From contig CAWFJP010000031.1 in the NCBI GenBank assembly GCA_963816145.1, positions 384,001 through 448,000 on the forward strand: a stretch of DNA of 64,000 bases, written 5' to 3'. The position numbers were made by a program, and so were the translations under genes. The notes beneath the pieces are model-generated. The model was given only the letters and a program-made list of their open reading frames with translations. It made no database searches and had not been told where the DNA came from. Source of the stretch: an uncultured delta proteobacterium (GTDB lineage Bacteria; Desulfobacterota; Binatia; UBA9968). Of this stretch, positions 1 through 64,000 are shown piece after piece (the first letter of the stretch is position 1; each line of letters begins with the position of its first letter).

Positions 1-2
1 GC

Positions 3-1322
3 GGCCTGACATTTTTCACCAGTGAAATTCGGTTTCGCCGCGGTGAACAATGGGTGAAGATTGACAAGCCGGCCGACGCGCGGGTCGAGACGTTCACTGA
101 TCAAATTTTAGTGCGGCTGCGCTCGGACTGGAGCGTCGGCGGGAAAACCTACCGGGCAGGATCACTGCTTGGTACCGATTTTGAGGGTTATTTGCTTGGC
201 GAGCGGGAGTTCGCCGTCCTCTTCGAGCCAAGCGAGCGCCGGGCGCTGGCGAGCACCAGCGGAACTAAGAACTTCTTGATTCTCAACGAACTGGATAACG
301 TGCGCAGCAAAGCGTACGCGCTCAAGCTCAATGCTGGGCAATGGCTTCGCAGTCAAGTGGCAACGCCCGCTTTCGGTGCAGTGCGCGTGCGCGGTGTCGA
401 TGCCGATGCATCAGACGATTACTTTATGACCGTCAACGACTTCTTGACTCCGTCAACTCTGTTTCTCGGCACGGTCGGCACGGAAGCGCAGGAAAAGTTG
501 AAAGGATCGCCGGAATTTTTCAACACGGAAGGGTTGGACATCAGCCAGCATGAAGCGGTCTCGAAAGACGGCATTAAGATTCCCTACTTTCAAGTGAGCC
601 GTAAAAGCGTAGCGACAAATGGCACAAATCCCACATTGCTTTACGGCTATGGCGGCTTCAACGTGTCTCAGTTGCCGTTCTACAGCGGCACTCTCGGCGT
701 GGCTTGGCTTGAGCGCGGCGGTGTCTATGTGCTGGCGAACATTCGCGGTGGCGGTGAGTTCGGTCCCGACTGGCACTATGCTGCGCGCAAGGAAAACCGC
801 CAGCGGGCCTACGATGATTTCATCGCCGTCGCCGAGGATTTGATCGCGCGCAATGTGACGTCGCCGCAGCATCTCGGCATCCAGGGCGGTTCCAACGGTG
901 GCTTGCTGGTCGGCGTCGCGCTGACCCAGCGGCCTGATTTATTCAAGGCGGTAGTCTGTCAGGTGCCGCTGCTCGATATGCGCCGCTATAACAAATTGTT
1001 GGCCGGTGCCAGTTGGGTGGATGAGTACGGAGATCCGGACAAGCCGGAGGAGTGGGCTTACATCGAAAAGTATTCCCCCTATCACAATGTCTTTGACGAG
1101 AAAAAATATCCGCGGGTGCTGTTTACGACGTCAACGCGCGACGACCGGGTGCATCCCGGCCACGCGCGCAAAATGTTCGCCAAGATGAAGGCGCAGGGGC
1201 ATGACGTGCTTTACTACGAGAATATCGAAGGCGGCCATGGCGGCGCGGCGGATAACCGACAACTGGCTTACATGTCGGCGCTGACCCATGCGTTTCTAGT
1301 CAAAGAGTTGTTCGCTGAGTGA
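3..1322 (+). CDS. Prolyl oligopeptidase family (S9A) serine peptidase, 5'-truncated by the window edge
   Basis: Frame is open from position 3. Motifs YGYGGF, NIRGGGEFG, GGSNGG (nucleophile Ser), DDRVHP (Asp) and GGHG (His). Confidence 0.95.
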   Translation, partial: GLTFFTSEIRFRRGEQWVKIDKPADARVETFTDQILVRLRSDWSVGGKTYRAGSLLGTDFEGYLLGEREFAVLFEPSERRALASTSGTKNFLILNELDNVRSKAYALKLNAGQWLRSQVATPAFGAVRVRGVDADASDDYFMTVNDFLTPSTLFLGTVGTEAQEKLKGSPEFFNTEGLDISQHEAVSKDGIKIPYFQVSRKSVATNGTNPTLLYGYGGFNVSQLPFYSGTLGVAWLERGGVYVLANIRGGGEFGPDWHYAARKENRQRAYDDFIAVAEDLIARNVTSPQHLGIQGGSNGGLLVGVALTQRPDLFKAVVCQVPLLDMRRYNKLLAGASWVDEYGDPDKPEEWAYIEKYSPYHNVFDEKKYPRVLFTTSTRDDRVHPGHARKMFAKMKAQGHDVLYYENIEGGHGGAADNRQLAYMSALTHAFLVKELFAE

Positions 1323-1418
1323 AATATGCTGGAACGGCGTTGCTCGCAATCGTCAAAAAGAATCGGAATCGGATAATTAACCGCAAAGAGCGCAAACCAA
1401 TTTACAAGTCCTTCGCAT

Positions 1419-1444
1419 GTAAGGGCGACCGGCCGGTCGCCCTA
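1419..1444. repeat. REP-like palindrome between convergent genes
   Basis: GTAAGGGCGACCGGCCGGTCGCCCTA: AGGGCGACCGG/CCGGTCGCCCT is self-complementary and overlaps the stop codon of the LLM gene. Confidence 0.7.
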
Positions 1445-2533
1445 TGCCTCGGCCTTAGGGAAGTACAGCGCGTCGACTTCAAACTTTCTCAGCTCCGGCA
1501 TAACCTGCTCGGTGAATAAGCGCAGCGAATTGAGCGTTTGCTTTTGTGTCAGCTCGCCGAACGTAAACTCGCCAAGAAAAGTGTCACCGCCGGCTTGGTT
1601 GGCGATACTCTTGATTTGCTGCACAACGGTTTCCGGCGCGCCGCAGATAAACGACCCTTCGGCGATGGAGTGTTCCATGTCCATTAGCTGTTGGCGCCGG
1701 CTGCCGTCTAGAATCGTCGTCAAACCGGTGGTTCCGTGGGCGCCGTAGGTGCGCGCGCCGCCGCGCCGCTCCCAGAAGTTCTTCCAATGATACTCGCCAT
1801 CGGCGCGGGCTTGCTTATCGCTCTCGGCGACATAAATCTCGCGCATCAGGCCCATATGTGGTTTGCGGCCTGCCGGTTTGGCGCGTTGGTACGCGTCGCG
1901 GTATTCGTCAAAGGCTTTGCGCGTCGCTTTCATGCCGGACGGCACCCATTGAACGGTGCTGATTCCTGTGGTGGCGGCTTCTTCGATGGACTCCTTGCTG
2001 CGCGTCGGCATCCACAACGGCGGATGGGGCTTCTGCACTAGCGGGATGCTCGAGTCGACATCTTTGCATTGAAAATATTTGCCATCGAAGCTGAAGGTTT
2101 CATGGGTCCAGATGCCTTTGATGATTTGCAGGGCTTCGAGTGTCATCTCGCGCTTCGAATCCCAGTCCACGTTGTAAGCTTTGAAGGAGAACGGACCGAT
2201 GCCGGCGCCAATGCCACATTCCAAGCGGCCGTTCATGAGATTGTCGAGCAGCGCCGCCTCTTCGGCGACGCGCACCGGGTGCCAGAGGGGCAGCACATAA
2301 ACGAGTGGCCCCATGCGAATACTTTTAGTCCGCTGCGACGCCGCGCCGAGGAAACTTCCCGGACTCGGACATTCGGAAAAGCCCATGTCGAAGTGATGTT
2401 CGGCAACAAAGTAAAAATCCATGCCGGCCTGGTCGGCGAACTCCACTACCTCCAAATGATTGCGATACAGGTCGACGTAGGTGCGCGCCGGGTGGTCATG
2501 CTTCTGCATGTGATCGAACAGGCCAACTTTCAT
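1442..2533 (-). CDS. LLM-class flavin-dependent oxidoreductase (luciferase-like monooxygenase)
   Basis: VAEHHF, HPVRVAEEAALLDNL..GRLECGIG, P.QKPHPPLW and SLRLF..QVMP motifs; SD AAGGA upstream. Confidence 0.93.
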   Translation of the reverse strand: MKVGLFDHMQKHDHPARTYVDLYRNHLEVVEFADQAGMDFYFVAEHHFDMGFSECPSPGSFLGAASQRTKSIRMGPLVYVLPLWHPVRVAEEAALLDNLMNGRLECGIGAGIGPFSFKAYNVDWDSKREMTLEALQIIKGIWTHETFSFDGKYFQCKDVDSSIPLVQKPHPPLWMPTRSKESIEEAATTGISTVQWVPSGMKATRKAFDEYRDAYQRAKPAGRKPHMGLMREIYVAESDKQARADGEYHWKNFWERRGGARTYGAHGTTGLTTILDGSRRQQLMDMEHSIAEGSFICGAPETVVQQIKSIANQAGGDTFLGEFTFGELTQKQTLNSLRLFTEQVMPELRKFEVDALYFPKAEA

Positions 2534-2577
2534 GGTGCTATCCTTCCTTGATGTTAAACCGTCTGGTTAACGGTAGG

Positions 2578-2657
2578 AAAATCCCCCTTGTTCCTCCTTT
2601 TTCAAAGGGGGAGACAGGAGATACCCCTCTCTAAAAAGAGCGGCTTGGGGAGATTTT
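2578..2657. repeat. TCCCCC/CAAAGGGGG double-hairpin intergenic repeat, copy 1
   Basis: ATCCCCC...CCTTTTTCAAAGGGGGA...CCCCTCT..AAAGAG.GG..TGGGGAGATTTT; clearly similar to 47858-47935. Confidence 0.75.
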
Positions 2658-2672
2658 GCAATTAGGTCATTT

Positions 2673-3656
2673 TTATTTTGTCGTTTCTTTCTGAATCTCT
2701 TGCAGCAATGAATTGTCGTACATCTTTTCCAGGGCGAGCTTTTTCACTTCAGCGCTGCTTTCGGCGCGAAAGTCCAAGATCGAATTTAGACCGGCGAGTG
2801 AGACATAGGGGATTCTTAACGCATAGTCTTTGACGTTCTCCTTGTAGGTCTCGTCCAAGGTGGCGCCGTCGGTGGTGCGGGTATACTTGCCGATGGTACG
2901 CTTGGCGAATGCCGGATCGGCGATCGCCAGATCGTAGGCGGCGATGGTGGCGCGCAGGACCTTTTTCAGTTCTTCTCGTTTGGTTTTCAACTGCGAGTTT
3001 TTGACGATGAAGCAGCCGTAGTCGAAAGGCAGGCCGATGGCTTCTGTGGTCAACAGCTCACGAAAGCCGAGCTTGCGGGCGCCCAGCGTCAGCGGCAGCG
3101 AGATCGACCCGCCCTGGACTAAATTGTTCTGCATGCCGGCGATGATTTCCTGCGTACCGCCGAGCTGGAGCAGGGCGACGTCTTTGACCGGTTGCAGACG
3201 ATGCTTTTTCAAGACATGGCGCGCGACAAAGTCGGAAAAAGCTCCGAAACGGGTAACGCCCACGGCCTTGCCTTTCAAATCGCCGATGCTGCTGACCGTG
3301 GCAGTGGTAAAAAAAGACGTCTGCCCTTTATCGTACTGGCAAGCGATCATGGTCAGTTCGGCACCGGCGAGATTGGCATCGACCACGGCGCCGGCGGCCG
3401 AGTACATGATATCGATGTCGCCTCCGAGCAAGGCTTGCACGGATTTGGTGCTCGAACCGATGTAGAGCAGCTCCATGTCGGCGCCAAATTTCTGGTACAG
3501 TCCGGCATCCTTGCCAACCCAAAGGACCGTAAAGGTGCCGGCGAAGGCGGTGTAGGCGACGCGGAGCTTGGCTGCCTGGGCGTTGGCATGGGCACTCATC
3601 CCTAACGAACAGAACAAAACCACCATGAGCAAAAGTAGTTTTCCGCTGGGTTTCAT
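2673..3656 (-). CDS. ABC transporter substrate-binding protein (NMT1/SsuA-like)
   Basis: Signal peptide (MKPSGKLLLL..AHA), KLRVAY, DLKGKAVGVTRFG. Start set at 3656, which has an AGGAG SD. Confidence 0.88.
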   Translation of the reverse strand: MKPSGKLLLLMVVLFCSLGMSAHANAQAAKLRVAYTAFAGTFTVLWVGKDAGLYQKFGADMELLYIGSSTKSVQALLGGDIDIMYSAAGAVVDANLAGAELTMIACQYDKGQTSFFTTATVSSIGDLKGKAVGVTRFGAFSDFVARHVLKKHRLQPVKDVALLQLGGTQEIIAGMQNNLVQGGSISLPLTLGARKLGFRELLTTEAIGLPFDYGCFIVKNSQLKTKREELKKVLRATIAAYDLAIADPAFAKRTIGKYTRTTDGATLDETYKENVKDYALRIPYVSLAGLNSILDFRAESSAEVKKLALEKMYDNSLLQEIQKETTK

Positions 3657-3800
3657 CGCCGCTCCTGAGAACCTTGCGATCGGTTTTCGATAGATCATGA
3701 TCGCGACCTTCGTGTCAAGTTTCGCCGGCACGAGCCGAGAAACGGCTTAATCGCCGGGACGTGTTACAGTCTGATGGCAGACCGATTGCGGACGCGAAGA

Positions 3801-3868
3801 AAGAATTCTTGCTTTGCTCGAAATGACGCTCAGAGAGTCGCTGTCATCCCGAACGAAGAGAGGGATCT
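3801..3868. repeat. GTCATCCCG/AGATCCCTCG-type repeat pair
   Basis: GAATTCTTGCTTTGCTCGAAATGAC followed by GTCATCCCGAACGAAGAGAGGGATCT; same family as 59799, 60934-61013 and 62234. Confidence 0.6.
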
Positions 3869-3986
3869 CGTCAATCTTTGCCTTGACCCATCCCTCGCTT
3901 CTAACCTATGGTGGGTGGCGGAATGGAGGGTGGAATTGGATCGCCATAGTAGAGACGTATATTCCCTGGGTCGAGCAGGCCGGCGC

Positions 3987-4952
3987 ATGATATGGTTATT
4001 GGTCTCTACGGCGGCGGTTCTCTGTCTTGCGTCGTCCACGGTGAAGGCGCAAGAGAAAATCAAGTTTCCCGTCGGCGTCGGCACCAAAACAGTCGGCACC
4101 AACATGTTTTGGCTGGGGGTGAAGAAGGGCTTCTTCGATGACGTCGGCTTGGATGTGCAACCGATCTTGTTACGCGGTAGTCCGATCACGACTGCGGCGC
4201 TGGTGAGTGAATCAGTTAACTTGGCGTTAGGTTCCGCCGATGCGGTGATTGCGGCGGCCGCCAATGGCGCCGATTTAGTTGGCGTTGGCGGCGTCGTAAA
4301 CGGACTCACCCAGGCCATCGTCGCCGGCAAGGATTATAAAAATTTCAAAGATTTGCGCGGCGCGACGGTCGGTGTGCAAGCGCTGACTTCGGGCGCCGCC
4401 AACGTGTTACAAAAAATTTTCAAGCAAAACGGCTTGAACTATCCGGTGGATTACAAACTGCTAGCCGTCGGTGGCGGCAGCTTCAATCTCGCAGCGCTCA
4501 CTTCGGGACAACTTGGCGCGACGTACTTGGTGGTCCCTCTCGATTACACTGCCGAGCAGCAGGGTTTTAACCTGCTAGGTTATTTCCGCGATTATTTCCC
4601 CAACTATCAACTTTCCCTGCTCACAGTGAAAAAGAGCTGGGCGGAGAAAAACCGTCCGTTGTTGGTACGTTATTTAAAAGCCACGGTGCGCACGCACCGC
4701 TGGCTCTTCGCCAACAAAGAGGCGGCGATCGATTTTCTCGCCAAGGAAATTCCGCTCAAGCCTGAGATGGCGCGGCGCGGTTGGGAGTATTACACCGCCA
4801 ATCGTATCTGGCATCCCAATGCGGAGATCAATATCGAAGGTCTGAAGTCGACGATGCAGATTTACGCCGACCAGATCAAAGGCCCGCTGCCGGATCCGCT
4901 GAAATACATCGATCAGAGTTATTTGCAGCAGGCGATCAAGGAGTTGGGTTGA
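3987..4952 (+). CDS. ABC transporter substrate-binding protein (NMT1/SsuA-like)
   Basis: Signal peptide MIWLLVSTAAVLCLASSTVKA, KKGFFDDVGLDV, DLRGATVGV. The longer ORF start at 3774 runs through repeat DNA. Confidence 0.88.
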   Translation: MIWLLVSTAAVLCLASSTVKAQEKIKFPVGVGTKTVGTNMFWLGVKKGFFDDVGLDVQPILLRGSPITTAALVSESVNLALGSADAVIAAAANGADLVGVGGVVNGLTQAIVAGKDYKNFKDLRGATVGVQALTSGAANVLQKIFKQNGLNYPVDYKLLAVGGGSFNLAALTSGQLGATYLVVPLDYTAEQQGFNLLGYFRDYFPNYQLSLLTVKKSWAEKNRPLLVRYLKATVRTHRWLFANKEAAIDFLAKEIPLKPEMARRGWEYYTANRIWHPNAEINIEGLKSTMQIYADQIKGPLPDPLKYIDQSYLQQAIKELG

Positions 4953-5019
4953 CGGTGTCGCCTGGTTCACCAAGCTTCGGGCGCGGCATTCACTGACCGA
5001 TGACAAGAAGCTTCTCCGG

Positions 5020-6175
5020 TCATATGCCGGCGAGCCGCAGGAGCTTATCGAGCACGACGTCCGAATCGAGGAATTCACGCGCAAAGGAAACCGCCGCAGC
5101 AGCGTGGCGCGAATAATCGCTCTGCACATGGTCGATTGCTGCGGCAGCACTATCGATATCGGTAAAAGTGATTAAGCCTGAACCGGTGGGTAGGCAGGCG
5201 CTCAAGCCGGTGTCCTGCATGATGACCGGGCGACCTGCGGCCAGATAGCACGCGCTCCGGTCGCTGAACCAACCCGTTCGTCCGGCGGCGTATCCATGCT
5301 TCACAGCGGTAAACTCCCCCCGCGAGCCAAATATGTAATCGCGATAGACATCGGAATTTGCCGCATGCACTTTGGGCGAAACGATTTGCCAGCCACACCG
5401 CTCAAGATCCACTCGGTCCCGCTCATCGGGGTGGATGGAAAGACAAAGCTCCAGGGGTGCGCTCACACGGCTCGGAAGATCGATGATTCTTCTGAACTCG
5501 TCGGCTTTTTGACCGTACCAAACGCCTTGCCATTCGACCGGCCCGACGCCGCGCCAGTCGGCGACCGTCGAATATGCTTTTCCGGCCGCTCTTTGGGTTT
5601 GCCATTCTCCGATGATAACCGGAGGCAGGCTTCTTTCCCAACGAATGCCGCAGGTCGGCAGGGGACAATCCGGTTTCCCCAGATTGAGTCCGACGGTTAC
5701 GTAGACATCATGGCCGCGCATGTTCATGTCGACGCCATACTGTTCCTGCCAGATCTGGGTAAATCCCGGGTCCATGTCCACATACATACGACGGCGCACG
5801 GCTAAGAGTATCGACTCGAGATTCAGTCGGCCGGAGAAATTGACCAGCAAATCAACCTCATGCGCGAGTGCCTCAACTTCCGCCAGCGATAGCCCGACGT
5901 AACCGGAACCGGCCGACTCTAGCAAACTGCCAGTGGCCCAGCAGATCGAAATTTTCCATGAGCGCGCGGAAGTGACGCACGTTTGCCGAAGCGCTGAAGC
6001 TCACTGGATTCGCGTTATCGTCGACGCAAGCTTGCGGGTCGAGCTGTTCGACGTAATAGGTTTCGAAACCGAGTCGGCGAAACCCTAGAACATATTGCAA
6101 AAACGCCCAGGTATTGCCCGCACCATAAAGCGGGTGCGTTTCAATGGCGCCGGCGACGATGACGCGTTTTGCCAT
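5020..6175 (-). pseudogene. Glycosyltransferase-like protein (paralogue of 8783-9991), split by a +1 frameshift near 5930 that may be a sequencing error
   Basis: ORF 5873-6175 (GAGNTWAFLQYVLGFRRLGFETYYVE) and ORF 5020-5925 (GEFTAVKHGY..RTGWFSDRSACYLAAGRPVIMQDTG) match the N- and C-terminal parts of the 402-aa paralogue. Removing one base joins them. Confidence 0.8.
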
Positions 6176-6187
6176 ATCGATCGATGG

Positions 6188-6841
6188 TCAAACGGAAATT
6201 ACACCGGCGCTGGTCGGCTTTCGATAACGCGAGATAACGACATCGAGGCTTACACCATTTTTTTGGCCGCGAAAAATCTCTTGCGCGTCGGCTTGAAAGC
6301 CAACATTCAGAAATAGGTCGTGGTAGGTGGCGACGATACAGGAGAGCATAAGAGGATCTCCGATGTCGCCTTGGGTATTGGCCAGAAGCAGGTGCCGGCC
6401 CGGCGCGGTCGCCGCAAATAATTCCGAAGCCAGCCAGCCGACGTCGAAAAAAGAGTAAAGCCAGCCGAGGTAATAAATGGTCTCGCTCATGACGATCAGG
6501 TCCCAGGGGCCTTCCTGTTTGGGATCATAATCCATGATGTTTTGAACGCGGAATTCTGCCTGGCTTGGCGCACAAGCGATCTGTGCAGCCGCTATCGCCG
6601 TGCCGGACACATCGAGTGCCAGCAACCGCCGAGCGCGCGGAGCCAGGAGTCGGGTGAAGGCCCCTGCGCCACAACCGATTTCAAGCACTCTGTCATATCC
6701 CGACGGGTCTAACATAGAGATTAAGCGGTGGTATCTTTCACGGTCGAAGTCGCAGCTTTCCAGCTCCCAGGGATCGCCGCGCGCCCATAAATCGTCAAAA
6801 AATGAACTCGCCTGGGAATTTTTTTGTTCACGCTCGGTCAT
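6188..6841 (-). CDS. NodS-like class I SAM-dependent methyltransferase
   Basis: DPW..E....ERY N-terminus, VLEIGCGAGAFT motif I and DLIVMSETIYY, typical of the NodS family. Confidence 0.8.
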   Translation of the reverse strand: MTEREQKNSQASSFFDDLWARGDPWELESCDFDRERYHRLISMLDPSGYDRVLEIGCGAGAFTRLLAPRARRLLALDVSGTAIAAAQIACAPSQAEFRVQNIMDYDPKQEGPWDLIVMSETIYYLGWLYSFFDVGWLASELFAATAPGRHLLLANTQGDIGDPLMLSCIVATYHDLFLNVGFQADAQEIFRGQKNGVSLDVVISRYRKPTSAGVISV

Positions 6842-6903
6842 ACAGTTTTATCAGTATGCGGCGATTTCGGACCGCCGGCTGCGCTAGAAGAAAACGGACC
6901 TGA

Positions 6904-7683
6904 TCACGGACTATTGAATATTTCCACGGCCGCAATGTTTTTGAGATGTTCCCAGTCGTCGAATGAGCAAAGATTGACGCCATGATCTCTGATCACAGCT
7001 CGCACGCGGGGATCGCACAAAGCTTTGAGTTCCTCGCGCCGTTCCATCTGATAGACGGTATTGAGATCGGCCGCATCGCCGGGGTGGCAGATCAATACGG
7101 TTAAGCCGTAAGGCAACGTTGATAGCACATGGATCAAGCGATTGACGCCAATACCTTCGGGGAAAGGGAGCCCCTCAGCCGTTTGACCATAGAACTTTTT
7201 GAAGTAATTAATTTGCGGGCATAAATCTCGTAACGGAATGCCCATGCTGGCGCAGATGCGAAGCGCGATTGACCGTATCGGCTCACGCAGGTGGACGTGT
7301 TGATGCGAGTTGATGTGGCTGGGCTCTCTGCCCACCAGATAGCGAAAAACTTCGAGTTGGTGAGTCACTTCGCGCTCGACGGCGGACTCATCGTCCAGGC
7401 AAACGACTGTATAAAAGGGTACCCAGCGGCCGCCGCGATAAATCCATTCGCCCAAATCGAGATGGAGACCGAGGCTCAGCTCCGGATGGGTTCTCGCGTA
7501 GAGCACGGCTTCGCCGGCCGCCAGCCACCGGGTCATCAGACTTGTGCTGGTGACAATCCCATGCTCGTGCGCCTCGATAATGCCCCGGTTTATGCCTGGG
7601 CTCTGGCCAAAGTCGTCGGCGTTTACGATCAGGTATTTACCGCCAGTCAAAGTCAACTCCCGTAAATCTGTTTGTTTGCCCAA
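6904..7683 (-). CDS. ChbG/HpnK (YdjC) family carbohydrate deacetylase
   Basis: LIVNADDFG, GIVTSTSLM, GLHLDL, PSHINSHQHVH and CHPG motifs. Confidence 0.9.
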   Translation of the reverse strand: MGKQTDLRELTLTGGKYLIVNADDFGQSPGINRGIIEAHEHGIVTSTSLMTRWLAAGEAVLYARTHPELSLGLHLDLGEWIYRGGRWVPFYTVVCLDDESAVEREVTHQLEVFRYLVGREPSHINSHQHVHLREPIRSIALRICASMGIPLRDLCPQINYFKKFYGQTAEGLPFPEGIGVNRLIHVLSTLPYGLTVLICHPGDAADLNTVYQMERREELKALCDPRVRAVIRDHGVNLCSFDDWEHLKNIAAVEIFNSP

Positions 7684-7737
7684 GTCTCAAGCGCTGACGC
7701 ACGGCAGCGGTTCACCGCTTGCCGCGAAACTATTCGC

Positions 7738-8724
7738 TTATGCGCTCGGCGGGGACGCAAGCAATCGTCGCCGCAGATCAAACACGACCAGGAATTCACC
7801 TTCAAAACTGCACCGGTAGTTGGAACGAAGGTGCAAATTGAAAGCTGAGTAAGTTTGAAGCCACCACAGAGCCGGCCATGCGAAAACGACGTGGGTGCAA
7901 TCGCGCTGGCGCATTCGCTCGACTTCGCTAATGGCGTGTTGATCGTCAATCGGTCGACCCCAGTATTCGCCGCTGTTTTCCAGGAAAGGCAGAGCCGTTC
8001 GCTCCCGGTCGCACCCCAATCGCGTTTGTGCCTCGTCGACGAGGATATAAGTTGCGCCGGATGGGACCATGGCGCGGATCTTCGACAGGCAAGACTGCTC
8101 GCGCCGAGATTCGATGTCGGCAAAGGACAACCGCCAGGGCTCCCTGGCGTAGAAGTCGCTCATATTGGCGTAGCCGAAGCGTTGCGTGATTTCCGGAGGA
8201 AGCCACTCCATCGTTTGATTCAAGTATCCCCGTATCATCGAGAGACACATAGAGTTACGCTCGGCAAACAGTACATCCATGCCGCGAAAGTCGTCTTCGG
8301 ACCAGACCGAAAGGTGGGCTTCGCTCTTGTGCCCTTCCCAGGAGTCCTGGCGCATTTGCAGGGGAAATTTTACAGCGATGAGTTTGGCGCGATAGACAAG
8401 AAAATTCAGCAAATCTATTCCCACGCTCTTGCGCATGTGTTCGATGCAGTCGCCGATGATCACTGCGTCAAAAGATCCATCCAAGTCGTTCATTAGGTCG
8501 GCAGCATCCATGACATGGACCGTGTCGTACAAATCGCGGAGCTTGTATCGCTCGACGTAGTCGGCGTCCGTTTCGATGGCGATCAGTTTGATTTCCGGTC
8601 GGGCGCGGCGGAGCATGCTGCCGTATTTGCCTTCTCCTGCGCCGATGTCGAGAACGGAATTGTGCCGCGTCAAACGAAAGTACTGTTCGATCTCGTTGTC
8701 AAACTCTATGGCTGAAAAAGGCAT
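7738..8724 (-). CDS. Class I SAM-dependent methyltransferase with an uncharacterised C-terminal domain
   Basis: VLDIGAGEGKYG motif I, DAVIIGDCIEHM; C-terminal YWGRP.DD..AI.E.ER domain of unknown function. Confidence 0.75.
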   Translation of the reverse strand: MPFSAIEFDNEIEQYFRLTRHNSVLDIGAGEGKYGSMLRRARPEIKLIAIETDADYVERYKLRDLYDTVHVMDAADLMNDLDGSFDAVIIGDCIEHMRKSVGIDLLNFLVYRAKLIAVKFPLQMRQDSWEGHKSEAHLSVWSEDDFRGMDVLFAERNSMCLSMIRGYLNQTMEWLPPEITQRFGYANMSDFYAREPWRLSFADIESRREQSCLSKIRAMVPSGATYILVDEAQTRLGCDRERTALPFLENSGEYWGRPIDDQHAISEVERMRQRDCTHVVFAWPALWWLQTYSAFNLHLRSNYRCSFEGEFLVVFDLRRRLLASPPSA

Positions 8725-8782
8725 TGTTGTTCTCTTGGCTGTGGGCGAAACTCAAAAGCATTGCCGACAAATCGTGCCATCG

Positions 8783-9991
8783 TCATAGCCCAATAGCGTC
8801 AATCAATTTCGCCAGCACGGTTTCGGCTTTCAAACATTCCTCAGCGATGGCGCGCGCGGCGCGGCTGTGTCGTGAATAGTCCGAGCTAACCGTTTCGAAA
8901 GCCGTGAGTATGTCGTCCATCGTTGTGAAGGAAAACAATCCTTCTCCAGTGGGAAGGAACTTTCCGAAGCCCGTATCTTGAGTGATCACGGGCCGGCCGG
9001 CAGCGAGATAGGAAGCGCTTCGATCGCTGAACCAACCGCTGCGCAGGCGCACGTTTTGATCCTTGGCGACAGTAAACTCCCCGTGCGATCTCAAGATATA
9101 ATCGCGATATGGTAGTATCTTTGTCGAAAACGACATGGAGTTGACGATGCGCCAGCCATGGGAGGTTAGGAGACGCGCCGTTTCGACGTCGTCAGCGCAG
9201 TCCGCGGCCAGGGCGAGGGCCAACTCGATGGGTTGCGAAGTACGCTTGGGCAGATCGAGAAATTTCAAGAACTCGTGATGCTTGCTCCAAGTATAGCGTT
9301 CGCCCTTCCATTCGAGATCTTTGCCGCTTTGGCGCCAATTGGCTATCGTCGTGAAGCAGCCGGCTGTCGATGCGTGACTGCCGTTGCCGTTTCGGTAGGC
9401 TGAAGGCCGCCACCAATCGAGCACGATCGGTTGTCGGGTCGGGAAATAGCGGAAATCTTGTACCGGAACGCCGCAATCCGGCGCTCCCAGGTTCTCTCCA
9501 TAGCTAAAGTGATGGGTATGGGCGCGCAGCCGTTCGATCGTTGGCTGATTTCCGGTCGCGATCTCGATCTGTGGCAGGACGGGATCGGTTTCAAGATATA
9601 CGCGGATGGGTACCCGCATGTGCTCTTCGCGTAAAACGGTGGACGCGGTGACATTGACAAGCAGATCGGCGCGGTCAAAAAGTTGCCGGACTCGCGTCGC
9701 GGAAAGTCCGAAGGTGCTTCCCTGCGCGCCGTCACGATAGGCCCAGCGGTCGGCGAAGCCGTAAGCGGCCATGACTTGTTCGATGATGTTTATCGAATAG
9801 GTAACATCCCCGGTTACGCTATTTGTTTCAGGATTGTAGGGCCATGCCCCGGTATCCTCGACATAGTAGACGTCGAAGCCAAGCCGACGAAACCCTTCGA
9901 GGTAGTGCAGCACTTGCCACACGACCCCGGCGAGAGGCATGCGGCCCATCATGCCTAAGACAATAAGTAGGCTGGTCCGACGCGCTTCCAT
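8783..9991 (-). CDS. Glycosyltransferase-like protein (GT-B, CgeB/Glyco_trans_1_2-like C-terminus)
   Basis: GEFTVAKDQNVRLRSGWFSDRSASYLAAGRPVITQDTG; lies in an operon with a GT2 and an ABC exporter. Confidence 0.7.
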   Translation of the reverse strand: MEARRTSLLIVLGMMGRMPLAGVVWQVLHYLEGFRRLGFDVYYVEDTGAWPYNPETNSVTGDVTYSINIIEQVMAAYGFADRWAYRDGAQGSTFGLSATRVRQLFDRADLLVNVTASTVLREEHMRVPIRVYLETDPVLPQIEIATGNQPTIERLRAHTHHFSYGENLGAPDCGVPVQDFRYFPTRQPIVLDWWRPSAYRNGNGSHASTAGCFTTIANWRQSGKDLEWKGERYTWSKHHEFLKFLDLPKRTSQPIELALALAADCADDVETARLLTSHGWRIVNSMSFSTKILPYRDYILRSHGEFTVAKDQNVRLRSGWFSDRSASYLAAGRPVITQDTGFGKFLPTGEGLFSFTTMDDILTAFETVSSDYSRHSRAARAIAEECLKAETVLAKLIDAIGL

Positions 9992-10000
9992 GCGCTCCTG

Positions 10001-11782
10001 CTACTTTATCAATCGAAAGTTTCGCTCTTCTTCGTAAAGATCAAATTGTGTGCGATAGAGCGCGGCAAAGGGCCCGTGGCGGCGCAACAGCTCGGCGAAT
10101 GTGCCTTGCTCAACGATCTCGCCACCGCGCAGGACCACGATCAGATCGGCCTGTCTCACGGTTGAGAGGCGGTGGGCAATGATGAACGTGGTGCGACCGG
10201 AGGTGAGTCGATCGAGTCCCTGCATAATCAGGGCCTCTGTTTGCGCGTCTACCGACGAAGTCGGCTCGTCGAGAATCAGGATAGGCGCGTTCAACAAAAT
10301 GGCGCGGGCGATGGTGATGCGCAACCGTTCACCTTCGGACAAGGTCGCGCCTTGCTCGCCCACGACCGTCATGTAGCCGTCGGGCAACTGTTCGATAGAG
10401 TCATGGATCTGCGCCACACGGGCCGCGGCGACGATTTCGCCCATCGAAGCGTCGGGACGGCCATAGGCGATGTTTTCCCGAATGGTAAAAGGAAAAACCA
10501 ACGGGGGCTGAAGAATCATCGCGATCTGGCGGCGCAGCGATTTTAGTTGGAATTCGCGGATGTCGACTCCGTCGATGGTCACGCGACCGGCCAATGGATC
10601 GTAAAAGCGGGGCAGGAGACTGACCAGCGTCGATTTGCCGGCTCCGGTCGCGCCGACGATGGCAACCTTTTGGCCGCCGCTCACGCATAGGTTTATTTTC
10701 TTCAATACCGGCTGCGCGGCGTTATAACCAAAGAAAACATCCTCGAAAACGATATCTCCAGGGCATGCTGCCGGCGCAAACGTTCGGTTACCCTCGGGAA
10801 CTTGTTGCTCCGATTCCAAAACTTCAAAGGCCCGACCGATGCCAACCCGGGCGCTCTGCACCAGACCGTAGGTCTGAAATATGTTGTTGAGCGGCGTATA
10901 GAGTGATGCAAGGTACGAGGTAAACACGACCATGCCGCCGATGGAGAGCTCACCTGCGAAGACATGGCGGGTACCGACCCATAAAATAGCCGCTGTGCCG
11001 ACCGCCATCGTCACATTGACGACGGCATAATAGTAATTTTGCAGGGTATACAGGCGCAGGTCCGCCGCCAGGCTCTCGGTGCTCGCCTTGGCGAAGCGCC
11101 GTTGTTCTTCCTCTTCTTTGGTGAATGCTTGAATGACCCGCATCCCGGCAAAGCTACGCTGCACGACTGAATAAACCGTGCTTTCCTTTTCGCGAGCTTG
11201 GTTTGCGGCCGTCGACATTTTCCCATCGAGCAGAGCGATGGAGCCGAAAAGCAGCGGGCAAACAACCATCGCCAAAAGGGTTAGACGCCAGTCCACCGAA
11301 AGCATGATGGCAAACATGCCCGCCAACAAGATAAGCGCCGATACCACCGTGAAAATGCCGTTCATAGTCAGCGTCTGAAGACCCATCGTATCGGTGGTGA
11401 CCCTATACATCAGATCGCCGATTTGCTGACGATTGTGAAACGCCAGGGAGAGGCGTTGGATGTGACTATAAAGATCGCGCCGTAGATCGTTGACCATTCT
11501 CTGGCCGATTTGAATGGTCGTGCGGTCGTTGAGAATCCGCAACGCCCCGGAGACCAGGTAGATAACTATCAACCCCCCGCAGGCAACCCATAGGAAAGTT
11601 TCAGTCGACCAGGTGTTCGTGAATTCCCATGGCGCGGGTTTTTCGTTCAAAACGTTGTCGATGATGATCTTCAGCGGCCACGGCTTGAGCAGCTCGAAAG
11701 CATTGATAAAAAGCACCTGCGCGAGGGCGAAGACAAACGCCGAACGATAGGGCTTTAGATAAGAACGAACCGTGCGCTTCAT
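10001..11782 (-). CDS. MsbA-like ABC exporter (TMD plus ATPase)
   Basis: N-terminal TM helices, Walker A GATGAGKST, signature variant LSEGE, Walker B ILILDE, IAHRLST. Confidence 0.95.
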   Translation of the reverse strand: MKRTVRSYLKPYRSAFVFALAQVLFINAFELLKPWPLKIIIDNVLNEKPAPWEFTNTWSTETFLWVACGGLIVIYLVSGALRILNDRTTIQIGQRMVNDLRRDLYSHIQRLSLAFHNRQQIGDLMYRVTTDTMGLQTLTMNGIFTVVSALILLAGMFAIMLSVDWRLTLLAMVVCPLLFGSIALLDGKMSTAANQAREKESTVYSVVQRSFAGMRVIQAFTKEEEEQRRFAKASTESLAADLRLYTLQNYYYAVVNVTMAVGTAAILWVGTRHVFAGELSIGGMVVFTSYLASLYTPLNNIFQTYGLVQSARVGIGRAFEVLESEQQVPEGNRTFAPAACPGDIVFEDVFFGYNAAQPVLKKINLCVSGGQKVAIVGATGAGKSTLVSLLPRFYDPLAGRVTIDGVDIREFQLKSLRRQIAMILQPPLVFPFTIRENIAYGRPDASMGEIVAAARVAQIHDSIEQLPDGYMTVVGEQGATLSEGERLRITIARAILLNAPILILDEPTSSVDAQTEALIMQGLDRLTSGRTTFIIAHRLSTVRQADLIVVLRGGEIVEQGTFAELLRRHGPFAALYRTQFDLYEEERNFRLIK

Positions 11783-11795
11783 GGACCGGATGTTC

Positions 11796-14531
11796 TCACG
11801 CAGCGCTCTGCGATTTTTTCTCTACCGCCACGAATTCCAACTTGTGCGCAAGCGCTTCTAAAACATGATAGAGCAGGTGGCCCAAGCGGAACTTCTGGTA
11901 GAGGATCGCGCTGCCGTGCGCCCAGCCGATAAATGCGGCAACCGCGGCTACTGCGGGCACGCCCAGAAAAGCAGCGAGTACCGCCACCGCGAAGTATGAC
12001 CATAGACAGGTGACCGAGAGCCTGGACATGCGCAGGGCGCAGCGGACTCGGAGCAGTCGCTTGGGACCGGTGTGATTTTCGGTAGCCGTCTTTAGTTGCG
12101 CCTTGGCCCAAGGTCCCTGGCAAATTTCCAGGTCCCAATCGCTCCAACCCTGGTCCATGGCGATGAGGTATTTGCGCGTCAGAAGAAAGTCCATGACCGA
12201 GTGTAATAGGCTTTCCTTCTCCTGACCGTTTTCGTTCCAATAGGACAAGTAGAACGCGCGCTCGTACCACGAAATTTTGGGTTCCTGCGTGGGCCCGTTC
12301 AAATCGACGGGTTTCACTTCGCGCAACCGACGCGCCCGCCAGCGGTAGCGCTCAAAGGTACGGACGAGAGGTCCAAGATAAATCAAGGACGCTACCAAGA
12401 GAGTCGCCGGAAGGCCGCGGAATTTTAGCGCGATACGCGCTCTGGACGCACTGACTAAGCAACGGCTCAAAGTGAGCATTAAGGGAGCCACGCCAAGCCA
12501 GAACAAGCCGCCGAATGCAAAAGCGCAGACGAGGAGCGCCAGCGAGAGGACATTCCACTCGAGCGTCAGAGGCAAGCACGATATGATCGAAGGCGAAGGC
12601 TGGTAAAGCGTCTGGAACAGCCCTCGCCCGAATACTCCCGAATAGATACGCGGTTGACGACTGAGCAGAAACGAAGAAAGATCGCCGTAGATACGGCCGA
12701 ACCAACGCGACTGTCCCAGGACGTTAAAGCGCGAGGGATGTTTAAAGAAAAGCAGGGTTTCGGCTTTGCCATACCCGCGCTGTTGTTTGAGATAGTCTCT
12801 GATAGTGTTGCGGCGAAAATGCCAGACGACCGCGGCCGGGCTAAAGCCGATCTTGAATCCCTTGTTTTGCAGACGCCAACAAAGGTCCACGTCGTCACCG
12901 GCGGCGCGAAAAATCGGATCGAATCCGTCGATGGCTTGCAGCGCCTCCCGGCGAAAAGCCATGTTGCAGCCTGGGATGTGTTCTGCGACCTCATCGTCGA
13001 GCAAGACATGGGTCGGCGCGCCGGGAGACACGGCGACGCAGGACGCGACGAAAGCGTCGTCCGGCGGCGTCAAATTGGGGCCACCTACGGCGCCGAACTC
13101 CGACGATTGAAACCGCGCAACGAGATGAGTGAGCCAATCGGGATCGGCCATACAATCGGCGTCCGTAAACGCAACAATTTCTCCGCTGGAATGCCGAATG
13201 CCGACGTTGCGAGCTTCACTGAGTCCCATGTTCTCTTGGTGAATCAAGCGAATATAGTCATAGTTCTCGGCGATCTGCCGAGTGCCGTCGGTCGATCCGT
13301 CGTTAACGACCACGACTTCGTAATTCGGGTAATTGAGCTTCTCCAAAGATGCGAGACAGGAATCGATGGTGCGCTCGCCGTTGTAGACGCAAACCACAAC
13401 CGAGACTTTTGGATACGCCGCGAGACGCGGCGGCAGGGGCGCGTCATAATAGTCTTTTACTGCCCAAAAGGCAGGCTTCTTGCGGCGCTCGGCGTCGACC
13501 ACGCCGAAGCTCCAATCCTTGACTTGAAAGCCGCCGTCGCCGGATAACGGGAAGGCATACCAATCGTCGGTCCAAGAAAAGACTACCGTACCGGCGACGC
13601 CGGTTTCGAAGCAGGCGCGCAGTTGCCAACCGAGAGTTTCGGCCTGAAAAACTGTTCCTTGCCGTAAGGAGTCGATGCCGATTTCGGTAAGCACGAGGGG
13701 CCGATCGCCGGCGAGATTATGGAGATGCGACAGATACCGACGAAAGTCTTCTTCGTGATGAAGATAAACGTTGAATGCCAGAAAATCGGCAAATTCGGTT
13801 TCGAGATATTCGGTGGAAGGGAAGTTGGCGTAACTTACAAGGGCATCGGGCTCGACGCTCTTCACGCAATCGACCAGGTTGCCAAGAAACGAACGCATCC
13901 TTTCGCTGCCGTACCAGCGGACAATCTCAGGCGAAATTTCATTGCCGACGAGATATGCAAAGACCGCGGGATGATGTTTGCATGAAGCAACGCTGTGGGC
14001 TACCACATTGCGGATTTCCGCTTGAATTCTACCCGAGTCCAGGAAAGATATGTGCTGGGCCCACGGAATGCCGATGATCACTCTGAGGCCATAGGAAGCC
14101 GCCAGGTCAAGCAGCCATTTGGGCGGCGGCGTGAAGGTACGAAAGCAATTGACGCCGAGCTGCGCCATCAACGCAAAATCACGTTCCGCCGATGCCGGCT
14201 CGGGAAAGGGAACCCCCGGGCGGCTAGGCGCGAAAGGGCCGTACGTGACTCCCTTCAAAAAAAACTTTCTATCGTTTTCAAAGAAGGAGCGACCGCGTAC
14301 AACTAATTTTTCCGGCACAACCTTGCGCTGGTATCGCGCTTCGACGAGCGCTGGCATCGGCAGACGACCGGTCGGTGACGACCGCGGCTCGATAAGAGAT
14401 GGAAAGAGCTGCTGCCTGTGATAATTCGCTTCTTCGAATTCAATTTTGTCGACACTCAAGCGATGAGAGGACATAAAAGCACAACGACTCCAGTCTTGAA
14501 TGCTAGTGGAAGAGCGCAACAATGGTGCCAT
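11796..14531 (-). CDS. Fusion of a clan GH-A (GH2/GH5-like) TIM barrel, a GT2 glycosyltransferase and C-terminal TM helices
   Basis: KGVTYGPF, LVGNEI (acid/base Glu), LTEIG (nucleophile Glu); then VSVVVCVYN, VNDGSTD, FTDAD, GDDVD and QQRGYG. Start codon uncertain. Confidence 0.85.
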   Translation of the reverse strand: MAPLLRSSTSIQDWSRCAFMSSHRLSVDKIEFEEANYHRQQLFPSLIEPRSSPTGRLPMPALVEARYQRKVVPEKLVVRGRSFFENDRKFFLKGVTYGPFAPSRPGVPFPEPASAERDFALMAQLGVNCFRTFTPPPKWLLDLAASYGLRVIIGIPWAQHISFLDSGRIQAEIRNVVAHSVASCKHHPAVFAYLVGNEISPEIVRWYGSERMRSFLGNLVDCVKSVEPDALVSYANFPSTEYLETEFADFLAFNVYLHHEEDFRRYLSHLHNLAGDRPLVLTEIGIDSLRQGTVFQAETLGWQLRACFETGVAGTVVFSWTDDWYAFPLSGDGGFQVKDWSFGVVDAERRKKPAFWAVKDYYDAPLPPRLAAYPKVSVVVCVYNGERTIDSCLASLEKLNYPNYEVVVVNDGSTDGTRQIAENYDYIRLIHQENMGLSEARNVGIRHSSGEIVAFTDADCMADPDWLTHLVARFQSSEFGAVGGPNLTPPDDAFVASCVAVSPGAPTHVLLDDEVAEHIPGCNMAFRREALQAIDGFDPIFRAAGDDVDLCWRLQNKGFKIGFSPAAVVWHFRRNTIRDYLKQQRGYGKAETLLFFKHPSRFNVLGQSRWFGRIYGDLSSFLLSRQPRIYSGVFGRGLFQTLYQPSPSIISCLPLTLEWNVLSLALLVCAFAFGGLFWLGVAPLMLTLSRCLVSASRARIALKFRGLPATLLVASLIYLGPLVRTFERYRWRARRLREVKPVDLNGPTQEPKISWYERAFYLSYWNENGQEKESLLHSVMDFLLTRKYLIAMDQGWSDWDLEICQGPWAKAQLKTATENHTGPKRLLRVRCALRMSRLSVTCLWSYFAVAVLAAFLGVPAVAAVAAFIGWAHGSAILYQKFRLGHLLYHVLEALAHKLEFVAVEKKSQSAA

Positions 14532-14850
14532 CGGAAGCGACGGGTTGTTTTCACTGATTTTTCAACCTTTTGTTTGCGTTGAATCACGTGGGATGCTTTA
14601 GTCCCGTGCAGGGTAAACCCTGCACGGGACGGCGGAAAATTCCTTGCGCGCTCCTTGCGGAAGTTGAAACGTGCGTCTAGCGCCATTTTCATTGTTTGCT
14701 TCAGGGGTTTGCGTGCCGGATATTTCGTCAGCGCTGGAGAGTTGTTCTGAACATGCGGCTGCTTGACTGGACCGTACGAGTTGCGATCGCTGGAGTTGCG
14801 GGCTAGGGCAGTTCTTAGAACCAGGGGCAAAGCAGGAAGAGAGGTGGCGA

Positions 14851-15999
14851 ATGTCCTCCAAGGTAATATCAGATCTTGATTTTCTTCGCGTCGATCAGGT
14901 GGGTAGCCTGCTGCGGCCGCAAAAATTGAAGGACGCCTTCGCCGGTTATGGCGCAGGGAAGCTCGATGAAGCATCCCTGAGGCAAGCGCAGGATAAAGCG
15001 ATTCGCGATGTCGTCGCCAAGCAAGTGGCGCACAATCTGCCGGTGGTCGTCGACGGCGAGTTTCGCCGCACCAGTTTCATGGAGTCCTTTGCGGTGGTGG
15101 CCGGTGTCGAGGAGTGGCAAGCAGGGGCGCGGAGCTACCATGAGATTCTCGCCCGCAAAGATGACGGCAAGGAAGGCACGCATAAGGGGCAGGATCCGAT
15201 CCTGCTCAATCGCAAGCGCGTAACCGCGCCGCTGAAACTGATTCGCAACACTTTAGCAGATGATTTTCGCTTCGCGCAGAGCTTGACCGACCGGCCGGTG
15301 AAAGTAACATTGATCAGCCCGGACCGAATTCAACAATGCTACGATAGCGAAGCTTCGAAAGCGGTCTATCCCTCGACGAATGAGTTTTTGCAGGATGTTG
15401 TCAAAGTCGAGCGGCAGATGCTTAGTGAGTTGACGCAAGCGGGCTGTCGCTATGTCGGCATCGACGGCCCCGGCTACACAGCTTACGTCGACGCGGATTC
15501 CATTGTGGCGATGCGCGCTAGGGGCGAGGAGCCAATGGCGACCATGGAGCGTTCGATCCGCGCCGATAACGAAGTGATCGCAAATTTCCCAGGCGTGACT
15601 TTTGGGATTCACATCTGCCGCGGCAACCGTCAAAGCATGTGGCATCGCGAGGGAAAGTACGATGCCATCGCTGAAAAATTGTTCAGCGGGCTCAAGCACC
15701 AGCGTTTGCTCCTGGAATACGACACCGAACGCGCCGGCGGTTTCGAGCCGCTGCGCTTTGTCCCGAAGGGAAAGATTGCCGTGTTGGGCTTGATTACCAC
15801 CAAGGTGGGCAGAGTCGAGACGTTGGATGAATTGCGCCGCCGGATCGATGACGCGGCGCGCTACTTGCCGCTGGAGCAGTTGGCGCTGAGCCCGCAGTGC
15901 GGTTTCGCGTCGAGCATCCGCGGCAATCTGTTGACCGAAGACGAGCAGTTTCGCAAGGTCGACGTCATGCTCGAAACCGCGCGGCGGGTTTGGGGTTGA
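14851..15999 (+). CDS. Cobalamin-independent methionine synthase II family protein (catalytic domain only)
   Basis: VGSLLRP, DGEFRR, HICRGN (Zn ligands), LLEYD and LSPQCGFAS; SD GAGG. Confidence 0.9.
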   Translation: MSSKVISDLDFLRVDQVGSLLRPQKLKDAFAGYGAGKLDEASLRQAQDKAIRDVVAKQVAHNLPVVVDGEFRRTSFMESFAVVAGVEEWQAGARSYHEILARKDDGKEGTHKGQDPILLNRKRVTAPLKLIRNTLADDFRFAQSLTDRPVKVTLISPDRIQQCYDSEASKAVYPSTNEFLQDVVKVERQMLSELTQAGCRYVGIDGPGYTAYVDADSIVAMRARGEEPMATMERSIRADNEVIANFPGVTFGIHICRGNRQSMWHREGKYDAIAEKLFSGLKHQRLLLEYDTERAGGFEPLRFVPKGKIAVLGLITTKVGRVETLDELRRRIDDAARYLPLEQLALSPQCGFASSIRGNLLTEDEQFRKVDVMLETARRVWG

Positions 16000-16119
16000 A
16001 TGATTCCGTTCAAGAGTTCAAAGGTTCAAGCTTCAAAGTTGAGATTCACTCTCGGTAGGGATTCCACTTCGCATTCCTTGCATTGATCGACGCGCTCTTG
16101 CTAACCTCTGCGGAACGTC

Positions 16120-16977
16120 ATGCGCGCGAGCGATATCTTTCGGCTGGTGCTGCTCGCGGCGATCTGGGGCGGATCGTTTGTGTTTCTGCGCGTCGTGGCA
16201 CCCGCGTTGGGGCCGATCGTCACTGCCGATCTCCGCGTGCTGATTGCTTGGGGTGCGCTGGCGATTTATTCCCGGGCTGTCGGTCTCAATGTCGGCTGGC
16301 GACGATTTTGGCGGCATTATCTTGTCATCGGCGCATTCAACGCCGCGCTGCCGTTTTTTCTCTTCGCTTTTGCGGCACTGCATATCCCGGCTTCTTACTC
16401 GGCGATTCTTAACGCGACCTCGCCATTTTTCGGCGCGCTTTTCGCCGGGCTTTGGCTCGGTGAGAAGATTACGGTGTTGAAGGGCTTGGGGTTTGTTTTC
16501 GGCATCGCCGGAGTCGGTCTTGTCACCGGCGTCGGGGTCGGCGCACTGGGTAGTTCATCCACGTGGGCGATGGCCGCTTGTCTGTTGGCGTCAGTGAGCT
16601 ATGGATTCGTCAGTGTTTATACGAAGAGATTTGCCGCAGCGGCGAATCCTCGTGCAATTGCCGGCGGCAGCCAGTTGATGGCGGGTTTAATGTTGTTGCC
16701 GTTCACGCCGCTGGCTGCACCACCGGGGCCGGTGACGCTTTTGATCGCGGTAAATATGATCTTGTTTGCGCTATTGAGCAGCGGCGTGGCGTTCTTGCTG
16801 TATTATCGATTGATCGCGGATATCGGTCCGACGAAAGCTCTGACGGTCACCTTTTTGATGCCCGCGTTTACAATGATCTGGGCGGCACTGTTTCTTGGCG
16901 AAACGATTACTACTGTGATGATCGTCGGGGGTGCGTTGATTCTCGCCGGTACGGCGCTGGTGGTGATAAGGAGATAG
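16120..16977 (+). CDS. DMT/EamA family transporter
   Basis: LLAAIWGGSF start, about 10 hydrophobic helices, two EamA repeats. Confidence 0.92.
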   Translation: MRASDIFRLVLLAAIWGGSFVFLRVVAPALGPIVTADLRVLIAWGALAIYSRAVGLNVGWRRFWRHYLVIGAFNAALPFFLFAFAALHIPASYSAILNATSPFFGALFAGLWLGEKITVLKGLGFVFGIAGVGLVTGVGVGALGSSSTWAMAACLLASVSYGFVSVYTKRFAAAANPRAIAGGSQLMAGLMLLPFTPLAAPPGPVTLLIAVNMILFALLSSGVAFLLYYRLIADIGPTKALTVTFLMPAFTMIWAALFLGETITTVMIVGGALILAGTALVVIRR

Positions 16978-17044
16978 AGATTGAGACAGTGAGCCACCCG
17001 GTGGGATGGTTCTCTGTCTCAGATCTGGTTGCTGATTTTTGCTC

Positions 17045-17534
17045 CTACCGGGTCATGAGGGGGCCACGGTCGTCCGGTTCGCGCATCGACCAAACGTTGC
17101 GCTGGCGCGCACAGAAACGGCGGGCGGCGTCGACCTGGGCGTGCGACCCGTCTAGGTCGACCTGAACGTTGAAACAGTGTTCGCGGCCAGTGTAGCGGAA
17201 ATTTTCAACTACAGGAATTTCGAGCTCGTTAAGGCCCGGGCGCATTCTGTAATTGCGCGCATGGCCGACGATGTTATTGCCTTCGCGGACCATCACGTCG
17301 GTTTCACAATCGCGCTGGCCGGCGAAATTGACGCGCACCCTCCACGAGCGAATCCGCTGGCCTTCGGTGACTGGATCAGGTGACATATCCAAGTCTTGTA
17401 TGTTCAATCGGTCGCCGCGCTGACAACCACGGCCCTGTCCCCGGGCCCAATCGGCCGCCATGCCATCAGGGGTAAAATTGATCATCAGGCTGCTTAGCAA
17501 GCCAGTTAGAAATGCCGCTTTGATCCACGACTAT
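17045..17534 (-). CDS. Hypothetical secreted protein; start codon apparently disrupted by one extra base
   Basis: The ORF track gives 17045-17500. Upstream reads GAGGAGG-ATAAA-AT(A)G-TCG-TGG-ATC. Removing one A gives MSWIKAAFLTGLLSSLMINF, a signal-peptide-like start in the same frame. Confidence 0.55.
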
Positions 17535-17618
17535 TTTATCCTCCTCGATTGTTGGCCTGTTCGTTAGACGTAACAAAGTAAAAAAGTAATACAGCCAAGT
17601 CCCAGTCCAGCGTTGCCG

Positions 17619-18344
17619 CTAGGGCGCCAAACTTTCCATCAAGCGGCCAAATCCTTTCACTTTTTCCTTAATGTCGATCAATTTCATGGCGTACCAGCTG
17701 CACGCCAAGCTGCTGGTGATGACCGGTTTGCCGATTTCATCTTCGAGGACTTGGACATCGGTGATGGTCGGCCAGCGCGGACAGGCGATAAAAACGCCGT
17801 CGGCATCGCGGCCTTTAGCGTAAAGCCGCTTGGCGATCTTGTACGACGCGTGCACCGGCAGGTCGGTGAGCTGAGCGTTCTTGCGCACGCCGTAACCGGC
17901 GATCTGCAAAACCTCGAAGCCGCATTGTTCAAGATGGCGCTTGAGCCGTTGATTGATCTCATCTTCATAGGGGGTACCGACAACGAGCTTCTCGCATTTC
18001 ATGGCTTTGAGCGCTTCGACTTCGGCGGTCAAGCCGGCGGCTACTGGAACGCCGAACTTGTCGGAGAGCTTCTTGCTCAATTCCCGATCGGCGCCGAACG
18101 GCAATCGGGTGAATAGCGGCGAGCCGCTGAAGATGATCGAGTCGCAGTTGTTGTCGACCAGGTCCTGCACCGCTTCTTCGATGCGGCTCAATTGCACCTC
18201 GAAGTCGCTGTCGACCAGTTGGCGCACGGTGCCCGTGGTGTTGAGCATCATGAAGCCTTCGGGAAACATTTTGTAAAATTCGTAGACCAGAGTGTCGCCG
18301 CGCGATGGGGCGACGTGACCGATGCGAGCGCGCCAGCCGTACAT
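17619..18344 (-). CDS. Asp/Glu racemase superfamily protein, arylmalonate decarboxylase/maleate isomerase-like
   Basis: YGWRARIG, GTPY..EIN, FIACPRWPT, IGKPVITS; SD GGAGG. Confidence 0.85.
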   Translation of the reverse strand: MYGWRARIGHVAPSRGDTLVYEFYKMFPEGFMMLNTTGTVRQLVDSDFEVQLSRIEEAVQDLVDNNCDSIIFSGSPLFTRLPFGADRELSKKLSDKFGVPVAAGLTAEVEALKAMKCEKLVVGTPYEDEINQRLKRHLEQCGFEVLQIAGYGVRKNAQLTDLPVHASYKIAKRLYAKGRDADGVFIACPRWPTITDVQVLEDEIGKPVITSSLACSWYAMKLIDIKEKVKGFGRLMESLAP

Positions 18345-18443
18345 ATCTTACCTCCTGCGGAGTTGTCCAAGGTTCAAGGGTTCAACGTCAGATTCGTATT
18401 GCTCGGTTCCAGTGGTTCCAGATGTTCCAATCGTTCCATAAGT

Positions 18444-19331
18444 CTATGCAGGCCAGCCGTAGAGTCTTGCCGGATTGTCAGCCAGAATGGCGTTGCGGGT
18501 TCTTTCCTCCGGGACGGTGGCAAGGAGGAAATCGAGCAGATCGCCGTCGTCGGGCATCGGCACACGCACGCCGCCGTGAGGCCAATTGCTGCCCCAGACT
18601 ATATTGTCCGCGCGGTTGCCGACGATGGTGTGAACGACATCGACCATGTCACGATAGTCCGGCGGGCCGGCTTCTGACAACTGGTAGAAGCTGTAGAGAT
18701 TGATCCAGGCTTGCTGTTCGTTTTTGAGGATTTTCAGCAGCTCGGCAAATTCTTGATCTCCGCCGGTCATGTGCGGCTCGGCGTGGGCGACATGGTCGAA
18801 CATGTAAGGGACCTTGAGTGAATTCAGGAACGGCACGGCGCCGATCACTTCCTCAAGAGACTGCGACATGAACTCGACATGCCAGCCAAATCCTTCGGTG
18901 CGAGCGGCCATGCGCTTGCTGTCGTCGAAGGAGAGGCCGCCGCGGCCGTTGGTTTTGATGCGGAATCCGCTGAAGCCACCCTCTCTTAATTCGACAAGTT
19001 CTGAGTCGGTGATCGACGGGTCGAGTAGGGCCAAACCTTTGAAGCTGCCGTTCATGCGTCTCAGTGCGTCGAGGGTGATGGAATTGTTTGTCCCGTTGCC
19101 GCTGCCGGTGACGATGACGGCGCGCTCTAAGCCGAGGGTGCGATGAGTCTTCAAATAATCGTCCAATGTTGAGTGTGGATCGGGATCGTAGCCGCGCTCG
19201 GCCACCAGCGGATAGCGATCGAACGGACCGTAGACGTGCAGATGGGCGTCACAGGCGCTTGGCGGCATTTTGAAGCGCGGTGCGTGGGGATTTGGATTGG
19301 GCGGTTTTACCGGTCGCATGATAGCTGGCAA
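18444..19331 (-). CDS. Amidohydrolase family protein (LigI/2-pyrone-4,6-dicarboxylate lactonase-like)
   Basis: ACDAHLHVYGP..RYP, GWHVE, FDH and VWGSNWPH. Start may be the ATG at 19319. Confidence 0.85.
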   Translation of the reverse strand: MPAIMRPVKPPNPNPHAPRFKMPPSACDAHLHVYGPFDRYPLVAERGYDPDPHSTLDDYLKTHRTLGLERAVIVTGSGNGTNNSITLDALRRMNGSFKGLALLDPSITDSELVELREGGFSGFRIKTNGRGGLSFDDSKRMAARTEGFGWHVEFMSQSLEEVIGAVPFLNSLKVPYMFDHVAHAEPHMTGGDQEFAELLKILKNEQQAWINLYSFYQLSEAGPPDYRDMVDVVHTIVGNRADNIVWGSNWPHGGVRVPMPDDGDLLDFLLATVPEERTRNAILADNPARLYGWPA

Positions 19332-19387
19332 TGTAATGCAAAAGCGGCATAAATATCCAGCTCATTTCAGCTTATCGCCGAATTGGC

Positions 19388-19416
19388 TTGACGGCGCGGG
19401 GTGTTTTGCTTAGCGT
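19388..19416 (+). promoter_or_regulatory. Putative sigma70 promoter
   Basis: TTGACG-N17-TAGCGT about 50 bp upstream of the 19465 start. Confidence 0.45.
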
Positions 19417-19464
19417 ACGGTTTGATCAATCACCAACCAATCTTATACTTGGCGGAGGTAAGTT

Positions 19465-20628
19465 ATGGCAGAGGGAAATCTGCAATTGTTCTTGCTCGGC
19501 GCGGAAAGACTGCTACGTTGCCGGTGGGACGGCCGTAGTGAAAACGTCGAGATCCTCAACAGCGCCATGGACGGCGAAACCTTGCGGGAAGTGGTGCGCG
19601 ATCCATTCAATCCCAGAAAACTCTACGCCGCGACGCTAACCGAGATTCATGTCAGTGAAAATAACGGCGAGAGTTGGCAGTGGTTACCGTCCGGCGGTAT
19701 CGATTACAGAGATATTTGGACCATGGCGGTGCATCCGACACGGCCCAATGAAATCTACGTCGGCACCTTGCCGGCGGCAGTCTATGTCAGCGAGAACGGC
19801 GGAAGGTCTTTTCGCGAGCTTGCGTCGTTTCGCAATCTGCCCGACTACAACAAATGGACTTTCCCTCCCGGCGCTCATGTCGCTCATGCGCGTTCCATCG
19901 CGCTCGACGCACGAGTGCCGGACGAGATCGTCGTCGGTATCGAGGAGGGCGGCGTGGCGCGCAGTCGCGACCGGGGCACGACCTGGGAAGATATCAGCGG
20001 TCCAGCGAGTCCAACAGCCTTTCCCAAGGTCAACGATCCAGCCGGGATCGTGCCGTACGAGATGGGCAAACATGAAGAAGGCCGCGTGTATCGCGACGTT
20101 CACTGGGTGACACGCCATCCATCGCGCTTGGAAACGCTCTATGCCAGCACGGGCATCGGCACCTATCGCACCGACGACGGCGGCAAACACTGGACGAAGT
20201 GCGAGTACGGGTTGGGTCGTGCCTATGCGATTCCAATGGCGACCCATCCAGCGGTGCCGGATCGAGTTTTTCTTGGCGCGGCGGAAAATGGTCCGGCCAC
20301 CTGGGCTGGTTATCGGACCGTACGCGCCGGGCCATACAATACGGTTAAGTTTAGCCGCAATGCCACAGCAGAGACCGGCGGCGCCAAGACCCAGATTTTA
20401 CGTAGCGACGATGCCGGCAAAAGCTGGCGCTATCTCACGGGCGGCCTGCCTGCCGGCACCGAGCATATGACCAGCGGCTTTGCTGCCCATCCCGATGATG
20501 CCAACACTCTGTGCGTCGGTTATACCGACGGTTCAGTTTACGCGAGCAACGATGCGGGGCTAAGTTGGCGCCGATTGATCGTATCGCTGCCAAAGCTTTA
20601 CGGTATAAGATTGATACCGGCTGTTTAG
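19465..20628 (+). CDS. BNR/Asp-box beta-propeller protein (no signal peptide)
   Basis: Repeated S.D/N.G..W Asp-boxes (SENNGESW, SENGGRSF, SRDRGTTW, TDDGGKHW, SDDAGKSW, SNDAGLSW); SD GGAGG. Confidence 0.8.
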   Translation: MAEGNLQLFLLGAERLLRCRWDGRSENVEILNSAMDGETLREVVRDPFNPRKLYAATLTEIHVSENNGESWQWLPSGGIDYRDIWTMAVHPTRPNEIYVGTLPAAVYVSENGGRSFRELASFRNLPDYNKWTFPPGAHVAHARSIALDARVPDEIVVGIEEGGVARSRDRGTTWEDISGPASPTAFPKVNDPAGIVPYEMGKHEEGRVYRDVHWVTRHPSRLETLYASTGIGTYRTDDGGKHWTKCEYGLGRAYAIPMATHPAVPDRVFLGAAENGPATWAGYRTVRAGPYNTVKFSRNATAETGGAKTQILRSDDAGKSWRYLTGGLPAGTEHMTSGFAAHPDDANTLCVGYTDGSVYASNDAGLSWRRLIVSLPKLYGIRLIPAV

Positions 20629-20720
20629 CAGGCGATGGAAACGCTGAATAATCGGTCGTTTCTGTAGCTTTGTGGTTGGATTGGACATTTTATATAATTT
20701 CGTTTTGTAGCAAGAAATGG

Positions 20721-20749
20721 TTGACAGGGTGAGCGCAATGCTTCACAAT
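20721..20749 (+). promoter_or_regulatory. Putative sigma70 promoter of pal
   Basis: TTGACA-N17-CACAAT. Confidence 0.55.
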
Positions 20750-20794
20750 TAGCCAATCAAATCAGTCCAGGACGGGGCTGGAAAGGTGGTTTCG

Positions 20795-21352
20795 ATGAGG
20801 GAGCAAAAGCGTATTTTGCACAATGGATTGAAATTGTTGGCGATTACTTTGTTGGTTTCATGTGGTAATCCGGTAAATCCGCCGCCGCCGAAATTTACGG
20901 GGGAGAATCTGCCCGCTGAGAAGCCAAAACCAGCGGCGCCAAAGCCACCGGCGCCGCCACCGGCGCCTAAGACAAGCTTGGACGAACTGCAAACTGGAAA
21001 ACCGGCGGCGGCTGGCCCGCTGAAAGACATTAACTTCAACTTCGACAGCGCCGCTCTTTCAGAAGCAGCACGCACGACGTTGCGAAGCAATGCCGATTGG
21101 CTCAAGTCCAACGCGACGGCGCGTGTGCAGATCGAAGGACATTGTGATGAGCGCGGTGCTGCCGACTACAATATGGCGCTTGGCGCCAAACGCGCCCAGG
21201 CGGCGATGGATTACCTCGCTACATTAGGTGTCGCTGCCAATCGTATGTCGACGATCAGTTACGGCGAAGAAATTCCCGTATGCAAAGAAAAGACCGAGGC
21301 TTGCTGGGCGCAGAATCGGCGTGACCGATTCGTTGTTACTGCCGCGAAGTAA
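20795..21352 (+). CDS. pal: Peptidoglycan-associated lipoprotein (OmpA-like C-domain)
   Basis: Lipobox LVSC, Pro-rich linker, INFNFDS, IEGHCDERG..DYNMALG.KRA, ISYGEE.P, WAQNRR. Confidence 0.9.
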   Translation: MREQKRILHNGLKLLAITLLVSCGNPVNPPPPKFTGENLPAEKPKPAAPKPPAPPPAPKTSLDELQTGKPAAAGPLKDINFNFDSAALSEAARTTLRSNADWLKSNATARVQIEGHCDERGAADYNMALGAKRAQAAMDYLATLGVAANRMSTISYGEEIPVCKEKTEACWAQNRRDRFVVTAAK

Positions 21353-21380
21353 TATTCGATTAAGCGAAAAACAACTCGAC

Positions 21381-21418
21381 AAAAAGGCCCATGTCATTAT
21401 GATATGGGCCTTTTTTTT
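21381..21418 (+). terminator. Rho-independent terminator after pal (potentially bidirectional)
   Basis: AAAAAGGCCCATGTCA-TTA-TGATATGGGCC-TTTTTTTT. Confidence 0.85.
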
Positions 21419-21482
21419 CGCCTGGAATAGTTGGATGTCTGAGCAATTCAACTCTCGGGCACTGATTGGAGTCACGTAAGCA

Positions 21483-21512
21483 TTGACATAGAAAGTGAGC
21501 CTTTGTTAGGTT
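21483..21512 (+). promoter_or_regulatory. Putative sigma70 promoter
   Basis: TTGACA-N18-TAGGTT with an extended TGn, upstream of 21570. Confidence 0.4.
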
Positions 21513-21569
21513 CGCACGTCGCTGTACGTGTGCGAGCGACAATTTGACCCAGCAAAAGAGGCGGCATCA

Positions 21570-22310
21570 ATGCGATACGGTTGGCGAGCAAGAATCGGTC
21601 ATATTGCGCCGGCAATTCTCGACACCTCGGGCGAGGAGATGCGCAAGTTGCTTCCCGCCGGTGTGCTGCATGTCGGTTTAACGATCAGCGAGCCGATTCA
21701 AACTCTCGGACCAGAGCAGGCTGCGGCAGCATTTGAACGCATGGTCGATGCCGGCAAACGTTTGGCTGCGGAGAAAGTCGATGTGCTGATCTGTGGCGGT
21801 GCGCCGGTGGCGCTGTCCAAGGGGCCAGCGGGAGATGCCGAGTTGGCAGAGCTGTTGCGGCAGGAGACGAAGTTGCCCGTGGTGACGGCGAACGGGGCTG
21901 TCGTCGATGGCTTGCACAGTTTGGATGCGCGCACTGTGATCGCCGTAAGTCCGTTTATCGATGCACGGAATCTGGAGATCAAAAGTTTTCTCGAAGCGAG
22001 CGGCTTCGCAGTGGCGGCGACCAAAGGGCTTGGCCTCACCAAGAATATCGACTTTGCCAGTCAATCTCCTGATGCCGCGTACTCGCTTGCTTATGACGTT
22101 GCGAAAGCGCATCCGGAAGCCGATGCGATTTATATCGCCTGCCCGCGCTGGCCGTCGGTGGATATCATCGCCGCGCTGGAAGCGGATACCGGCAAAGCCG
22201 TCGTTGCCGCGCCCGCTGCGATGGTTTGGGGCGCGCTGAAAGCGCTGCGGATCAACGATTGCAAGCCGGGTTTCGGCCGACTCATGGAAAGTCTACGGGC
22301 GGTGCGCTGA
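21570..22310 (+). CDS. Asp/Glu racemase superfamily protein, arylmalonate decarboxylase/maleate isomerase-like
   Basis: YGWRARIGHIAP, VSPF, YIACPRWPS; paralogue of 17619-18344. Confidence 0.85.
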   Translation: MRYGWRARIGHIAPAILDTSGEEMRKLLPAGVLHVGLTISEPIQTLGPEQAAAAFERMVDAGKRLAAEKVDVLICGGAPVALSKGPAGDAELAELLRQETKLPVVTANGAVVDGLHSLDARTVIAVSPFIDARNLEIKSFLEASGFAVAATKGLGLTKNIDFASQSPDAAYSLAYDVAKAHPEADAIYIACPRWPSVDIIAALEADTGKAVVAAPAAMVWGALKALRINDCKPGFGRLMESLRAVR

Positions 22311-22365
22311 ATCGACTCGTGCGTTCAACGACGGTGATTCTGCTTTCGAATTGAAAGGATCTGCC

Positions 22366-23379
22366 ATGATGCTTCGACGATCCGTAACGGTTTTTGCCTG
22401 GACGCTGGTTGCTCTCGGTCAATTTCCTACCACACCCACGGTTGCGCAGGAACGCTTCCGGGTTTCTTACGGCGGATTCAACGAGACCGCAACATCGATG
22501 TGGGTCGGCATCGAGCGCGGCATATTCAAGAAATACGGCATCGACGCGCAAATGGTTCAGGTGCGTAACGGCGCGCTGAGCGTGGCAACTCTGGTCGCGA
22601 AAGAAGTCGAAGCGGTCTGGCCGGCGCAGTCGACGATCTTGAGCACGGTTACCGGCGGCATCAAGCTCACATGCATCGGCGGTCCGGTGAATAAGATCCC
22701 GCGCAATCTCATGGTGCGCAAAGAGGTCAAAAGCGCCGAAGATCTGCGCGGAAAAACCGTCGGCGTGCAAAGCATCGGCGGCGGATTGTGGCTGCAAACG
22801 ATGATCATCCTGGATCACCTCGGTGTCGATCCGGACAAGTATGGCATAAAAGTTCGCGTCATCGGCGATGAAGCGACGCTGGCCCAGGCGATGATCACGA
22901 ACAATATCGACTTCGGCGTGATCACCTACGGATTGAGCGAAACCCTCTACCCGCAGGGATTCAAATCATTAGTCGACGCTGCCGAGATTTCGGCTCCTTA
23001 CCAGGGCCCGGAAATTTGCGGGCTGAAAGAATCCGTCGCCAGCCGCAACGAATTTTACCTGCGCGTCATCAAAGGGCTGGCAGAGGCTGTCGCCTTCATC
23101 CTCGATGACAACAATAAACCGGAAGTAACCAAAGTGGTGCAGCGCAATCTGCGCCTGAGCCGAAACGACGTGATCGAAGGTTCCTACAAAGTGTTGCGCA
23201 AGATGACTACGCTCGACATGGCGCCCAACGTTGCCGCCTTCAAATCCGTTCAACGCATCGTTGCGCGCATCAACCCGAAAATCACCCAGGTCGATCTCGA
23301 CCAGGTCATCGACGCAAGCTTCGTGCGTCAATTGGAGTCGAGCGGCTTCTTGGCGGAGCTGCGCAAGAAGATCAAATAA
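22366..23379 (+). CDS. ABC transporter substrate-binding protein (NMT1/SsuA-like)
   Basis: Signal peptide, GIFKKYGID, DLRGKTVGV, C-terminal LESSGF. Confidence 0.88.
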   Translation: MMLRRSVTVFAWTLVALGQFPTTPTVAQERFRVSYGGFNETATSMWVGIERGIFKKYGIDAQMVQVRNGALSVATLVAKEVEAVWPAQSTILSTVTGGIKLTCIGGPVNKIPRNLMVRKEVKSAEDLRGKTVGVQSIGGGLWLQTMIILDHLGVDPDKYGIKVRVIGDEATLAQAMITNNIDFGVITYGLSETLYPQGFKSLVDAAEISAPYQGPEICGLKESVASRNEFYLRVIKGLAEAVAFILDDNNKPEVTKVVQRNLRLSRNDVIEGSYKVLRKMTTLDMAPNVAAFKSVQRIVARINPKITQVDLDQVIDASFVRQLESSGFLAELRKKIK

Positions 23380-23396
23380 CCGGCGCGGCGGTCATC

Positions 23397-24362
23397 TCAG
23401 GAAAACAAATCCAAGGTTTCCTTGGCGAACAGTTCGTTGACGGCGAATTTGTGCTTTGTCAGCCCTTGTTCATGGGAATAGAGCGTCGCTGCTTCCAGGG
23501 TAGCCGCGTTACTCTTCACGCCGTACGGCGCGATATCCTTGCCGAGCACCTGGCGGGCGTATTCCATATCCAGATTTAGCCACGGAAGCGACGCCAACCC
23601 CTCGTCATAATCCTCGAAGGCCAGCTCCTTGGCGGTTTGGAAACCTTGAGAAAGGCTCACGGCCAAGGATGGATCCTGTTCGTAGATCGCCCGGCGCATC
23701 ACCGTCATGTGCATGATCGGGTAGATTTTCGTACGTTCGTAATACTGCGCCTCGACCGCGCGGCAATCGGGAAACAAGCGCGCGACCAGCGGCGACCCTT
23801 GCAGAAACGCCCGTGGCGGAGATGTGACCGCCACAGCGTCGAGCTCGCCCGCTTCGAGCAAGCCGTCGAGCGTCTGATCCTTGCCGATGTTGTTGATGCG
23901 GATGCCCGGTGGCATGTCGATGGCGACATGTTCGGCGCGGCGGCGAAACCAGTGAATATCCTGCGGCGCGACGCCGTACTCATGTTGCAGCAAGCCGCGC
24001 ACAAACAAGAGAGCCGTCATCGAATAGTCGGCGATGCCGACCTTCTTGCCTTTGAGATCCGCCGCTTGGGCGATGCCTGCTTTGGTATTGACCCAAATAT
24101 AAGAGTGGCGAAACACACGCGAGGGAAAAACCGGGATGGCGACAAAGCGGCGGTCGCCCTTGCCCATGGCGATCATGAAGTTCGATAACGACATTTCCGA
24201 AGCGTCGAATTCTTCGTCGTGCAGCATGCGCAGAAAAATCTGCGACGGCGGCGAAATGTTGACGAACTTCAGATCGACGCCGTCGACTTTCACCCGGCCG
24301 TCGGCCAAGGCGCGGCAGTGATCGTAGTCGCGCATACCGATGGTGATGGTTCGATTTGCCAT
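23397..24362 (-). CDS. 4,5-dihydroxyphthalate decarboxylase-like protein (SBP fold, no signal peptide)
   Basis: DYDHCRALADGRV, FDASEMSLS, AIPVFPSRVFRHS, IYPIMH and YSHEQGL are typical of PhtD/OphC-like proteins; SD GGAGG before 24362. Confidence 0.8.
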   Translation of the reverse strand: MANRTITIGMRDYDHCRALADGRVKVDGVDLKFVNISPPSQIFLRMLHDEEFDASEMSLSNFMIAMGKGDRRFVAIPVFPSRVFRHSYIWVNTKAGIAQAADLKGKKVGIADYSMTALLFVRGLLQHEYGVAPQDIHWFRRRAEHVAIDMPPGIRINNIGKDQTLDGLLEAGELDAVAVTSPPRAFLQGSPLVARLFPDCRAVEAQYYERTKIYPIMHMTVMRRAIYEQDPSLAVSLSQGFQTAKELAFEDYDEGLASLPWLNLDMEYARQVLGKDIAPYGVKSNAATLEAATLYSHEQGLTKHKFAVNELFAKETLDLFS

Positions 24363-24527
24363 AGGTCCTCCGCTTGAAGCGTCGCAAATGTAAGTTGAAT
24401 ATGCTGCGGAAGTCAATCGGAAGACGGACACGGCTCCCGATTCGCTCTGTATCTGGCTCAACTCCTTATCTGGCTAGTGGACAGGTTCAGGTTAATGGGA
24501 TAATGGAGAGTCGAAAGGCGTTGGCGT

Positions 24528-24968
24528 ATGGAGAAACTCAAACTCGATGCTGTGGTGCACTGGTCGATCCCGGTGAATGATTTGGAAGCGGCTGAGCAAT
24601 TTTACGGCGAGATTCTCGGTCTGGAGCGTGTCGGCCGCTTGGCCAACTCGCCGATGTCCTGCTTCAAGCTCGGTAATCACAACATTCTTCTGTGCCAGCG
24701 CAATGATCCGGTCCAGCGTACCGTCGAGCAAGATGGCCGGCTGCACCATGCCTTCGATGTTAGCCCCGAGATGTTCGACAAGGCTTGTAAATTATTTCAC
24801 AAGCTCGGGATTAAGATCCACGAGCCGGTGGATTATCGTCCCGGCGGATTTTTCACCGGACGGCAACTCTTCGTTCTCGACCCCAGCGGCAATCGTATCG
24901 AGTTGCGCGACGCTGGCTGGAAGAAGGGCATGCCGACGCCGACCTATGAAGAAATCGTCGCATCTTGA
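24528..24968 (+). CDS. VOC (glyoxalase/extradiol dioxygenase) family protein
   Basis: HWSIPVNDLEAAEQFYGEILG, HHAF and DPSGNRIEL. Confidence 0.9.
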   Translation: MEKLKLDAVVHWSIPVNDLEAAEQFYGEILGLERVGRLANSPMSCFKLGNHNILLCQRNDPVQRTVEQDGRLHHAFDVSPEMFDKACKLFHKLGIKIHEPVDYRPGGFFTGRQLFVLDPSGNRIELRDAGWKKGMPTPTYEEIVAS

Positions 24969-25045
24969 CGCTGCGCGTCTGTTCAAATGGTTCAAAACGT
25001 TCAAGTCGTTGTAGATGGGCCATCGCTGCGCTCGGCGAGGTAAGC

Positions 25046-26044
25046 ATGATGAAGCGCTTGGGTTATCTCGGTCATTTTGTACTATTGGCGAACTTATTAG
25101 CCGTCGGTGATTTGCCTGGCGCTGATAAGATTCGCGTCAGCGGTGGCGGTATGACGCCGCTTCATTCGCTCATTTGGGTGGCCAACCAGGAAGGCCTGTT
25201 TAAGAAATACGGCATGGACGTGGAGTACCTGGTGATGAACAGTGGTACGTTGGGAGTGCAGACGATGCTGTCAAACGACAGCCAGTTTCTCTTCTCAACC
25301 GGCGCGCTAGCGGTGACCGCCAATTTACAGGGCGCGGATATCGCGATGATTACCGGCGGTTTTAATCTTTTCGCTTTTAAATTGATTGGCCGGCCGGAAC
25401 TACGCGGTGTGCAAGATTTGCGCGGCAAAAAAATCTCCATCAGCCAATTCGGTTCGGCAACCGATTTCGCGGTTCAAGCAAGTCTGGAAAAGTTCGGCGT
25501 CGACCCCAAACAGGTGACGGTGATTCAGCTCGGCGCCAGTTCCAATCGACTTGCCGCGCTGACGAACGGATCTACGGACGCTTCGCTGTTTACCGAGCCG
25601 TTCGCAACCATGGCGATTAAGAAACACAAAATGAATTTGCTTTTGGACATGGCCGAAGCGGGCATGGCTTATCCGCAGAGTTGTTTGATGATCAAGCGCA
25701 GTTATCTCGACGCCAACCGCGAAAAGGCGACCAACTTCGTCAAGGCGTTGGTCGAAGCGCTGTTTATCGCGAAGCGGGATCGCGCCATGACCATTCAAGT
25801 GATAAAAAAATACATCCGCGCGGACGACGAAGTTTATGGCATCGGTTACGACTATTTTTTGGGAACCCACGCCGAGGGGCTTTTGAGTATGCCGGATCGT
25901 AAAGGCGTCGAGCTGGTGATCGCCCAACTGGCAAAAACCAACCCCAAAGCGAAAGGTCAGACGGTGGATTCATTGAGAGTGATGGAACCGAGCATTCTCG
26001 ATGAGCTTAAGAAGAGTGGGTTTATCGATAAGGTGCGCAAATAA
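25046..26044 (+). CDS. ABC transporter substrate-binding protein (NMT1/SsuA-like)
   Basis: GLFKKYGMDVE, DLRGKKISISQFGS, LKKSGFI; SD GAGG before 25046. Confidence 0.88.
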   Translation: MMKRLGYLGHFVLLANLLAVGDLPGADKIRVSGGGMTPLHSLIWVANQEGLFKKYGMDVEYLVMNSGTLGVQTMLSNDSQFLFSTGALAVTANLQGADIAMITGGFNLFAFKLIGRPELRGVQDLRGKKISISQFGSATDFAVQASLEKFGVDPKQVTVIQLGASSNRLAALTNGSTDASLFTEPFATMAIKKHKMNLLLDMAEAGMAYPQSCLMIKRSYLDANREKATNFVKALVEALFIAKRDRAMTIQVIKKYIRADDEVYGIGYDYFLGTHAEGLLSMPDRKGVELVIAQLAKTNPKAKGQTVDSLRVMEPSILDELKKSGFIDKVRK

Positions 26045-26059
26045 GCCGAGCTATACAAC

Positions 26060-27007
26060 ATGAGGGACACAACATCGCCTTCTCATTATCCCTTCGTACC
26101 GCTACCCGACCGCGGGCCGTTGCGCTTTCCGGGCGGCGCGCAGTTGGCGTTAATAATTACCCTCAACTTGGAGTTTTGGGAGCCGTCGCGCGCTGGACAG
26201 AAGGAACCGCTGTTTACCGGCGGGCCAATGACGATCCCTCACGCGCTGCCGGGGGACGTGCTCGACACCGCGAACTGGACTTGGCGCGAGTATGGCCAGC
26301 GCGTCGGCGTCTGGCGCATGATCGAGATGTTCGACAAGACCGACGTCAAGCCGTCCTGCACGATCAATGGCATGACCATGACCGAGCGCCGCCGCGTCGT
26401 CGATGCCTGCAATGAGCGCGGTTGGGAACTGGTGCCGCATAATTGGGTGCAGAACGATTTGCTGACCTATTATGCGCACAAGCCCGATGAAGAGCGCGCC
26501 GTGATCCGGCGCACCCTCGACACTTACGAAAAAGTTGTCGGCCGGCCGGCGCAGGCATGGCTGTCGTCGGCGATCCGCGGCACGGCGCACACGCCGGCGT
26601 TTCTGAAAGCGTTTGGCCTGATCGCCTACTGCGATTACCTGAACGACGACCAGCCGTACTTGATTCACACCACCCATGGGCCGATCGTCTGCGTGCCTTA
26701 TTCCAACGATATCAACGACTTCAATCTGTTCGCCCGCGGCGGCATGTCGGCGTCGGCGGGATTAGAGACCTTGAAAATCTGCTTCGATCAACTTTACGCT
26801 GAAGGCGCCGGGACCGGGCGCATTATGAACCTCGGCCTGCATCCCCATGTGATGGGCCATGCTCATCGCATCGGCGCCCTGCGCGAGTTCGTCGAATACG
26901 CCCAGGCGCGCGCAAAAGTTTGGTTTACCAGCCGGGAAGAGATGGCGCGGTGGTATTTGACCGTTCATGAAACGCATATTGCGTGGGACGAAGAGGGTAA
27001 GGGGTAA
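26060..27007 (+). CDS. Polysaccharide deacetylase family protein (PuuE allantoinase-like)
   Basis: P.G..LA....LNLE, WREYG.RVG.WR, DDQPY, VPYS.DIND, GLHPH..G...R. Confidence 0.85.
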   Translation: MRDTTSPSHYPFVPLPDRGPLRFPGGAQLALIITLNLEFWEPSRAGQKEPLFTGGPMTIPHALPGDVLDTANWTWREYGQRVGVWRMIEMFDKTDVKPSCTINGMTMTERRRVVDACNERGWELVPHNWVQNDLLTYYAHKPDEERAVIRRTLDTYEKVVGRPAQAWLSSAIRGTAHTPAFLKAFGLIAYCDYLNDDQPYLIHTTHGPIVCVPYSNDINDFNLFARGGMSASAGLETLKICFDQLYAEGAGTGRIMNLGLHPHVMGHAHRIGALREFVEYAQARAKVWFTSREEMARWYLTVHETHIAWDEEGKG

Positions 27008-27059
27008 GGGGTGACGGGCGAGGAGTCAGGGGGTTTGGAGAACAAATTGGGAGTTGAAG

Positions 27060-28067
27060 ATGAAGCGCTTATTACGTCGTGAGTTTTTGTCTGTGATTGT
27101 GGTGTTGTGTGGGTTTGCATTATTTGCGGACCGGGTGCCGGCCCAGGAAGGGCGCCGATTGCGCGCCGGCTATGCTTCGCTCTCCGGTAACATGGTGCCC
27201 TACTGGGCCGGCAAAGATGCGGGGATCTACAAGAAGTTTGGCCTCGACATCGATCTGGTCGCTTTTCCCAGCGGCACCGAAGGGATGGCGGCGATGATTG
27301 CCGGCGAGATCGAATTTCTCGCCATCGCGGGTAGCACGACGGCGAGCGCGGCCATCGGCGGTTCCGATGTGGTCTCGCTGGCGATCACCACCGAACGTTT
27401 GGTGACCAGCTTGATGACCATTCCGAGCATCCAGCGGCCTGAAGAGCTGAAAGGCAAAGCGGTGGGGATCAGCCGTTTCGGCACGTCCATCGATACCGCG
27501 GCGCGGATGGCGATTCAGCACTTCGGCATGGAGCCGGTAAAAGATGTTTCGCTCGTGCAAGCCGGTGCGGTCTCGGCCAACCTGGCGGCGATGCGCGGCG
27601 GTCGCATCCAAGCGGCGATCCTGTCCTATCCGTCGATTATTCAAGCGCGCCGCGAAGGCTTTCGCGAGCTTCTCGATATCGCATCGTTAGGAGTGCCCTA
27701 CGCGTCCACGGGAATTACCGTGCGCAAGAGTTTCATGGCGCAGCGCCGCGATGTCGTGACCAATTTTGTTAAGTCGATACTCGAAGCCACAGCGCGCATC
27801 AAAAGAGACAAAGCGTTCACTATCGACATGATGATGAAGTATTTCCGTACTAAAGACCGCGAGATGATGGAAGAGACTTACGAGGTTTCCGTGACCAAGT
27901 ATTTGAAACGCGTGCCGACGCCAACTGCGGAATCGTTTCGCACCGTGGTCGACGAACTTGCTTTAGTAAACCCCAAGGCCAAGGGACAAGATCCCAAACG
28001 TTTCTACGACGATAGTATCTTGCAGGAATTGGACAAGAGCGGATTTATTAGTTCCGTCAGCCGATGA
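27060..28067 (+). CDS. ABC transporter substrate-binding protein (NMT1/SsuA-like)
   Basis: Signal peptide, GIYKKFGLD, ELKGKAVGISRFG, LDKSGFI. Confidence 0.88.
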   Translation: MKRLLRREFLSVIVVLCGFALFADRVPAQEGRRLRAGYASLSGNMVPYWAGKDAGIYKKFGLDIDLVAFPSGTEGMAAMIAGEIEFLAIAGSTTASAAIGGSDVVSLAITTERLVTSLMTIPSIQRPEELKGKAVGISRFGTSIDTAARMAIQHFGMEPVKDVSLVQAGAVSANLAAMRGGRIQAAILSYPSIIQARREGFRELLDIASLGVPYASTGITVRKSFMAQRRDVVTNFVKSILEATARIKRDKAFTIDMMMKYFRTKDREMMEETYEVSVTKYLKRVPTPTAESFRTVVDELALVNPKAKGQDPKRFYDDSILQELDKSGFISSVSR

Positions 28068-28098
28068 GCGCAAAACTCGACGTTCAGCCAACAATTAG

Positions 28099-28962
28099 TT
28101 AGTTCAATAAAGAGGGACCCTCGGAGGTGACGATCTGGATAAAATCTTTCTTGGCATTTTTCATCCGGGCCATCTGGCTGTCCGCTTCCTGCATGAGTTC
28201 GGCGACGGTGCGCGGGGCTTTGGTGCAGGCGACGGCGCTGATATAGAAGTTGAGCGGGTGGGAGTGTTTGCGCCGTTCGTCCTTGAGCACGTTGTGCAGC
28301 TGTTCGAGCGCCAAATTCGCCCCGCTCGAAGCTGTCTTGGGTAATAGCACCGCGAAGGTGGTCCCCGCCAATCTACCGACGAGATCGGGTCGCGCGACGT
28401 TCTCGCGAATCGTGTGAGCGATGGTGCACATCATTTGGTCGCCCGCCGGGTAGCCCTGCCGTTCGTTGACCAACTGTATGCCGCTCACGTCGATGCAAGC
28501 CAGAGTCATCGGTTCAAGTCCAGAAGCGCGGCCCATCTCCTCAGCGGCGAGTTCATAGAAGGCACGGCCGTTGGGCAGGCCGGTGATAAAATCGCGGCTT
28601 GCTAGATTGGACAGTTCGTCGAGCTTGGATTTCAACGATGCTTGGGTGAATGCGAAAATGACAAATACGCCGCTGCGCATGAGCAGGTTCCAGTAGGCGA
28701 TCCAGGGCGAGGAATAGGCCCGGCCACTCAAGGAATCGCTGACAAACCAAACCAGTGATCCAAAGATTGCCAAAGTCACGCCCACATCACGGGAAATAAA
28801 CCAGCTGCCGAGAAAGATCGGAATCAAATTGAGCAACAAGAAATGCATCTCGATGCGGGTGGCGAAATCAAGCACGCCCAGCAAAATCGATAAGGCGATG
28901 GCGATGAAAACCACCGTGAGCTTTGAGCGGCGCTCAAAGAACTTCGTCAGTTTCAAATGCAT
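28099..28962 (-). CDS. Membrane-anchored degenerate GGDEF-domain protein
   Basis: N-terminal TM helices, D.ITGLPN.RAF; the active-site loop reads GRLAGTTF instead of GRLGGDEF. Confidence 0.85.
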   Translation of the reverse strand: MHLKLTKFFERRSKLTVVFIAIALSILLGVLDFATRIEMHFLLLNLIPIFLGSWFISRDVGVTLAIFGSLVWFVSDSLSGRAYSSPWIAYWNLLMRSGVFVIFAFTQASLKSKLDELSNLASRDFITGLPNGRAFYELAAEEMGRASGLEPMTLACIDVSGIQLVNERQGYPAGDQMMCTIAHTIRENVARPDLVGRLAGTTFAVLLPKTASSGANLALEQLHNVLKDERRKHSHPLNFYISAVACTKAPRTVAELMQEADSQMARMKNAKKDFIQIVTSEGPSLLN

Positions 28963-29248
28963 CTATCGACCCCAGGGAAAGCGATTCAAACTTGGCGAGT
29001 GTAAACGACAACTCTGCCCATGGTCAAATCGATTTCTCAAATATAGGGTATCGGAAAAACCAATTTCAGCGAACTTCGCCGTCATGCGGATGAATTGTCA
29101 TTGAGTGGGGCTCACGGATGCGCCATTTTGTTTGTCAAGAATACCTAGAGTTGTTCTAATTACGGCAGTTGATCGGAGCTAGGGGCGAACATGAAATAGC
29201 GCCCCGGCTTTTCTGCTCTCGTCATAACCAGTGATCGAGGAGGGCCCG

Positions 29249-30280
29249 ATGGTCAAATCCACGAACCGCGCATGGATCGTTATCGCTTCGATTGTCGCGC
29301 TCTGCTCTCAGTTTCACCCGGCTGATGCCCAGGAAGTTTTTTATCGGAGCAAAACCATTCGGGTGATCGTCGGGTTGGCGCCGGGCGGTGGTTTCGATAC
29401 CTACTCGCGAGTCATCGCACGCCATATGGGAAAACATATCCCGGGCACGCCGACGATGGTGGTCGATAACATGCCCGGGGCGGCGAGCTTGCTGGCGGCA
29501 AACCATGTCTACAAGGTCGCCAAGCCGGATGGGTTGACGATCGGCAATTTCGTTGGCGGTTTGGTCTTTCAACAGATTCTCGGTTTACCCGGCGTGGCTT
29601 TCGACGGTCCCAAGTTCGAGTACCTGGGGGTGCCGGCGCAGGATAATTTCATTATCGGCATCGCCAAATCCACCGGCATTACCAGTGTCGAGCAGTGGAA
29701 AGCGTCAGGCACTATATTGAAGATCGGCGGGGTTGCGCCGGGCGGCGGCACCGATGATATTCCAAAAGTCTTGAAGGCGACTTTGGGATTGCCGCTACAA
29801 ATGGTGTCCGGCTACAAAGGCACGGGGCCGGTGCGGCTCGCCTTCAACGCCGGTGAAGTGCAGGGCATCAGCAATTCGCTGGAATCGTTTCGTTCGACTT
29901 GGCGTGCCGAGCTCGAAAAAGGCGAAGTGATCTATCTGGTCCAAGCCAATCTCAGGCCCCATCCGGAGATTCCCAACGTGCCTTGGGCCGCCGATCTGAC
30001 GAAAAACGAAGAGGCACGCAAGATGATTCTCACAGCGGCCCGCGTCAACGGCGTGCTGAATCGTTTTTACGTGCTGCCGCCGGGCACCCCCAAGGAGCGA
30101 GTGTTGTTACTGCGTAAAGCCTTCATGGACACGATGACAGATCCGGAGTTTCTTGCCGACGCGCAGAAAGCTAAACTCGATCTCGACCCCATCGACGGTG
30201 AGGAGATTCAAAGGCAGGTGCGCGAGCTCTTCAATCTCGACCCGCCGTTGGTGGCAAAGATGCGAGAGATACTGAAATAG
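29249..30280 (+). CDS. Tripartite tricarboxylate transporter substrate-binding protein (Bug/TctC family)
   Basis: IRVIVG.APGGGFDTYSR, NMPGA, AKPDGLTI, GYKG, PPGTPKERV. Confidence 0.9.
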   Translation: MVKSTNRAWIVIASIVALCSQFHPADAQEVFYRSKTIRVIVGLAPGGGFDTYSRVIARHMGKHIPGTPTMVVDNMPGAASLLAANHVYKVAKPDGLTIGNFVGGLVFQQILGLPGVAFDGPKFEYLGVPAQDNFIIGIAKSTGITSVEQWKASGTILKIGGVAPGGGTDDIPKVLKATLGLPLQMVSGYKGTGPVRLAFNAGEVQGISNSLESFRSTWRAELEKGEVIYLVQANLRPHPEIPNVPWAADLTKNEEARKMILTAARVNGVLNRFYVLPPGTPKERVLLLRKAFMDTMTDPEFLADAQKAKLDLDPIDGEEIQRQVRELFNLDPPLVAKMREILK

Positions 30281-30341
30281 ATTTTTCACTTCCGCGCAGC
30301 CCAGTTAGGCAATCGCGGCAATCGGCTGCGTGGGCCGGCCA

Positions 30342-30722
30342 TTACCGTATCTGAAATAGTTCCTTCCAGATCTTTTCATACTTGGGGAACTCTTTGACGT
30401 CATCTTGGCCGAGCATGTAGGCATTCGCCGGCCGGACCTTGTCCACGGGCTCGACGTTGGGATGGGCCGGAGTCTCGCCGGCGCGGGCGAAAACGCGCTG
30501 GCCTTCCTCGCTGGTAACCCACCGAGCCCAAAGCAGCGCCGTGTTTGGATGGGGTGCGCCTTTCAGAACGCCAACGCTGCCGCCGATCTCACCGACGCCT
30601 TCGGTCAACAGCGGGACGATCGGAGCGCTGGCAGCGCGGGCTGTCGGCAATGAACTGACGCTCAAAATCCCGAATAGTACTAGGGCAGTGCTTGGAATAA
30701 ACATCATTGTCCGAGTCGTCAT
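30342..30722 (-). pseudogene. Internally deleted Fe3+/polyamine-type SBP: signal peptide fused in frame to the C-terminal third
   Basis: After signal peptide ..PTARA the sequence jumps to APIVPL..LKGAPHPNTALLWARWVTSEEGQ, which aligns with APLEHV..PKNAEHPNAAKLFTTFMMTKEAQ near the C-terminus of 59840-60919. Confidence 0.7.
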
Positions 30723-30893
30723 ACTCGTCTGTGGTCCTGATGGTTTCTAATGGAATCACAACGCCTGGAGCGATTTGACGCGTCGCATAGGCAGATGTTG
30801 CTGCGGCGTCAAGTGCCTCGCGCTCTTGTTGCGCCGGCGCGCTTTTGTTATGAGACGAACAAATCGAATGTTTACGTCATGGGAGTGTATTAG

Positions 30894-31919
30894 ATGATTT
30901 CGCGAACTCGATTCAATCTTCTTTTCATCGCTCTGGCCGCCTTGCTGCTGTCACGGTCGGTTCACGCCGCCGCGCCATACTATGAGGGCAAGTCGATTCG
31001 AATCATTGTCGGCACCGCGCCGGGCGGCGGCTACGATACTTACACGCGACTCTTAGCGCGCCACTTTAGCAAACATATCCCGGGAGCCCCGGCGGTCATC
31101 GTCGATAATATGCCCGGCGCGGGCGGTTTGCTGTCGGCCAATTATATGTATCGCGTCGCCAAACCCGACGGCCTGACCATCGGCCATTTTGTCGGCGGGC
31201 AGTTCTTGCAGCAACTGCTCGGCCGTCCGGGAATCGAGTTCGATGCCCGGCGCTTCGAATATATTGGCGTGCCGGCGCAGGATGATTTCGTGCTGACAGT
31301 GGCCAAGGCGAGCGGCGTCGGTAGCATGGATCAATGGATGAATTCTAAGACGTCAATAAAGTTCGGCGCCATCGCGCCAGGGGACGGTACCTACGATACT
31401 CCCAAAGTCATTGAAGCGACGCTCGGTGTACCGATTCAGATCGTTACGGGTTACAAAGGGACGGCGCCGATTCGTTTGGCATTTAACAGCGGCGAGGTCG
31501 CCGGGCTGAGCAACTCATGGCAGTCGCTGAAGTCGACCTGGAGCAAGGAGTTGGAAAGCGGTGAAGCGATCATGCTGGCGCAGATGTCGACTAAACCCCA
31601 CGCCGATTTGGCCAAACTGCCGCTGGCAATGAACCTTGCCAAGAACGAAGAAAGCCGCAAGCTGATTGTCGCCGTGGCGCAAAGTCATGGCGCGGCGGTG
31701 CGGCCGTATCTGCTGCCGCCGGAGACGCCGAAGAATCTCGTCGAGATCTTGCGCAAGAGTTTTCTCGAAGCGATCCGCGATCCGGAGTTGCTCGCCGAGG
31801 CAAAGAAGGCCCGATTGGAAATCAACCCCGGTTCTGGAGAAGAATTGGAGCGAAATGTGAAAGATCTATTGTTGTTGGACAAGCCTCTGGTCGAGCGGTT
31901 GAAGGATATTCTAAAATAG
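30894..31919 (+). CDS. Tripartite tricarboxylate transporter substrate-binding protein (Bug/TctC family)
   Basis: IRIIVGTAPGGGYDTYTR, NMPGAGG, AKPDGLTI; paralogue of 29249-30280. Confidence 0.9.
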   Translation: MISRTRFNLLFIALAALLLSRSVHAAAPYYEGKSIRIIVGTAPGGGYDTYTRLLARHFSKHIPGAPAVIVDNMPGAGGLLSANYMYRVAKPDGLTIGHFVGGQFLQQLLGRPGIEFDARRFEYIGVPAQDDFVLTVAKASGVGSMDQWMNSKTSIKFGAIAPGDGTYDTPKVIEATLGVPIQIVTGYKGTAPIRLAFNSGEVAGLSNSWQSLKSTWSKELESGEAIMLAQMSTKPHADLAKLPLAMNLAKNEESRKLIVAVAQSHGAAVRPYLLPPETPKNLVEILRKSFLEAIRDPELLAEAKKARLEINPGSGEELERNVKDLLLLDKPLVERLKDILK

Positions 31920-31924
31920 CGTCA

Positions 31925-32377
31925 ATGGAACTTCGTGCACGGATAAGTTGTGTCGTCGCTCTCGGACTTCTCCTAGACGTCACCAGTTCGGCATTCTGCC
32001 GCGAGGCGGACACCGGCGCCGCCCCTGCGCCGGTTGAAGAGGTCGGGAAACCCGCCGAGCCGCTGGCGATTAAGCAATCCGGCTTGGCGGCTTTCTACCA
32101 CGCGACCTTTCAGGGACGCCGCACCGCTAGCGGCGAATCCTTCGATCACAACGAACTCACCGCGGCGCATAAAACTCTGCCGTTCGGCACCCTGGTGAGG
32201 GTTATCAATTTGCGTAACAATCAAAGCATAATCGTGCGCGTCAATGATCGCGGGCCGATGCAGCCCGACCGGATCATCGATGTCACGCGCCGTGCCGCCG
32301 GCCTTCTCGGTTTCCTCCAACAAGGCATGACTCGAGTCGCTCTAGAAATTATTCCGTTCGATGCGGCGGGTAAATAG
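31925..32377 (+). CDS. rlpA: RlpA-family septal ring lytic transglycosylase (DPBB domain)
   Basis: GRRTASGE, LTAAHKTLPFGT, VRVNDRGP and RIIDV...AA. Confidence 0.88.
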   Translation: MELRARISCVVALGLLLDVTSSAFCREADTGAAPAPVEEVGKPAEPLAIKQSGLAAFYHATFQGRRTASGESFDHNELTAAHKTLPFGTLVRVINLRNNQSIIVRVNDRGPMQPDRIIDVTRRAAGLLGFLQQGMTRVALEIIPFDAAGK

Positions 32378-32415
32378 TTTGCGTTTATTCGCCGACGCTC
32401 CTGCCGATCGTGCGG

Positions 32416-33429
32416 CTACCTGAACGCCGGCATTACTTCCTTGGCGAACAATCGCATGGATTTTAAGATTTCTTGATGCGGAATGCCGCCGTAGTTGAAG
32501 GTCGTCGTCAGCGTATCGAAGTAATAGTTCTTGGCGGCATTCCGAATGCCCTGGATCACCTCGCCGGGGTCGCCGTAATTATTTCTCCCGGTAGCCAACA
32601 TCATGTCCCAATCGTAGTCCGCCGGCGCGGCGGTTAACGAACGCCGACCGATGCGCGAAATCGCGTCGTAGCGTTGCACCGCTGCCATGCCGATCTCTCT
32701 GCCGCGTGCCGCGCTCGCGTTGACATGGGTGCGCACGTGAAATTGGCAATGGCGATTACTGGGATCGATGCCGGCTTCGATCAATCCTTGCTTCCACGCC
32801 TCGACACCGGGGCGCACGCGCTCCGGCGCATGGGGGTGGCCGACTGTCATGATGTGGTAACCTTGGCGGCCGGCCCAGCCGAGTCCCTGGGCTGAGGTTC
32901 CCGCGACCCAGATCGGCGGGTGCGGTTGCTGCACCGGCCGCGGATACAGCGTCAGTTCTTCGAATTGCCAAAATTTGCCCTGATGGCTGGAACGTTCATT
33001 GGACCAAACTTTCAAGATGACGTCGAGCGCCTCCGCGGCGCGCTCGCGATCATTTTCCCTAGTCACGCCGAAGACTCGGTAGTCCATCTCGGTGTTGCCC
33101 GAGCCGATGCCGAATTCCAACCGTCCGCCGGAAATCGCGTCGACCATGGCGTAATCCTCGGCGGTGTGGAGCGGATGGCGCAACGGCAAAATAGCGATGC
33201 AGGGGCCGAGCCGCATTTTCTTGGTGCGCGCCGCCGCGGTGGCGAGTAGCACTGCGGGGTTCGCCACTAGGCCGCCGTAGCCGAGGAAGTGATGTTCATT
33301 GAACATGAAACATTCCCAGCCGAGTTCCTCGGCGAGTTCGATCTGCTCGAGAATCTGCTGGTAGTAAACATCGTAGGGCGGATCAAGGTCCGGGAAGTAG
33401 GTCGTCAGAATGTTGATGTAAAAGTGCAC
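32416..33429 (-). CDS. LLM-class flavin-dependent oxidoreductase
   Basis: NEHHF, HPLHTAEDYAMVDAISGGRLEFGIG, PVQQPHPPIWVA; GTG start with AGGAG SD. Confidence 0.93.
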   Translation of the reverse strand: MHFYINILTTYFPDLDPPYDVYYQQILEQIELAEELGWECFMFNEHHFLGYGGLVANPAVLLATAAARTKKMRLGPCIAILPLRHPLHTAEDYAMVDAISGGRLEFGIGSGNTEMDYRVFGVTRENDRERAAEALDVILKVWSNERSSHQGKFWQFEELTLYPRPVQQPHPPIWVAGTSAQGLGWAGRQGYHIMTVGHPHAPERVRPGVEAWKQGLIEAGIDPSNRHCQFHVRTHVNASAARGREIGMAAVQRYDAISRIGRRSLTAAPADYDWDMMLATGRNNYGDPGEVIQGIRNAAKNYYFDTLTTTFNYGGIPHQEILKSMRLFAKEVMPAFR

Positions 33430-33498
33430 GGCGTTCTCCTGTTTGTGCTTACGGCTGTAGCACAATCGACTGGAAGGGGTAAAGCGCGATTAAGATTT

Positions 33499-33575
33499 TC
33501 ACCACGAAGGCACGAAGAGCACGAAGTTCGGAAGTATTTGTTCTTACCTTCGTGTCCTTCGTGTCTTCGTGGTGA
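33499..33575. repeat. CACCACGAAG nonamer-periodic hairpin element, copy 1
   Basis: TCACCACGAAGGCACGAAGAGCACGAAG ... CTTCGTGTCCTTCGTGTCTTCGTGGTGA (inverted arms). Confidence 0.9.
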
Positions 33576-33599
33576 CAGCGGATTTTCTTTTCAAGCGCG

Positions 33600-34574
33600 T
33601 CACCGGGTCACAGCCAGATCGCGGCGGGCTCTTTCGACAAAACTATAATCAACCACTTGGGAAAGCGTGAAAGGCTGGGTGACTTTGGAATCTTCGCGCA
33701 CCAGGTCGATCATCAGCTGCATGCCTTCGGCTTTCGCCATCAGGTCGCGGGCCATGCCGCGGTTAAACTGCCGGAGCATTTCGGTGGCGATACGCCGGTC
33801 GGTGAGTTTCCACTGCTTCATGATGATGTTGATGACTTCATCGCGGTTGCGTGGTTCCAAAGCGAAATAGAGCGCGCGCAATGCGCCGCGCACCATACCG
33901 TAGACTTCGTCTGGATTTTCTTGAATTCGCTTCGTCGAAACACCGATGGCGTTCTGGGGAAAATTGACGATGTCGCCGACGAACAATAGCTCGTTGTAAC
34001 CGCGGTCGACGGCGAGAATATTTTCCGGCACGCCGAGCAGCGCCGCGTCGACCGCCGCCGAGTCCAGGGCGGCCAGGCGATTCTCGCGCAGCGGCACGAT
34101 GGTCACGTCGCGGCCGGCTTGAAAGCCCAGATGTTTGAGCGCGGTGTCGGCCATCAAAGTCGCAGTGCCGCCGGGCGTGCTGCCGCCAATCTTTTTGCCT
34201 TTAAGGTCCTGCGCCGTGCGGATCTCTTTGCGCGCGATGAGTGAAATCAAAGGCCGGTCGACGGCGACGGCGAGTATCCTCGCTGAATTGCCGCGCACGA
34301 TGGTCTGGATGACGCCATTGATCGCGGCGCTGTAGTCGATATCGCCGCGCACAAACGCGGCGTTGACCGCCTGGGTCGACATGAAAATGGTTTCCAGGTC
34401 GATGCCCTGGTCGCGGTAGTAACCTTTATGGTAGGCGAGATGAAACGGCAGAAAGCCGATGTTGTTGGACTGGATGCCGAGGCGGACTCTTTTCGCCGCC
34501 GGTTGGGCTGCCGAATCGCGCGGCGCGGCGAGACAGACAAAAATTAACAAGAGGTGAAAAACGACGCGGCTCAT
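33600..34574 (-). CDS. ABC transporter substrate-binding protein (NMT1/SsuA-like)
   Basis: Signal peptide, KGYYRDQGIDLE, DLKGKKIG. Confidence 0.88.
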   Translation of the reverse strand: MSRVVFHLLLIFVCLAAPRDSAAQPAAKRVRLGIQSNNIGFLPFHLAYHKGYYRDQGIDLETIFMSTQAVNAAFVRGDIDYSAAINGVIQTIVRGNSARILAVAVDRPLISLIARKEIRTAQDLKGKKIGGSTPGGTATLMADTALKHLGFQAGRDVTIVPLRENRLAALDSAAVDAALLGVPENILAVDRGYNELLFVGDIVNFPQNAIGVSTKRIQENPDEVYGMVRGALRALYFALEPRNRDEVINIIMKQWKLTDRRIATEMLRQFNRGMARDLMAKAEGMQLMIDLVREDSKVTQPFTLSQVVDYSFVERARRDLAVTR

Positions 34575-34602
34575 CGTTTCCCCTTTCGTTGTGCAGTCGT
34601 TG

Positions 34603-35703
34603 TCACAGCGCGTAAAGCGCGCGGGAGTTGTCGCTCAAAATTTTCTGCTTGACCGCCGGCGATAAATCGTTCCGCTCGCGAAAGATCCTGATCGCGTCGA
34701 CATCGCTCGAGATGTCGGTGTGGCCGTAGTCGGTGCCGATGACCAGATTGTCCTCGCCGGCTTCGCGCACCACATACGGGATGTCGTCGGAATTTTCGCA
34801 GGTGACGAACATGCCGTACTCTTTGAGCAAGTTTCTCGGCCATGGGCGGCCAAGGGTTTTGAAGCGGTTCTTCGCTTCGTGCATGACCCAGGGCACCCAC
34901 TGGGCGCTGGCTTCGATGAAGCCGAAGCGCAGTTTGGGAAACTGCTCGTGTATGTCGCTCAGCAAGATATCGTTGAAGGATGCCACTGTCGGTACGCGGA
35001 AACGGTGAAACGTCGAAGCGATGCGCGTCGGATGGTTGTACAGGTCGCTCAACCAGGCATTGCCATTGGCGATATGAATCGCGATCGCCAGGTCGAGCTG
35101 CTGCGCTTGGTCGTAGATCGGATAAAAGTACGGATCGGCGAGCAAACGATTGCCTTCCACCGGCCGTAGACAGACGGCCACTGCGCCGTTCTCTTTGGAC
35201 CAGCGGATTTGATCCAGCGCATCGGGCATGTTGAGCAACGGAGGCATGCAGGACCAGCGCAGGCGGTTGTCGCTCTGTTTCCAAATGTCGCCGAGCCAGC
35301 GATTCCAGCTCTTGCACAGCGCGACGTCGACCGCGGGCCGCTCGGCGCAGGATTCGATAAACATCGTGTTGTGCAGCACTTGGACATCGACGCCGGTTTT
35401 GTCCATGTATTCCAAGCGCAGATTGACGTTGCCCAACTCGCGGGATTCCTGTTGGTCGGCGAACTTGCGGCCGACTTGTTGCTGGCGTTTGGCCAATTCC
35501 TCATCGGAGAAAGCCGGGAAGCGGAAACCGCGCACCTTGCCGTCGATCACCCAGAACTGTTGGCGCACACCGGCTTCTTCGCGGGTCTCAAGCGGCACCG
35601 GCCGATGTTGTCGCTCCGACTTTTCCATGAAATCCCAAGTGCGCGCGCACTCGACGACGTGAGCGTCGGCATCGATCACCGGATACTTATTCGGGCTATC
35701 CAT
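34603..35703 (-). CDS. Amidohydrolase family 2 protein (ACMSD-like decarboxylase/hydratase)
   Basis: IDADAHVVE, FYPIY....LDL.IAIH, FPKLRFGFIEA...W, GTDYGH.D; SD GGAGG. Confidence 0.88.
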   Translation of the reverse strand: MDSPNKYPVIDADAHVVECARTWDFMEKSERQHRPVPLETREEAGVRQQFWVIDGKVRGFRFPAFSDEELAKRQQQVGRKFADQQESRELGNVNLRLEYMDKTGVDVQVLHNTMFIESCAERPAVDVALCKSWNRWLGDIWKQSDNRLRWSCMPPLLNMPDALDQIRWSKENGAVAVCLRPVEGNRLLADPYFYPIYDQAQQLDLAIAIHIANGNAWLSDLYNHPTRIASTFHRFRVPTVASFNDILLSDIHEQFPKLRFGFIEASAQWVPWVMHEAKNRFKTLGRPWPRNLLKEYGMFVTCENSDDIPYVVREAGEDNLVIGTDYGHTDISSDVDAIRIFRERNDLSPAVKQKILSDNSRALYAL

Positions 35704-35858
35704 GTTGGCCTCCGAGAGGAACTCGATGGCCTCACCCTAATGGACGGAACGAGTAGCTGTCAATCGCCGTGACTGTTGGGTGAGGCCGCGCTCTTGCGCT
35801 CGCTGCCAGCGGGCTATTGATTTGCTTCTGCCTATGAAATTAATGGCACAAATTCGCA

Positions 35859-35931
35859 TTCACCACGAAGGCACGAGGGACAACAAGATTTTGAAGATCA
35901 ACTTCGTGATCTTCGTGTCCTTCGTGGTGAA
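35859..35931. repeat. CACCACGAAG hairpin element, copy 2
   Basis: TTCACCACGAAGGCACGAGG ... CTTCGTGATCTTCGTGTCCTTCGTGGTGAA. Confidence 0.88.
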
Positions 35932-35965
35932 AGGTTCCTTCGCGATTACTAGCGGCCGTAAAAAT

Positions 35966-36781
35966 TCAAAAGTACATTCCGGCGTCGCCGCCTTGTCGAG
36001 ACACCGGGGAAAGAAAACCGAACAATGACCTCATCGCCCAGTTGGCCAGCGAGGCGAAAATGAATATGAACAACAGCAGCGCGTACATGTCCGCGATGCG
36101 GAACTGGCCATAGTACTCGACGATCATGAAGCCCAAGCCGGCTTTGGCGATCTTGGTTTCCGCCAGCAGCGCGCCGGTGACCGCAGCGCCGAGACCGATT
36201 CTAATACCGGTGAAGACTTGGCCGGCGATGGCCGGGAGGTAGACATTTTTGGCGATCTGCACCGGGCTGGCGCCGATGGTGCGCGCCACGTCTACGTAGA
36301 CTTTTTTCACCTCGCGCATGCCGGCGATGGTCAGCAGCGAAATCGGAAAGAACGCGGCAATGGCGCCGACCGCGAGTTTGGATTGAACGTCGATGCCGAG
36401 AAACAAAATAAACACCGGGAAGATCACGATCTTGGGCACCACGGCGGCGTAGAGAATCAGTGGCTCGACGATCTCCAACCAGCTGCGCTTGCTGCCCCAT
36501 AGGATGCCCAGCGGAATGCCGCTGAGGGCGGCGACGGCGATCGCTCCGCCCACTTCATAGAGGCTGGCCTTTAGATGTGGCAGCATGACCGGTGTGGTGA
36601 TGTAGATCCAGAGCGATTGGAGGATTTCCACGATCGACGGAAAGAGTTCGGGGAACAATAAGCCGCTGCGACCGATGAACTCCCAGATGCCGACCAGCCC
36701 GAGAAGCGTGAGCGCCTGAACGCCAAAGGCCGTGTGAATTGTCGCCGCGAGGGCCGAGCGGATGGGTTGTGCGTGGGCCAT
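35966..36781 (-). CDS. ABC transporter permease (SsuC/TauC-like)
   Basis: VPKIVIFP, EAA-like loop VDVARTIGAS, V.LPA, AE.....GLG. Confidence 0.92.
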   Translation of the reverse strand: MAHAQPIRSALAATIHTAFGVQALTLLGLVGIWEFIGRSGLLFPELFPSIVEILQSLWIYITTPVMLPHLKASLYEVGGAIAVAALSGIPLGILWGSKRSWLEIVEPLILYAAVVPKIVIFPVFILFLGIDVQSKLAVGAIAAFFPISLLTIAGMREVKKVYVDVARTIGASPVQIAKNVYLPAIAGQVFTGIRIGLGAAVTGALLAETKIAKAGLGFMIVEYYGQFRIADMYALLLFIFIFASLANWAMRSLFGFLSPVSRQGGDAGMYF

Positions 36782-36783
36782 GG

Positions 36784-37530
36784 TTACTTCCGGAACCAAC
36801 GTTCGCTGCGGTTGATCAAATACAGAAACAAAATCGATAGCGAGATGGTGCCGAACAGGCCGGCGTAGACTTCTTCGATTTCGAACTTGTACGACGCGTC
36901 GGACAGCCACATGCCGACGCCACCGACTTGGGCGACATATTCCAAGCCGAGAACCGATTTTAAAATGTACGTGAGCGCCAAACGAAAGCCGCTGAAGATC
37001 GTCGGCGCGACGGCAGGGATTAAGATGTGGCGGAAGAGCTGCTGGCGCGTGAGATTCATGCTGGCGCCGACTTGCAAAAGGATCGGGTTGACGTTCTGAA
37101 AGGCGCCTTTAGTGTTCATGATGATCGGGATTAAGCCAAAAATCGACGACAGCGCGATCACCGCCGCGCTGGTACGGCCAAAGGTGACGAGAAAGATCGG
37201 GTAAGCAAGTATGATCGGCGAGGAGAAGAGCGCGGCGAGCGGCATCTCGTAGCTGGTCCCGATGAGCTTGTAGCGCCAGAGCAAGAAGCCGGCAAGGACG
37301 CCGAAGATAGTGGAGATCACCAGACAGGCGGCGATCTCGACAAGCGTGATGCCGGTTAGCGAGAGCGCATTGCCATGCAACAGTTGTTGCCAGAGCACGA
37401 TCACCGCGCGCGTCGGCGCAGCGAGAAAGAACGTGCTAATCCAGCCGCCGCGCACCGCGGTTTCGACGATCAAGAGCGCGCCGAAGATGATGCCTAGCCG
37501 CCAGGCGGTGACTCGAGTGCTTTCAGACAT
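36784..37530 (-). CDS. ABC transporter permease (SsuC/TauC-like)
   Basis: Hydrophobic; LLQVGASMNLT..QLFRHILIPA, GFRLAL, GG.G. Confidence 0.9.
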   Translation of the reverse strand: MSESTRVTAWRLGIIFGALLIVETAVRGGWISTFFLAAPTRAVIVLWQQLLHGNALSLTGITLVEIAACLVISTIFGVLAGFLLWRYKLIGTSYEMPLAALFSSPIILAYPIFLVTFGRTSAAVIALSSIFGLIPIIMNTKGAFQNVNPILLQVGASMNLTRQQLFRHILIPAVAPTIFSGFRLALTYILKSVLGLEYVAQVGGVGMWLSDASYKFEIEEVYAGLFGTISLSILFLYLINRSERWFRK

Positions 37531-37546
37531 GAGCGGAACTCATAAA

Positions 37547-37630
37547 CTCACGACGAAGATCACGAAGGACACGAAGCTCTCGGAGGATTAAATCTCCGAA
37601 CTTCGTGCTCTTCGTGTCCTTCGTGGTGAG
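37547..37630. repeat. CACCACGAAG hairpin element, copy 3 (inside the ABC operon)
   Basis: CTCACGACGAAGATCACGAAGGACACGAAG ... CTTCGTGCTCTTCGTGTCCTTCGTGGTGAG. Confidence 0.9.
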
Positions 37631-37663
37631 CATGGGTATTACGTCCTTGGCTGCTTGTCGACA

Positions 37664-38668
37664 CTACGGCAAAAAGCTCAGGTCGACTAACGTGTTTAGC
37701 TCGGCTTGAGTAAGCGGCGCGTTGAGGAATTTATTCTTGATGCCGTCATCGATAATCGCTTGCAGGCCGCGGATCGGTTTCAAATTCATCGCCGCGCGAT
37801 TGTAGAAGTCCCAGGTGCCGAGCACGGCGGATTCCGGGAATTTTAATTCGGCGCGGCGAATCCAGATTTTCGCTGTATCCTCTTTGTTGGCGAACATATA
37901 GTCGAGGGCGCGCTGCTGGGCGCGGAAAAAGCCGCGCACGGCGTCGGGATTTTTGGCGGCGAAGTTGTTGTTGGTGAAATGGACTCGAGCCGTCTGGTCG
38001 CGCATCGACACGATCTCGTCGCCCTTGACGATGACGCGTAGCTCGCCTTTCTCGACGCGGTCCAACTGAAACGGCGCCACCGACCAGCCGGCGTCGGTTT
38101 GGCCGGTGCGCAGCGCGGTGTAAACTTCCGGGATGCCGCCCAACGAGACCGGTTCGGCGGGTTTCAATCCCTTCGCCTTGATCTGATCCGCGATTCCTAA
38201 TACTGCCATGTGGCTCGACGCGCCGGGACGGCTGTAAGCGACTTTTTTACCCGCGAGATCTTCGAGCTTACGCATCGGCGTGCTCGCCTGTACATACCAA
38301 AATGCGTCCATGCCGGTAATCTCAGCGCCAGCGATTTTGATCGGCGCCTTTTTGACGAATGCGCTGATAACGGCGAGCGTGCCGGTGCCGAGGCCGATCT
38401 GAGCGTCGCCGGAGACGACCGCTTGGACATTTTCACCGCCGCCGCGGGTGAATACGGCGTCGACGTCGATGTTGGCATCTCGGTAAAAGCCTTTTTCCTG
38501 GGCGATGTAGACCGGCAGGGCGACAGTGAACAGAATCCGATGGGGCACGACGACGATGATTTTCGTGCGCGCGGCCGCCGCCCAGGCGGAGGACGTGGCG
38601 GCGACGACGAAGAAAGCCACCCCCGCCGAGCCGAGGCACTTGCTGAACTGTGATAAATATTTGTTCAT
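37664..38668 (-). CDS. ABC transporter substrate-binding protein (NMT1/SsuA-like)
   Basis: Signal peptide, EKGFYRDANIDV, DLAGKKVAYSRPG; in an operon with an ATPase and two permeases. Confidence 0.9.
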   Translation of the reverse strand: MNKYLSQFSKCLGSAGVAFFVVAATSSAWAAAARTKIIVVVPHRILFTVALPVYIAQEKGFYRDANIDVDAVFTRGGGENVQAVVSGDAQIGLGTGTLAVISAFVKKAPIKIAGAEITGMDAFWYVQASTPMRKLEDLAGKKVAYSRPGASSHMAVLGIADQIKAKGLKPAEPVSLGGIPEVYTALRTGQTDAGWSVAPFQLDRVEKGELRVIVKGDEIVSMRDQTARVHFTNNNFAAKNPDAVRGFFRAQQRALDYMFANKEDTAKIWIRRAELKFPESAVLGTWDFYNRAAMNLKPIRGLQAIIDDGIKNKFLNAPLTQAELNTLVDLSFLP

Positions 38669-38680
38669 GGCTGATTCTCC

Positions 38681-39475
38681 TTAAATGTTTTGTTGTTTAA
38701 AACTCTTGATCGATTCTTCTCTTAGCGCGTTCCAGACCTGCGCGACCAATTTACCGAAGCGGTCCGAAGCGATGATCGATGAGTCGCGCGGCTGCGGCAG
38801 GTCGATAGCGACGATTTCTTTGACGCGCCCCGGACGCGCGGTCATGACCATGACGCGGTCGGATAGCTGCACTGACTCGTTGATGTTGTGGGTGACCAAA
38901 ATGATGGTTTGCTTCAACTGATCGCGAATGCGCATCAACTCTTCGCCGAGAATGATGCGCGTCTGCTCGTCGAGGGCGCCGAACGGCTCGTCCATCAGCA
39001 AAATCTTGGGTTCCAAAACCAGAGCGCGGGCGATGGCGACGCGCTGCTTCATGCCACCGGAAAGTTCCGACGGATAACGATTCTCGAATCCCGACAAGCC
39101 GACCAGGCCGATCATTTTCTTGGCCTTCTTGCGCCGTTCATCCTGTGCCACGCCGCGCATCTCCAGACCGAACTCGACGTTGCCCAAGGTCGTGCGCCAG
39201 GGAAATGTCGACTCTTCCTGGAACACCATGCCGACCCAGGGATGGGGCCCGGTGACTCTTTCGGTTCCGACAATCAATTCTCCCGAGGTGGCCGGAATCA
39301 AACCGCCGATGATTCTCAGCAGTGTCGATTTGCCGCACCCCGAAGGCCCGATGATCGAAAAGAACTCGCCGGCTTGAACGTCAAGAGAAACATTGTCCAC
39401 CGCCGGCACCAACGCCGCGCCGTTGTCAGGATCGCCGAAGACTTTGTTGACATTGCGCAGCGTTAAGATGGACAT
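38681..39475 (-). CDS. ABC transporter ATP-binding protein (SsuB/TauB-like)
   Basis: GPSGCGKST, LSGGMKQR, LLMDEPFGALD, VTH. Confidence 0.96.
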   Translation of the reverse strand: MSILTLRNVNKVFGDPDNGAALVPAVDNVSLDVQAGEFFSIIGPSGCGKSTLLRIIGGLIPATSGELIVGTERVTGPHPWVGMVFQEESTFPWRTTLGNVEFGLEMRGVAQDERRKKAKKMIGLVGLSGFENRYPSELSGGMKQRVAIARALVLEPKILLMDEPFGALDEQTRIILGEELMRIRDQLKQTIILVTHNINESVQLSDRVMVMTARPGRVKEIVAIDLPQPRDSSIIASDRFGKLVAQVWNALREESIKSFKQQNI

Positions 39476-39792
39476 CTAACCGTTTCAAACCAGCCCGTAA
39501 AAGGTGGCTTAAAATAGGGGGAAATAACGGGTCCGTCAAGGCGAATTAAGCGGGAAAAAGCACCAGCTAATTCGGAGATTTTTGTCCATGAATTCTGGCG
39601 TGGCAGCGTTTTGCGGTCATACAAACTTCGTTCGGAAAGTAACTTTCAATTTTGTGTACCTGCTGATCGAGCAAGCAATTTGTCAGGCTATCTCTCGTCC
39701 GCCTAACCCCGGCTTGAATACGAATACGATATTATAGAGTCTGTCATCTGCTAGAATTCTGCTGGAGGCGGATCGACAGGGGAACACGCAAA

Positions 39793-40113
39793 ATGGACGA
39801 GACCAACTACAACATCACCCAGCCGGAAAAGGGCGTGCCCATCAAAGCCTGGACCAGGGGCGTTGCCGTTGAGGCGGTCGCCGAGAAGCAGTTGCGCAAC
39901 GTTGCTTCGATGCCGTTCATTTATAAGTGGGTGGCGGCGACGCCGGATGTGCATTGGGGGATCGGCGCAACGGTGGGGAGCATGATTCCAACCATGGGGG
40001 CGATCATTCCCGCCGCGGTCGGTGTCGCCATCGGTTGCGGCATGATGGCGGTGCAAACGGATTTGAACACCATCCGGATAAGGTTGAAGGATGAAGGCGG
40101 AAGGATGAAATAG
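39793..40113 (+). pseudogene. rtcB: Truncated RtcB RNA ligase (N-terminal ~92 aa only)
   Basis: IKAWTRGV.VE, PDVHWGIGATVGS, GAIIPAAVGVAIGCGM match the RtcB N-terminus, but the D of VDIGCG is A. The frame then runs into repeat DNA and stops. Confidence 0.88.
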
Positions 40114-40173
40114 GATTGGGTATCCGCGAAGTTTTGGTTTTACTTCATCGCTCATCCATCCTACTTCATCCTT
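40085..40173. repeat. Heptamer-periodic (AAGGATG) imperfect inverted repeat between the rtcB remnant and rtcA
   Basis: TGAAGGATGAAGGCGGAAGGATGAAA ... TTACTTCATCGCTCATCCATCCTACTTCATCCTT. Confidence 0.7.
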
Positions 40174-40179
40174 GATTTT

Positions 40180-41196
40180 ATGTTGACCATCGACGGTTCT
40201 TACCATGAAGGCGGCGGGCAGATTTTGCGCACGGCGCTGACGCTCAGTCTGGCGACGCGAACGCCGTTCCGTATCGAAAAGATTCGCGCGGGGCGCAAGC
40301 GGCCAGGGTTGTTGCGCCAACATTTGACCGCGGTGCTCGCCGCGGCGCGAATCTCCAACGCGGCAGTGCGCGGTGCGGAGATCAATTCCACGGAACTTAC
40401 CTTTGTGCCGCAGGAAGTGGTGCCGGGCGATTACCGGTTTTCCGTCGGCAGCGCGGGCAGCACGATGTTGGTGTTGCAGACCGTTTTGCCGGTGCTGATG
40501 CTTGCCAAGAAGCCGACTACGCTTACGCTCGAAGGCGGAACTCATAACCCGGCCGCGCCGCCTTATGATTATGTCGAGCGGGTTTACCTGCCGCTGATCC
40601 AGCGCATGGGCGCGCGCGTGCGTTCGGAACTGATCAGGGCGGGATTTCTCCCGGCCGGTGGCGGTGTCGTTAAGATAAGCATCGATACCCCATTCGAAAT
40701 GCGCGCCCTCGATCTGCGCCAGCGCGGTCGGTTTGTCCGGCGTTCGGCGCGCGGGATCGTCTCCAACCTTCCCCTTAGTATCGCCGAGCGGGAGCTTGCC
40801 ATGGTTGAGAAAAATCTTGGCTGGGGACAGAACGACTTGATTGCTGAGTCAGTAGCATCGCGCGGTCCCGGTAACATTCTTTTCCTCGAAGTCGAGAGTG
40901 AACAGCTCACCGAAATCTTTACCGGTTTCGGCCAACGCAAGGTTCGCGCAGAAACGGTGGCAGACCGAGCCATAAGTGAGGCCAAACGCTATCTCGCCGC
41001 CGATGTCGCGGTTGGTGAACATCTGGCCGATCAACTGCTCTTGCCGATGGCGCTGATGAAGGGCGGGGTGTTTACTACGTTGCCGCTCTCGACGCACTCA
41101 CTGACGAACATCGATACAATCGGCAAGTTTCTGCCGGTGAAGATTCACGTGCGCCATGATGACAGCCAGCGGTGTGCGGTGGAGGTGGACAAATAG
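40180..41196 (+). CDS. rtcA: RNA 3'-terminal phosphate cyclase
   Basis: IDGS..EGGGQILR, IRAGR..PGLLRQH, GGTHNP.AP, GF.PAGGG, VGEHLADQL (catalytic His). Confidence 0.96.
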   Translation: MLTIDGSYHEGGGQILRTALTLSLATRTPFRIEKIRAGRKRPGLLRQHLTAVLAAARISNAAVRGAEINSTELTFVPQEVVPGDYRFSVGSAGSTMLVLQTVLPVLMLAKKPTTLTLEGGTHNPAAPPYDYVERVYLPLIQRMGARVRSELIRAGFLPAGGGVVKISIDTPFEMRALDLRQRGRFVRRSARGIVSNLPLSIAERELAMVEKNLGWGQNDLIAESVASRGPGNILFLEVESEQLTEIFTGFGQRKVRAETVADRAISEAKRYLAADVAVGEHLADQLLLPMALMKGGVFTTLPLSTHSLTNIDTIGKFLPVKIHVRHDDSQRCAVEVDK

Positions 41197-41258
41197 AGAC
41201 ACAGAGTTGAGACAGAGACCCGGGGAGAGGTGGTCTTTAACTCAAGTCTCTATCTTCT

Positions 41259-42506
41259 TCATTTCTCCAGCCCCGGGTTTTGCATGAACACCGATGGCGC
41301 GAGCTTTTGCTTGGTTTCGGGATGGCGCATGGTGCGTTTCAGGACAAAATCGAACAGCAACGGGTTGAAGTCGTAGATTTCGTTGAGCGCGCTGCGTTCC
41401 TCGCTGGTGATGAAGCCATCGCTGACCAATGACCTTGTCCGGATCAACGCGTTGATTGCCGGCAGCGGATAGTCGCTGCCGTTGACCAGTCGCGGGTGCA
41501 GGTCTTGGCGTTTGAGCAGCGTCGAGAAAGGCACCGGCATGCGGTTGAATTGCAGCATCGCCGAGACCTCGCCGAAGACCAGGCCGCGATACTTCGCATC
41601 ATCCATTAGACGCAGGAATAGATCGAAACAGCTGGCTTTCTTGCCGCCGCCATCGTCGAGGTCTTTGCAGCTGCCGAGGCTGGCGGCGTGGGCGACGATC
41701 ACGCGGATGCCCATGTCGAGCGGTTTGCGCAAACGGAGCGGGTTGCCGAGTTCTTGATCTTCCTCCGCTGCCACCGCCTGTTCTTCGCCGCTGTGCGACA
41801 GCAAAATCATATTGTGATCTTTCATCTTTCGGTAAAACGGCTCGATGGCGCGATCCGCCGGGTCCATGCCCATGGCGTTGGGCAGCCATTTGACATATTT
41901 CACTCCGGCTTTAGCCCACTTGTCGAGTTCTTCGACGGCATCGCGGCGATACGGGTGGAGCGAAATCACTGGCAAGAAAATATCGCGATACTGGCGCGCC
42001 AGCTCGACGATATAATCGTTCGGCACATACATGTATGTTTTGGATAAGTCCACCGTGCCGTCGGGCTGGTAGTGCTTGTCGAAAGCGAGGATGCGGTATT
42101 TGCCGTGGCGTTTATTCCCTCGCGCCAGACGGACCAGCCGGTTCACGTATTCTTGATCGGCGTTGTCGTTATTTTTGACAGCCGCGGCGCTGTTATAGAT
42201 GAGAAACTTGAGGCGCTCGAGATTGATGCCCTCGCGCATCTTGGGATTCACGAAGGCGTCATTGACGCTGGTGCCAATAGCGAGCACATGGGTGTGGAAA
42301 TCGATGAGCCGGGCCGGGTCGATATCTTCGAAAGCATGGTCGATGAGTTGTTTGGTTGTTATCGCGGCTTTTTGGTCGAGCTCCTCCGGCTGCTGCGTGA
42401 ACGCGCCGCCGATTTGATCGATGAGACAGCCGGAAAATAACAGGAACGCTGATAGAGCTATCCATTGGCGCCAAGGGTAGGTTAAGCAGAGCCAGAGGTT
42501 TTTCAT
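41259..42506 (-). CDS. Amidohydrolase family protein, probable lipoprotein
   Basis: IDFHTH, KWLP, HSGEE, IVAHAA, NGSDYP; LLFSGC lipobox-like N-terminus. Start uncertain (42506-42536). Confidence 0.85.
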   Translation of the reverse strand: MKNLWLCLTYPWRQWIALSAFLLFSGCLIDQIGGAFTQQPEELDQKAAITTKQLIDHAFEDIDPARLIDFHTHVLAIGTSVNDAFVNPKMREGINLERLKFLIYNSAAAVKNNDNADQEYVNRLVRLARGNKRHGKYRILAFDKHYQPDGTVDLSKTYMYVPNDYIVELARQYRDIFLPVISLHPYRRDAVEELDKWAKAGVKYVKWLPNAMGMDPADRAIEPFYRKMKDHNMILLSHSGEEQAVAAEEDQELGNPLRLRKPLDMGIRVIVAHAASLGSCKDLDDGGGKKASCFDLFLRLMDDAKYRGLVFGEVSAMLQFNRMPVPFSTLLKRQDLHPRLVNGSDYPLPAINALIRTRSLVSDGFITSEERSALNEIYDFNPLLFDFVLKRTMRHPETKQKLAPSVFMQNPGLEK

Positions 42507-42660
42507 GGTTGGCATCAGTTTCCATACTCGGCCCAAGCTGTCAAACCGGCGAGAGCCCCTGGTAAGAAAAATGAACTGTCAGGAGCCTGCGCGGAACAAT
42601 TTTCGTCCGCGCGAATTGCCAGGATTTACGCTGGAATGCGTTAAACGATCAAGACAACCG

Positions 42661-42677
42661 CTGGTATGGAGATTGCG
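42661..42677 (+). promoter_or_regulatory. Putative sigma54 (-24/-12) promoter
   Basis: CTGGTATGGAGATTGCG: GG-N10-GC with TTGC, about 45 bp upstream of the 42722 start. Confidence 0.6.
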
Positions 42678-42721
42678 CTTCAACCTTATCATTCCTGGTC
42701 ATAACCGTCAGGAGAGTTCGC

Positions 42722-43099
42722 GTGGAGTTCGACCAGAGCCTTATCAGCAATACCCTTGAGCACCGCGGCTGCGGCATCCGCGCCGCGTCCTATGAGGTCG
42801 AGCCAACACGCTGGCTCCCCGAAGCTTGCGTGTGGGTGCGCATGGAGACCGGCGCGCGCAAAATTTGGGTTCACAGCTTTGCGCATTGCTTCGCCGCGGA
42901 GCAGTTGACGTTCGCCAACAAGCTCGACGCCGACAACTGGGCGCTGGTGGCCGCGAAGTCGATTATCGATCGCACTTTCGAGCAGATAGATACATACAGC
43001 CCAACTCAAACCGGAAGGCGGGTTACTTTTCTGTCTCGCCTCTGGAGCGTGACCCGCCGTTCGCTCTCCGGGCGAAATCGCTCGACGCTAAATCGCTAA
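42722..43099 (+). CDS. Hypothetical protein
   Basis: 125-aa ORF with GTG start, AGGAG SD and an upstream sigma54-like site; no family recognised. Confidence 0.65.
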   Translation: MEFDQSLISNTLEHRGCGIRAASYEVEPTRWLPEACVWVRMETGARKIWVHSFAHCFAAEQLTFANKLDADNWALVAAKSIIDRTFEQIDTYSPTQTGRRVTFLSRLWSVTRRSLSGRNRSTLNR

Positions 43100-43406
43100 G
43101 TTTTCTGCCTGCGCGGCGCTGAGGGTTTCGTCGTAACTCAGTTAGGGTACGATAGCGCGAACTCGGATGGGCAACCACAGGGGGTGCCCCAACAATATTG
43201 TGTTCACTGCGTTCTTTGCGGCAAACTCTCCGACTCCGAATCTTCTGTCTATCTAATCCTTGTGCCCTTTGTGGTTAAGACTCTGATTTCTTCATGGGTT
43301 GTGGCATCGCCCCGCTGGTAGATGATCGTCTTGACTTGACAGACCGGCGCACCATTTGTATTGAACAAGCTCCGGCGCAACGCTTGGTCGGCAAGGGAGG
43401 AGAGCT

Positions 43407-44396
43407 ATGGATCTGCAAGAACTCAGTCAATGGATGAAGGAACGAAATCTCAAAGGCCACTGGGAGCACTCGGAATGGTCGCAGACGGTGAAACCCTGTC
43501 TGTGGAACGGCGACGAGATCATGAAGGCGCTCAATTGGTCCGGCGAGCTGATCACGACGGGAGAAGCGGGGCGACGGACGATCCAGATGCGCAATCCCGG
43601 GCTATCCGCCGGCATGACCAACACCGTGCATATCTCGGTGCAGCTGGTGAAGCCCGGCGAGATCGCATCAGCGCACCGTCATACCGCGGCGGCGATCCGC
43701 TTCGTCGTCAAAGGCACGCCGAACGCCTACACCGTCGTCGAGGGCGAGCGTTTCCCGATGTTCGAAGGGGACTTCATCACCACGCCCAATTGGACTTGGC
43801 ACGATCACTTCAACAACTCTACCGAGCCGGTGATGTGGCTCGACGGATTGGATGTTCGTCTGGTGACCCATTTCGGCGCGATGATCCAGGAGAATTTCAA
43901 AAAAGATCAGCAGCCGGTGGAGAAACCTGACAACATGTCGTCGAAGGTGTTTTCCCATACCCGGCCGAGCTGGATGAAAAATAGTTTCGAAGCACCGCCG
44001 TACCGTTATCCCTGGGAAGAAACCAACACGGCGCTGCAAGCTCTCAAAGAGAGCGCCGGCGATCCCTACGATGGCGTTTTGTTGGAATACACCAATCCGG
44101 TCGACGGCGGCCATACACTGCCGACCTGTTCGTGCTCGATTCAACTCTTGCGGCCCAAGGAAAAAACCAAGTCGCACCGCCACACCAGCACGACGGTCTA
44201 TTATGCTTTCCGCGGTCAAGGCATGGCCAAAGTGTCGGCCAACGAATTCCATTGGAAACAGGGTGACATTTTTGTTGTGCCATCGTGGATGTGGCATTCG
44301 CATGAGAACACCATGAGCGAGGACGCGATCCTGTTCTCGATCAGCGACCGGCCGTCGACCGAAGCGTTGGCGTTGTATCGGGAAGAAGGGGAGTGA
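43407..44396 (+). CDS. Gentisate 1,2-dioxygenase-like bicupin
   Basis: RR......NPG, Q...PGE.A.AHRH...AIRF, TPNWTWHDH, WLDGLD, second cupin HRHT..WMWHSH. Confidence 0.9.
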   Translation: MDLQELSQWMKERNLKGHWEHSEWSQTVKPCLWNGDEIMKALNWSGELITTGEAGRRTIQMRNPGLSAGMTNTVHISVQLVKPGEIASAHRHTAAAIRFVVKGTPNAYTVVEGERFPMFEGDFITTPNWTWHDHFNNSTEPVMWLDGLDVRLVTHFGAMIQENFKKDQQPVEKPDNMSSKVFSHTRPSWMKNSFEAPPYRYPWEETNTALQALKESAGDPYDGVLLEYTNPVDGGHTLPTCSCSIQLLRPKEKTKSHRHTSTTVYYAFRGQGMAKVSANEFHWKQGDIFVVPSWMWHSHENTMSEDAILFSISDRPSTEALALYREEGE

Positions 44397-44496
44397 AAAC
44401 AACCTGCGAGTGAGTCACCCTACGCCATAGACCAAGCCGCACAATCCGAATTGTCACGCCTCTACCGCTAATCTTCCACGGTTGCCAATGGACGCT

Positions 44497-44528
44497 AAAG
44501 GGATGCAGGCAAACTGCATCCCTTTTTT
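44497..44528 (+). terminator. Rho-independent terminator
   Basis: AAAGGGATGCAG-GCAAA-CTGCATCCC-TTTTTT. Confidence 0.85.
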
Positions 44529-44676
44529 ATTGCAATAGAATCGCGGCCTTGCCCGGTGGAGCACCATGGTTAGACCGATTCATGGCTGCCGTGTAAACAT
44601 TTCCTTCCATCGGCGTCTAACTAAGCAAGAGGAGTAGAGGCGGATGGCAGTAACAACTGACAAAAGGAGATTGACG

Positions 44677-44974
44677 ATGAGCCGTATGAAGGCCCTGGTA
44701 TTTGGCACGCTGTTTACGAGCGTTGATGGCCTCATCCGGGTGTGTGGTGGCTGATAGAGCCTGGTATCATGACGGCGGCGACTATGCGCGCTTGGAAGCT
44801 GCCAGAGCGAGGCTCGCTTATGATCTGCGCCGTAACGGTAGCACATATCGTATAACTCGCGACCGGGCGGAAATTCAGGCGATCTTGGATGAGATGGAAC
44901 GTGACCGGCACTATTCATGGAATAGCAATCGCGGCTGGGATCGCGACAGGTGGGACCGCCAGGACCGCGATTAA
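44677..44974 (+). CDS. Small putative lipoprotein with a +1 frameshift near 44719
   Basis: AAAGGAG SD then ATG at 44677. Removing one base gives MSRMKALVFGTLFTALMASSG-CVVADRAWYH, continuing into ORF 44702-44974 with a DR/WDRD-rich tail. Confidence 0.6.
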
Positions 44975-45023
44975 CACTACCTGGGAACTCGCTTGGGCCG
45001 CCGAATTGCGAGTTTGATGGGCG

Positions 45024-45117
45024 AAGTGTTTGGCTGTTCGGCGATGCATCCAATGGCCCAAGTTTGGCGATGAATCATTGAATCTTATAACCCAGTTCTT
45101 TGGCGACTTCGCGCGCC
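45024..45117. repeat. 94-bp direct repeat, left copy (displaced 3' end of an SBP gene)
   Basis: Matches 53108-53201 with 4 mismatches; encodes AREVAKELGYKIQ* on the minus strand. Confidence 0.95.
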
Positions 45118-45276
45118 GACCTGCTCACCGGCGTTAACTGGAGTGGAGAGGTCTCCGGCGCAACGGCGCACAACTACAACAATGATCTCCGCGTGACAAC
45201 AGAAAGCGTCAATGGCGCCAATACCGTGAACTTCGCCTATGATGCCGACGGCTTGCTCACAACCGCGGAAGTTTAG
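45118..45276 (+). pseudogene. RHS/YD-repeat protein fragment
   Basis: Reads DLLTGVNWSGEVSGATAHNYNNDLRVTTESVNGANTVNFAYDADGLLTTAEV*, with YD-repeat periodicity (Y-D-x-x-G-x-L) and no start codon. Confidence 0.65.
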
Positions 45277-45341
45277 CCTTGACCCCCTAGCGGCTATTAT
45301 TCTCGTTTTGGTTTGTCTTGTTGTTGGTTTAATCCTTGGAA

Positions 45342-46103
45342 TTATTGGTTGAGATGCTGCAGTGCGTTCCGCAACGGGGCGTTGGAGAGTTTGATGAAGC
45401 CCTCCAAGGGTTTGCTCAGCTCGAGGACAAGGAAGATGGCTGCAGATATGGCGCAAGCGCCTACAAATAGGACCGTGAGCGAAGTCGCATTCGTCGGAGC
45501 GAACAAACCAAAGCTGACGAAGAGAAGTGTAAGCCAGAAAACCAGTATGACGAGAAGCGGGAGCGGGAGCTGGTTTTGCTCCTGCTCAATCAACATCCAG
45601 CGGGTTTGACTGAGATCGCCGACGATTTGTTGCGCCTGGGCGAGAGTCTGTCGCTGGACGTCCTTTTGCGGCGTTAGTTCACTCAGCTTGTCCTGAACGA
45701 GTTCCATGGCGTTGGCGCGCTCGAAGGCGGTCAGTGCGAGCACACCGGTTTTCTCCGTGGGCCAAACCGTTTCGACGCTAGCCGCGATGCTGCGCTTTAA
45801 TTGCTCGCGGGCGGCTTTTGTCTCCGGTCCGTAGCGGGCCAAGGCGCGGTCCAACAGGATGATTTTGGCGCTACCCTGCACAATCCCGTTATTCATGGTA
45901 TCGAAGGTGCTCTTGGCGGAGCTAACCAGCAGACCGAGCACCAGCGCAGTCAGCGTGGCGATCGTGCCAGCGCCCAGTTTCACGACATCCTGCGTTTCCT
46001 TACTAAGATGATGGCCGGGCAAGAGTCTTTGGAGACCGAGGCCGATCAGAGAGCCCGAAAAGATGCATCCAGCGCTCGCTAGAGCGATGACTGTGGAATT
46101 CAT
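45342..46103 (-). CDS. DUF4239-like (bestrophin-like) membrane protein
   Basis: HHLS.ET.DVVKLG.G.IATLTALVLGLLVSSAK, LLDRALA.YGPET, LELS.P..G.I..S. Confidence 0.75.
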   Translation of the reverse strand: MNSTVIALASAGCIFSGSLIGLGLQRLLPGHHLSKETQDVVKLGAGTIATLTALVLGLLVSSAKSTFDTMNNGIVQGSAKIILLDRALARYGPETKAAREQLKRSIAASVETVWPTEKTGVLALTAFERANAMELVQDKLSELTPQKDVQRQTLAQAQQIVGDLSQTRWMLIEQEQNQLPLPLLVILVFWLTLLFVSFGLFAPTNATSLTVLFVGACAISAAIFLVLELSKPLEGFIKLSNAPLRNALQHLNQ

Positions 46104-46131
46104 TCTTTAGTTTTTAACATGTTCGTATGGC

Positions 46132-46695
46132 TCAGACTTCTGTGCCATGCAAGCTGCTCGCAACCGGCGTCCTTCGCTTCCAGAAAAGCCCTCGAAGTTT
46201 TTCCGGGCCCATCACCCGTTCCAATTCCTTGAACGAGAAGAAGGGAATGAAGGCCACAAGAATCACGACGCATCGCGAGAGCAATTCGTACCAGCCCCTG
46301 CTCGATATCTCGTCAATGCCGCCCATCAGTCCGTTCCCATGGAACAATCCCTTGACCGTCGCCTCTAACACGTTAAAAATCGCCACCCATATACTGAACA
46401 TCACTGTCCGGTAAAGCGCTGGCAGGATCAGCGGCTTTTGCTCAAGGCCGTGACTCACGCGAAACAAGTCTCCTATCATGATCACTTTGGCCAAGACCGC
46501 CGCTTCGATCAGCGGGACCCAGTAATCCGTGTACTGGACTTGATACTCAGCCAGGATCAACCGGCGATACCACATAAACGCGACCAGGAAAAATGCCAGA
46601 TAGCCGAAATTGATCCAATACTCAATTAGTTCGTGGACGACCTTCTTCTTCCAACCCGCGTGTGCCGTTTGCATTTCATTCATCGCTGCACTCAT
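46132..46695 (-). CDS. Hypothetical membrane protein
   Basis: Four hydrophobic segments (YLAFFLVAF, A.VLAKV, AFIPFF.F.EL.RV.G). Start uncertain (46683-46737). Confidence 0.75.
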   Translation of the reverse strand: MSAAMNEMQTAHAGWKKKVVHELIEYWINFGYLAFFLVAFMWYRRLILAEYQVQYTDYWVPLIEAAVLAKVIMIGDLFRVSHGLEQKPLILPALYRTVMFSIWVAIFNVLEATVKGLFHGNGLMGGIDEISSRGWYELLSRCVVILVAFIPFFSFKELERVMGPEKLRGLFWKRRTPVASSLHGTEV

Positions 46696-46708
46696 CGTCG
46701 TTCGACGG

Positions 46709-47023
46709 TCATGAGACCGCGACTTGGATTTTGCCATCCACGACCTTGACCGGATAACACCCGAGGCTCATGCCTGGCGCGAGCGGCATATTACCCGTCG
46801 TCACATCGTATTTCCAACCATGCAGGCGACAGGTAACCACCTTGCCTTCCAGTTTGCCGCCCCAACCGAGCGAACCGCCGGCGTGCAGCCATTTGTCGTC
46901 CGTCGCGTACACGGTGCCGTCGGCGTTGAAGAGAGCCAATTGCTTTCCCGCGACGATGACGGTTGTACGGGTTTTCGGCGGGATTCTTTCCTGCGGAGCG
47001 ACTTCGATGAATTCAGCCATCAT
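46709..47023 (-). CDS. Rieske-type ferredoxin with a degenerate first cluster motif
   Basis: LALFN.DG.VYA.DD, second motif CRLHGWKYD..TG intact; the first CxH reads WLH. Confidence 0.85.
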   Translation of the reverse strand: MMAEFIEVAPQERIPPKTRTTVIVAGKQLALFNADGTVYATDDKWLHAGGSLGWGGKLEGKVVTCRLHGWKYDVTTGNMPLAPGMSLGCYPVKVVDGKIQVAVS

Positions 47024-47746
47024 CTATTTCCTCACCAGTTCCTCGGCCAAAATTGGCACGGCTAAATTGCACGCCTGCACGCCTTGCGCGACACACAGCT
47101 TCAATACTTCCATGATCTCTTCCATCGTCGCTCCGGCCTGCAGAGCGTTGTGAATGTGCCGGCGCGTGCCGGGCGCGTACATGTGCGTGTACGATGCGTC
47201 AAACGCAATACTCAGAAGCTCGGTTTCCTTAGCGGGCATCACCCCGCTGCCGTAAATTCCCGCCCCGGTCGCCATAAATTGATCCGTCCAAACCGGATCG
47301 AGTTGATAAAACGGGTCCCACGCCGAGTTCCATTGGCCGATCGCTTTCATCTTGTCGCAGGCGGGAGTCGACACCGCAGGTTTGGAGGCCGGCTGATTCC
47401 CTGCGGCTTTCGCTTCCTCGAGCAGAATCGGCGCGCCGAGGCTGCACGAATGAATGGACATGACCGAGGCGCACTTGACGACGAAGAGAATCTCCTCACG
47501 TGTGGCACCGGCATCGAGTGCGGCGCGTATATGGCGGCGGGTGCCGTCGGGGTTGAGGTTCGTGCACGCGGCGTTCAACCCGACACTGACCAGTTCGATG
47601 AATTTACGCGATAAAACTCCGTTGGTCCACGGGTTCGTAGACATCTGCACGCACGCTTCGGCCCATTTCGCATCCCATTCCCGCAGTTTGTCCAAGACTG
47701 GATCCCACGGACCCATTGTTGTCGCACTACCGTCATTAGCAGCCAT
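47024..47746 (-). CDS. Carboxymuconolactone decarboxylase (CMD/AhpD-like) family protein with two domains
   Basis: Two repeats: ELVSVGLNAACTNLNPDGTRRHIRAALDAGATREEI and ELLSIAFDASYTHMYAPGTRRHIHNALQAGATMEEI. Confidence 0.88.
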   Translation of the reverse strand: MAANDGSATTMGPWDPVLDKLREWDAKWAEACVQMSTNPWTNGVLSRKFIELVSVGLNAACTNLNPDGTRRHIRAALDAGATREEILFVVKCASVMSIHSCSLGAPILLEEAKAAGNQPASKPAVSTPACDKMKAIGQWNSAWDPFYQLDPVWTDQFMATGAGIYGSGVMPAKETELLSIAFDASYTHMYAPGTRRHIHNALQAGATMEEIMEVLKLCVAQGVQACNLAVPILAEELVRK

Positions 47747-47857
47747 TTTTTCCTGCCTTTCGAATTCTCGGCCATCCAACTCTGATTTCAACGCCGAGAG
47801 CCCAACCCCTTTGAAACTGTGTCGCAATTGTCCTAGTGATCAGTAGGCGCGAAAGAT

Positions 47858-47935
47858 ATCCCCCTGCGATCCCCCTTTTTCAAAGGGGGAAACTCCGATC
47901 CCCCTCTTTGTCAAAGAGGGGTTAGGGGAGATTTT
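47858..47935. repeat. TCCCCC/CAAAGGGGG double-hairpin intergenic repeat, copy 2
   Basis: ATCCCCC..TCCCCCTTTTTCAAAGGGGGA..TCCCCCTCTTTGTCAAAGAGGGGTTAGGGGAGATTTT. Confidence 0.78.
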
Positions 47936-48022
47936 CTTGGTTGCGCCCCTACCACCACATTGCGGCACAGTTTCTGTCGGGGCCGGACTCTCATCACTTG
48001 TAATGCCAGAGCGAAAGGCTCT

Positions 48023-49138
48023 TTACAGGATGCTGGTCGGACTTGCCTTCGCGGCGTCTTCGGCCTTCGGCAGCCGGCCATCGGTGTCATGGACCAAAAA
48101 TCCCTTCTGGCCTTCAGCGCGATTCGGCGGAAGGCCGAGGTTGCTCAATGTTTCCTCCACGCTGTCGTACCAGACGCCTACCTTCATGATCTGGCGCGCT
48201 TCGTCCGCCGTGGCTACCTTGCGGCCGAACTGCTCGCTCTGTTTCACCGCCCACTCGACCTGCTTCACCGTCGGCCAGCGCTTCTTGTTCATGTCCCAGA
48301 TGTTATCCTCGTTGCCGACGCGCACGTGGGCGCCGAGAATCGTGCTCAGGGTTTGGATCGCGATGTTGCCGCGCATGCTGCTCCAGAACGTCACGCTCGA
48401 CGCTCCGTGCGGCGTGCGGCGCAGCATCTCCATCCAGTCAAACGGATTGCGGCCCATCGAACCACCGCCGTAACCGCACAGAGCTACGTTCAGCGGCCCC
48501 ATATATATGCCGCCGCGGACCAGCCGTTCGATGATCTCGAGCTGATGGACGTGGCCAGGCACAAAGTAGGGTTGGATGCCGTTCTTGCGCAGCCGCTTGA
48601 GGTGCTCCTCGTAGAACGCCGGCGTCGAATCCACGACCATGCCTCTCCAGGCTGCCAGAACCTTAGGGTTATCGAGATGCGTCCCCTTGATGTCCTCGGC
48701 GGTCATCGCCATCGTAACGTCCCAGAGCGTCGTGCCGGTCGTCACCGTGACGAATTCCGGCTTCGGGTCCAGCTCCGTCAGCATGTGGCGGGTGTCATAG
48801 TCGAGCCATTTGGCCTTGGCATCTTCGGTGTGCGGTGCGAACGAGATCGAGCCGCCTACCTGGATGATCATCTTCGGCACCGCCTGCCGGACGCGCGCGA
48901 GGAGTTCCTTGTACTGATCGAAGTTGCTGGAGCCCTGGCCGGTCTTGGGATCGCGAACGTGGAAGTGCAGCATCGTGGCGCCGGCGTTGTAGCAGTCGAC
49001 CGCCGCCTGCACCTGCTGGTCGAACGTGACAGGAAGCTCCTCGACATCGCCGGGGAGCCATTCAGGCCCGTAGGGCGCCGCCGTGATGATCGTGGGCTGC
49101 ATATTCTCGGGAAATAGCGAGTCTTCGGTAAAATACAT
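48023..49138 (-). CDS. Beta-keto acid cleavage enzyme (BKACE/Kce, DUF849) family protein
   Basis: IITAAPYG, C.NAGATMLHFHVRD (Zn HxH), HVRVGNEDN, GR.VAT..EAR; SD AAGGAG. Confidence 0.92.
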   Translation of the reverse strand: MYFTEDSLFPENMQPTIITAAPYGPEWLPGDVEELPVTFDQQVQAAVDCYNAGATMLHFHVRDPKTGQGSSNFDQYKELLARVRQAVPKMIIQVGGSISFAPHTEDAKAKWLDYDTRHMLTELDPKPEFVTVTTGTTLWDVTMAMTAEDIKGTHLDNPKVLAAWRGMVVDSTPAFYEEHLKRLRKNGIQPYFVPGHVHQLEIIERLVRGGIYMGPLNVALCGYGGGSMGRNPFDWMEMLRRTPHGASSVTFWSSMRGNIAIQTLSTILGAHVRVGNEDNIWDMNKKRWPTVKQVEWAVKQSEQFGRKVATADEARQIMKVGVWYDSVEETLSNLGLPPNRAEGQKGFLVHDTDGRLPKAEDAAKASPTSIL

Positions 49139-49266
49139 TTCGTTCTCCTTCGTTAGTTATTTCAGAACACTGGCAAACCCAATGCTCCAAAGGTTGATAT
49201 TCGACAGCGTTGCCCATTGATGTCATTTGTCTAATGCCTTGCTTCGCTACCTCCTTCCTCCGGTGC

Positions 49267-49644
49267 TCAATCCAAGTTCACGGCTTTGCGGATAGCTTCG
49301 AGCACAACTTCGCCAGGATCGTTTTTTCGCAAGTAAGCGCTACAGCAAGTTTGCCGTGCTTGCTCACGGATTTCCGGATCGTCGTGGGAGGTTATAAAAA
49401 TTATCGGGATGGTGGAGCCGGAACTAGCAAGTCTGTTCTGTAGCTCGAATCCGGATATTCCGCCCAATTGAATATCCAACAAGATGCAGTGCGGCGCTCG
49501 ACGTTCCTGATCTTCAAGAAAAGCTTCCGCAGAGGGATATGTGATCGGCCTAAAGCCGGCCGCGCGAAGTAGGCGATCCATCGCTTGGCACAAGCTCGCG
49601 TCATCATCGATAATTGCAATCCTAATTGTTTCTGTACTGCTCAT
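49267..49644 (-). CDS. Single-domain response regulator (receiver only)
   Basis: IDDD, LLDIQL (phospho-Asp), FITSHD, YLRK. Confidence 0.9.
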   Translation of the reverse strand: MSSTETIRIAIIDDDASLCQAMDRLLRAAGFRPITYPSAEAFLEDQERRAPHCILLDIQLGGISGFELQNRLASSGSTIPIIFITSHDDPEIREQARQTCCSAYLRKNDPGEVVLEAIRKAVNLD

Positions 49645-49825
49645 CGCAATTCAGTTCGCGTAAAAAACCAACGCGAATGAACGCAAATTAGCAGCGACTC
49701 AAATCGTCTGTCTATTTCCCTTTGGGGAAGTATCCGGAGGACAGGGGTCGAGGTTTGGGGATCGCGTCAGGACTGATCAGTAGTCAGTGAGTTGAAAGGG
49801 ATCGAGGGAGGAGGGATTGAACATC

Positions 49826-49908
49826 GAGGTTTCAGGTGTCGGGTTTCAGGATCGGCGGATGCGAACCTGCTGTGGCTCTCCGAAACTGAAACCTGAACAC
49901 TGAAACCT
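49826..49908. repeat. Empty heptamer-arm hairpin (same arms as the four-helix-bundle cassette)
   Basis: GAGGTTTCAGGTGTCGGGTTTCAGG, ~29-nt spacer, CCGAAACTGAAACCTGAACACTGAAACCT. Confidence 0.85.
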
Positions 49909-49952
49909 GGTATCTTCCCTCAGTACCCTACACTCAACACTCGTAAAAAGAA

Positions 49953-50588
49953 TTACAGCACTAGCTGACCGTCTTTGAACAGGCCGGCTTCTTGAACGAG
50001 TCGTGTCAGCTCGGCCACAGACTGAACACCGAGCTTGCTCATCATGCTGCCGCGGTGCACCTTGACCGTGCGGTCGGTAATACCCAGATCGTAAGCGGTT
50101 TGCTTATTCAGTTTTCCCTGTAAGACATACGCGAGCACCTCGCGCTCCCGCATTGTTAGCGTGTCAAAGCGTGCGCGCAGCTCGCTTTGACGCGCGCGAG
50201 CATGTCGTGCCTCGTCATCGCGCGCCAGCGCTCGTCTCACCGCGTCCAAAAGATTTTCTTTAGGTGCGCGTTTGGTGAGAAAGTCTTCGGCTCCATCTCT
50301 CATGGCGCGCACTGAAGTGGGAATATCGCCGTGGCCGGTGAGAAAGACCACCGGCATCGGATTGCTACTTTTGCTCAAGGCCGTTTGTAAATCGAGGCCG
50401 GAAACACCCGGCATTTTCAAATCCGCAATGACGCACCCCCGAGCCTCCGGTGTAAGAGATGCGAAAAATTCCGCCGCGGAAGCGAAAGTCTTCACGTCGA
50501 AGCTGGAAGCCTGGAGCAAACGCGATACTGCCTTGAGAAAAGAAGCGTCGTCATCCACTACATGAACAGCCGGAGAAGACGAGGACAT
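49953..50588 (-). CDS. FixJ-type response regulator (receiver plus LuxR HTH)
   Basis: VVDDD, ADLKMPG.SGL, FLTGHGDIP.SVRAM, LT.REREVL...GKLNKQ.A..LGI..RTVKVHR. Confidence 0.95.
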   Translation of the reverse strand: MSSSSPAVHVVDDDASFLKAVSRLLQASSFDVKTFASAAEFFASLTPEARGCVIADLKMPGVSGLDLQTALSKSSNPMPVVFLTGHGDIPTSVRAMRDGAEDFLTKRAPKENLLDAVRRALARDDEARHARARQSELRARFDTLTMREREVLAYVLQGKLNKQTAYDLGITDRTVKVHRGSMMSKLGVQSVAELTRLVQEAGLFKDGQLVL

Positions 50589-50590
50589 AC

Positions 50591-50641
50591 GGGTTTCGGG
50601 TGTCGGGCTTTGGGTTTTGGGGTTCGGGTTTCAGGTGTCAG
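50591..50641. repeat. Heptamer-repeat arm (GGGTTTC-like, about 7 units) at the 3' side of the four-helix-bundle gene
   Basis: GGGTTTC GGGTGTC GGGCTTT GGGTTTT GGGGTTC GGGTTTC AGGTGTC; inverted relative to 51113-51143. Confidence 0.85.
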
Positions 50642-51096
50642 CTCGGAGGCCAGCCGGCGTCGGTAAGCTCAGTGCTGTTACCGTAGGAGTTTGGACTTTC
50701 TTCCACGATCCACCGTCGCTCTCGCTCTGGTAGTTTTCGCTCAAGCGTTTTCTCCAAACCGTTCAGCATCCGGATGCATTCCTTGTACTTGGCGCGAAAC
50801 GACTGGTAAACGTCTGCAGTGATGTAAGCCTTTTCTTTCGCCATGAACAAGTGATGTATTGTCTCCGCGGCCTCACCTCGACTACGATTCACCCCCTCAA
50901 TCTTATTACGGACATGACGATCGTCGTTTTTCTCGGCAAGTTGCGCGGGCGAACTATTCGAAGAGCGGCGAATTTGCGATCCGATTTCGTATTTTTCCTC
51001 CGCCGGCCATGTGTGACTCAAATTACAGGCTTCAATATGTAGCCGACAAAGCTTCTGGTAAACTTGTAAATCCTCGACGTCCATATAACTGCTCAT
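50638..51096 (-). CDS. Four-helix-bundle protein (23S rRNA intervening-sequence protein / Avd-like family)
   Basis: EDL.VYQK, P.EEKY....QIRRSS.S..A.LAE, SRGEAAET...L, MLNGL; SD GGGAGG. Confidence 0.9.
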   Translation of the reverse strand: MSSYMDVEDLQVYQKLCRLHIEACNLSHTWPAEEKYEIGSQIRRSSNSSPAQLAEKNDDRHVRNKIEGVNRSRGEAAETIHHLFMAKEKAYITADVYQSFRAKYKECIRMLNGLEKTLERKLPERERRWIVEESPNSYGNSTELTDAGWPPS

Positions 51097-51112
51097 GTTC
51101 GCCTCCCGCTGT

Positions 51113-51143
51113 CCTGAAACCCGAAACCCGACACCTGAAACCT
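51113..51143. repeat. Heptamer-repeat arm (GAAACCC-like, about 4 units) at the 5' side of the four-helix-bundle gene
   Basis: CCTGAAACCCGAAACCCGACACCTGAAACCT. Confidence 0.85.
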
Positions 51144-53017
51144 CAAATTGCGCCTCGACCCTCGTCCCTTGTCTTCAGCGTCACGGTGAACGTAGCGCCC
51201 CCGTCTGAATTGTTTTCCGCCGTGATGCTTCCGCCATGCACTCCGATAATCGTTTGCGAAATCGCGAGGCCCATGCCCATGCCGCTCGGCTTCGTGGTAA
51301 AGAACGGCTCAAACAGACGCTTGAGATTTTCTTTCGGGATGCCGTGACCGAGATCGCTTACGGCAACTTGCGCTCTCCCGTCATCCAAACAGGTGCGAAT
51401 GGAGACGCGGCGCTCCGCGCCCGCGCTGCCGTTCATCGCATCCATCGCGTTGAGGACGAGGTTCAGGAGCACCTGCTGAAGCTGGACGCGGTCACCGGCA
51501 ATCGCTAGCTGCGCAGGAGCCAAATCCATCACTAGCTTTACCTTGCGTCTTTCGGCATCGGACCGGACCAGGCGAACGACCTCTTCTGCAAGCTGGTTCA
51601 AATCAATCCGGCTCCATTGGGATTCCTGCCGTTTGAGCAGAGCTCGCATGCGATCGATCACCTCTCCGGCGCGCTGATCGTCTTTGCGAATGTCGCTGAG
51701 AATTTCGCGTATCTCCTTGAGATCGGGAGGATTCGCTTGTGCGAAAAGTTCGCCGGCTTCGGCATTGCGGAGGATCGCGCCGAGCGGTTGGTTCAACTCG
51801 TGCGCCAGCGCCGTCGCTAACTGTCCCATCATTGAGACACGACCCGCGTGCGCCAATTCCTGGCGCTGCCGGTCCACTTCTCTCTCGGCCCGACGGCGCC
51901 GCGTCCTTTGCAGCATTAAGCCAAATATCAGCATGGCTTGGATCGCAATAATCGTGAGCGTCCCCGCGATATACCAACGATACTGGTCCCACATGGACAG
52001 CGGGCGGTATTTGACCACGCTCCCCGTGGGTAGACGGGTTTCACTGATGCCCCAACGCTTCAAAGCGCGCCAATCCAACACCGGTGCCGAATCCGTGCGA
52101 ATTTCGAAAGGCAACGAAGCCGGCGGAGTGCCGGTTAGAATCTGGCCTGCTAGTTCCCCGGCACGCTTTCCAAGCGAGTCGATAGTCACGAGCGATCCAC
52201 CGACGGCGCCCGTTCCCAAAATCGAATCAGCCATGACATACACGGGCGCGTTAGACCACTGAGCAATCCACTTGCCCACCTGTGAGGAAACATAGGCATG
52301 ACCGGCGCCATCGCGAAACATCCGGGAAAACAAAATCGCTGTTTTCGCCGGCAGCGTGCTTACAGCTTGGTGCAATTCGGCCACCGCACGGTTGTCCCAG
52401 AAATCGAATTCAACCCGTCCGGCGAAAGAGCTCGCAGCCTCTTTCACGCGCTCGATGACACTACGATCGACTTCGGCGGTGCCGCCGATGACGACAATAC
52501 GCCGCGTCTCGGGTTGCAAGCGGAGAATCAATTCTATCGAGGCGCGTGGGTCTAATCGCTGCGCGATGCCGCTGATACGGCGGCCAAATTCATTGGGCCG
52601 GACTTCTTCTTCGGTAAGACCGGCAACAATGACCGGGGTTTCGGGGAACAGGTACTGCAGCAAGTTCCCTGCAGCCGCCAGATTCCCGACGTAAAGCAAC
52701 ATGACAAGGTCGGGGCGCTGGTCGGCATATTTTTCTTGGAGATACTCGCCAAAAAGTCTCTGAAAGCGCGCCGTCGGGAAACGAATGATATCGAGATCCT
52801 CGCCATAGGTTTCGAGTCGCACTGCCGAAATCTTCCCCAGCGCTTCGAGTACGCGCTCATGCGCGGCGGCGAACCCTGCCGAGAATCGACTGCCGGTGGA
52901 AATAATCAATACACGCTTGGCAGACCCGGTTTCAGCAGCCTGGGCCGAGCTGAGCGCGGCGAGAGAGACGATCAGGCACAGCTCGGCAAGCCGCTGTGCG
53001 AAGCGGAAAGTTGCCAT
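51143..53017 (-). CDS. Sensor histidine kinase (FixL/NtrB-type core) with an extracytoplasmic SBP-like sensor domain
   Basis: Signal-like N-terminus, one TM, ALAHELNQPL (H-box), QQVLLNLVLNA, DLGHG, FFTTK..GMGMGL. Start 53017 or 53047. Confidence 0.93.
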   Translation of the reverse strand: MATFRFAQRLAELCLIVSLAALSSAQAAETGSAKRVLIISTGSRFSAGFAAAHERVLEALGKISAVRLETYGEDLDIIRFPTARFQRLFGEYLQEKYADQRPDLVMLLYVGNLAAAGNLLQYLFPETPVIVAGLTEEEVRPNEFGRRISGIAQRLDPRASIELILRLQPETRRIVVIGGTAEVDRSVIERVKEAASSFAGRVEFDFWDNRAVAELHQAVSTLPAKTAILFSRMFRDGAGHAYVSSQVGKWIAQWSNAPVYVMADSILGTGAVGGSLVTIDSLGKRAGELAGQILTGTPPASLPFEIRTDSAPVLDWRALKRWGISETRLPTGSVVKYRPLSMWDQYRWYIAGTLTIIAIQAMLIFGLMLQRTRRRRAEREVDRQRQELAHAGRVSMMGQLATALAHELNQPLGAILRNAEAGELFAQANPPDLKEIREILSDIRKDDQRAGEVIDRMRALLKRQESQWSRIDLNQLAEEVVRLVRSDAERRKVKLVMDLAPAQLAIAGDRVQLQQVLLNLVLNAMDAMNGSAGAERRVSIRTCLDDGRAQVAVSDLGHGIPKENLKRLFEPFFTTKPSGMGMGLAISQTIIGVHGGSITAENNSDGGATFTVTLKTRDEGRGAI

Positions 53018-53107
53018 GTCCTTCTTGTCCGCTTGGTGCCTAGTCACGGCGGCGAGGATAGCAAACCCCGATGTCGAGAAACAACCAGCCTATCCGAAAA
53101 ATGGCCT

Positions 53108-53201
53108 AAGTGTTTGGCTGTTCGGCGATGCACCCAATGGCCCAAGTTTGGCGATGAATCATTGAATCTTATAACCCAGTTCCTTCGCGACTTCGCGTGC
53201 C
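53108..53201. repeat. 94-bp direct repeat, right copy (3' end of the intact SBP gene plus 51 bp downstream)
   Basis: Matches 45024-45117 with 4 mismatches. Confidence 0.95.
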
Positions 53202-54151
53202 AAACGGTCGTCGGCCAACTCGGCGAAGGCGGGTTTCTTGTCGACGAAGCGGCCTTGGGCCTGGATCGACTTCACTAAATTTTCCATGCCGGCGCGGGAG
53301 GGCACGCCGTCGGGGCTTAGGGTCTTGAGAAAAACCTCGTAAGTTGCCGCAGCGGATTCGGCGTCCATCTTCAAGATCCGCGTCATCAACTCGACGCTTC
53401 TGTCTTTGGATTTCTTCATCGCGTCTTTCGCGGATTGCATGGCGCGGATCACGCGCTTGACTTCGTCGGGCTTGGCTTTGATGTCTTTGGCTAGGACCGT
53501 GAGTCCGCCGCCGGGCATTTCGACCAGCGGACCAATGTCGAGAATAGTCGGAAAGCCCTTCTTCTGCGCCATGAACAGCGAGGGCGGATTGAGCGAGGCG
53601 GCGTCGAGAAAGCCGCTTTCCAGCGAGCGCACCATTTCCTGGGGCGGAAGGGCTAAAATATTAAAATCCTTTGGCGACATGCCGAGTTTCTCCAGGGCGA
53701 TGACCAACGACACATGATTGGTTGCGCCCAAACTACCGGTGACGCCTATTTTTTTGCCTTTCAGTTCTTGGAGAGTCTTGAACTTCGGACTGGCTACTAG
53801 CGAGTATGACACCCGGTCGGAGGAAACCCAGACGGCACGAAACGGCAAGCCTCCGAGACTCGCGCTGACCACGCCAGGACCGACGCCGGCAAAGTAATCG
53901 ATGTCGCCGGAGATCATCGCCGGCACCGTGAGCGCCGGCGACATCAAGATAATTTCCACGTTCAGGCCGCGTTCCTGAAACAGCTTCCAATCGCGCGCCG
54001 CCAGCAAGGGCAGGGAGGTGACGCTCAATGCCGAATTGGAGATTCTTATTTTAGTTCTGGATTCCTGGGCTTGGAGCGGTTCGAGGGCAAATTCGAGAGT
54101 GACGCAGAGAAACAACAGAACGAAGATTCTTACAATTGCTTTAAGCATCAT
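53159..54151 (-). CDS. ABC transporter substrate-binding protein (NMT1/SsuA-like)
   Basis: Signal peptide, KIRISN, ELKGKKIGV, MPGGGL, ADDRLAREVAKELGY. The longer ORF start runs through a repeat. Confidence 0.88.
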   Translation of the reverse strand: MMLKAIVRIFVLLFLCVTLEFALEPLQAQESRTKIRISNSALSVTSLPLLAARDWKLFQERGLNVEIILMSPALTVPAMISGDIDYFAGVGPGVVSASLGGLPFRAVWVSSDRVSYSLVASPKFKTLQELKGKKIGVTGSLGATNHVSLVIALEKLGMSPKDFNILALPPQEMVRSLESGFLDAASLNPPSLFMAQKKGFPTILDIGPLVEMPGGGLTVLAKDIKAKPDEVKRVIRAMQSAKDAMKKSKDRSVELMTRILKMDAESAAATYEVFLKTLSPDGVPSRAGMENLVKSIQAQGRFVDKKPAFAELADDRLAREVAKELGYKIQ

Positions 54152-54196
54152 TTGTTTGTTTTTCCGCTTCTTCCGACTTTCGTGTGAAGAATTTTT

Positions 54197-54272
54197 CACC
54201 ACAGAGGTCGCAGAGTTCGGAGTAATGCTTATCAAAACCTCTCGGCTCTGCGTCCTCAGCGTCTTTGCGGTG
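54197..54272. repeat. Nonamer-periodic hairpin element, CACAGAG variant
   Basis: CACCACAGAGGTCGCAGAGTTCGGAG ... CTCTGCGTCCTCAGCGTCTTTGCGGTG. Confidence 0.7.
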
Positions 54273-54319
54273 CAATCCTGATCCATGATTCACAGGGAAA
54301 CCTGAATTGCCGTATTTCT

Positions 54320-55711
54320 TTATCGGTTACCGGCGTTTTCGCCAGCCAATATTCCCGTGACGATCGCTTGCATGAGGCCGCCGGTATAGCCGCCGCGGAA
54401 GCCCCCCATCAAGCCGCCGATGGCATCGCCGGCGGCGTAGAGGCCGGGTATGGGCTTTTCGTTTTGATCGAGCACCTGACCTTTGCCGTCGATCAGGATT
54501 CCGCCCATGGTGAAGGTGATGCCGGGGACCACGCGCAGGCCGTAATAGGGCGCGCGCAAAACTTTCGGTTTACCGGTGCGCGTTACCGCCAATGACTTTG
54601 CATCGTTCGAGCTCACGGCGCGATTGTATGCCTCGATGGTTTGGCTAAGGTTGGCCGCATCGACGCCGAGTTTCTTTGCTAAGCCTTCCACACTGTCATC
54701 GCAGAACAGTTCGGCGCCGTTGTCGAGCATCCACGGATTCGGAGCGGGAATAGCCAGCGATGTCGAGGACGGCGAACTTTTCGACGCGTCCCAGGATTCA
54801 CCGTCGAAGATCAAAGTCGCGGCGGTGGGATCGTTGGTGCGGGACAACTCGTTGGCGACGGCGACATCGCCGCGGCCTTCGTCGACGAAGCGCCGCCCGT
54901 TCTGATCGACCAGCACGCCTTCATCGACGAATGAGTCCAAGCGCGGATAGGGCCAAAAGCGATCGTCGGTGAGTGCATTGCGCGCGATCAGGTGGCCGTA
55001 GAAGTATTTCAAATTTACCGCTTGGGCGCCGACCGCCATCGCCATGCGCAGGCCGTCGCCGGTGTCCTGCCTGGAGCCGCGCAGTTTGCAGCGATCGGCG
55101 TAGGCACCGATGTATTTCTTGACGAGCTCCTGGTTGGCGGCGAAACCGCCGGTGGTGAGAATCGTCGCGCGGGCGCGCAGATCGATCGATTCGCTGTCGC
55201 GTTTGCCGATCAGACCGACGACTCGGTTATTTTCAACGATCAGACGGACGCCTTCGATGCTGTTGAGAAAACCGCCGCCAAGACTCACGAATCTCTGTTT
55301 GAGACTCGCGATAGCGCGCGGGCCGACGTCCTTTTTGTAGACCGGGCCGTAGGAGATTTCGCTCTTTTGCTTGAGCCAAATCCTTCCCGGTGCGCTCTCT
55401 TCGATCTCGACGCCGACGGTCTGCAACCAATCGATGGCGCGGCCGCAGGTCCGCGACCAGGAATTTACCAGGTCGGGAAAGCCGATGCCTTCGGCCATGA
55501 CGAAGTCGTAGAGTTCCTTGGCATCGGTCTTGGGGCTCTTGCCGCCGGCGCGCAGGCTGCCCGACGCCATCAAAACGTTGCCGTCGCCGAGTTCGCCCGT
55601 GCTCTTGTCGATGAGCACTACTTTCGCGCCTTGCTCCGACGCGCGCACGGCGGCGGTGAAGCCTGCCAAGCCCGCGCCAACGATGAGTACATCAGTGTCA
55701 ATTCTATCCAT
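54320..55711 (-). CDS. FAD-dependent oxidoreductase (FAD_binding_2; fumarate reductase/TcuA/KstD-like)
   Basis: IVGAGLAG, TGGFAAN, TGDGL.MA..VGA, G.RFVDE, TFTMGG, IPGLYAAG. Confidence 0.9.
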   Translation of the reverse strand: MDRIDTDVLIVGAGLAGFTAAVRASEQGAKVVLIDKSTGELGDGNVLMASGSLRAGGKSPKTDAKELYDFVMAEGIGFPDLVNSWSRTCGRAIDWLQTVGVEIEESAPGRIWLKQKSEISYGPVYKKDVGPRAIASLKQRFVSLGGGFLNSIEGVRLIVENNRVVGLIGKRDSESIDLRARATILTTGGFAANQELVKKYIGAYADRCKLRGSRQDTGDGLRMAMAVGAQAVNLKYFYGHLIARNALTDDRFWPYPRLDSFVDEGVLVDQNGRRFVDEGRGDVAVANELSRTNDPTAATLIFDGESWDASKSSPSSTSLAIPAPNPWMLDNGAELFCDDSVEGLAKKLGVDAANLSQTIEAYNRAVSSNDAKSLAVTRTGKPKVLRAPYYGLRVVPGITFTMGGILIDGKGQVLDQNEKPIPGLYAAGDAIGGLMGGFRGGYTGGLMQAIVTGILAGENAGNR

Positions 55712-55741
55712 GGTTATCTCATAACTGCGGATACTTTTTTA

Positions 55742-55819
55742 CACCACGAAGGCACGAAGGGCACGAAGTTCGGAACTTATTTTATCCGGAACCTTCGTGT
55801 CCTTCGTGCCTTCGTGGTG
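55742..55819. repeat. CACCACGAAG hairpin element, copy 4
   Basis: CACCACGAAGGCACGAAGGGCACGAAG ... CTTCGTGTCCTTCGTGCCTTCGTGGTG. Confidence 0.9.
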
Positions 55820-55855
55820 AGATTCCTTGATTCATTTCACGATAGCATTTCACAT

Positions 55856-56869
55856 CTACGGCAATTTGTAGCCCAATTCTTTTGCGACTTCCGTTGCCGG
55901 ACGGTCGTCGGCGACTTCGGCGAAACTTACTTTGCGGTCGGTGAAGCGGCCCTGCGCTTGGAGCGAGCGCACCAGGTTGTCGATGCCGGCGCGATTGGGA
56001 ATCCCGGTCGGATTCAACGTCGTCTGGAAAGCGTCGTAGGTGTCGGCGGCGCCCTGACTGTCCATTTTCAAAAGCCGCATAATTAACTCGACGGTCTTGG
56101 GTTTGGACTTGCGCACTTCGTCTTTGGCGACCTGCAGCGCGCGAATGACACGCCGGACTTCTGCGGGCCGCTCTTGCACGGTTTTTACCATCGCCGTCAG
56201 ACCTCCGCCGGGCATCTCGACCATGGCGCCGACATCCATGAGTTTGTTAAAGCCCTTTTTGGCCGCGGCGAAAATATGCGGCGGCGACATCAGCGCGGCT
56301 TCGACGAAGCCGGATTCGAGAGAATAGAGAATCTGCAATTGCTGGCCGGGGATGGCGACCATCGTATAATCTCTCGGGTTGGCGCCCGACTTCTCCAGCG
56401 CGATCATCAAGGCGACATGGTTGGTGCCGCCGACGCCGCCGGAGAGGGCGATCTTTTTGCCTTTGAGATCTTGCAGCGTCTTGTACTGCGGCGCGGCCTG
56501 AATCCAGTAGGAGATCCGATCCGACGAAAACCAGATCGCTCGCGACTGCAACCCCGTGAGGGTGGCGGCCACCGATGCCGGGCCGACGCCGGCAACGTAA
56601 TCGATATCGCCCTGAGCCATCGCCGCGGCGCCGATGGGCGGGCTCATGACGATGATTTCGACATCGAGACCATTGGCACTGAAAGTTCCCCAGTCGCGGG
56701 CGGCTAGGAGCGGCAGGGCGGTGATCGTCAGGCCGGCGTTGGAGATTCTTACCTTGGCGCGCTTTTCCTGACTCGATGCGATGGACGCACCGAGAAAGAT
56801 TAGTAATAGTGCGGCGCAAATTGGCCAAACCGATCGGCGGGGCGTTGTGGATTTATAAAATTGACTCAT
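55856..56869 (-). CDS. ABC transporter substrate-binding protein (NMT1/SsuA-like)
   Basis: Paralogue of 53159-54151: KVRISN, MPGGGL, ADDRPATEVAKELGY. Confidence 0.88.
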   Translation of the reverse strand: MSQFYKSTTPRRSVWPICAALLLIFLGASIASSQEKRAKVRISNAGLTITALPLLAARDWGTFSANGLDVEIIVMSPPIGAAAMAQGDIDYVAGVGPASVAATLTGLQSRAIWFSSDRISYWIQAAPQYKTLQDLKGKKIALSGGVGGTNHVALMIALEKSGANPRDYTMVAIPGQQLQILYSLESGFVEAALMSPPHIFAAAKKGFNKLMDVGAMVEMPGGGLTAMVKTVQERPAEVRRVIRALQVAKDEVRKSKPKTVELIMRLLKMDSQGAADTYDAFQTTLNPTGIPNRAGIDNLVRSLQAQGRFTDRKVSFAEVADDRPATEVAKELGYKLP

Positions 56870-56960
56870 TGAATGTCCTTCGCGCTCCGCCCTCGATGTT
56901 TGCCCTCACCCTAGCCCTCTCCCACTTCCTGGGCGAGGGAAAAGATTTCGGGCGTTTGAA

Positions 56961-57953
56961 TCATGGGATTTTGTAGCCCATCTCTTTGGCTACTTCGATC
57001 GCGAGGCGGTCGTCGGCGATGTCTGTGAACGCCACTTTCTTGTCGAGGTGTCGTCCTTGGGATTGCACCGACTTCACCAAGATATCCATGCCGATGCGCG
57101 TGGGTATGCCAGTGGGGCTCAACGTCGTGAGAAACTGATCGTAAGTGTCGCTGGCAGCTTCCCGATCCATGCGCAACAGCTTGACGATCAAGTCCAAGCT
57201 TTTCTGTTTGGATTTGCGAATCTCGTCCTTGGCCGTCTGCAGCGAGCGAATCACCCGTTTGGTGTCTGTCGGCCGCTCTTGAATGGTCTTGGCCAAAGTG
57301 GTGAGACCGCCGCCGGGCATTTCCACCAGGGCGCCGACGTCAAGGACTTTACTAAAACCTTTTTTCTGCGCGCCCAAAGTCACCGGCGGCGACAACACCG
57401 CGGCATCGACATAGCCGGACTCCAGGGAAATCAGTTGTTGAATCTGTTGGCCGGCGATGGAGACCAATACATAGTCCTTGGGATTGGCGCCGACTTTTTC
57501 CAACGCCATGTTAAAGGCGACATGCACTGTGCCGCCAAGACCCGTAACCGCAACCTTTTTCCCCTTGAGACTTTCGACGGTTTTGAACTGCGGCTTGGCC
57601 ATCAGCCAGTAGGAGATGCGCTCGGTGGAAAACCAGATGGCGCGGGTGGCGAAGCCGCTCATGGTCGCGTTGACCGACGCCGGGCCGACACCGGCTTGAT
57701 AGTCGATGTCGCCCTGGGTGAGCGCGGCCGGCACCAATGCCGACTGCATCAATATGACTTCCATATCCAGGTTGTTGGCGTTGAAGATGCCCCACTCCTT
57801 CGCGGCCAACAGCGGCAGTGCCGTGATCGTAAAGCCGGCGTTGGTGATGCGCAATTTACGCCGCTCCTGGCTCGCTCCATTACTCGCTAGGAGTACCGTT
57901 ACGCAGAGACTTATGGTCAGCTGTAAAATTGGCTTTCGCATGGTGATTTTCAT
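56961..57953 (-). CDS. ABC transporter substrate-binding protein (NMT1/SsuA-like)
   Basis: Third paralogue: KLRITN, MPGGGL, ADDRLAIEVAKEMGY. Start uncertain. Confidence 0.88.
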   Translation of the reverse strand: MKITMRKPILQLTISLCVTVLLASNGASQERRKLRITNAGFTITALPLLAAKEWGIFNANNLDMEVILMQSALVPAALTQGDIDYQAGVGPASVNATMSGFATRAIWFSTERISYWLMAKPQFKTVESLKGKKVAVTGLGGTVHVAFNMALEKVGANPKDYVLVSIAGQQIQQLISLESGYVDAAVLSPPVTLGAQKKGFSKVLDVGALVEMPGGGLTTLAKTIQERPTDTKRVIRSLQTAKDEIRKSKQKSLDLIVKLLRMDREAASDTYDQFLTTLSPTGIPTRIGMDILVKSVQSQGRHLDKKVAFTDIADDRLAIEVAKEMGYKIP

Positions 57954-57978
57954 ATGGCGAGATGCGCTGAATTGCAAA

Positions 57979-59729
57979 TCACAGGGCGCGCGGGCCGATG
58001 CCGGAACGGTGAGCGACGTACCAATACAAGGCGATGATCGGCACGAGGATGCAGAGCATGACCGTCGTCAAGGCCGCGGCCTGGCCAAAGCCGCCGCTCA
58101 GCCAAATACTCCAAACGACAACCGGCAGCGTGGTGTTCTCGGCGCGCGACAGTAAGACGGCGAGGGTCAATTCGCGGTAGGTCAGCAGCGCGATCCACAA
58201 CCAGCCGTAAAGAATCGGCGGCGTCAGGATCGGCACCAAGATGCGCCAGACCACGCTCCAAGTGCTGCCGCCGGCGACATAGGCGGCTTCTTCGAGCTCG
58301 CGATGGATTTGAATCAGCGAGCTGTTCATCATGCGCGTGCCGTAGCTGATGCGCACGATGATGTAGAGCAGGAGCAAAAGCCAAATGGTGCCGTAGAGCG
58401 GAATGAAGCCGCGCAGGACGAACAGCGCAAGCAAGACCGCGCCGATGGCGAAAATGATATTGGGCACGGCGTGGGGCAGAAAGGCGAAGAAGTCGAAGAG
58501 GAAACGGCCGCGGATCCGCGAGCGCAACACCACCCAGGCAAAGACCAGACTGACGATCATGGTGATCGTCGGCGTCAAAAACATCAGGATCGAGGTGTTG
58601 CTGGCACCGCGCAGAGACCAGTTCCCAGGGCAGACCGACGTAATTTTGCAGCGACGTGCGGGCGAAGGCTTCCACCGATGGCATCTCGAAGTATTTGAGC
58701 AACGACGCCCAGAGCAGCATCGACAGCGGGATGAGCTTGCTCAAAACCAGATAGAGACCGACGAAGAGCCAGGCGAGCACAGCTCGGCTGCCGAGTTTGA
58801 CGAATTTAGGCTGATAACCCTTACCGGTGATGACTTCATATTGATGGCTGCGCCGCTGCACGCGCGAGTACCACCAGCCGAAAAACGCCGCCAGGATGAT
58901 GCCGATGATGCTGAAGGTCGCACTGGCGCCGTATTTCGGCAGCCCTTCCTGCGGGCTCACCATCAGGTACATATAGGTGCTGAAGGTGAAAATCCGATTG
59001 GACCAGCCGATGATCGCCGGCACGTCGAAGGCGGACAGCCCGACGGTAAATATATAGATCGCCGCCGCCAACACGCCCGGGCCAGATGAGCGGAATGGTC
59101 ACGGTTAAAATCATGCGCGCGGTGCCGGCGCCGCTGGCTTCGGCGGCTTCTTCGAGCTTCGGATCCATGGCGCGAAACGCGCCGGCGGTCATGATGAATG
59201 CCACCGGTGTGAGATTCAGTCCTTGCACCCAACCCATGCCGGTAATCGTGGTGATGCTGAGCGGCGCATCGATCAATCCGAAAGTGTCTTGTAAAAATTG
59301 ATTGACCACGCCGATCCGTGGATGAAGCAGAAACAGCCAACCCATCGCCACCGCGAACCCGGGGATGAGCAGCCCGATGGTCATGAAGGTCAGCAGGACT
59401 GTCTTGCCGGGGAAGTCGGTGCGCTCCACCAGCCACGCCGTCGGTAGGCCGAAGAAAAAGGAAATCACGAGGGCGACGAACGAAAAGCCGGCGGTGTTCC
59501 ACAGGACTTTATAGGTAAAAAGTTCGCCGAAGACGGTCGTGTAATTCTTCAGCGAGAAACGATTGACGGTGTCGAGCAGCGAGCCTTCGAAGAAACTTAG
59601 ATAAAAAACCACTGCCAACGGCGCGAGGATCAGCAGGCTGAAGAAGGTCGCGATGGCGACCATTACGATGGCCCAGGGGTCGGTCGCGCCGCGGTCGCTA
59701 CGCAAAAATGGGCAAGTGCGATTGAACAC
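57979..59729 (-). pseudogene. FbpB-like (Fe3+/thiamine-type) double-domain ABC permease, split by two +1 frameshifts that may be sequencing errors
   Basis: Pieces in ORFs 58836-59762 (AWLVERTD.PG, LEEAAEASGA), 57950-59074 (FDVPAIIG, YEVITGKGY) and 57979-58584 (ELEEAAYVAG). Shifts near 59078 and 58615. Confidence 0.85.
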
Positions 59730-59747
59730 GATCTGTTTCTTACAGGG

Positions 59748-59774
59748 GTAGGGGCGATTCATGAATCGCCCCTA
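59748..59774. repeat. GTAG-type REP palindrome
   Basis: GTAGGGGCGATTCATGAATCGCCCCTA is a perfect palindrome after the first G. Confidence 0.8.
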
Positions 59775-59798
59775 TGATGAATGCGGAAATAAAATGAC

Positions 59799-59825
59799 GA
59801 GATCCCTCGCGGTGCTCGGGATGAC
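59799..59825. repeat. AGATCCCTCG..CTCGGGATGAC repeat
   Basis: Near-identical to 60987-61013. Confidence 0.75.
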
Positions 59826-59839
59826 CACGCTTTGCGTGG

Positions 59840-60919
59840 TCACTTTTGACTGACGATCTTGACCATTTCCTCGGAGATTTTTTCGATCTCGGGATTGTTG
59901 GCGACCCATTCCAATGTTGGCACGAAGAATTTCACACCGCGTTTTTCCAGGGCTCTGACTTTTTCACCGAGATGCGACTCGGGGAAGTGATACAAGTCCG
60001 AGAAATCGCTTTCCCAGAGCAGCTTCTGCGCTTCCTTGGTCATCATGAACGTGGTGAACAATTTGGCGGCGTTGGGATGCTCGGCGTTCTTGGGGATGCT
60101 CAAATAGAAATGACGCACCATGGCGGCGTCGCTGGGAATCACATGCTCGAGGGGCGCGCCCTGGGCTTGCAGTTCGAAGGTCCGGGCGCCGTTGCAGTCC
60201 ATGACTAGCGAGAGAAACTCGCCGGTGACGACTCGTTCCATCTCGTTGCAACGGATCAGGCCGGCGATCTGTTTGGAAAACTGCTTGACGTAGTCGAGTG
60301 CCGCTTCACGGCCCCAAAGCTCCTTGGCCGCCAGCAAGTTCAAGCCGGTGACGTAAGGCGTCGACGCGATCTTGCCTTTCCAGAAGGGTTTCAAGAAATC
60401 TTTTAAAGTCTTGGGTATTTCGTTCTTCGGCACGCGAGTTTTATTGTACGGCGTGCCCGGCAAGCCGGAGTAGACCCGCAGACTCTGACTATCGCCTTCG
60501 ACCATCTGCGCGGTGATGCGGCCAGGCAGCAGCTTGGTCCACTCGACCTCTTGGAAAATTTTGCGCTTGACCAGCGGGACGAGATAACTTTCCGAGCCGA
60601 TGTAGATATCGGTAACGGCGGTCTGCCCGGCAGCAAGCTCGGTGGCGATTTGGCTGCCCATCGCCGGCATCGACGGTCCCGGTGTAAAACCAATTTTTAC
60701 ATTGGTGCCGAACATCTTGTTCAGCGCCTGCTCGTAGAGCGCCATGCGCTTGGTACCGCCCAAAGTGCCTTCGCCCCAGCTGAACTTGAGTTTACCCTCT
60801 TTGTTGGCTTCTTGAATGACAGACTGGAGTGGCGGCGACCAAGGCGACTGGGCCGCGTGACCGGATGAATGCCATAGGACCGATAGGACGAATAGGACGG
60901 ATAGAGCAATTCTTTTCAT
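59840..60919 (-). CDS. Extracellular solute-binding protein (Fe3+/polyamine-type ABC SBP)
   Basis: Signal peptide, A.KEGKL, P.T..D.L.P.WKGKI, KNAEHPNAAKLF; SD AGGAG. Confidence 0.88.
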   Translation of the reverse strand: MKRIALSVLFVLSVLWHSSGHAAQSPWSPPLQSVIQEANKEGKLKFSWGEGTLGGTKRMALYEQALNKMFGTNVKIGFTPGPSMPAMGSQIATELAAGQTAVTDIYIGSESYLVPLVKRKIFQEVEWTKLLPGRITAQMVEGDSQSLRVYSGLPGTPYNKTRVPKNEIPKTLKDFLKPFWKGKIASTPYVTGLNLLAAKELWGREAALDYVKQFSKQIAGLIRCNEMERVVTGEFLSLVMDCNGARTFELQAQGAPLEHVIPSDAAMVRHFYLSIPKNAEHPNAAKLFTTFMMTKEAQKLLWESDFSDLYHFPESHLGEKVRALEKRGVKFFVPTLEWVANNPEIEKISEEMVKIVSQK

Positions 60920-60933
60920 ACTAGCTCCTGGAC

Positions 60934-61013
60934 TGTTATTTCGAGCCAAAGGCGAGAAATCTTTGCGTGCCAGTTAGTTGTCAGGCGAGATCCCTCGTTT
61001 CGCTCGGGATGAC
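60934..61013. repeat. Inverted pair of GTCATTTCG/AGATCCCTCG-type repeats
   Basis: TGTTATTTCGAGCCAAAGGCGAGAAATCT ... GAGATCCCTCGTTTCGCTCGGGATGAC. Confidence 0.7.
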
Positions 61014-61036
61014 CGCGTGCCTGCGCACGCACGCGG

Positions 61037-62113
61037 TCACTTTTGCGTCATGATCTTGACCATCTCTTCGGAAATCGTGTCGATCTCCGGATTGGCCGCG
61101 ACCCACTCCAGCGTCGGCACAAAAAACTTGACGCCTTGTTTCTGCGCGGCGCGGACTCTCTGTCCGATGCGCGATTCGGGAAATAAATACATGTCCGAGT
61201 AATCGCTGTCCCAGAGGTATTGCTGCGCTTCTTTGGTCAGCATAAAGGTCGTGAATAGCTTGGCGGCGTTGGGATGCTCGGCATTCTTCGGGATCGCCAG
61301 CATGCGATGGCGAAGCATGGCGCCGTCGGCCGCGATGACATGCTCCACCGGCGCGCCATGGGCTTGGGCTTCAAAAGTCTGCGATCCGGAACAATCCATG
61401 ACGAAGGCGAGAAATTCGCCGGAGGCGACGCGATCGATCTCGTTGCAGCGGATGAGTCCGGTGACTTGCTTGGACAGTTGCCGGACGTAGTCGAGCGCCG
61501 CTTCCTTGCCCCACATCTCTTTGGCCGCGAGTATGTTCAAGCTGGTCACGTAGGGGGTCGAAGCGATTTTGCCTTTCCAATACGGCTTGAGCATGTCTTT
61601 GAGGCTTTTCGGCACTTCATTCTTCGGTATGCGCTTGGTGTTGTAGGGAATCCCGGGAATGCCGGTGTAGACGCGCAGACTGGTGCGTTCACCCTCGACC
61701 ATTTCGGTGGTGATGCGACCGGGCAAATATTTGGGCCACTCGACTTCATGAAAGATCTTGCGTTTGACCAGCGGCGTCAGGTAACTGTCGGCGCCGATGT
61801 AAACGTCCGAAGCGGAGGATTGACCGGCGGCAAATTCAGCGGCGATCTGGCTGCCGACTTGCGGCATGGCGGCGCCGGGAGTGAAGCTGATTTTGATGTC
61901 GGTGCCGAACATCTTGTTCATCATCTGCTCGAACTTGGCGGCGCCTTTGGTGCCACCCAAGGTGCCTTCGCCCCAAAGCAGTTTGAGCTTGCCTTCTTTG
62001 CTCGCGTCCTTGATCACGCCGGACATGGCCGGCGACCATTGCGCCGCGGGTAAGCTCGATGATGTCCCTATCAATAGCGCGCAGCAAATTAGAATTTCCC
62101 AAAATCGCTTCAT
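61037..62113 (-). CDS. Extracellular solute-binding protein, tandem paralogue of 59840-60919
   Basis: Shares WGEGTLGGTK, WKGKIASTPYVT, LIRCNE, KNAEHPNAAKLF and ISEEMVKI; SD AGGAG. Confidence 0.88.
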   Translation of the reverse strand: MKRFWEILICCALLIGTSSSLPAAQWSPAMSGVIKDASKEGKLKLLWGEGTLGGTKGAAKFEQMMNKMFGTDIKISFTPGAAMPQVGSQIAAEFAAGQSSASDVYIGADSYLTPLVKRKIFHEVEWPKYLPGRITTEMVEGERTSLRVYTGIPGIPYNTKRIPKNEVPKSLKDMLKPYWKGKIASTPYVTSLNILAAKEMWGKEAALDYVRQLSKQVTGLIRCNEIDRVASGEFLAFVMDCSGSQTFEAQAHGAPVEHVIAADGAMLRHRMLAIPKNAEHPNAAKLFTTFMLTKEAQQYLWDSDYSDMYLFPESRIGQRVRAAQKQGVKFFVPTLEWVAANPEIDTISEEMVKIMTQK

Positions 62114-62371
62114 ATTTGCTCCTGATAAAACCAAGGTGGTCTATACCTGCCGGGCTTACCGTATGTCAATCAAAAGAAACCAGAAGGGCGCAGGTCGCAC
62201 GCATCCTCGGTAGATCGGATAGGCCGGCCATTTTGTCATTTCGAGCGGAGCGAGAAATCTTTCCGACATCGAACGAGCGCGCAAGAATCCGCTGCCGAAT
62301 GGATGGTTAGCTTGACAACTTTTTGGTTAATTGAAAGGATCGCAGAATTGCCGGGAGTAATACCGGCCGAC

Positions 62372-64000
62372 ATGAGCGAATTGGTTGTAATGAACGATTC
62401 CATCAAAGCTAAAATCGACCCGATCACTCTGGAAGTCATCCGCCATGGCATCATTTCGATCTGCGATCAGATCGACGCCAACATGACGCGCACGGCTTTC
62501 AGCCCCTATATTTACGAATACAAAGACTACGCCGTTGGCTTCGTCAGCGCCACCGGCGAACTCTTGGCCCAATCGACCGGCGGCATGCCGGTGTTTGTCG
62601 CCGACTCGGTCGGAATGGCTGTGCGTGACGGCTTGGAAGTCTACGGCCGGGAAAATATCCACAACGGGGATGTCATCGTCTGCAACCACGCCGCGGTGCA
62701 GGGGCAGCACCTGAACAACACCGTAATGTACACGCCGGTGTTCGCTGGCCACAAGGGCGACGATTTGATCGGCTTCTTTGCGGTCAACTGTCACTGGATC
62801 GATATCGGTGGCTCGGCCATCGGTTCGGTCTCCTATTCATTCGACGGATATTTTCATGGAAGGCTTGCAACTGCGCTCGATCAAGATCTGGTCCAGGGGC
62901 GAACCCATCGAAGAAGTTTTCCGCATCATCGAGAACAACACGCGCTTTCCCTTGGAACTCTTGGGCGATATCGAGGCCCAGCTCGGAGGCTGTCTCCTGG
63001 GCCGCGATCTGACCCAAGCAATGGGCGACAAATATGGCCCGGAAGTTTTTCTCGGCGGGCTGGCGGTGATCCTCGATCAATGCGAAGCGGCTACACGGGA
63101 AAAGATTCGCGCCATCCCTGACGGCATCTACCGGCACGATGCGTTTCTCGACAACGACGGAGTGCGCGACGAGAAGATCCCGATCCGCGTCAAAGTGCTC
63201 GTTGCGGGCGACGAAATGACCGTGGACTTTTCCGAGATGTCGGAGCAGGTGAAAGGCTGCGTCAACTCCGGTTTTTACGGCGGCGGCCGCACCTGCGTGC
63301 GGGTCGCGTTCAAATACTTGATCGCCACCGATGAACCGGCCAATGAAGGCACCTTTCGGCCGGTCAAAATGATTTTGCCTGAAGGCAAGCTGATCAGCGC
63401 CGAAGCGACGGCGGCGATGGGGCTGTACAGCATTCCTTTTCCCACCGTGATCGATTGCATCATCAAAGCCCTGGAGCCGGCGCTCCCCGAGCGCGTCACC
63501 GGCGCCCATTTCGGCACGTTTTCGTCGCTGAGCTTCGGCGGCCGGCGCATCGACACCGGAGCGTTTTTCAAGGCTAACGACAGCGGCCATGGCGGCTGGG
63601 GCGCCTGCGCCACCCACGACGGCGCCGGACCGTTTCGCACCATGGCCCATGGCGACACACGGCTGATTCCCATCGAGCTGCAGGAGTCTATGTATCCGAT
63701 TCGGGTCGAAGAGTTTCGTCTGCGCCAAGACTCCGGCGGCGCGGGCCGCTGGCGCGGCGGCTTGGGTTTCGAAAAGCAATATTTTCTGCTCGCGCCCTGC
63801 GAACTGTGGGCAAACTTCGATCGCATCGGGTGCCCGCCATGGGGCGTGCAAGGCGCGAAGGCGGGCAAATCTGGCCAAGTGCTGATCATCAAGAACGGTC
63901 AGCAAGAAGCCGAGCTGCTCTACAAAACCGAAAATTGTCCGGTGCAGGTCGGCGACCGCGTGCGCATGTCCACCGGCGGCGGCGGCGGTTACGGCGATCC
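62372..64000 (+). CDS. Hydantoinase B/5-oxoprolinase family protein, +1 frameshift near 62840, 3'-truncated by the window edge
   Basis: IDPITLEVI, RTAFSPYIYE..D, HLN, HW.DIGG. After removing one T: STDIFMEGLQL...DSGGAGRWRGGLG...TGGGGGYGD. Confidence 0.9.

Follow-up and report, generated by a model that had tools for sequence, protein, structure and literature searches.

The window, that is, the whole 64,000-nt stretch of DNA analysed, carries on its minus strand an operon of a sensor histidine kinase, a FixJ/LuxR-type response regulator and a single-domain response regulator. A small gene is lodged between the first two, bracketed by two arrays of heptamers (Table 1). The original prediction had laid out this junction as kinase stop, arm 1, Shine-Dalgarno sequence (SD), gene, arm 2, GT and a regulator ATG devoid of an SD, and this order could be read directly from the sequence. 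The units of arm 2 are CACCTGA AACCCGA ACCCCAA AACCCAA AGCCCGA CACCCGA AACCC. No purine-rich stretch lies in the 20 nt ahead of the regulator ATG and no alternative start exists in frame; an in-frame stop falls within arm 2. The gene order kinase-regulator-regulator recurs in the genome's own paralogous operon (C24) and in the related genomes G031 and G009.

Table 1. Features of the kinase-cassette-regulator junction and its surroundings, in window coordinates.
Feature	Position	Strand	Basis or remark
Sensor histidine kinase gene, 634 aa	51143..53047	-	ORF list, Pfam, sequence
Kinase domains: periplasmic ABC_sub_bind-like part, HisKA, HATPase_c			Pfam
CGAGGGTCGAGG in last kinase codons (..DEGRG..)	51153..51164	-	Direct reading
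Kinase stop TGA	51145-51143	-	Direct reading; arm 1 begins at the very next base
Arm 1, 30 nt, G-rich: GGTTTCA GGTGTCG GGTTTCG GGTTTCA + GG	51142-51113	-	Direct reading
SD of cassette gene, GGGAGG	51107-51102	-	Direct reading; 5 nt before ATG
Cassette gene, 152 aa, four-helix bundle, PF05635/TIGR02436	50638..51096	-	ATG 51096, TGA 50640-50638
Arm 2, 47 nt, C-rich, about seven heptamers	50637-50591	-	Direct reading
GT spacer, arm 2 to regulator ATG	50590-50589	-	Direct reading
FixJ/LuxR-type response regulator, 211 aa, Response_reg + GerE	49953..50588	-	ATG 50588, 2 nt past arm 2
Gene-less hairpin with GGTKTCR-type unit, just 3' of regulator	49828..49908	-	Motif search, folding; G-rich arm 49908-49880, 29-nt loop, C-rich arm 49850-49828
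Single-domain response regulator, third operon gene	49267..49644	-	ORF list, Pfam

Features of known mobile or self-processing elements were looked for at the locus. The ORF list held no transposase within the cassette, and no target-site duplication flanks the window arms (TTTGA precedes arm 1, GTATG follows arm 2); an insertion sequence or MITE was ruled out for the window on these two grounds. No promoter-like site was predicted across 49600-51400, and the two terminator-like sites both lay within coding sequence, at shuffle level. Between 49000 and 53200 no rRNA or other Rfam family matched above its gathering score. A group I or II self-splicing intron was discarded as well: Rfam at E <= 1 returned only two sub-threshold matches to miRNA models. 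In four aligned DNA contig runs, X2 and X14 bridged the kinase/arm 1 and arm 2/regulator borders without differences, and no joint skipping 50590-51143, the mark of a cassette-free allele, was present in these four runs. A joint in X12 (49910 to 51122, with a 23-nt side and 27 other letters between) was set aside, as it resembles another hairpin of the same unit and not an empty allele.

The arms had been taken for complementary repeats with a period of 7 nt, and this proved correct. Their complementarity amounts to 80% over 30 nt, 88% over 26 nt and 100% over 13 nt. Arm 2 is complementary to arm 1 except for a 14-nt bulge; the longest uninterrupted helix comprises 13 bp, or 23 bp if stacked over the bulge. 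With up to 2 mismatches allowed, the window contains 9 copies of the motif GGTTTCRGGTKTCGGG, where 0.15 would be expected. None of 100 shuffles reached this count, and the motif is found outside the cassette as well, at the gene-less hairpin. Folding of the 576-nt RNA yielded -200.8 kcal/mol, compared with -174.7 +/- 7.2 kcal/mol for shuffled sequences (z = -3.62; none of 100 shuffles was as good), and the arms were paired with one another in the minimum free energy and centroid structures alike, as anticipated. The predicted duplex of the arms (-50.8 kcal/mol) joins U and G of the kinase UGA to A and U of the regulator AUG, in line with the earlier proposal that pairing would set the stop codon against the start codon. 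Arm 1, however, has a better complement than arm 2, and its best one is the distal arm 49850-49828 of the gene-less hairpin (27 contiguous pairs, -54.3 kcal/mol). The SD of the cassette gene was predicted to pair with the 3' end of its own gene in the window (-19.9 kcal/mol, z = -1.7). As a general trait this pairing was rejected, with a mean z of -0.41 and 10 of 54 loci below -2, the starts used being a few codons off at several loci.

The small ORF matched PF05635 with E = 4.7e-23 and 81.9 bits (cut-off 33.8) over profile positions 1-106, and TIGR02436 with 78.6 bits (cut-off 24). It has 2417 relatives, and each of the best 120 shares at least 72% identity with it. The subfamily is very conserved, with a length of 150-157 aa and a disordered C-terminal tail (RRW...GWP). 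The predicted structure (pLDDT 75.9) contains helices at 7-29, 32-48, 59-88 and 94-119. Its best Foldseek matches were 2GSC (XCC0516; target TM-score 0.72-0.73), 2RLD (BT_0352) and Avd 4DWL, at E values of only 1e-3 to 5e-2; for Avd the probability was 0.99 and the target TM-score 0.67. The family motif GxxRxxxSxxxNxxE reads here R44-x3-S48-x3-Q52-x2-E55. R44, S48 and E55 do not vary within the subfamily, and the N position is occupied by an invariant Q52. The protein most likely binds nucleic acid that carries its own repeat unit. PF05635 proteins are very numerous and, to our knowledge, no function has been found for them in the 30 years since their discovery in rRNA intervening sequences.

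The original prediction had also related the protein family to rRNA intervening sequences and to Avd, which serves diversity-generating retroelements as an accessory protein. Pfam, NCBIfam, the predicted fold and the literature (PMC10053308, PMC4990558) all agree with this; the available text of PMC10053308 describes PF05635 as resembling Avd, and our model falls into the same fold family (4DWL). No reverse transcriptase was found among the four neighbours scanned (kinase, two regulators and an NMT1-like protein).

Comparison with homologous kinase-regulator junctions addressed the status of the cassette. Among 53 distinct junctions, 35 were tight, the genes abutting or overlapping by ATGA or GTGA, 11 held 60-140 nt and 7 held 250-750 nt. 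A PF05635 gene or its remnant was present in all seven of the longest inserts, and a heptamer hairpin or array was confirmed in the five of the eleven shorter ones that were read by eye (L123, L135 with its near-copy L122, L132, C24 and L133); the other six are L173, L150, L187, L039, L037 and L136. The regulator starts with MSSAGPVIHIVDDD in the tight junction L147 and with MSSSSPAVHVVDDD in the window. Because stop and start codons overlap in most homologous pairs, the cassette is, as judged from these junctions, a discrete and acquired insert at the kinase-regulator junction; together with the missing transposase ORF, this bears out the earlier view of a transposase-free insertion. In a quick tree of 46 receiver domains, with SH-aLRT support only, cassette-bearing junctions were scattered; the cassette label had to change 6 times, and well-supported branches demanded no fewer than 4 of these changes.

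Sister loci provided pairs of states. Filled junctions L143 and L154 align with L168 and L172, where the junction reads TGAATG, and the intact gene of L179 has its counterpart in L164 and L165, the same locus with an internal deletion (about 600 nt by reading). This type of junction was found filled, empty, deleted and gene-less. The expectation of orthologous pairs without the cassette held only in part. Homologous junctions are mostly tight, but for the exact operon of the window an empty-site orthologue was found neither in 60 relatives nor in the metagenome scan. No close kinase orthologue was present in the 60 relatives (best 60%, partial), and the closest kinases of the metagenome scan (79-82% identical; L122, L123, L135) are followed by a gene-less hairpin of a different unit. 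The paralogous operon C24 likewise keeps a gene-less hairpin at its kinase-regulator junction, and in L132 such a hairpin, built of the window's own unit, sits at the same type of junction.

The claim that the regulator starts without an SD behind the C-rich arm held for six junctions read (window, G031, G009, L132, C24, L032), but not for L143 and L154, where the regulator ORF starts within the end of the cassette gene behind GGAGG and reads through the arm. At some junctions a further unit, CGAGGGT, codes for the kinase tail and recurs as ACCCTCG ahead of the regulator start (G031, L143, L154, L179). In the window, CGAGGGTCGAGG in the last kinase codons may be a trace of this second heptamer, from which relatives build outer arms at this junction.

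The association of heptamer and protein extends far beyond this operon. Proteins 65-82% identical to that of the window were collected from 80 loci in at least seven phyla. Both flanks were available for 79 loci, and at 60 of these the gene is bracketed by inverted arms of GGTKTCR with period 7, the G-rich arm lying 5' of the gene in 58 and the order being reversed in 2. At each of the other 19, the 160 nt ahead of the gene contain at least two units, which have the G-rich orientation at 18 loci. Cognate units in G orientation thus occur on at least one side at 78 of 79 loci, and the last one has the reverse orientation only. Over 532 units the consensus is G (.97), G (.83), T (.80), T/G, T (.98), C (.95), A/G. 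The unit is specific to the subfamily: other PF05635 genes of the same genome have quite different ones, such as AGGCAAT (of 8 full-length paralogues, both arms were seen for 6, and only downstream arrays for C11:62976 and C11:381465, whose starts were mis-set in the flank search), and relatives of one such paralogue at about 50% identity have yet another unit each. Of 53 non-redundant cassettes, 35 are closely flanked by same-strand ORFs at either end, and in 11 of 42 the downstream start is within 10 nt of the arm. The inverted heptamer flanks, for which the original prediction proposed a survey, do recur, and so does, in part of the cassettes, a start codon close to the arm.

Taken together, we think it fairly probable that a cassette of the intervening-sequence type was acquired at an ancestral overlap of kinase and regulator genes and is tolerated by virtue of its stem, with a protein that probably binds the repeats. 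The cassette comprises a PF05635 gene, equipped with a ribosome-binding site and framed by inverted arrays of the subfamily-specific GGTKTCR, and would have entered at a former ATGA/GTGA overlap of a histidine-kinase and a FixJ-type regulator gene. No promoter-like site was predicted within it, and it is probably transcribed by read-through from the operon. In the transcript the arms may zip into a stem of about 36 bp, looping out the gene and returning the kinase stop to the SD-less regulator start. Tolerance would most likely arise in one of two ways: the stem may be cut by RNase III, as in rRNA intervening sequences, or ribosomes that end the kinase may open its base and then start the regulator. 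The genome has one RNase III gene. Anatomy, family membership, insert status and the tie of unit to subfamily were observed; we infer read-through, folding in vivo, cleavage, coupling, repeat binding and the mode of movement from sequence; the folding or excision mechanism originally put forward is plausible.

A bolder form of the coupling idea, to us a long shot, is that the fold-back acts as a bacterial ribosome shunt. The stem would rejoin the formerly overlapping stop and start codons, ribosomes at the end of the kinase would melt its base, reinitiation without SD would take place some 550 nt further on, a pentameric protein would read the heptamer register of the arms to tune it, and transposase-free cassettes in operons of many phyla would use this as a general strategy. 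In ribosomal shunting on the cauliflower mosaic virus 35S RNA leader and in bypassing on phage T4 gene 60, the ribosome stops at the foot of a stem and resumes beyond it. These cases differ from the window, involving a eukaryotic virus or only 50 nt, and serve as an analogy only. We know of no shunt or bypass over a 550-nt bacterial insert.

An unlikely competitor of the intervening-sequence reading places the role at the level of DNA. Gene-less arrays would be landing pads. Recombination, gene conversion or slippage between arms would spread or remove the gene form, perhaps once foreign DNA has been taken up. The protein would be a DNA-binding specificity or protection factor, and RNA folding would be a by-product. 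A window cassette without transposase and target-site duplication suits this alternative, as do internal-deletion alleles, the gene-less hairpins of the same unit at the L132 junction and beside the window cassette, and the presence of different cassette types at the same junction within one regulator clade. So does the finding that unit sequence is conserved over phyla while unit number and order differ between orthologous loci (L054/L057; L101/L104/L111). The strand preference of the arms, examined over 54 cassettes, was weak and not significant: G-U pairs numbered 163 in sense and 118 in antisense, and the sense arms were the more stable ones in 35 cases against 19 (Wilcoxon p = 0.058). The window arms themselves are more stable in antisense (-65.0 vs -52.4 kcal/mol in sense), so that pairing gives no clear pointer to the sense RNA. 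The polarity of the elements, on the other hand, would suit a role in the transcript, with the G-rich arm 5' in 58 of 60 cassettes and a preference of 33 vs 12 among gene-less hairpins after stop codons.

The distribution of gene and arrays cuts both ways. The cassette protein occurs in only 3 of 61 related genomes (G000, G031 and G009, with 18, 84 and 33 array matches), and at E 1e-30 the gene is absent from G033, G008 and G023 despite 104, 66 and 47 matches. Arrays in genomes without the gene are in line with the DNA-level alternative, and the abundance of GGTKTCR arrays in such relatives weakens the idea of a cognate protein. The gene is nevertheless single-copy in array-rich G031 and G009, so spread into landing pads would be rare at best. 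The sole recent multiplication seen did not use the arms: in one MAG the cassette is nested in a 665-bp transposon-like element with 24-bp terminal inverted repeats and 8-bp target duplications, present in at least 8 copies at 98.4-99.8% identity.

The hairpin might instead belong to the host, as a REP/BIME-like element that stabilises the mRNA, or terminates or attenuates it in part, and thereby sets the ratio of kinase to regulator, with the gene as a passenger in the loops; we regard this as quite improbable. Arrays are certainly common in this genome, with 194 of period 7 and 156 of period 9, compared with 2, 33, 2 and 1 for periods 5, 8, 10 and 11. They form 104 gene-less hairpins, 96 of which directly follow the stop of a long ORF, and C24 and the closest kinase relatives keep gene-less hairpins at the junction. 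Intergenic heptamer arrays are also described in Xanthomonas and Beggiatoaceae (PMC4692102, PMC4679880, available text). Most hairpin families have no gene, and no PF05635 gene was found whose arms match the largest heptamer or nonamer families of the genome; that each hairpin family owns a PF05635 gene was ruled out by such families and by the array-rich genomes without the gene. A passenger, however, would neither keep the same unit across seven or more phyla (78 of 79 loci) nor show a unit specific to its subfamily, and 35 of 53 homologous operons have no hairpin at all. That an ordinary small gene lies by chance between unrelated low-complexity spacers is hardly credible, since nothing but the imperfect arm complementarity (80-88%) speaks for it and the motif count, the fold and the recurrence of the design at 60 of 79 loci contradict it.

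Among known systems, 23S rRNA intervening sequences with an S23p ORF come closest. According to the available text of PMC4990558 these have inverted-repeat borders and are cut by RNase III, and ORF-bearing ones occur in Coxiella burnetii (helix 45), Leptospira, Brucella and Xanthomonas. In common with the cassette they measure about 430-550 nt, contain one S23p/PF05635 ORF and a long inverted-repeat stem, are tolerated by the host molecule and are spread sporadically, suggesting horizontal transfer (PMC4990558, same text). The differences are as clear. The window cassette lies between protein genes and not in an rRNA helix (9, 25 or 45), and cutting it would sever an mRNA, whereas cut rRNA stays joined in the ribosome. 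Its arms are tandem heptamer arrays, which the available text of PMC4990558 does not mention for rRNA intervening sequences, and its gene is highly conserved with a strong SD, while the Coxiella ORF is reported there to be decaying and untranslated. The element in the window is an acquired cassette and a new form of the rRNA intervening-sequence type.

Other resemblances are partial. REPIN-RAYT systems share a single-copy gene with inverted short-repeat flanks, gene-less hairpins throughout the genome and a repeat type of its own for each gene type (PMC3116915, PMC3337134, as far as the available parts go). Here, though, the protein is a small helical bundle and not a Y1 transposase, and arrays abound in genomes without the cognate gene. 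The genome's Y1_Tnp genes (flanks of 6 of 7 matches read) have ordinary small palindromes at their borders, and heptamer arrays are absent up to 800 nt away; identity with REPIN-RAYT was ruled out by these flanks and by the PF05635 gene. The available text on the GGGAATC arrays of Xanthomonas (PMC4692102) describes many as convergent inverted pairs, and that on the TAACTGA arrays of Beggiatoaceae and cyanobacteria (PMC4679880) places the end of most of them 1 nt ahead of a start codon that usually lacks an SD. Common to these and our arrays, on the same texts, are tandem 7-nt units in spacers, inverted stem-loop pairs, contact with SD-less starts and lengths that vary among close relatives (PMC4692102, PMC4679880). 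No four-helix-bundle gene is connected with the arrays in either paper, and the words 'four helix' and 'intervening' do not appear in the two texts (PMC4692102, PMC4679880). PF05635 genes wedged in cas operons, for example between cmr3 and cmr2, were reported together with the motif GxxRxxxSxxxNxxE (PMC3936711, available part). They, too, are members of the family lodged between operon genes, but were read as possible Cas-associated functions, and flanking repeats go unmentioned in that part (PMC3936711). We found no published description of the cassette architecture.

In conclusion, we could identify a gene that moves together with inverted heptamer arrays specific to its subfamily and lands in operon junctions, and a single type of junction displays its filled, empty, deleted and gene-less states. 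A family of "hypothetical proteins" thereby becomes testable at the bench, by RNase III cleavage, binding of the protein to its repeat and reporter coupling. The unexplained heptamer arrays of Xanthomonas, cyanobacteria and Beggiatoaceae may possibly share a common origin with it. If it is true that the stem restores the coupling of split genes, this would constitute a new mode of translation control in bacteria.

The kinase in front of the cassette carried HisKA/HATPase_c domains with an ABC_sub_bind-like sensor part, and the regulator behind it carried Response_reg and GerE (Pfam). The predicted layout of a gene set between two heptamer arms was borne out by sequence reading, Pfam, arm complementarity, motif count and folding (table). 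The two arms were 80-88% complementary over 26-30 nt, and nine copies of the arm motif were counted in the window, where 0.15 would be expected. With the hairpin behind the regulator there are four arms, alternating G, C, G, C, so that the cassette gene and the regulator are both bracketed. Sequence reading revealed neither a purine-rich stretch before the regulator ATG nor an alternative start, and a stop codon lies inside arm 2 in the regulator's frame.

Coordinates of the cassette and its neighbours in the window
Feature	Position	Strand	Remark
Kinase stop TGA	51145-51143	minus	direct sequence reading
Arm 1, 30-nt array GGTTTCA GGTGTCG GGTTTCG GGTTTCA GG	51142-51113	minus	begins at first base after kinase TGA
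GGGAGG ahead of cassette gene	51107-51102	minus	
Cassette gene, 152 aa	ATG 51096, TGA 50640-50638	minus	
Arm 2, 47-nt C-rich array of seven heptamers	50637-50591	minus	followed by GT
Regulator, 211 aa	ATG 50588	minus	
Gene-less GGTKTCR hairpin	49828-49908	minus	directly 3' of regulator gene

In the X12 sediment metagenome, comparison with the window showed 3 differences in 504 bases for a contig over the cassette gene (50660-51163) and 12-14% for contigs over the regulator gene (49962-50602), at a depth of about 3; these contigs may be from different organisms.

The cassette has been inserted between two genes that overlapped ancestrally. No close kinase orthologue was found among 60 relatives; a metagenome scan and the relatives together gave 53 distinct junctions of the same operon family. 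Kinase-regulator pairs without the cassette exist: 35 junctions were tight, with ATGA or GTGA overlaps where the sequence was inspected, and in one of them (L147) the regulator start, MSSAGPVIHIVDDD, was similar to that of the window, MSSSSPAVHVVDDD. Another 11 carried 60-140 nt, which in those inspected were gene-less heptamer hairpins or arrays. Those inspected comprised three loci with the unit GTGATCG/GTAATCA and kinases 79-82% identical to the window's (L122, L123, L135), one with the window's own unit (L132), the paralogous pair C24 in the window's genome (G000) and one with direct 14-mers (L133). The remaining seven carried 250-750 nt, and all seven contained a PF05635 gene or what is left of one. 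The gene is of the window's own subfamily in the window itself (also L121) and in the related genomes G009 and G031, and a truncated remnant of that subfamily lies in G005 (L032); L179 has a second subfamily, L143 and L154 a third. Two contigs stopping short of the regulator had a cassette 3' of the kinase, of the window's subfamily (L124) and of the second one (L125/L126). L164 and L165 represent the L179 locus after an internal deletion of about 600 nt; codons 1-32 and remnants of the arms are still present.

A quick tree built from 46 regulator receiver domains requires six changes of the cassette state, and well-supported branches force at least four of these. Shuffling the labels gave a count as low in 141 of 500 cases, so the state is not clustered beyond shuffled expectation. 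The regulator DNA of filled L143 was almost identical to that of empty L168 and L172 (junction TGAATG). Since the kinase 3' ends of these loci diverge much more than the regulators, a breakpoint of recombination probably lies at the junction or in the cassette. Tight junctions, the scattered state on the tree and this filled/empty comparison support the insertion proposed in the original prediction.

The cassette protein matched PF05635 (E 4.7e-23) and scored above the curated cut-offs of both PF05635 and TIGR02436. A structure model built from 30 relatives consisted of four helices followed by a tail without order (pLDDT 75.9); its best structural matches were XCC0516 (2GSC) and BT_0352 (2RLD), with the retroelement protein Avd (4DWL) lower in the list, and a sequence search of structures returned 2GSC alone (E 0.007). 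The subfamily, 150-157 aa long, is sharply conserved: full-length identity did not fall below 72% in any of the best 120 of 2417 matches, and mean column identity in a 30-sequence alignment was 72%. Invariant are the stretches SPAQLAEKNDD.H and EG.NRSRGEA.E..HH, followed by a conserved tail RRW...GWP. Many members are translated into the beginning of arm 2, whose first units supply their last codons (PET).

This subfamily keeps its unit across phyla. A survey of one genome per species gave 80 loci whose proteins share 65-82% identity with the window's; they came from MAGs of Desulfobacterota, Verrucomicrobiota, Lentisphaerota, Kiritimatiellia, Bacteroidota, Acidobacteriota and Armatimonadota. 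Both flanks were available for 79 loci, and 60 of these had clear inverted period-7 arms, the G-rich arm lying 5' of the gene in 58 and the order being reversed in two; the other 19 had at least two cognate units within 160 nt 5' of the gene, in G-rich orientation in 18. The profile of 532 units read G G T (T/G) T C (A/G). Unit number and order vary even among orthologous loci, and from the constancy of the unit despite this variation we infer that selection probably acts on unit sequence, beyond pairing alone. Elsewhere in G000, PF05635 had ten matches, eight above cut-off, and both arms were identified for six of these eight. Their units are very unlike the window's (AGGCAAT, GGGTAAG, GAGTTGA, the 9-mer GTTCAAANN), and proteins about 50% identical to the AGGCAAT one each had a unit that was different again. 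The cassette design is thus general and the unit subfamily-specific. A second cassette of this genome, with GGGTAAG-type arms (L002, C11:340835-341149), also leads from a histidine-kinase-like stop to a response regulator (MAKKKILVVDD...), which has its own AAGGAG. Tandem arrays in G000 were mostly of period 7 (194) and 9 (156), periods 5, 8, 10 and 11 numbering 2, 33, 2 and 1; the largest families were GGATTTT, GATAATT, AGGCAAT and the 9-mer GTTCCAATC. At least 104 arrays were gene-less hairpins, 96 of the 104 just 3' of a long-ORF stop.

Folding agreed in silico with the predicted arm pairing: in a 576-nt RNA (-200.8 kcal/mol, z -3.62, 0 of 100 shuffles equally good) arm 1 paired with arm 2. 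In the duplex of the two arms, the U and G of the stop were predicted to pair with the A and U of the start. The best partner of arm 1, however, was the distal arm at 49850-49828 with flanking TCGA, which beats arm 2 with 27 contiguous pairs; the near-perfect complement of this C-rich arm spans arm 1 and the GAGG preceding it. Nested pairing as an alternative was weaker overall (-77.1 vs -86.3 kcal/mol, summed duplex energies). Whether the arms act as RNA or as DNA received mixed evidence. A role in RNA is favored by the polarity of the arms, by the presence of RNase III in G000 and by the likeness to intervening sequences of rRNA, in which RNase III cuts the inverted repeats at the ends (PMC4990558). 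Neutral or contrary are the location of arm 1's best partner, the weak preference for the sense strand (G-U pairs 163 vs 118; duplex energies 35 vs 19; p 0.058) and the more stable antisense pairing of the window's own arms. Among 77 gene-less hairpins after one stop codon, the G-rich arm came first in 33 and the C-rich arm in 12, 32 being ambiguous.

The arrays also enter coding ends. CGAGGGT units encode kinase C-terminal tails (..EGRG..) in G031 (L214), L132, L143 and L154, which indicates that arrays have grown into or been absorbed by coding ends; a trace of this unit was present in the window's kinase end (51164-51153), and the C-rich arm encodes some regulator N-termini. Only 0-3 nt separate the C-rich arm from the regulator ATG (...ACCC(T)ATG), and there is no Shine-Dalgarno sequence, in the window, G031, G009, L132, C24 and L032; across the subfamily the downstream start was within 10 nt of the arm in 11 of 42 genes. 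This recurrent geometry and the ancestral overlap make stop/start coupling attractive, as folding would bring kinase stop and regulator start into contact again. It is not the sole solution for regulator expression: in L143 (950-1580) and L154 (1420-2000) the regulator ORF apparently starts at an ATG overlapping the cassette-gene stop, behind GGAGG, and spans the whole C-rich arm as a Pro/Ser/Asp-rich N-terminal extension. No promoter-like site was found in the window's cassette. Close same-strand genes on both sides of 35 of 53 non-redundant cassettes fit transcription by read-through.

Heptamer hairpins as REP elements of Y1 transposases were rejected. A REPIN-RAYT-like dependence of arrays on their cognate gene was not supported either, since array families and genomes occur without the gene: the largest families of G000 lack a PF05635 gene of cognate type, and the window's protein was present in 3 of 61 related genomes, arrays without it giving 104, 66 and 47 matches in G033, G008 and G023. 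The window's cassette had no target duplication and no transposase belonging to it, in line with the transposase-free element originally proposed. Recombination between same-unit arrays would be a plausible route of cassette gain and loss without transposase. In one MAG (CAVUUJ01) a transposon-like element of about 665 bp carries the cassette as cargo, enclosed by terminal inverted repeats of 24 bp (GGYTCTTTCGC...TGTGGGT); at least eight copies (L078, L082, L086, L087, L100, L103, L110, L117), some in tandem, were 98.4-99.8% identical, and 8-bp target duplications could be read in four.

A full-text literature search found no paper linking PF05635 genes to flanking heptamer arrays. Passages on heptamer arrays (PMC4692102, PMC4679880) do not mention a four-helix-bundle protein, nor do those on PF05635 genes inside cas operons (PMC3936711) mention repeats. 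Among known elements, the cassette comes closest to the ORF-bearing intervening sequences of rRNA. In conclusion, the cassette is real and acquired, and its kind is apparently undescribed yet widespread. The proposed mechanism of fold-back and coupling is plausible, though unproven, and has now become sharply testable.
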